Translations under genes and position numbers: made by a program | Notes under the pieces: generated by a model | Databases searched by the model: none | What the model was told of the DNA's origin: nothing | The model's input: the letters and a program-made list of their open reading frames with translations, nothing else | Assembly (NCBI GenBank): GCA_027001995.1 | Contig: JALTLO010000193.1 | Location: 71,618 to 97,908 of the forward strand | Origin: Planctomycetota bacterium | GTDB lineage: Bacteria > Planctomycetota > GCA-002687715 > DRQF01 | Length of the DNA stretch: 26,291 nucleotides | Direction of reading: 5' to 3' | Part shown: piece by piece, positions 1-26,291 of the stretch | Layout of the letters: the number at the start of each line of letters is the position of its first letter | Numbering within the stretch: position 1 is the stretch's first letter

Positions 1-18
1 ATTCTCGACCAGAGTTTC

Positions 19-53
19 CCCCCAACCAAACTTCAAAGAGTTTGGATTGGGGG
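19..53 (-). terminator. GC-rich hairpin downstream of aconitase (possible terminator)
   Basis: CCCCCAA-CCAAACT / AGTTTGG-A-TTGGGGG inverted repeat 44 nt past the aconitase stop; no clear U-tract on the - strand. Confidence 0.35.
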
Positions 54-96
54 TTGGTTCGACCACAATGTTGATGCTTTCACTCATGATGTTTTC

Positions 97-2361
97 TTAA
101 CCCTGTTTCGAAATCAGGTTGAGTGCGCTGCCCGCTTTGAACCATTCGATCTGTTCAGCGTTCAGCGTGTGGTTCAGGGTTGCTGTATCTGATGAACCAT
201 CGCTGTGCTTAATGACCATAGTCAAAGTACTTTTGGGCTCAAGATTGGCGAGACCTTCGATGTTGATCCGGTCGTCTTCGAGAATTTTGTCGTAGTCAGC
301 AGGATCTGCGAAAGTCAGAGGCAAAACACCTTGCTTCTTTAAGTTCGTCTCATGAATTCTCGCAAAAGAACGGACAACAACTGCTTTCGCTCCCAAGAAT
401 CGAGGTGACATGGCAGCATGCTCACGGCTCGAACCTTCGCCATAGTTAACATCGCCGATGGACACCCATCCATGGCCGTTTGCTTTGTAGTTTCTTGCGA
501 TAGCAGCGTAGTTCTTACTGGTTTCGCCGCTCAGTTGGTCACGTCCCATGCCAGCTTCGCCGGTAAAGAAGTTGATGGCACCCAAAAACATATTGTCAGA
601 AATCTTGTCCAAGTGGCCTCGATAACGAAGCCAAGCGCCGGCGGGGGAAATGTGGTCTGTCGTACATTTACCTTTGGCCTTGACCAAGACGATAAGGTCT
701 TCCAAGTCTTTGCCGTCCCAAGGCGCAAATGGCTCTAAGAGCTCAAGGCGTTCGGAGTTCTCTGCCACATCAACAACAACTTGTGAGCCATCCTCGGGCG
801 GATCAATCAAGCCGCCATCCGCTTTTTCAAATCCATTGGCGGGTAAAGCGTCAGCAACAGGAGGCTCGAATTTGAACTTCGTGCCATCAGCAGCTTCCAG
901 CTCGTCGGTCATCGGGTTGAACCCTAAATCGCCAGCGAATGCCATCGCCGTGACAATCTCGGGGCTGCCGATAAAACCAAGGGTTTCTGGGTTAGCATCG
1001 TTGCGACCACGGAAGTTACGATTGAAAGAGGTGATGATGGAGTTTTTGTCACCCTTTTTGCTGTCATCACGTTGCCATTGGCCAATGCATGGACCACAGG
1101 CGTTAGCCAGAACCGTCGCCCCCACAGATTCCAAGGCTTCCAACTGGCCATCCCGTTTGATGGTTTCGAAAACCTTGTCAGAACCAGGAGAAACCCACAA
1201 CTGGGTCTTTGTCTTGAGGCCCTTGGCCTTGGCTTGGTTCACCAAGTGAGTGGTGCGCCCGATGTCTTCGTAGGACGAGTTGGTACAACTGCCAATGAGA
1301 GCCGAAGAGAGATTGCGGGGATAGTCGTTTGCAGCACAATCTGCTGCCATTTGACTGACTGGACGTGCCAAGTCTGGAGAGTGCGGGCCGACAACGTAGG
1401 GCTCGAGAGTGTCCAGGTCGATCTCGACAACCTCATCATAGTACTTCTCTGGATTCGCCAAGACTTCGTCATCGGCTGTCAGGCAACCAGCAAATTCTTT
1501 GGCCAAGTCGGCGATATCCCCACGCTCAGTGAGGCGCAAGTAATCTCCCATGGCTTCATCGTAAGGAAAAACAGAAGTCGTAGCACCAAGCTCTGCTCCC
1601 ATATTCGTGATCGTAGCCTTGCCGGTGCAAGAGATGCTCGTGGCACCTTCTCCAAAGTACTCAACGATCTTGTCGGTTCCTCCTTTGGTGGTGAGCAAAC
1701 CGCAGAGTCGAAGAATGACATCCTTGGGAGATGTCCAGCCATTCAACTGACCTTTGAGATGGACGCCAATCAGCTTGGGGTATTTCACTTCCCAAGGAAG
1801 CCCAGCCATGACGTCCACGGCATCGGCACCCCCGACACCAACGGCAATCATGCCCAGGCCGCCGGCGTTGGGTGTGTGAGAGTCAGTGCCGATCATCATC
1901 CCACCGGGGAAAGCGTAGTTTTCGAGAACCACTTGGTGAATGATGCCCGCTCCTGGTTTCCAGAAGCCAATGCCATACTTCTGAGACACGGAGCTGAGGA
2001 ACTTATAGACTTCGTTGTTGTTCTCATTGGCAACATCGAGGTCGGCATCTGCGCCTTTACGAGCCAGAATCAAGTGATCGCAATGGACCGTGGATGGCAC
2101 AGCCGTTTTCTTCTTGCCCGCATGCATAAACTGCAAAAGGGCCATTTGCGCCGTGGCGTCTTGCATGGCAACACGGTCCGGGCGCAGAAGAGAATAGCTG
2201 GAGCCCCGCTCAAACTTGGAGCCATCGAAATCGTCAGCGTGGGCCACCAAGATTTTCTCGGCCAAAGTGAGACCCCGACCAAATCGATCTCTTGCTTTTT
2301 GGTGAACGTCTTTTGATTTCTCGTAAAGGGCACGAACGGTTTCAGCGGTGATCTTAACCAC
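97..2361 (-). CDS. acnA: Aconitate hydratase, mitochondrial-type [4Fe-4S] clade (754 aa)
   Basis: Motifs [65 protein letters not shown]. Start moved to GTG at 2361, which has AAGGAG upstream; the ORF-track extension to 2442 is not protein-like. Confidence 0.96.
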
Positions 2362-2587
2362 GGGTATTCTCCTTGAGACGGGATGCGGGAGCGGGCCACG
2401 GCCCGGGAGAAGATGATAACGCCGAATGGGAAAAGAATCCACGGTCGGAAGGCCGGATTTAGCCTATCCCAAGCACCTGGGCTTTCCCGACTCTCACGGG
2501 GCTTTCGTGATTTCTTTCCCGACATCAAGACTCGGAACTCGCAAAGCAGCTTATCTGTACGCCCCAGCAGGTCGGCACAGCAGACAA

Positions 2588-3319
2588 TCAGGCCCGGGGA
2601 GGCACAATCCGCAGCCGTACAAGGGTCCAGAGCCCCCGAGCAATTTCGGCACGTGAAATCTTTGACTGCCCGGCCCTTCGGTCATGAAAGACAATAGGGA
2701 CTTCGCCAATGGAAAACCCAGCCCGGGTGACCCGAAAAATCATCTCCTCCAAGTAAGAATAGCCGTGGGACAAAACGGTTTCTGGTTTGATGCGCAGCAA
2801 GACCTCTCGGCGATAGAGCCGAAAACCCGCAGTGCAATCTTTCGCCGGGATCGACAGAATCACGCGGGTCAAAAAATTCGCTGTCGCCGAAAGAGCCCGC
2901 CGGCCAAGTCCCCAGTTTTCGATGCGTCCACTTTCAACGTAGCGCGACCCAATCACCAAATCGTGGTCATCCATAGCTTGGATCATTTGGGGAATCACCT
3001 CGGGGTCATGGGAGAGATCAGCGTCCATGGTGATGACAGCGCCAGCGCCATGAGCCAAGGCCCACTTCATCCCAGCGGCGTAGGCACTTCCAAGACCGAG
3101 TTTTCTTGGCCTTGAGATCAAACGGATTTGTGAGTTTAGGCGGGATTGTTCGATGATCTTAGCCGCCGTGCCGTCGAAGGAGTTATCATCAACAAAGACG
3201 ATCTCATCAACCTGTTCAATGGCTAACAGTCTATGGACAAGTTCATCGACATTATCGACTTCATTGAAGGTGGGAACAACAACAGCAAGCCGCAAAGTTT
3301 TCTTTTCGGTCACAATCAT
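2588..3319 (-). CDS. Polyprenol-phosphate mannosyltransferase-like GT2 glycosyltransferase (DPM1/Ppm1 family)
   Basis: VVPTFNE, VDDNSFDGT, KLGLGSAY, MDADLSHDP, GSRYV, DCTAGFR, EVPIVFHDRRAGQSKI; ATGA overlap with upstream permease. Confidence 0.92.
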   Translation of the reverse strand: MIVTEKKTLRLAVVVPTFNEVDNVDELVHRLLAIEQVDEIVFVDDNSFDGTAAKIIEQSRLNSQIRLISRPRKLGLGSAYAAGMKWALAHGAGAVITMDADLSHDPEVIPQMIQAMDDHDLVIGSRYVESGRIENWGLGRRALSATANFLTRVILSIPAKDCTAGFRLYRREVLLRIKPETVLSHGYSYLEEMIFRVTRAGFSIGEVPIVFHDRRAGQSKISRAEIARGLWTLVRLRIVPPRA

Positions 3320-4263
3320 GCTCTTCTAATCGTTCGCCGAGCAAGACTGCCCAAGAAGTCACCAACAATCACAATGGCACTATTCACCAGAATAAAGAAA
3401 ACAGCCTTGTCATAGTGAAAGAAGGCAAAGGCATGATCAATGTGCAGCCCCAAGGTGTGAATGGCGAGAATTCCCAGAATAGCCGTTTCTCGAATGCATG
3501 TTTCCCAACGATAGAAGAAATAAACCAAGAACTGTCGATAGGCGCGAGGCCCCACTCCCAACATCGAAACTGCAAGCTTCCCCGCTCCTAAACCTGCCAA
3601 GGCGTGGAGAGGTTTCGGTTCTAAGTCCTCCACACTTTCGCTGGTCAACTTGGCCAGAATTCCGGCGTTATGCAGCGCCAATGCCAACACCCCTGCTAGA
3701 GCCACAGGACCAAGAAGGATGAGCAACAAGAAAGCCCAAACGAATTCTGGAATCGCCCGAAGTAACAGTAAGATCGAACGTGCCATAAGAAAGAGGCCAT
3801 AGCGCCCTCCACGCTCCCACCTGGAGCCCTCATCATCGGCGGGCAAAAACCCTCGGCGTAGAGCAACATTGCGCGAAGCCGGCAGAACCAAGAAAGCAGC
3901 GCAGATCGCCGCGAGAACAATGGCAAGAACAGAGATCGAAACGGTCTCAACAACTCCTGACCAACCGATTTCAGCCCAAGTTTCTTGAGCCCAGCCAAAA
4001 AACAAATCGCTATCCCATTTGCCATGAATGTGGCCATACTCATCTTTCACCCGCAGGGGAAAAGGAATGACGTCAGCGACAAAGCGAGGTTGCACATGAA
4101 AACGACTCTTTCCGGTAACCGGATGAGTGAGTCCCAAATCGAGGGCGAACCAACTGAGTGCACAGCAGGAAGCAAAAATGGCAGTTGAAAAGAGCAACAC
4201 CCGATCGCCGGGGCTCTTCTTCTTCAGGGCTCGTATAGCCTGCAATCGTTCTTCTCGATTCAT
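3316..4263 (-). CDS. phnE: PhnE/PtxC-family ABC transporter permease
   Basis: RAIPEFVWA, LALALHNAGILAKLTSESVE, YRWETCIRETAILG; ATG 4263 overlaps upstream TGA (alternative ATG 4269). Confidence 0.88.
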   Translation of the reverse strand: MNREERLQAIRALKKKSPGDRVLLFSTAIFASCCALSWFALDLGLTHPVTGKSRFHVQPRFVADVIPFPLRVKDEYGHIHGKWDSDLFFGWAQETWAEIGWSGVVETVSISVLAIVLAAICAAFLVLPASRNVALRRGFLPADDEGSRWERGGRYGLFLMARSILLLLRAIPEFVWAFLLLILLGPVALAGVLALALHNAGILAKLTSESVEDLEPKPLHALAGLGAGKLAVSMLGVGPRAYRQFLVYFFYRWETCIRETAILGILAIHTLGLHIDHAFAFFHYDKAVFFILVNSAIVIVGDFLGSLARRTIRRA

Positions 4264-5147
4264 CGCCATGCTGTCAGCCTCCTGCGCAACACGCCGCTGA
4301 CCATCTCCGTGGTGATAAGAACAAAGAACAAGACATAGAGGTAGGTCCAGGCTTCCCGATAGAAATTATATCGCACGGCGCTGTGAATGCTGAGTCCAAG
4401 AGTTGGAAAACCGATAAAACCAAGAATCGCGCTCGATCGCAAAGAACAATCGAAACGGTAGAACGTGTACGAGAGCATCGAGCTGGCGGCCCGAGGCAAG
4501 AGCCCAAAAACGAACATGGCGAAATTGCCAGCACCACAATCTCTCAGTGCGCCAGCCGCATCCCGGTCGGTTTCATCAAGAAGCTCGGCATAAATGCGAC
4601 CGAAAGTCGCCACATAAGGAATAGCCAACGCCAAGATGCCACATGTTATGCTCAGTCCGAAAATTGCCACCCCTAAGATAGCCCAGAAGATCTCGTGGAC
4701 TGAACGCATCAATGCCATGAAAGCACGTATGCCAACAAGAAGAAGAGGCCGCAGAACTCGCCGTGAAAACTTGAGTCCAGGGTTTTCCCAAACAACGGAG
4801 TCAACCATCCAAAACGCTTCGCTGGCCAAACACCCCAAGACAAAGCCGAAGGAGATCGCCAAGCTCATGGCGGCGAAAGCCACCAAGACTGTGGTGAAGA
4901 CCGCCTCGATCAAACCAGGAACTAAGTCATAGGCACCCGGACTTTCCGAAGTCAAAGTCGGAGAAAGCGCGGCCGAACAAAATAAACGAAACTGTACCCA
5001 GCCATCCTCAGGGCTACCATCACCGAAGAGATCCAAGCTACTCCCTGCGGCCACAGTCGCCACGAGAATGATGAGCCCGAGAGTCCAAGGCCGGGTCCAA
5101 TAAGAACGGAGATTGGGGCGCAATCGACTTTCTTCTGCTTCTGCCAT
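4260..5147 (-). CDS. phnE: PhnE/PtxC-family ABC transporter permease
   Basis: RSVHEIFWA, GRIYAELLDE, YRFDCSLRSSAILGFIG; multiple TM segments; TAATG overlap with ATPase stop. Confidence 0.88.
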   Translation of the reverse strand: MAEAEESRLRPNLRSYWTRPWTLGLIILVATVAAGSSLDLFGDGSPEDGWVQFRLFCSAALSPTLTSESPGAYDLVPGLIEAVFTTVLVAFAAMSLAISFGFVLGCLASEAFWMVDSVVWENPGLKFSRRVLRPLLLVGIRAFMALMRSVHEIFWAILGVAIFGLSITCGILALAIPYVATFGRIYAELLDETDRDAAGALRDCGAGNFAMFVFGLLPRAASSMLSYTFYRFDCSLRSSAILGFIGFPTLGLSIHSAVRYNFYREAWTYLYVLFFVLITTEMVSGVLRRRLTAWR

Positions 5148-5917
5148 TAGCTGCGTTCCTCAAGCTCATAGAGCTGCTCAAGATCGGCGGCTTGGACGTC
5201 CTTTGCCAGTTTGTCAAATTCGATCTTGCCAGCGCGCATACCTACAAGCCGGGTGCAAAACTCAGTAGCGAGGTCAATATTGTGAAGGGAGACAATAATG
5301 GTCTTCCCAGTTTCCTGGTTGATGCCCGAAAGTAAGTCCATAAGGTCGTGGGCACGAGCCGGGTCAACGGAGCTGACTGGCTCATCAGCAAAAATGGCCT
5401 TGGGATCTTGAAACAAAACCCGGGCAATGGCCACACGCTGCTGCTGCCCTCCAGAGAGCTTTGAGGTGCGTTCATACATTTTGTGAGTCAGAGCCACACG
5501 GTCCAGACAAGCGTGAACTTTGACCAGATCGTCTTTGGCTGGCCAGAGCAGAGTCCGCAATGCGCCCCAGGCTCCGGTGTAGCCCAAGCGCCCCGCCAAG
5601 ACGTTGGTGGCAACCTTCAGCTCTGGAACCAGGTCGAGGGACTGATGGATAAATCCTGTTTCTCGGCGGCGAACCAAGAGCTCTTTGCGCGAAAACTGCT
5701 GGACCATACGCCCACGAGACAGAACCTGCCCGGCACTGGGCTGGAGCATGCCCCCAAGCAAGCGCAAGAGTGTCGTCTTGCCAGCGCCGCTTGGACCAAT
5801 GATCCCCACAACTTCACTGGATGCCACGCTCAGACAAATGGAATCAAGAGCCGTTGTCTCACCGAATTTCTTGGTGACTTTCTGGATCAAAAATGCGTGC
5901 TCGCCCACATCAGTCAT
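5147..5917 (-). CDS. phnC: PhnC-family ABC transporter ATP-binding protein
   Basis: Walker A GPSGAGKT, signature LSGGQQQRV, Walker B FADEPVSSVDP, H-loop SLHN, NVLAGRLG typical of PhnC. Confidence 0.92.
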   Translation of the reverse strand: MTDVGEHAFLIQKVTKKFGETTALDSICLSVASSEVVGIIGPSGAGKTTLLRLLGGMLQPSAGQVLSRGRMVQQFSRKELLVRRRETGFIHQSLDLVPELKVATNVLAGRLGYTGAWGALRTLLWPAKDDLVKVHACLDRVALTHKMYERTSKLSGGQQQRVAIARVLFQDPKAIFADEPVSSVDPARAHDLMDLLSGINQETGKTIIVSLHNIDLATEFCTRLVGMRAGKIEFDKLAKDVQAADLEQLYELEERS

Positions 5918-6828
5918 GAGCCGCGAATCATTCCCAAAGATTCCGCCGTTTGGCGAATGCCCTCGTAATCGACGTTGGAAGCCTTGATGAATTTCTTTCG
6001 AGAAAATGCGTCAAGAATGCGTTTGTGCCCCGGAACCTTGTAGTCCAGCCCCAAGAGAGCCTTTGTCAGCTTTTCCTTGAAACCAACACCGTAGACTTCA
6101 TTGATATCTCCGGGAACAGACCAGTTGTAGTCAGCGAATTCCGGGGTTTTCCAAATGACATAGGCTTTCCCGGTTTTCCCTTGTGCCTTTTTTGTTTCCC
6201 AAGTTTTGCCATTCACAGCACCAACCTGAAAAGCGCCGCTGGCTACGGCGTCAATCGTTTTGTCATGAGAGCCGGAAAAGCCGACGTTCTTACTGAAAAC
6301 TTCGCTTGGCGCCTTGCCCAAAGCTTCTCGAATGAAGGCTTCTGGCATCAGACGGCCGGAAGTAGAGCTCTTGCTACCAAAGGTGAATGTCTTGCCGACA
6401 ATACCCTTGGGAAAGTCTTTGCTAACTTTGAGACCGGAATTGGGATGAGCGATAAAATAGGAATAGAAGGCCTTATCCGACGCTCCCTGAGCAATAGCCT
6501 CCCCTGGAATAACGGTTCGCTCCCGTGCTTGAACACCCGTGAGGCCGCCGAACCAAGCCAAATAAACTTCTTGTCCGGTCATGGCGGTTACCGCCAGGGC
6601 ATAACTGGTCACTGGCTTGTAAACCACTTTGATGCCCAAGGCCTCACTCAAATAGTCAGCCATCGGGTCAAAGCGTGCCCGTAAGGAAGTTTCATCATCG
6701 TCTGGAATCGCCGTAAAATAGAAGGTCTCTGGGGCCGCCGTGTTATCGGATGATTCATCGCCACAAGAGGCCAGAAAAGCCGATCCGATGACCATCAGAA
6801 GAACGAGGTTGAAACAGGAAAACTTCAT
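5914..6828 (-). CDS. phnD: PhnD-family substrate-binding lipoprotein, putative selenate clade
   Basis: Lipobox LASC; FTAIPD, LAWFGGLTGVQAR, FTFGSKSSTSGRLMP, FSGSHD, DYNW resemble the putative selenate-binding subfamily; substrate not determinable. Confidence 0.88.
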   Translation of the reverse strand: MKFSCFNLVLLMVIGSAFLASCGDESSDNTAAPETFYFTAIPDDDETSLRARFDPMADYLSEALGIKVVYKPVTSYALAVTAMTGQEVYLAWFGGLTGVQARERTVIPGEAIAQGASDKAFYSYFIAHPNSGLKVSKDFPKGIVGKTFTFGSKSSTSGRLMPEAFIREALGKAPSEVFSKNVGFSGSHDKTIDAVASGAFQVGAVNGKTWETKKAQGKTGKAYVIWKTPEFADYNWSVPGDINEVYGVGFKEKLTKALLGLDYKVPGHKRILDAFSRKKFIKASNVDYEGIRQTAESLGMIRGS

Positions 6829-6882
6829 GAGCCACTCTTTTCAAGAAATGTGTCGATGAGGCCCGTCCTCTTGCAAAGCGCA

Positions 6883-6908
6883 AGAATCTCGGCCCGGGCA
6901 GAGATTCT
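6883..6908. promoter_or_regulatory. 26-bp near-perfect palindrome upstream of ABC operon (operator candidate)
   Basis: AGAATCTCGGCCCGGGCAGAGATTCT, one mismatched pair, 55 nt upstream of the phnD-like ATG. Confidence 0.4.
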
Positions 6909-7070
6909 ATGCGAAAATCCTAAGCTCGAAACACGCAAGCTGTGAATCGGCAAAGACTTCCACACAGATTCGGCGGATAAGGAGCAAAAAGCGATTATGA
7001 CTGCGGCAGAAGTGAAGAGCGGTGCGGCTGATGCCTCAGGAGTCGGCGGGAACAGGCAGCAACAAACTTA

Positions 7071-7094
7071 AGCGCTCCAAGTTATTGGAGCGCT
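7071..7094 (-). terminator. Intrinsic terminator after bL37-like gene
   Basis: Perfect 10-bp stem AGCGCTCCAA/TTGGAGCGCT, 4-nt loop, followed on - strand by TAAGTTTGTT. Confidence 0.75.
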
Positions 7095-7135
7095 GTCGTT
7101 TATGTCAGATTGAAGAAGGTTCAAACAGAGGTGAA

Positions 7136-7222
7136 TTACCACTTCTTGGTGCGGCGAGCACCATGGTTTGAAGGGCGTTTGCCACCATTGGCCTTCTTGA
7201 TCTTGCGCTTGTTCTTAGCCAT
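7136..7222 (-). CDS. 50S ribosomal protein bL37-like peptide (28 aa)
   Basis: Hand translation MAKNKRKIKKANGGKRPSNHGARRTKKW*; AAAGGA RBS upstream; own terminator; KANxGKRP resembles the bL37 motif KANHGKRP. Below the ORF-track length cutoff. Confidence 0.8.
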   Translation of the reverse strand: MAKNKRKIKKANGGKRPSNHGARRTKKW

Positions 7223-7268
7223 TTTTTGATCCTTTCAAATCCAACCGCTTGCTGCGGTGAGGACGCAC

Positions 7269-7296
7269 AATATATCTCGTCATGATTCCAGAACAA
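7269..7296 (-). promoter_or_regulatory. Sigma70-like promoter candidate for bL37-like gene
   Basis: TTGTTC-16nt-TATATT on - strand ~47 nt upstream of ATG. Confidence 0.35.
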
Positions 7297-7323
7297 GGGC
7301 TCGTTTTGGGGGATTCCGCTAAA

Positions 7324-8601
7324 CTATCTTTCCATCGCCGCTGAAAAGGCCGATTTCATGGCCTTCTTCATCGTCTCAAAGGCCCTTTCATCATGAGCAG
7401 TCGACACGAACCATGCTTCAAACGGTGAAGGGGCTGGCATAACCCCCTCTTTGAGCAGAATGTGGAAGAAACGCCCATGTTTATCCCGATCCCCCGCCAT
7501 GGCATCTGCCAAGTTTAAGACTGGGGAGCTGCTGAAATAGGGGCAAAACATGGATCCGACGCGATTGACCGTGATTGGGCAATTCGCAGCTTCTGCGGCC
7601 TCCTCGATCAAGGAGGCGGCCTGGGCACCGATGGCTTCGAGCTGCTGATAGACACCCGGTTTTCTCAGTTCACTCAAGGCCGCCAGTCCTGCGGCAACCG
7701 CCAGTGGATTGCCGGAGAGCGTTCCTGCTTGGTACATAGGGCCCAAAGGGGCCACTTGGTCCATAATGGAGGCTTTTCCACCATAGGCACCCACAGGAAG
7801 ACCACCGCCAATGACTTTGCCTAAAGTGGTGATATCCGGGTCAATACCGTAGAGCTCCTGCGCACCCCCTGCTGCAACTCGAAATCCTGTCATCACTTCG
7901 TCAAAGATCAGCAAGGTGCCAAACTCGTCACAAAGCTCTCTGAGCCCAGCCAAGAACCCTTCTGCAGGAAGCACACAGCCAATATTGCCAGCAATAGGCT
8001 CAACAATGATAGCGGCGTATTCCTCAGGTCGAATAGTCAAGAGGGCTCGAACGGAACCCAAGTCGTTGTAGTCCGCAATACTCGTGAGCTCGGCGTACCC
8101 TTCTGGCACCCCTGGGCTATCCGGGTTCCCCAAGGTCAGGGCCCCAGAGCCAGCCTTGACTAAAAAGCCATCACCATGGCCGTGGTAGCAGCCATCGAAC
8201 TTGATGAACCGATCTCGGCCAGTGTAGGAGCGCGCAAGACGAACCGCGCTCATGGTGGCTTCTGTCCCCGAGTTGACTAAACGTACTTTGTCGATGGAAG
8301 GAACCATGTCGCAAATAACTGTGGCGATCTCCGTCTCGGCTGCGGTGGGAGCCCCATAGGACGTACCCCGCTGAATCGCCGCCATGAGAGCTTCATTGAT
8401 TGCCGGGTGGCCATGCCCCAGAATTTGCGGCCCATAGGACAAAACGAAGTCGACATAGGCTTTGCCGTCTTCATCCCAAACCTGAGCTCCCGCCGCCCGA
8501 TTGACGAATACCGGATCGCCGCCTACAGATTTATAGGCGCGAACTGGCGAATTCACGCCACCTGGGATGACCTTCTTGGCCCGTTCGAATAGATCAGACA
8601 T
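7324..8601 (-). CDS. hemL: Glutamate-1-semialdehyde 2,1-aminomutase (425 aa)
   Basis: PGGVNSPVRA, NSGTEATMSAVRLAR, GCYHGHGD, FDEVMTGFR, PLP lysine GKVIGGGLP, AGTLSGNP; ATG 8601 with GAGGT RBS. Confidence 0.97.
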   Translation of the reverse strand: MSDLFERAKKVIPGGVNSPVRAYKSVGGDPVFVNRAAGAQVWDEDGKAYVDFVLSYGPQILGHGHPAINEALMAAIQRGTSYGAPTAAETEIATVICDMVPSIDKVRLVNSGTEATMSAVRLARSYTGRDRFIKFDGCYHGHGDGFLVKAGSGALTLGNPDSPGVPEGYAELTSIADYNDLGSVRALLTIRPEEYAAIIVEPIAGNIGCVLPAEGFLAGLRELCDEFGTLLIFDEVMTGFRVAAGGAQELYGIDPDITTLGKVIGGGLPVGAYGGKASIMDQVAPLGPMYQAGTLSGNPLAVAAGLAALSELRKPGVYQQLEAIGAQAASLIEEAAEAANCPITVNRVGSMFCPYFSSSPVLNLADAMAGDRDKHGRFFHILLKEGVMPAPSPFEAWFVSTAHDERAFETMKKAMKSAFSAAMER

Positions 8602-8768
8602 GGCTACCTCTTTCCTATGAATTTGGCCGTCATCGCGCAGCAATTCGAGCCATCGACTCATCTTAGGCAGGCCATGCGACTCCCCCAAGGAGGGGACGGG
8701 CACATCAACCGAATACCAAAGCAGTGTTGAGACGAAAAGTTCCAAAACACCGATCCTTCACTCCATGA

Positions 8769-9091
8769 CCAACGCGGCGGGCAGTTTCTTGGCGGCAAAT
8801 GGGCCGAAGAGTTGTTGAGGGCCGCTTCGCCATTCTCTTCCTCGGCCTGGTCCAATCGGCCGCTCCATCAAGAAGTAGATATTTTGTTCCTCTGGGGGAA
8901 GCAACCACGTAGATGTATTCCCGAACGTGACTGGTGGAAACTGCCTGGTTGGCTTGAAGCACTCCGGGGTCGTCGTGCAGAAAACTTCCTGCCCAAGTCC
9001 CGGCGCGATTTGGATGTGAGTGAGTTCCCCCCGAAAGACATGAGAGAAATGGCCTTCGGTGTCAAAGAGCACCCAAGTCACGCTTGGCTCA
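8769..9091. repeat. Direct repeat copy 1 (degraded gene remnant, coded on - strand)
   Basis: Aligns with 13139-13390: about 21 substitutions over ~251 nt by hand count; carries an extra 72 nt (8891-8962) and one fewer A in the run at 8981-8984. Confidence 0.95.
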
Positions 9092-9175
9092 AAGATGTCC
9101 TCAATCTCAGCACGCTCTCTGTCCCCGATGACTCAGTCGATGACTTCAATTGAAAGAGGCACCGATATAGGGGCG

Positions 9176-10753
9176 CTATGGTCCAAACAAGATTTCAATA
9201 GCGTTTGTGGTGATGGGAACTGCGCCCAACACTCCGTATTGAATGTATGCGCGAAGACCACTCAGGCCTGGCTGAGCCAGATTTACAAAGTCGTAATGTT
9301 CACCTTGAGAATTTGTCACGAAGAAAAAAGTTCCGTAGAGGTCAGCAGGATCTGCTGAAACAAACAACGGAAATGGCGTTCCTGGAACCAGAGTGTCAGC
9401 AGGAGCGAAACTCACAATTCCAATAATTGAAGTAAACGATGCTGCTCCGGTTAGCGCCATAGATCCAAGCGTCGGCACTAAGACTCCAGGCTCCCATTTG
9501 AAGGATGGGGCGCCGGGTGAAGAACCGTATTCCCTTGCACCAACTAAGGTAAATGCTGTGATTCTTGTTTGTCCCGCTGATGGTACATTGGGTGCCAACC
9601 CGATTAGGTCATCGATCCAGTCACCATTGAGGTCACCAACAAGAAAAGGCACCGGCTGTAGAATGGTCGAGCCATCGGCGCACGACCGCAACTCACGTGT
9701 TACCGTCGACGTCGCGGAATTGAAAATAGTCAAGCCAAGTTCCTTGATTCCGTCACCATCATGGTCACCTGCTTCGAAGATTCCAAGAATTAACTCACCT
9801 GCATTCGGTTGGAAATCAAGCAATGCAAGACCAGTGTTAGTTGAGAAAACACGGACTCGACCAGAGAAAGGAAATGCAACATTTGACGATGGTTCGGAAA
9901 CAGCAATATCCGTGGCGCCATCACCGTCAAGGTCTCCTACACCAATCAATTGATGCCCCAATCGATCTCCGGCTTGGCCAAACCAACTTCGGATCTCCAA
10001 GCCTGTTTGCCCCGAGAATACAGAGGCACTTCCACCGTTCGGTGCCAGGAACGATGTTTCCCCGGAACTTGCCGCGATGTCTGGGACACCGTCGCCATCC
10101 ACATCACCAATCCCAACTAAGCCCCCAGGCGTCAGTGTAACGTTGAAGAGTGCCCAGAAACTCGTAACGGAATAATTGGCCCCGTCAATAATATCGATAT
10201 GACTAGATGCAAGGCCCAGCAGCGAGGTATTAGCGCGGCTTATTGCCCAATCACTGACGCCGTCGCCGGTCAAATCGCCCACTGACTTAATGATCTCTTG
10301 TCCACCCAATGCACTGCCAAGGGGAATGGTCGTGGTAACCGTCGGAGAAGTGCTCAATATGACCCTGAATTGGAAACCAATAAACCCACTTGATGTGTAG
10401 GCAATCTCTGCCAGTCCGTCACCGTCAAGATCAGGTGTCTTGATGAACTTGTCAAGGACGCCACTGCTTGCCCAAGGAAAAAGATCGTAGATCAATTGGC
10501 CTGTTTTCCCCGAGTAGACCGCAGCTCTAAAGGGCAATCCCGGAGCAAACCCATTTGCCCTCGCGACAATTCCAATGTCATCACATCCGTCACCATCGAC
10601 ATCACCAAGATCATAAGGCGTCATTACGCTGATGACTTCGGTTTCATCGATTTCCAGGAGATTCGGCAAGGTCTGTGCAACGACAGGGACACTACAGATC
10701 CCTGAAACAACCACCGCAACTAAGCATGTCCATCTGCAAAACACTTCAGACAT
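9176..10753 (-). CDS. Secreted FG-GAP/integrin-alpha-like beta-propeller protein with C-terminal domain (525 aa)
   Basis: ATG 10753 with AGGAG RBS; signal peptide ending VVA-Q; seven DxxGDG-type Ca-binding motifs (DVDGDG, DLDGDG, DLTGDG, DVDGDG, DLDGDG, DHDGDG, DLNGDW). Confidence 0.9.
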   Translation of the reverse strand: MSEVFCRWTCLVAVVVSGICSVPVVAQTLPNLLEIDETEVISVMTPYDLGDVDGDGCDDIGIVARANGFAPGLPFRAAVYSGKTGQLIYDLFPWASSGVLDKFIKTPDLDGDGLAEIAYTSSGFIGFQFRVILSTSPTVTTTIPLGSALGGQEIIKSVGDLTGDGVSDWAISRANTSLLGLASSHIDIIDGANYSVTSFWALFNVTLTPGGLVGIGDVDGDGVPDIAASSGETSFLAPNGGSASVFSGQTGLEIRSWFGQAGDRLGHQLIGVGDLDGDGATDIAVSEPSSNVAFPFSGRVRVFSTNTGLALLDFQPNAGELILGIFEAGDHDGDGIKELGLTIFNSATSTVTRELRSCADGSTILQPVPFLVGDLNGDWIDDLIGLAPNVPSAGQTRITAFTLVGAREYGSSPGAPSFKWEPGVLVPTLGSMALTGAASFTSIIGIVSFAPADTLVPGTPFPLFVSADPADLYGTFFFVTNSQGEHYDFVNLAQPGLSGLRAYIQYGVLGAVPITTNAIEILFGP

Positions 10754-10829
10754 TCTTTCTCTCCTAAGAATTAATTGCAATTCAGTAAACAAGATAAATG
10801 GTGTAGTCTCGCCCGTTTATTCCGCTTAC

Positions 10830-10838
10830 ATAGTAGCA
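10830..10838 (-). promoter_or_regulatory. Extended -10 promoter candidate
   Basis: TG-C-TACTAT 77 nt upstream of FG-GAP gene 1; same ATCTGCTACT core upstream of FG-GAP gene 2. Confidence 0.45.
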
Positions 10839-11001
10839 GATCTAACAACATGGCGTACAAAGTAATCGAAATGTGACGCAAGAACCGCACAAGAGGTCAA
10901 AAAGACCGCATTTAGAAAATCCTTATGTCGCGATAGACGAGCAAACACCCTCCAAGACCAACACAGATTCACATTCAGCAGGAAGGCGCGTTCAGCATTT
11001 A

Positions 11002-11400
11002 GGTGCGCGAGGATATCTCCGGCAAAACGGAAGCCAAACTGCGATATCACCAGTCGATTATCTCTTGGTGGATATCGCCGAGCAGCTGCGCACACCAGCT
11101 TGGATCAGCGCTGTCTATTTTCTCGAGCGCTGCCGGCAGCGGCTTACAAACCAGGGGGTGCTCGTGGTCAACCCGGTGCTCACAGACGCCGCCGAATTCA
11201 CCCAACAACTCGCTGCGACCCGCTCAATTTTTGCCACCTACACGCTTTGCCTGTCGGTGCCGCAACACCGCAGTATCTTGGTCTTCGCTTTTGCCCAGCA
11301 CCCAGCGGTCGCCGAACGCGGGCAACTCGACCGGCACACGGACCAACTGTCCACGCAGTGGGGACTCCCCTTCGACGAATTTCTCGCCGACATGACGGAG
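11002..11400 (+). pseudogene. C-terminal fragment of a spermidine-synthase-like SAM-dependent transferase
   Basis: GARGYL...VDYLLVDI...FLERCRQRLTNQGVLVVN...SILVFAF...WGLPF; N-terminal GxGxG SAM-binding motif absent; locally GC-richer than flanks. Confidence 0.65.
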
Positions 11401-11732
11401 GATAGGGGATTGTACTTTGAGTACCTGAGCATTGGGTGGGGAGAGGAGTTGAACTTGCCAGCTTTTGAGCAGCGATTCCTTGGTTTTGGGGCACACATTT
11501 GGGGTGTAAGCCGACACCCTTGTGCCCTTGGGGCAAGTCGCCTTGAGGTCACCGTTCTCACGTCTGGGTGACACAAGTGCATAGACAGGGCCTGACCTAT
11601 TCATGAAATCGTGGTCGGGGTATGCGAATCTCGCAGATTCCATTGTCAAGCCCCTTCTTGCTGGCGATTCTTCTTTGCTCCACACCTTGACCAGGGGCGG
11701 CCACGAGTTCATGAATGCCTGAAGTAGCAGGT

Positions 11733-12710
11733 CTAAGGTGCCACTACAAAGCGCAGCCCTGGAGAGGAGGAAATCAGTGGGCTTACTTCAAATACCTGTA
11801 AGTAGACATGGAAACCCGCCAAGAAAGGATTCTGGCGAGAGGCGCCAGGAATCGTCAACTGACCCACGAGATCGAAACCGAAGCTACCATTGTCGATAAA
11901 ATTGATTGGGTCGATGGCAATGAGCAAGGGCAGGTAACCGAACAACAAGAAATCAATTTGAGCAAAGCTCCGACCGATGATGCCAAGCCCGCCAGGAGTT
12001 GCGCCATCACAGACAAGAGTGCCTGTGACTGCCAATGGATCTGCGGCATCCGGGAACCAATTCAAATCGAGGCCGTGAGAAAATGCCGTTCCCGTGTGGT
12101 ACTTAAGGACAGCCGGGGTCGGCGCCAAGAAGACCCGGGCGCTGCCGCTCTGAGCTCCGCCGTTGCCGCCCGAAGCGGCACCAACAATGAGGTCAGCAGA
12201 GCCATCCCCATTTACGTCTCCAGCATTGCTTACTGAAATGCCAAAGCCATTACCCGAACTGTCACCGTCAAAGGTGTAGAGGATACTGCCGTCGAAGCCA
12301 GAAAAAACCCGGGCGCTGCCGCTTGCATTTCCGTTGTTGTCGTCCAAATAGGCACCAACAATGAGGTCAACAAAACCATCCCCATTCACGTCTTCGGCAT
12401 TACTGACTGAAATGCCAAACTCATCGTCATAACTGTCACCGTGAAAGGTGTAGAGAATACTGCCGTCGAAACCAGAAAAAACCTGGGCGCTGCCACTATC
12501 AGTGCCATTGGTGCTGTCTCCATAAGCACCAACAATGAGGTCAGCAAAACCATCCCCATTCACGTCTCCAGCATTGCTGACTGAAGAGCCAAAGAAATCG
12601 TACGCACTGTCGCCGTCAAAGGTGTAGGCTATCGTCGCCTGAGCGTGGCTCATCACAGACATCACGGCGATAGCCAAAAACAAGCACACGACGGACTTTA
12701 GGTTTCTCAT
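11733..12710 (-). CDS. Secreted FG-GAP repeat protein (3 repeats) with C-terminal domain (325 aa)
   Basis: Signal peptide ending SHA-Q; three FGxSVSNAxDVNGDGxxDLIVGA repeats; GAGG RBS. Confidence 0.92.
   Translation of the reverse strand: MRNLKSVVCLFLAIAVMSVMSHAQATIAYTFDGDSAYDFFGSSVSNAGDVNGDGFADLIVGAYGDSTNGTDSGSAQVFSGFDGSILYTFHGDSYDDEFGISVSNAEDVNGDGFVDLIVGAYLDDNNGNASGSARVFSGFDGSILYTFDGDSSGNGFGISVSNAGDVNGDGSADLIVGAASGGNGGAQSGSARVFLAPTPAVLKYHTGTAFSHGLDLNWFPDAADPLAVTGTLVCDGATPGGLGIIGRSFAQIDFLLFGYLPLLIAIDPINFIDNGSFGFDLVGQLTIPGASRQNPFLAGFHVYLQVFEVSPLISSSPGLRFVVAP
12129..12626 (-). repeat. Intragenic 174-nt (58-codon) tandem repeat, ~2.9 copies
   Basis: CTGTCRCCGTSAAAGGTGTAG recurs at 12259, 12433, 12607 with high DNA identity. 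Confidence 0.9.
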
Positions 12711-12758
12711 GGGATTGCCTCTCTACTATGAAAGATTTTCTTGTCTTAGCCTTTTCTT

Positions 12759-12786
12759 AGAGTAGCAGATTGCACTCTAACCGCAA
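12759..12786 (-). promoter_or_regulatory. Promoter candidate for FG-GAP gene 2
   Basis: TTGCGG-16nt-TACTCT with extended TG. Confidence 0.4.
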
Positions 12787-12890
12787 CTATATGAAAACGA
12801 CGACGATACCGCACCTATTCTTCTTTGGGGGCTTCCCCTGCTCAAAAACAAAGCACAAACGTACTTCATAGAACTCTTCAGAAGCCACTC

Positions 12891-12953
12891 GTTGGCGTTG
12901 GCGTTGGCGTTGGCGTTGGCGTTGGCGTTGGCGACGCCGACGCCGACGCCGAC
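12891..12953. repeat. Compound hexamer microsatellite (GTTGGC)7(GACGCC)3GAC
   Basis: Read directly from sequence. Confidence 0.97.
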
Positions 12954-13138
12954 GAAGATGTGGCGACGAATTCGATGGTGTCCACGATATCGAATAGAGG
13001 CTCACGCGAAAGATCTCGTCTTAACTCCCAGCGTCAAGCCATCTTTGATCTGTGTTTAAGCGCGTGAATCCTCGAAGACAGTAATCTCCCAAGACCTCGT
13101 TTTGTGGCGATCATCTCTCAGCCCAAAGTCCCGCCACG

Positions 13139-13390
13139 CCAATACGGCGGGCAGTTTCTTTGCGCTAAAAGGGCCGAAGAGTTGTTGAGGGCCGCTTTGT
13201 TATTCTCTTCCACGGCCTGGTCCAATCCGCCGCTCCAGGGAGAAGTAGATATTTTGTGCCTCCTGGGTCGTCTTGGAGAAAAACTTCCTGCCCAATTCCC
13301 GGCGCGATTTGGATGTGAGTGAGTTCCCCCCGAAAGGCATGAGAGAAATGGCCTTCGGTGTCAAAGTGCACCCAAGTCACGCTTGGCTCA
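13139..13390. repeat. Direct repeat copy 2 (degraded gene remnant)
   Basis: Matches 8769-9091 with an in-frame 72-nt deletion between CCCGGAG/CCCAGAG microhomologies (- strand). Confidence 0.95.
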
Positions 13391-13503
13391 CCGCCGCCTT
13401 CGGTGATCTTTACCATCAATTCAACACCACGACTCCCGAGTCCGGCCGGGAGTAATATTTGGCCCACCAAAGTCTGCTTGCCATCTGAAATCCCCGCGAC
13501 AAG

Positions 13504-13611
13504 ATGAAATCCCTCACTGCCCTCTTCCTGATCTTGATTGGCTTCAAAACGTCCTTGAGCGCCCAAGACTTCTACTTTGTTTCTGATCGAAATCCTTTAT
13601 TAACCAACTGA
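13504..13611 (+). pseudogene. 5' stub of a secreted-protein gene (signal peptide, early stop)
   Basis: MKSLTALFLILIGFKTSLSA-QDFYFVSDRNPLLTN*; protein-like sequence continues in another frame (NQLNFEVYRYLNN). Confidence 0.4.
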
Positions 13612-13801
13612 ACTTCGAAGTCTATCGCTACCTCAACAACGAAAGACGATTGCCACGAAGCTTGAATCAACATACCGATTGTGCTCTTCAGGCCAAGGAA
13701 ACGTCTTTCTTGCGCAGGAACTTGCGGCGTGTCATTATGGGCACCGTGGCGACTCCTCAGGGCGCCTAGCATGGTTTACTCATAAGAAAAAATTGCGACA
13801 C

Positions 13802-14179
13802 ATGATCACACCTTTCCTACTTCCCATGGTCTACCTTCTGGTGACAGCCATCATCACTGAATGTTTGTTGTTTGCCAAAACGAAGCGAGTGAACATGTGG
13901 TTGCCCGTAGCTTTTCTTGCCGGCACGATGTTTCGAGTTTGGTGGGTCTGGCTTGCGGTTCTCCGCATACAAGAAAAGGGCCCCGGATTCCTAACACCGT
14001 CAACTGTCACAATAGCTTTGACTGTCATTTTTGTGCCGGTCATGATTCAGATGTTCCGTCAGGTGAAGCAAGTAAAAGAAGAGTCAGTGAGGTGGATCGC
14101 TGTTGTCAGAGCCATTCCTTGCATCGGCGTCACCTTTCTCTTTTTTCAGCACCTCATGGTTGTGGCCAAGGTCCTTTAA
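13802..14179 (+). CDS. Hypothetical membrane protein, ~4 TM helices (125 aa)
   Basis: Four hydrophobic segments with basic loops; start at ATG 13802 chosen because the upstream extension is not protein-like; no clear RBS. Confidence 0.6.
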   Translation: MITPFLLPMVYLLVTAIITECLLFAKTKRVNMWLPVAFLAGTMFRVWWVWLAVLRIQEKGPGFLTPSTVTIALTVIFVPVMIQMFRQVKQVKEESVRWIAVVRAIPCIGVTFLFFQHLMVVAKVL

Positions 14180-14385
14180 GTCGAACGACTGTCTCAAAAG
14201 GACCGGTTCACTTGATCACCCACCGAGTGCAGTCAATAAGACCTTGGTGCTTAGGACGGCTCGACGCTCATCAATTCGTCTTTGTCTTTCTTCCAGGCTT
14301 GACGCATCAGTTCCAAAGTCTGAAGGCGCGTGTTGTGGTGGACGACCTAAAAATCCGCTTTGCACGTTGAGCCCGTGAAACGCAT

Positions 14386-15156
14386 GGAGTGCAAGAGAAG
14401 GTTTCGGATTCTATGATCACCTTTCCATTGGGAAGCCGATCACGCCGAAAAGCACACATACTCAAGCTATGCCCTCCCGCGTTTCCAAGAATCGTCGAAA
14501 ACGAAGAGTTCTTCCTCAAAATGGCAAGAGGATGCGGCCTTGAGGTAAACGATGCTAAAATTGTCTATGATCGTACCGGAGAGTCAGGCCTACTCATCAC
14601 TCGATTCGACAGAGTCTTTGAAAATGATCGTGAGTTCCCCACCAAAGTACATGTGGAAGATGGCTGCCAATTTCTTGATCGTTATCCCTCCAGCAAATAC
14701 CAGATTTCTTGCCAAGAGATCGTTGACGGAATCCGCGAATTTGCAACTGCCCCCATGGTTGAAACTCTTAGGTTCTTGAAGCTATACGCGTTCAGTTACA
14801 TCATCGGCAACGGTGATCTGCACGCCAAGAATGTCAGCCTCTGGCGGTCACCCACCAGTGGTCTCGTTGAACTCGCGCCAGCTTACGATTTGCTGACAAC
14901 TCAAGCATACAAAGGGCTCGATCAGCACATGGCCATGAAGTTAGGTGCCAAGGACGACGAGTTTCGCGCCAAAGACTTCCTCAGCTTCGGAAAAAGAAAT
15001 GGAATCCCCGAACCCGCGATCACCAAGATGCTGAAACAACTCGCTTCGAAAGCGCAACCATGGGCGGACAAACTCGATAGCATCAAACTGGAACCCAAAG
15101 ACCAGAACCGCGTGGCACGCTGCATACGCGATCGTTGCAAGCGTTTGGCACGCTAA
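14386..15156 (+). pseudogene. hipA: 5'-truncated HipA-family kinase toxin
   Basis: GVQEK loop remnant, HILK, ENE, RFDR, EDGCQ, GNGDLHAKN, LAPAYD; in-frame TGA at 14368-14370; no N-terminal domain or hipB. Confidence 0.85.
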
Positions 15157-15567
15157 GAAAGGAGTGAGAGCAAAGAAGAGCGAGACGTTGTAGGCGGGAA
15201 CAGACGATGCCACTTTTGCCTTCAGTGTTAGCTCTTGGTCTTTCTTGAGGCAGGTGAGCGACCTCTCTTTGAGATAGAACTTAAGACCGCCTGCAGCAGA
15301 TTCGACTAAGACGACGTCTTCTGATTCTTTGTTCGCCCAAACAATCGTGATCCGGACATGGGGATTGTTCTCGTGAACAATGGGATAGCCAACATAAACG
15401 AAGGTCTCAGGGCGTTGGTTAGAGTGCGGCATACTCTCAATCAAGGCTTGTGGGGACAGATGAGGGCGTCAGAACTTGCACCTCTCGAATAGTCGAAAGC
15501 CATGTGTTGGCTCAAGGATTATGATCTTCAACTCTCAACAATACAAACAGACCGGTTTCCGCAGATG

Positions 15568-17551
15568 TCAATCTCGAACGCTCAAGCCGATTTCTTTTAG
15601 TAGAGCATCTCGGTCAATGGCAACGGACTGGCCAGCTGGGCCACCGACATCAGGCATGGTCAAGATGAGACGGGTCACCACAGGACGCATCTCAGGGATC
15701 TTTGCTGCCTGCCTTGGGGTCTTGCCGTCCAAAGCGGGAATGCTCGTGTCGAGCCAATCAAGATTATGTTGGCGCATGAATTCTTGGATGGACTCAATTG
15801 CCCCTGGCGAAATCTTTTCTTGAGGCGTCAAGCTCGGGAGGGAGGGCGTCATCGGGGCCTTTGAGATCGAGAGGGCGCTCAACCATTTTCTGGATCTGTG
15901 GAATCTCATCCAAGTCCTTTACCAGCCAGGGCCATAAGCGACCAATGAGATGGTTGTTCGTGGTTATTCCGTCTTTGTCGTAGGTGAGTCCAAGAGACTC
16001 TAAGTGACTCAAGGCGCCGTCGATCCTAAAAAGCGGGATCGCATTGCTGTAGATCATCGCAAACTTCCACTCACGGATTGGCTGAACTTGGGCGCAAATA
16101 ACATGGTCCAAGGGAGATGTATTGGAGAGACCAAGATCATGGACAATGTGGCGTTCCCCGCTGAAAATGTCCAAGAACGTTACCGACTCCCCCGCTTCAA
16201 CAGCCTCGATCCGATAAAACGAAATCGGGTTTAGGCTGCGAGTCTGAAGAAGCTCCATTTGAGCGTCATTCAGTTTGTCAGACGCCAACAGGATCTCAGC
16301 AACAGTCTTAGACCGTTTCGTGGGACGATGGAACTGGCCCGCCCATTCCATCATTGCGGTGTTTGAAATAGTACCCCAGTTTTCTGGGAAGTCGATTGCT
16401 CGAGCTGTTTGCCCGAAGAACAAACGCTCCAATCGGTCTCCCGTTCGGCGGAGATTGATCAACTCAGTTCCGAGAAAATGACAAAGCCCCATACTCTCTT
16501 GTCGCCACCATTCGCAGGTTTCCTCATCAGGTGAATCGTGAAAATCGCAAGGAAGAAACTCTCCAATGGACTCTTCAAAGGAGTCTCTGAAGCTCGTCAG
16601 TTCAGAAAGCGAGGAGACATAGCTCGTCGGGATCTCTAAGCGTTTCATAGCATCAGAAATGGCAACTAAGATATCCTTGTCGTCAACCAAAATTTCCTTG
16701 GGGAAACCATCAGTGCCTTCGGCAGTGGCCCCCGTGATGGCGTCGATGATATGTCTTACAATTTCATCAGGTGTTCTGTCCAGCGGAGTGACCAGGTGAA
16801 CGACGCTCCCATCAACCTGATTGACAATAGCAAGGTAGTTGGCTGCGTTGCTTTCACCGAGAAATTCTGAAGTCAGTTCCGCGTAGCCAATCTCCCAAGC
16901 ACTATTCAAGGTTGGCAAGAATTCTCGGGCTTCGAGGCAATCTTCGAGGCTCAAATGCCCCTCGTCCGTGCCGGGATCGACGGCGACATAGCGCGCTTCA
17001 ATTGTTGGCTTGTAGGCCGATCCTTCGATTTTCAGGGTGAGGAGCTTATCCCCGAAGATATCGTAAGGTTTAAGAATCCCCTGCTCATGAGCTAAAATAA
17101 CGGCGTTAATTGCATAGAGCAGCTTCTTCTGGGCGGATCGATTGGGCTCCTTAGGATTGCGGTGTGCCTCCTTGTTGATGAATACGGGGGCGTTCTGTTC
17201 TTTGCGGGCCGAAAATCCCCCAGCGGTCAGAACTTTGCGTTTGTGCCCGGGGATGCGCCCCAGAGTGTCCATGCCAACGCACAGCAATGTGATCTTCTCG
17301 AAGAACTGGGCACCAAGTTCTTCATCTCCAAGGTGCTTGCGAAAGGCGGATAGTGCATCTTTCTCACAATGCATTGTGAGGCCATACATACCGGCTGGGC
17401 CGCCAGTGAATGTAGCGATGAAGCTGTTCTCGCATCCAGGGATTTCGAGTGCGATGGCATCATCGACCTCATGCTCCATCCAAAGCCTAAGGGAGTGGAG
17501 TTTGAGGGCACGTTTCACAAGTTCGCTTGCCAGTCGATCAATAGCCATCAT
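15568..17551 (-). pseudogene. Multidomain hypothetical protein, frameshifted before an Xre/MbcA/ParS-like C-terminal domain
   Basis: 585-aa frame 17551-15794 overlaps frame 15909-15568 containing WLDTSIPALDGKTPRQAA; AAGGA RBS; frameshift may be real or an assembly error. Confidence 0.7.
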
Positions 17552-17557
17552 TTTTCC

Positions 17558-17863
17558 TTAGAATCGGAATAGGTCTTGTTCAGGTGTTCCCACAGGGACC
17601 ACTTTCATTTCGAAATCACAAGTTGGGTCTACTCGGTATTCCCACTCAATCCCGTCTTGTTCGTAGCGCTCAATCTGAATTTCATCGTAGTAGCCCAATT
17701 TTGCCAATTCCCAAAAAGCGTCATCCTTCGAGACTCTAAATCGCCGTGCATACTTCGCAACAAGATCCTTCTTTGGTCCCTGCTTGTGCATCAACCAGCG
17801 AAGGGCTTTCTCCAAGCGTTCCGCGACTTTGCCAAGCTTCTTGCGTTTCTTCTTCTTGGCCAT
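17558..17863 (-). CDS. Small hypothetical protein, basic N-terminus and acidic C-terminus (101 aa)
   Basis: ATG 17863 with GGAGGT RBS; stop 6 nt before next gene; helical YARRFRVSKDDAFWELAKLG segment. Confidence 0.8.
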   Translation of the reverse strand: MAKKKKRKKLGKVAERLEKALRWLMHKQGPKKDLVAKYARRFRVSKDDAFWELAKLGYYDEIQIERYEQDGIEWEYRVDPTCDFEMKVVPVGTPEQDLFRF

Positions 17864-18006
17864 GGTTCGGTGCACCTCCAGACATCATCAAAGCGAATGT
17901 TGTAGTGCAAAGCGGAATACATCTCGGCAATCTTGCCGATTCAGAATCCTGTAGCTCTTTTCCTGCACACCAAGGCCAAGTTCCAACTCGCTTCGGCTGC
18001 GACTAC

Positions 18007-18015
18007 AGTATATCA
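18007..18015 (-). promoter_or_regulatory. Extended -10 promoter candidate
   Basis: TG-A-TATACT ~145 nt upstream of the 101-aa gene. Confidence 0.35.
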
Positions 18016-18072
18016 GCAACAATATTCGAATCTACCGCCAACCCGAGAACAGGGTGTACCACTTCACGGTTT

Positions 18073-18762
18073 TCATAGAGGCTGATCAATCCAACAAGAG
18101 GCGATGGCGAAGTTGTCGGTGGATTGGGCTTTGATCTGAGTCGAGAACGGTCGAAGGTTTTCTTTGACTTGCTCGTTGTGAATGATGAAAGAGAGGTTGG
18201 AATCAGAATCGGGCAAACTCAATTGCAGGGCATGGAAACCGAGGAACAAGCCAGTCATGGGAAACTGCGCTTTGTAAAACGCTTCTTTGGCGGAGAAGAA
18301 AAGAAGTGCCAAACGAGATTTTTCTGTTTCTTCTATCCCAAAGAGAAGAGCTTCTTCCTCGGGTAGTAGGATCTTCTCGAACAACTTGCGGTCGAGGCCT
18401 TTTCTCATCTCCAAGTCAATGCCAAGAGCCCGGTGATGACATGACTCACTCAGAGTCGCCATCACCACGCCACCAGAATGAGAGATCGACCCGACGACAT
18501 CATTTGGCCAAAGGGGCTCGCGATTCTTGCCGCTGAGAACGGGTTGGGCCTTCAGCCCCAAGTCCTTCATCAGGTTCCGCAGCAGAACTCGAGTCGTGGC
18601 GAATTCAAGGAGACGTTTGTCACCATAGGAGGCAGACTGTTGCCTCTCTTCTGGTAAGAGCCCATCGATATTCTTAGATACTTCTACGACTTGCGAAGCA
18701 ACTTGGCTTGGCATCAGCTCTTTCAACCTCTTGCCGATCTGTTCAGCAACAGAATCAACCAT
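18073..18762 (-). CDS. 4'-phosphopantetheinyl transferase, EntD/Sfp type
   Basis: EPLWPNDVVGSISHS, LGIDLE, FSAKEAFYKA; start overlaps hemD stop by 8 nt. Confidence 0.93.
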   Translation of the reverse strand: MVDSVAEQIGKRLKELMPSQVASQVVEVSKNIDGLLPEERQQSASYGDKRLLEFATTRVLLRNLMKDLGLKAQPVLSGKNREPLWPNDVVGSISHSGGVVMATLSESCHHRALGIDLEMRKGLDRKLFEKILLPEEEALLFGIEETEKSRLALLFFSAKEAFYKAQFPMTGLFLGFHALQLSLPDSDSNLSFIIHNEQVKENLRPFSTQIKAQSTDNFAIASCWIDQPL

Positions 18763-19501
18763 GAGGATTGCTCGTCAGGTATTCCAAAGCAAGTGCCAAG
18801 AGACCTTCATTGCTGGGCTTCGCTGCCACATCAATGTGCGACCAATTTCGTTCTCGCAGGGCGTGGGCTGTTGTCTTGCCAATGGCCAAGGCCCGTAATC
18901 GCTTGCGCGATTCATCTAAGACTTCGTTTGCCGTCACCTGCTCTAAGTGGGCCACAGCCGAGGGGCTGGCAAACACAATGGCTGTTTGTTGGCTCAGATC
19001 GACTGGGTGATCCACCAATGGATTCTTGGTTTCATAAGCAGGAAAAGATCTGATGATAGCGCCAGCGTTCTTGAGGCTTTTCAACGCCTCGTCGTTTGCC
19101 AAAGTGCTTCGTGGCCAGATGAATGTTTTTCCTTGGATATCCAAAGTCAGCAAGTGTTCGACAAGGCCCCCGATGCCATCACCTTCGTGTGCAGGTTCCA
19201 CAAGCCAACCTTGTTCTCTCGCGGATGCCGCCGTTTTTTCTCCTACGGCGAAGACCGACACATTTGCCAAAGATAGCGCCAAATGAGAAGCACTGCCAAG
19301 GCCATGGGCACTGGACAGAATAAGGAAATCGACATCTGCGGTGAGGTCTGTCACGTTTGCAGGCAAAGGGAGTTGAATAATTTCGATGGCCGCAACGTGC
19401 TCAACGTGGGCCCCCAACCCCTCCAGCATCAAAGCCAGTTCGGCTCCAGTTTCGCCTGGGCGCGTGACCAAAATGGATTGTCCTGAAAGAGGTCGTTTCA
19501 T
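18755..19501 (-). CDS. hemD: Uroporphyrinogen-III synthase
   Basis: ILVTRP, AVGEKTA, AYET, FASPSAV, AIGKTTA; ATGA-coupled to hemC. Confidence 0.92.
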   Translation of the reverse strand: MKRPLSGQSILVTRPGETGAELALMLEGLGAHVEHVAAIEIIQLPLPANVTDLTADVDFLILSSAHGLGSASHLALSLANVSVFAVGEKTAASAREQGWLVEPAHEGDGIGGLVEHLLTLDIQGKTFIWPRSTLANDEALKSLKNAGAIIRSFPAYETKNPLVDHPVDLSQQTAIVFASPSAVAHLEQVTANEVLDESRKRLRALAIGKTTAHALRERNWSHIDVAAKPSNEGLLALALEYLTSNPHG

Positions 19502-20442
19502 TTGTCTTCGGTTTCTTCCGAACTTTCAAACAAGCGCGCGCATCCGGCTTTCAAGAGTTCTTCCGCCACAAGCAAACCTGCGGTGGCGCCATCTGACTCG
19601 GCGTCAAACGCGAGCTCAGCCTCAACAACCTCAGAACCATCAACATTGTAAACTTTCGCCTTTAGCACCATCTGATCGCCCACGTAGGCGAAGGAAACTC
19701 CGAGGGGCACATTGCATCCCCCACCCAATTTACGCAAGCAAGCGCGTTCGGCTTGAGCAATGCGCCAAGTGGCTGCATGATTTAGCCCCCCGACAATGCG
19801 ATTCATCTCGGTGTCATCGGTACGAACAGTAATAGCCACGGCTCCCTGCCCCACGGCGGGCAGAAGATCATTGACGTCGAATACCGAGGCAATTCGATGA
19901 GCCAAACCCAAACGAACCATTCCGGCCCTTGCCATGACAATGCCATCGACAGAACCATCATCAACGAAACCAATGCGGGTTGGAACGTTGCCTCTGATGG
20001 GAACAATCTCTAAGTCGGGTCGAAGCCTTTTTAGCTGCGCTGCTCGGCGGACGCTTCCGGTGCCGACCCGCGCCCCTTTTTTGACCTCATCAAAAGGACA
20101 TGAGGCAACAAAACAATCTTCCACCGGACCGCGAGGAAGAACAGCTACTAAGCTCATGCCTGGCAACTCCGCAGTCTCAAGATCTTTCAAACTGTGAACG
20201 GCCAAATCGATTTCAGAGTTGAGGAGGGCGCTATCCAACTCAGCAGTGAAAACCGCTGTGCGCCCCAGCTCCGCGATCTTGACATCCGTGCGACGATCGC
20301 CCAGGGTCTTTACTTTGATGAGATCAACGTCCCGCATGGGGGCTTCCCGAGAAAGAAGATCAAGGACAGTCTCAGCTTGCCAAAGTGCCAAAGCTGAACC
20401 CCGGGTTCCTAAGCGAATGGGTTTATGATCTTCCAACATCAT
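19498..20442 (-). CDS. hemC: Hydroxymethylbilane synthase
   Basis: GTRGSALALWQ, AVHSLKD, GTGSVRR, IRGNVPTR, PAVGQGA, cofactor Cys in GGGCNVP. Confidence 0.96.
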   Translation of the reverse strand: MMLEDHKPIRLGTRGSALALWQAETVLDLLSREAPMRDVDLIKVKTLGDRRTDVKIAELGRTAVFTAELDSALLNSEIDLAVHSLKDLETAELPGMSLVAVLPRGPVEDCFVASCPFDEVKKGARVGTGSVRRAAQLKRLRPDLEIVPIRGNVPTRIGFVDDGSVDGIVMARAGMVRLGLAHRIASVFDVNDLLPAVGQGAVAITVRTDDTEMNRIVGGLNHAATWRIAQAERACLRKLGGGCNVPLGVSFAYVGDQMVLKAKVYNVDGSEVVEAELAFDAESDGATAGLLVAEELLKAGCARLFESSEETEDK

Positions 20443-21671
20443 GACAAGGAATCCTTAAGGAATACTTCGTAAGCACCCCGGACTTGCTCAACAGAAACGT
20501 GAGTCCGGCTGGATAGTTTGAGAGTCTTCAGGGACACACCCAAGAGTCGTTTCGCCAGTTTCTCAGCTTCACTGGCGAATTCTGCGGCGGCAGCATCGCC
20601 GAGGGTTGACAATAGAGTCTCATCGAAAGCCTGGCGCATCTCCTCCACCAAGGGAGCGATGCCTGTGAAATGCTGTTTGGCCAAGAACTTATGAACCTCG
20701 GCAACAACGATCTCTTTGGACTTTTCTGCTTCTTGGCTACGGTCGGCCATGGCGTCTTGAATCAGCTGCGTCAAATCATCAATGTCAAAATGGAAGACCC
20801 CGGGCACTGCAGCGATGCCAACCTCCATCGACCGGGGCACTGAAATGTCGATGAAACACCGCGTCTTGGAAGGTGCTCCATCAAGGCAGTCTGCGGTGAC
20901 CAAAGGCTTAGGGGCTTCCACGGCTCCGATGATCACGTCTGCTTCCTGCACCCACTTCCTGAGGTCATCCAAACTTCCGCTCATGACGCCTAAGTGGGAG
21001 GCTGCCGCTTCGGCTTTCTCAACGGTTCGGTTGAGCAAGGTCAAATTGGCTAGGCCAGCGGAACGCAGATGAGTTGCGGTTTGAATCCCAGTTTCACCCG
21101 CTCCCAAGATGACGACCTTCCGATCTTTCAAAGAACCAAAAATCTTCCCCGCAAGTTTGACAGCCGTTGCCGCGACACTCACGCTGCCCATAGAGATCTG
21201 AGTCTCCGTGCGAATCCGTTTGCCCACTTCCAATGCCTGACGAAAGAGATCGCTCAAAATACGCCCAGAGGCTTGGGCGTTCATCGACTCTTCGAAAGCG
21301 AGCTTTACTTGGCGAAGAATTTCGCTTTCACCGACAATCATCGAGTCAAGGCCAGCACTCACCCGAAACAAATGAAAAACGGTATTCCACCCGGTGTGCC
21401 AATAGGGCTCGAAGCCAGACTCAAGGCCAGGAAAAATGAGAGACTTATAGGCGTCTTGCTCTTGAGCCCCCCCAAGGTGAGCACCATAGAGTTCCGTACG
21501 ATTGCAGGTCGATAGCAAGACATTGCCAGCCAAATCTCCAGAGTTCAACTTCTGGCGGGCGGCAACCCGGTCAGTCTCTGAGAGAGAAAACTGGCCACGT
21601 ATGCCCACTTCAGCTACCCGGTGATTCATACCGAGAATAAACAGCGAATTGCAGGCTTCCGTTGGCATCAC
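20439..21671 (-). CDS. hemA: Glutamyl-tRNA reductase
   Basis: LSTCNRTELY catalytic Cys, GLDSMIVGE, GAGETG, NRT, DISVPR. Confidence 0.95.
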   Translation of the reverse strand: MMPTEACNSLFILGMNHRVAEVGIRGQFSLSETDRVAARQKLNSGDLAGNVLLSTCNRTELYGAHLGGAQEQDAYKSLIFPGLESGFEPYWHTGWNTVFHLFRVSAGLDSMIVGESEILRQVKLAFEESMNAQASGRILSDLFRQALEVGKRIRTETQISMGSVSVAATAVKLAGKIFGSLKDRKVVILGAGETGIQTATHLRSAGLANLTLLNRTVEKAEAAASHLGVMSGSLDDLRKWVQEADVIIGAVEAPKPLVTADCLDGAPSKTRCFIDISVPRSMEVGIAAVPGVFHFDIDDLTQLIQDAMADRSQEAEKSKEIVVAEVHKFLAKQHFTGIAPLVEEMRQAFDETLLSTLGDAAAAEFASEAEKLAKRLLGVSLKTLKLSSRTHVSVEQVRGAYEVFLKDSLS

Positions 21672-22492
21672 ATATGCCCATGAAATTCAAAGATTGGCAA
21701 CATCGAAACCACGACGCTCAAACTCGTGAGCACAAGAATGACAACCGAACAAATCGCCGTCCAACGATCGCTCCAACGCGAAAAGAAACGCCCCACTACG
21801 GGAAGCAGAAGAACAACCCAGATCAACAAAGTGAATGCTATTTTGGGCTGCAAGATGTCGACTTGATCAAAGACGTCGCTATACCATGTGGCTCCCCAGC
21901 CGATTGCAGCGGTAACCAGAACAAGACCAACAACCAAAGCCGCATAGTTCATGCGGGCCAGAGTGTCCATATCTGGAAGGCGTTGAAAAAGGTCGCCAAA
22001 TTTCTTTCGTTGCATAGCCCGGGCTAGACGCAAATAAAGAACACCGTAGAAGCCTCCCACCAAGAGGGCCGCAATACCACCGATGGCCGGTGCCGTGTGC
22101 ATGGTAAAAAGATCAGAATCAAGCAAGGGATTGCGCTTAGGCACATGAGGACCAAACGCCGCGGCATAAGTCACCAAAGCGAAGGGCACCGGCAGAAAAT
22201 CGTATCCTGTGGATGCATTGCGACAGGCAATCTCAACCAGGGCGTAGGTAAGAGTCATTAAGAACGCCAGGGCCGAGAAAGTATCGTAGTAGGTCGTCCA
22301 TGATGGCTGGCCAATCATACGGCCACGGGTATAGAGCAACGCGAAATGGCAGGCCAAGGCCGCCACCACTGCTAAGATGGGACGGCTAAATCTCTTCGTA
22401 CGATTCGAGCCAAGCCGCGCCTTATAGGCTAAGAACGCTGCCATGTAGAAAAGTGGCGTCAATACCAGGAGTGCATTGTTAGCTTCAGTCAT
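21668..22492 (-). CDS. ccsA: CcsA/HemX-like cytochrome c assembly family membrane protein
   Basis: ~8 TM helices, conserved His, LYL..RLPDMDTL, W...PK; usual position next to hemA; lacks full WWD motif, so HemX/YpjD-like. Confidence 0.8.
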   Translation of the reverse strand: MTEANNALLVLTPLFYMAAFLAYKARLGSNRTKRFSRPILAVVAALACHFALLYTRGRMIGQPSWTTYYDTFSALAFLMTLTYALVEIACRNASTGYDFLPVPFALVTYAAAFGPHVPKRNPLLDSDLFTMHTAPAIGGIAALLVGGFYGVLYLRLARAMQRKKFGDLFQRLPDMDTLARMNYAALVVGLVLVTAAIGWGATWYSDVFDQVDILQPKIAFTLLIWVVLLLPVVGRFFSRWSDRWTAICSVVILVLTSLSVVVSMLPIFEFHGHM

Positions 22493-23886
22493 GCCGCTCC
22501 TTCTTTCGTGAGTGCGGTTTCAGGCTTACCGATCAAGATGTGAGCCGCGGCCCGGCCCTTCTTGATGCAGTCATTGAGAGAAACTCCAGCCAAGTAATTG
22601 CCGGCCAAGGCCAAATCGGGACTATCCTTGAGTAGCTTATTGATTGCCTTCACCCGCTGAGCATGGCCCACCATGTATTGAGGCAAACCAGGCTCATGAT
22701 TGACAATATTGAAATAGGAAGGTTGAGGGAATCGAGTCATGCCGAGAGCCAAGGAGAGCTCTCCCAAGAGGATATAGCGCAAGGCCTCCGCTTTCGCGTG
22801 AACAGCTTCCCGATCCAGAGCTCCACCGATAAAACCGTTGAGGGTCTGCACACCTTCCGGGGCACGACCAGAAAACGTCATGGAAGTAAACAACCAACCG
22901 AGGGTTCTCATCCGCGACGGACGCGGCACAAGGAATCCGAAGGCCGAAGGTAACTCCCGTAATTCATCATCTGGGAATGCAGCATGAACGCTGGCAATGG
23001 GAGCATAGTCAATATCGAAAAGTAGATCAGCAACAATAGGGCTCACACCAGTAAGAAGCAATCCAGCGCTTTGTGCTGGGGTCGCCAAAACAACTTGCTT
23101 GGCCCGAAGCTCTTCAATTCCATTGGGCCCTTCGATGGTGAGGGTAAAACCATCCCGACCATTTTCTTTCAACAGCTTAGCCCGCCGATTGAGCTTGATG
23201 CGGTCGCCCAAATTCTTCGCCAAGCCTTCGGTGAGTTGGCTCAAACCGTGCTTGAAGTTTTGGATGGTCATCTTGTTGCCATGACCCGTCTTCTTACGCG
23301 AGCGCATGGCCTTAATGACGCTGCCGTGTTCATCTTCCATCTTCTTCAATTGAGGAAAAGTGGCCTCAATCCCCACTTGGCGGGCGTCTCCGGCATAGAT
23401 GCCAGATACAAAGGCATCAATCAAGGTGCGGGTTGGAGCTGGTCCGAATCGCCTTGAGAAGAATTCGGCCACACTTTCAGGAAGTGTGGATTTGCGCTTG
23501 GCTACAAACGGTTCCCACAGGATTCGCAATTTCTGTGGCAAGGAGAAAAGGTCGGTTTTTAGCAGGTCCTTCGGGCCAGTTGGGATCTTCATCAATCGAT
23601 GATTGTGATATAGAAGTCTGGTCTCAGCGGCACTATTGGCCTGAATGAGATCTCGATCGACGCCCGCCTGTTTGGCCAGGTCCAGAATAGCTGTGGCAGA
23701 CGAGGGAAAAGAATTGGGGCCATTCTCGAAGAGCTTTCCATCATGACTCACAGTTTCGATGGCACCGCCAACCCGGTGGGACGATTCCAGCACAACGACA
23801 TTCTTGCCACGGTCCACCAATTCCTGTGCCGCGGCCAAACCTGAGATGCCTGCACCAATGACGCAGATAAGATCACCGTTGCTCAT
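22489..23886 (-). CDS. hemY: HemY-type FAD proto/coproporphyrinogen oxidase (465 aa)
   Basis: GAGISG, ENGPNSF, SGIYAGDA, FGFLVP, PQYMVGH, AGNYLAGVSLNDC; ATG 23886 overlaps upstream TGA, with GGAG RBS. Confidence 0.94.
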   Translation of the reverse strand: MSNGDLICVIGAGISGLAAAQELVDRGKNVVVLESSHRVGGAIETVSHDGKLFENGPNSFPSSATAILDLAKQAGVDRDLIQANSAAETRLLYHNHRLMKIPTGPKDLLKTDLFSLPQKLRILWEPFVAKRKSTLPESVAEFFSRRFGPAPTRTLIDAFVSGIYAGDARQVGIEATFPQLKKMEDEHGSVIKAMRSRKKTGHGNKMTIQNFKHGLSQLTEGLAKNLGDRIKLNRRAKLLKENGRDGFTLTIEGPNGIEELRAKQVVLATPAQSAGLLLTGVSPIVADLLFDIDYAPIASVHAAFPDDELRELPSAFGFLVPRPSRMRTLGWLFTSMTFSGRAPEGVQTLNGFIGGALDREAVHAKAEALRYILLGELSLALGMTRFPQPSYFNIVNHEPGLPQYMVGHAQRVKAINKLLKDSPDLALAGNYLAGVSLNDCIKKGRAAAHILIGKPETALTKEGAA

Positions 23887-24851
23887 GCTGTGTGTTCTCC
23901 GCATTCCTTGGCAATGTGCTTAGCCAATTCCATCAAGAACTCCTGCCGATCGTTGATCGTCGGCACTCGATACAAGTGCAACTTGTGACTTCGCAGCAAG
24001 CGGCCGCAATGCATGTCTATACTACAAAGAGTATCAAATCTATCCGAGGCCCAACCCAATGGTACAAGGGCGATTGACCCGACGCCATTCTTCACTGCGG
24101 AATCGACGAGAGAATCAACCTGGGGCTCCAGCCCTTTAGGATGCAGGCGACTCGGTAGCCAAGCGAGATGGGCATCCTGGTTCAGGTCGAGGTGAGCAAG
24201 AATGCGATTCATCATGGCCTGAACCCGGTTTTCGACCTCTGGATCGGCCTTGGCCTGGGCCCCGCCGGGATCTGGGGCCAAGAAAATCACTTGAGCATTC
24301 TTCGGAATCAGACTCAGGGTTTCGTGAAAATGGTGAGCCAGCGTCTTGTGGATTGCTTCATCTTGGTGCCATTGGTCCACTCGACGGAGATCCCCCGTTT
24401 TCCTCTGAGCTGCTTGCCAATGCTCCTCGAACTTCTTCATGGTGGCGTTATTTGACACTTGAACGCCATAGGAGTTCATGGGCACCAGAATGGCTCGCTG
24501 CATGCCCTCTTTGATCATGAGGTCAACAGCTTCGCCAACCCCTGGGCTGCCATGGTTCATGACCACATAACCTTCGCAACCCAAGATTTCAGCGATCCCG
24601 TTAGCTTGGCCGCCGCAGACTCTTTGCAAAGGAGAATCAACCCCGATTTGGTCGAAGTCCTTGCGGTAGGCTTCGCCGTGTTCCGCCAGGGTGGTCTCGA
24701 CCACAAGAGGCCGAATCATTCTTTTCATCAAAGGAAGGGGAGTGGCTTCTTTGTCCCCCAACACTTCTCGCAGAAAAGCATCTACCTGCTGAGGACCAGA
24801 GGGCTCCCCCGATTCCAACAGGACGATGGCTGTCTGCTTATCGAAAATCAA
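23883..24851 (-). CDS. hemH: Ferrochelatase-fold protein with degenerate active site
   Basis: Colinear with HemH (V..FL....D, QIG..SPL, LVP, SD..TL..ID, YRVPTIND..F) and located between hemE and hemY, but the SAH motif reads LAP. Confidence 0.8.
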   Translation of the reverse strand: MIFDKQTAIVLLESGEPSGPQQVDAFLREVLGDKEATPLPLMKRMIRPLVVETTLAEHGEAYRKDFDQIGVDSPLQRVCGGQANGIAEILGCEGYVVMNHGSPGVGEAVDLMIKEGMQRAILVPMNSYGVQVSNNATMKKFEEHWQAAQRKTGDLRRVDQWHQDEAIHKTLAHHFHETLSLIPKNAQVIFLAPDPGGAQAKADPEVENRVQAMMNRILAHLDLNQDAHLAWLPSRLHPKGLEPQVDSLVDSAVKNGVGSIALVPLGWASDRFDTLCSIDMHCGRLLRSHKLHLYRVPTINDRQEFLMELAKHIAKECGEHTA

Positions 24852-24854
24852 AAT

Positions 24855-25895
24855 TTATCCCTGCCAGGCACGGACCGTGTCAACCACAGCTTTTGCCGAT
24901 GCAACGGGGGTCCACTTGAGGACGCCACTACCCAAATTGAAGATGAATCCTTTGTGCCCAGCGAATTCCTGGAGGGTCTTTCTGGTCTCCCTCGCTGCGG
25001 CTTCCGGGCTGGCTAACAAGGCGCAAGGGTCCATGTTTCCTTGGATAGCGCAACGACCTGCCACAATCTTAATCGCGTCCGCAGCGTCAATGCGCCAATC
25101 AATGGCCACCACATCAGCTCCGGAATCGGCCATGAATTCAAGAAGATGCCCACAGCCATTCACGTAAGAAATGATAGGGACGCCCAAATCCTTCAGGCTG
25201 GCAATCAAACGCTTCATGCGCGGTTGCACAAAAGTGGCATAATCGCGGCTAGACAACGATCCCCCCCAGGAATCGAAAATCTGAAGGGCATCGGCCCCAG
25301 CTTCCGCTTGAACACGAAGATAGGCACCCAGGTTGTCGGTGATGCGGTCCATGAGCAAATGGAAAGTTTCGGGCTCACCAAACATCAACTTCTTGAGGTT
25401 TTCGTAATTGCGGGAACCTTTTCCTTCGACCATGTAGGACGCCAAGGTGAAAGGAGCCCCCCCAAACCCGATGAGGGCGCGGTGATCGCCGATTGCTGGT
25501 CGAGTCAAGCGAATTGCCTCGGCGGGCCAAGGCGTTTTCTCCACGGGGTCGAAATCGACCAAAGCTTCCACGGCCGCCAAATCTCGAATAGGAGCCCCCA
25601 ATTGAGGGCCTTTGTCTGTGAATTCCAGATTCATCCCCATCGCCTCAGGAGGCAACAGAATATCAGAGAAAATGATCCCCACATCCAAACCCAAAATGTC
25701 AATGGGTTGCATCGTCACTTCGCAGCAAAGTTCTGGAGACTTGCAGAGCTCAAGAAAGGAGACTTTTGAGCGTATGGCTTGGTACTCAGGCATGTACCGT
25801 CCAGCCTGGCGCATAAGCCAAACTGGGATTTCCGGGACGGCCTGCTGGTTGCAGGCGGCGAGAAAGCTTTCCCTGGGGGTCATATCCGTTTGCAT
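24855..25895 (-). CDS. hemE: Uroporphyrinogen decarboxylase
   Basis: WLMRQAGRYMPEY, FSDILLP, GAPFTLASY, QIFDSW, QGNMDP; start uncertain (ATG 25895, ATG 25883 or TTG 25928). Confidence 0.95.
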   Translation of the reverse strand: MQTDMTPRESFLAACNQQAVPEIPVWLMRQAGRYMPEYQAIRSKVSFLELCKSPELCCEVTMQPIDILGLDVGIIFSDILLPPEAMGMNLEFTDKGPQLGAPIRDLAAVEALVDFDPVEKTPWPAEAIRLTRPAIGDHRALIGFGGAPFTLASYMVEGKGSRNYENLKKLMFGEPETFHLLMDRITDNLGAYLRVQAEAGADALQIFDSWGGSLSSRDYATFVQPRMKRLIASLKDLGVPIISYVNGCGHLLEFMADSGADVVAIDWRIDAADAIKIVAGRCAIQGNMDPCALLASPEAAARETRKTLQEFAGHKGFIFNLGSGVLKWTPVASAKAVVDTVRAWQG

Positions 25896-25968
25896 AGTCC
25901 AGTTTATGACGTTGTCTCCCAGGTTCAACTATACCTCTGCCCCATCCAAGACAATTCCTTCCCAAGAG

Positions 25969-26291
25969 TCAAAAATTACCCGACAAGGCCTCAACCAAAC
26001 TGTTTGACACGAGTGTCGCACTTAATAATGGCACGTAGGGCTCCTTCACTTGACTCGCATCTTGGAGAGAATTTGCGACATAGGTGGCAGGAAATCTTCT
26101 CTTGGGGCTCGGCACCAAACCCCGAGGCGTGACGTCAATGAGATCGAGACGAAGCAAGTCCGGTTGAATGGTCGAGCTCAAGACATCACGGTCAAGGCCC
26201 ATGAGGGCCGCCAGTCTGGCTTGGCCAGTGGGACTTCTGCGAGCTTTGAGAATCTTCAAGGCCTGGCTGTGACGAGGGCCCAAGCCCAGTT
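25969..26291 (-). CDS. RuvB-like protein, C-terminal winged-helix domain (partial, runs off window)
   Basis: LGLGPRHSQALKIL...PTGQARLAALMG...TIQPDLLRLDLIDVTPRG resembles RuvB GLD...PVGL..LAA.LG...IEP.L...G.I.RTPRGR. Confidence 0.6.
   Translation of the reverse strand, partial: LGLGPRHSQALKILKARRSPTGQARLAALMGLDRDVLSSTIQPDLLRLDLIDVTPRGLVPSPKRRFPATYVANSLQDASQVKEPYVPLLSATLVSNSLVEALSGNF

Follow-up and report, generated by a model that had tools for sequence, protein, structure and literature searches.

A selected, family-restricted ferrochelatase homologue lacking the catalytic histidine in a Planctomycetota heme operon

The heme operon of one uncultured family of Planctomycetota carries, in the slot between hemE and hemY, an intact ferrochelatase homologue in which the catalytic histidine is missing. 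The evidence below describes a real bacterial pseudo-ferrochelatase, which is selected, family-restricted and accompanied by natural controls in the form of a His-bearing sister protein and of relatives with the gene deleted. That the product is a selected, inactive pseudoenzyme is, in our judgment, highly probable.

The pseudo-ferrochelatase gene and its operon

In the window (the whole stretch of 26,291 nucleotides analysed), the heme genes are encoded on the minus strand in the order hemE, pseudo-hemH, hemY, CcsA-like, hemA, hemC, hemD and phosphopantetheinyl transferase. Family profiles identify hemE (uroporphyrinogen decarboxylase, 24855-25928), the upstream neighbour of pseudo-hemH; a CcsA/CcsB-like cytochrome c assembly membrane protein (21668-22492); hemA (glutamyl-tRNA reductase, 20439-21671); hemC (hydroxymethylbilane synthase, 19498-20442); and hemD (uroporphyrinogen-III synthase, 18755-19501). 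The hemY-type protoporphyrinogen oxidase gene (22489-23886) was assigned by family profile and comparison with relatives. Pseudo-hemH (23883-24851) starts with a TTG codon 3 nt past the hemE stop, at a position identical in the relatives, and ends in a TGA that shares bases with the hemY start codon at 23886 (ATGA). The hemY start listed first, at 23904, finds no support in the relatives, and the start at 23886 is preferred. This overlap of pseudo-hemH and hemY reads ATGA or GTGA in all six genomes that bear the pseudo gene. Stop/start overlaps are frequent throughout the heme operon of the window. A promoter and terminator scan of the operon yielded matches no more numerous than in shuffled sequence.

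The earlier note held that the neighbouring heme enzymes keep their main catalytic residues. The neighbours other than HemE were checked by family scores. A caveat concerns HemE, which reads NLGSG in place of NLGHG, but this histidine is absent from all 17 HemE proteins examined in the class. The change is thus a lineage trait, and co-evolution of HemE with pseudo-hemH was ruled out as its cause.

The 322-aa pseudo-hemH product was identified by open reading frame, profile and structure comparison as a protein with the type II chelatase fold. It matches PF00762 with 143 bits, above the gathering score of 27, and TIGR00109 with 111.2 bits, below the equivalog cut-off of 124.6. The top Foldseek matches of its AlphaFold2 model (pLDDT 88.6, pTM 0.88) are all ferrochelatases (TMq 0.77-0.85), with a TM-score of 0.84 to human FECH, and a search of the ESM Atlas returned ordinary ferrochelatase clusters only.

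Every motif change quoted in the earlier note was verified in the sequence. L191-A192-P193 is encoded by TTG GCC CCA at 24281-24273, and Pro193 (24273-24275) falls on His263 (His183 in B. subtilis) in the alignment to human ferrochelatase chains; the residues in this column across the 13 members of the clade described below are P, K, S, P, A, R, K, G, R, P, Q, G and V. The other altered motifs are D270-R271-F272-D273 at the start of the pi-helix (24033-24044; human D340-H341-I342-E343), M98-N99-H100, MNSYGV, G240 and FDQIGV. Asp273 aligns with the substituted position in 4kla, the E343D structure. An assembly error is excluded, given that P0001, 99% identical, reads the same FLAP and that 12 further proteins also lack the histidine. 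The labels Gln139, Tyr165, Ser303, Trp310, Asp340, Thr344, Asp349 and Asn372 follow the usual human numbering. Human numbering otherwise comes from the alignment to solved human chains and from PMC9133952, which names Arg115, Tyr123 and Ser130 as ligands of the porphyrin propionates; the equivalents in the window protein are His58, Phe66 and Ser73. For CpfC, His182 and Glu263 are given as the catalytic residues (PMC10427985).

Judged by sequence, the window protein is a member of the ferrochelatase fold family that lies outside the ferrochelatase enzyme family by catalytic tests. It likewise fits the sequence tests for a pseudoenzyme, being an intact homologue of an active enzyme that is devoid of essential catalytic residues and under purifying selection.

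The source genome of the window, G000, does encode a second ferrochelatase, the search for which the earlier note had proposed as a check. This one further PF00762 match (C197:76390-77316, 298 bits) has intact FSFHG and DNLETQEE motifs and resides in a single 808-aa frame comprising the ferrochelatase (TIGR00109, 255 bits), a Cys-rich linker and an MFS transporter. A CbiX match was considered as the missing chelatase and rejected, as it has an N-terminal hydrophobic leader and adjoins a small membrane protein. HemN is present in G000, and searches of this 92% complete assembly found none of HemF, HemJ, ChdC and AhbD; the best AhbD match (TIGR04545) reached 74.5 bits against a cut-off of 500, and ChdC/HemQ (PF06778) was detected in none of the 23 genomes of the order. 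Because HemN is present and ChdC and AhbD were not found, the heme pathway of G000, as judged from gene content, is protoporphyrin-dependent and not coproporphyrin-dependent, and the C197 ferrochelatase is the likely agent of iron insertion.

A His-less clade under selection

The protein search listed 150 relatives, of which 147 were examined (three were already in the set). Among these listed matches, the histidine of the catalytic column is present in 133 and absent in 14. The latter comprise two duplicates of the G003 and G004 copies, six new clade members (P0011, P0012 and P0014-P0017) and six others, four of which entered the tree and did not group with the clade. A single clade (SH-aLRT 99 in a quick tree of 39 rows) unites the 13 distinct His-less proteins, with P0016 and P0017 as long branches, and the loss of the histidine, proposed for checking in orthologues, extends to every member. 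The sister of the clade is P0013, in which the catalytic His and Glu are kept, and the next group out consists of operon-type enzymes. P0013 carries the clade signature yet keeps MRY, SAHG, FQS, WLEP and ET and scores 295 bits with TIGR00109; the 11 clade members scanned in addition to the window protein score 49.7-118.9, so that all 12 remain under 124.6. Clade proteins are 316-347 aa long, with the exception of P0015 (291 aa, N-terminus shortened). Identity among the pseudo copies ranges from 29 to 53%, and the G003 copy has an 11-residue deletion.

The active copies at other loci are set apart from the clade by a branch with support 100 and group with proteobacterial and Bacteroidota enzymes. 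Those of the pseudo-bearing genomes belong to three groups: G000 alone, G007 with G008, G017 and G018, and G001-G003 with G005 and G006. The simplest history, which depends on the root of the tree, would be that the native operon enzyme lost catalysis after acquired hemH copies took over.

A profile built from the dead copies scored 420-517 bits in six of the nine genomes of the family and at most 130 bits elsewhere among the 23 genomes of the order. In a sample of 401 genomes of the phylum, in each of which five candidates were scored, the same six alone exceeded 380 bits, and the next best score was 209.5; a weak match on C36 of G018 arose by chance within a different gene. All six pseudo-bearing genomes show the order hemE, pseudo-hemH, hemY, and all six contain a separate high-scoring hemH, which is split across two contig ends in G004. 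In G005 and G006, hemE is directly followed by hemY, the pseudo gene being cleanly absent from the operon; the operon of G008 was probably unassembled, because the hemE match is missing from this genome too. In the sister families, six genomes read hemE-hemN-hemH-hemY, the corresponding slot being filled by a His-bearing hemH (G022 ends after hemH), and four others have hemE-hemY only. A metagenome scan with P0013 yielded 47 loci of 33-54% identity, among which P0013 itself was absent and none exceeded 84 bits to the pseudo copy.

Codon comparisons point to a pseudo gene that is relaxed yet clearly selected. For the G001/G002 pair, which is unsaturated, the NG86 omega of the pseudo gene is 0.161 (bootstrap 95% CI 0.105-0.213); the active hemH gives 0.125, HemE 0.054 and a HemY fragment 0.037. 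The G003/G004 pair gives 0.50 versus 0.21-0.44 for its neighbours, with GC3 above 0.88 deflating dS, and the G000/G007 pair is saturated. A maximum likelihood codon model of the six pseudo genes estimates omega at 0.159 (lnL -5764.7 versus -5955.0 at omega=1), so that neutrality is rejected and the value of about 0.16 lies below 1, as the earlier note had anticipated for a retained gene; the omega grid places the peaks of HemY, HemE, HemN and operon hemH at 0.02-0.05. The pseudo frame is open in all six genomes, and neutral simulations at the G001/G002 distance left both frames open in 2 of 2000 cases. Nonsynonymous change in the pseudo gene is 2-4 times faster than in HemE and HemY. Graded relaxation in the genomes with both HemF and HemN was considered and rejected, as the dN ratios to neighbours are alike.

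The losses and retentions across the 13 proteins are unevenly distributed. The equivalent of His263 is kept in none, and those of Asn75, Met76, Tyr165, Ser261, Ser303 and Trp310 are lost or nearly so; Gln302 and Tyr123 are each kept in one protein, Arg115 and Arg164 each in four, and Ser130 in 11. The position of Phe337 is aromatic in 12, and the lip segment is present. At the Glu343 position, 10 proteins have Glu, two Asp and one Met; hence, the Asp of the window protein is a local feature, and the loss of this Glu, which the earlier note counted among the active-site losses, is not clade-wide. D270 is found in all 13 proteins, followed at position 271 (human His341) by Arg in 10 and by Cys or Gln in three. 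Altogether, 18 positions are invariant (G15, P74, A83, L90, G94, Y95, P103, L111, M112, E115, W145, D270, T274, D279, R284, R295, N300 and D301); 17 of these are common to P0013, and R284 is new (Ala in P0013).

In the 13-protein alignment, residues 66-120 (24492-24656), a retained segment common to the sister P0013, show 48% identity within the clade versus 38% in a His-bearing set of 30 sequences drawn at random from 149, and the retained pi-helix and C-terminal segment, residues 256-310 (23922-24086), shows 47% versus 42%. Conversely, identity in residues 121-255 (24087-24491), the decayed half of the pocket from which the YPQYS, SAH, GDPY, FQSR and WLxP motifs are gone, is 21-25% in the clade versus 31-35% in the His-bearing set, and purifying selection persists there. 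No position across the clade has a conserved histidine. The reading of the gene as a selected pseudoenzyme is supported by the second intact hemH, the loss of the catalytic His in 13/13, the maximum likelihood omega and this lack of a conserved His.

Candidate roles of the retained protein

All His263 variants studied are described as inactive (PMC9133952); for this reason, the pseudo protein would be expected to lack chelatase activity. Iron would probably be inserted by the separate ferrochelatase with intact motifs. With inactivity likely and specific porphyrin binding doubtful, the retention of a protein contact is the most parsimonious interpretation, and we consider it reasonably probable that the pseudo-ferrochelatase works in this manner. 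The acquired hemH copies would have made the catalysis of the native operon enzyme redundant, and selection would then preserve a contact made via residues 66-120 and the pi-helix/C-terminal region. Unwinding of the pi-helix is reported to form a surface offered to partner proteins (PMC9133952). The residues retained, largely as in the His-bearing P0013, may represent the structural core only.

HemY is the favoured partner on two grounds: it is inherited together with the pseudo gene and coupled to it, and complexes of ferrochelatase with HemY have been reported in Thermosynechococcus and for mammalian PPOX (PMC4231631, PMC10320005, PMC9133952). The dead subunit would stabilise, position or organise HemY. 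Overall, we name HemY as the partner with some reserve, and equally tentative is the full scenario in which the native HemH was displaced as a catalyst and kept as a non-catalytic partner, with HemY, to which it is coupled in translation, as the likeliest counterpart. According to a 2026 review, the terminal enzymes make transient contacts and cannot assemble into a stable complex for channelling (PMC13564367). HemY occurs without operon hemH in six genomes (G005, G006 and G015-G018), and a partner role for it is therefore not obligate. Among invariant sites, those tracking the pseudo copy are not in excess in HemY (12/165) or HemE (12/168) when set beside HemA (17/150), HemC (10/145) and CcsA (18/104). 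A search for longer proteins, which provides weak evidence, found no HemY-ferrochelatase fusion; its single match is a HemE-HemH fusion of another lineage. Three functions had been proposed in the earlier note, and as far as sequence can tell, the HemY scaffold appears the best of them, the porphyrin chaperone being weakened by the variation of pocket contacts and the heterodimeric chelatase by the spread of the active copies over three groups.

Alternatively, the partner of the dead copy might be HemN, the oxygen-independent coproporphyrinogen dehydrogenase, with which it would keep a contact or which it would connect to HemY, and the gene would be lost where HemF takes over from HemN; we regard this as unlikely, even with HemN present in all 12 genomes that have an operon hemH, active or dead (in G012, HemN is split across two contig ends). 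All six genomes devoid of operon hemH have HemF, and five of them lack HemN above the cut-off, but this pattern of joint loss comprises only about two independent events, and in family f4, where hemN adjoins hemH, a single deletion accounts for both losses. In the pseudo-bearing family, hemN is located outside the operon and the hemN tree matches the pseudo tree, so that the HemN loss in G005 and G006 may be a separate event. However, placement of these two genomes inside versus outside the pseudo-bearing lineages has support of 60.5/72, the HemE and HemY trees conflict, and G005 is 81% complete. Binding of ferrochelatase by a HemN-family protein has been described in C. jejuni (PMC10320005). 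Against a link to HemN, G018 retains HemN without operon hemH, and G003 and G004 combine the pseudo copy with both HemF and HemN, without the gene being clearly more relaxed there when measured against its neighbours. A similarly unlikely extension would make the protein a dedicated, non-catalytic organiser of late heme synthesis that links HemN to HemY; ordinary ferrochelatases would then carry a second, scaffolding function, separable from iron insertion and dispensable only after HemF has supplanted HemN.

Somewhat less likely still is a porphyrin or heme carrier, whose pocket, deprived of the histidine, would take up protoporphyrin or heme without converting it and serve to buffer this ligand or pass it on, for instance to the CcsA-like protein. 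The intact fold, the retention of Ser130 in 11/13, the aromatic residue at Phe337 in 12/13 and the lip segment are compatible with such a role, as are the co-purification of the inactive human E343K variant with protoporphyrin (PMC9133952) and the precedent of HemW and CgdH2, dead enzymes turned heme chaperones (PMC10320005). The Arg115 and Tyr123 equivalents, however, persist in only 4/13 and 1/13, respectively; Asn75, Met76, Tyr165 and the Gln302-Trp310 loop are free to vary, and the clade has no conserved His ligand.

It is improbable that the gene is a slowly decaying relic, kept as a soluble open frame, for instance, for translational coupling of hemY, until clean deletion. Its clean absence from the G005 and G006 operons, the faster change than in neighbours with identities of 29-53% and the deletion in G003 are all consistent with decay. 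Conversely, 18 positions, among them R284, which the sister lacks, do not vary across the 13 proteins, whose segment identities are 21-48%; protein length is maintained except in P0015; and omega resembles that of active hemH.

An enzyme with new chemistry performed by Asp270, Arg271, Glu273, Asp279 and Arg284 is very unlikely. This polar set is conserved, with Arg271 and Arg284 new relative to P0013, but Arg271 is replaced in 3/13, Glu273 is Asp or Met in 3/13 and the opposite wall of the pocket is unconstrained. Hardly more credible, and if anything slightly less so, is the idea that the protein forms the inactive half of a heterodimer with the working ferrochelatase: an active copy always accompanies the pseudo copy and mammalian FECH is a homodimer (PMC7140478), but the active copies belong to three separate groups while the conserved segments of the pseudo copies are unchanged, and G005 and G006 share one of these groups in the absence of a pseudo copy. 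Finally, continued ferrochelatase activity through His100 (24552-24554), the sole candidate for a compensating histidine, located at the Tyr165-equivalent position of the window protein, can be practically discounted, considering its presence in 4/13 clade members, TIGR00109 scores under the cut-off in 12/12 scanned and the inactivity of every studied His263 variant (PMC9133952).

Relation to described systems

The pseudo-ferrochelatase resembles the native Planctomycetota operon HemH/PpfC in fold, length, lip segment, slot before hemY, GxP and SP, retains the equivalents of D340, T344, D349 and N372, and has in P0013 a sister with the full site. Unlike this enzyme, it has no His263, and Asn75, Met76, Tyr123, Tyr165, Gln302, Ser303 and Trp310 are mostly or wholly lost. 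The claim that no equivalent had been described cannot be upheld, because a pseudoferrochelatase of C. elegans, a homologue that likewise has no His263 and is described as non-functional, is already on record (PMC9133952). C. elegans, which is likened here by description only, is a eukaryote and a heme auxotroph without the pathway, whereas the protein analysed here is encoded inside a working bacterial heme operon, with a separate active copy in the genome. HemW and C. jejuni CgdH2 are similar in being heme-pathway homologues without the original activity that are kept for a non-catalytic job (PMC10320005), but they have a radical SAM fold with His heme ligands, in contrast to the chelatase fold with no conserved His of the pseudo copy. 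The complexes of HemY or PPOX with ferrochelatase in T. elongatus and mammals represent the contact that, on the best explanation, would be retained; in these, the ferrochelatase is active and the association is described as transient.

In the literature searched, with subscription journals thinly covered, no bacterial pseudo-ferrochelatase was found, nor did PMC7140478, PMC11528492 and PMC7340540 yield anything on a pseudo-hemH gene. The mode of interaction between the oxidase and ferrochelatase is called unknown in a review (PMC4231631), and the clade touches on the open question of whether bacterial late heme enzymes hand over toxic intermediates via protein contacts. It amounts to a natural separation-of-function experiment, with catalysis lost and something else kept, for which the His-bearing P0013 and the relatives with the gene deleted are controls at hand and the 18 invariant residues mark a candidate surface. 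The reach of the finding is limited to one uncultured family, with the function being a proposal. For annotation, it conveys a more general warning, namely, that a PF00762 match in a heme operon can be dead, with the working enzyme encoded elsewhere.

Histidines missing from ferrochelatase homologues and from HemE

Besides the 13 members of the pseudo-ferrochelatase clade, the catalytic histidine is absent from six further ferrochelatase homologues (P0065, P0086, P0121, P0125, P0127 and P0128). Four of these six proteins were included in the tree, and all four fell outside the clade, so the residue may have been lost from ferrochelatase homologues several times. The protein P0008, from a different lineage, is a HemE-HemH fusion of 701 aa.

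HemE of this class also lacks a histidine. In the protein encoded in the window (24855-25928) and those of loci L092-L107, the histidine of the HemE motif NLGHG is missing from all class members examined (17/17), most of which contain NLGSG.

Chelatase genes elsewhere in the genome

The ferrochelatase encoded outside the heme operon (L003:6900-9323, on contig C197 of the same genome) retains intact motifs and shares a single frame of 808 aa with an MFS transporter, the two being connected by a Cys-rich linker. No MFS match adjoins the other separate hemH copies at the loci checked. The CbiX-like chelatase domain at L033:1351-2855 is preceded by an N-terminal hydrophobic leader; the gene is coupled to one for a small membrane protein, and a ferritin-like gene lies nearby.

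Flanks of the heme operon and other genes in the window

Upstream of hemE, a RuvB C-terminal winged-helix fragment (25969-26291) runs to the contig end. At the other end of the operon, an EntD-like phosphopantetheinyl transferase gene (18073-18762) overlaps the hemD stop; the related loci that were checked showed no such gene behind hemD. Beside hemL, two FG-GAP repeat genes are bracketed by a two-part direct repeat (8769-9091 and 13139-13390; 129 nt at 87% and 111 nt at 97%) with no further copies in the genome. The window also encodes a HipA-like kinase C-terminal domain (PF07804; 14389-15156), with no obvious adjoining antitoxin ORF of at least 80 aa, and a 585-aa protein (15794-17551) with weak matches to both DUF6930 and DUF7309.

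hemF in two related genomes

No HemN above the cut-off was detected in either of the related genomes G015 and G016. At loci L126-L128, the hemF match of G015 is in two pieces, and the hemF match contains an in-frame TGA in both genomes.
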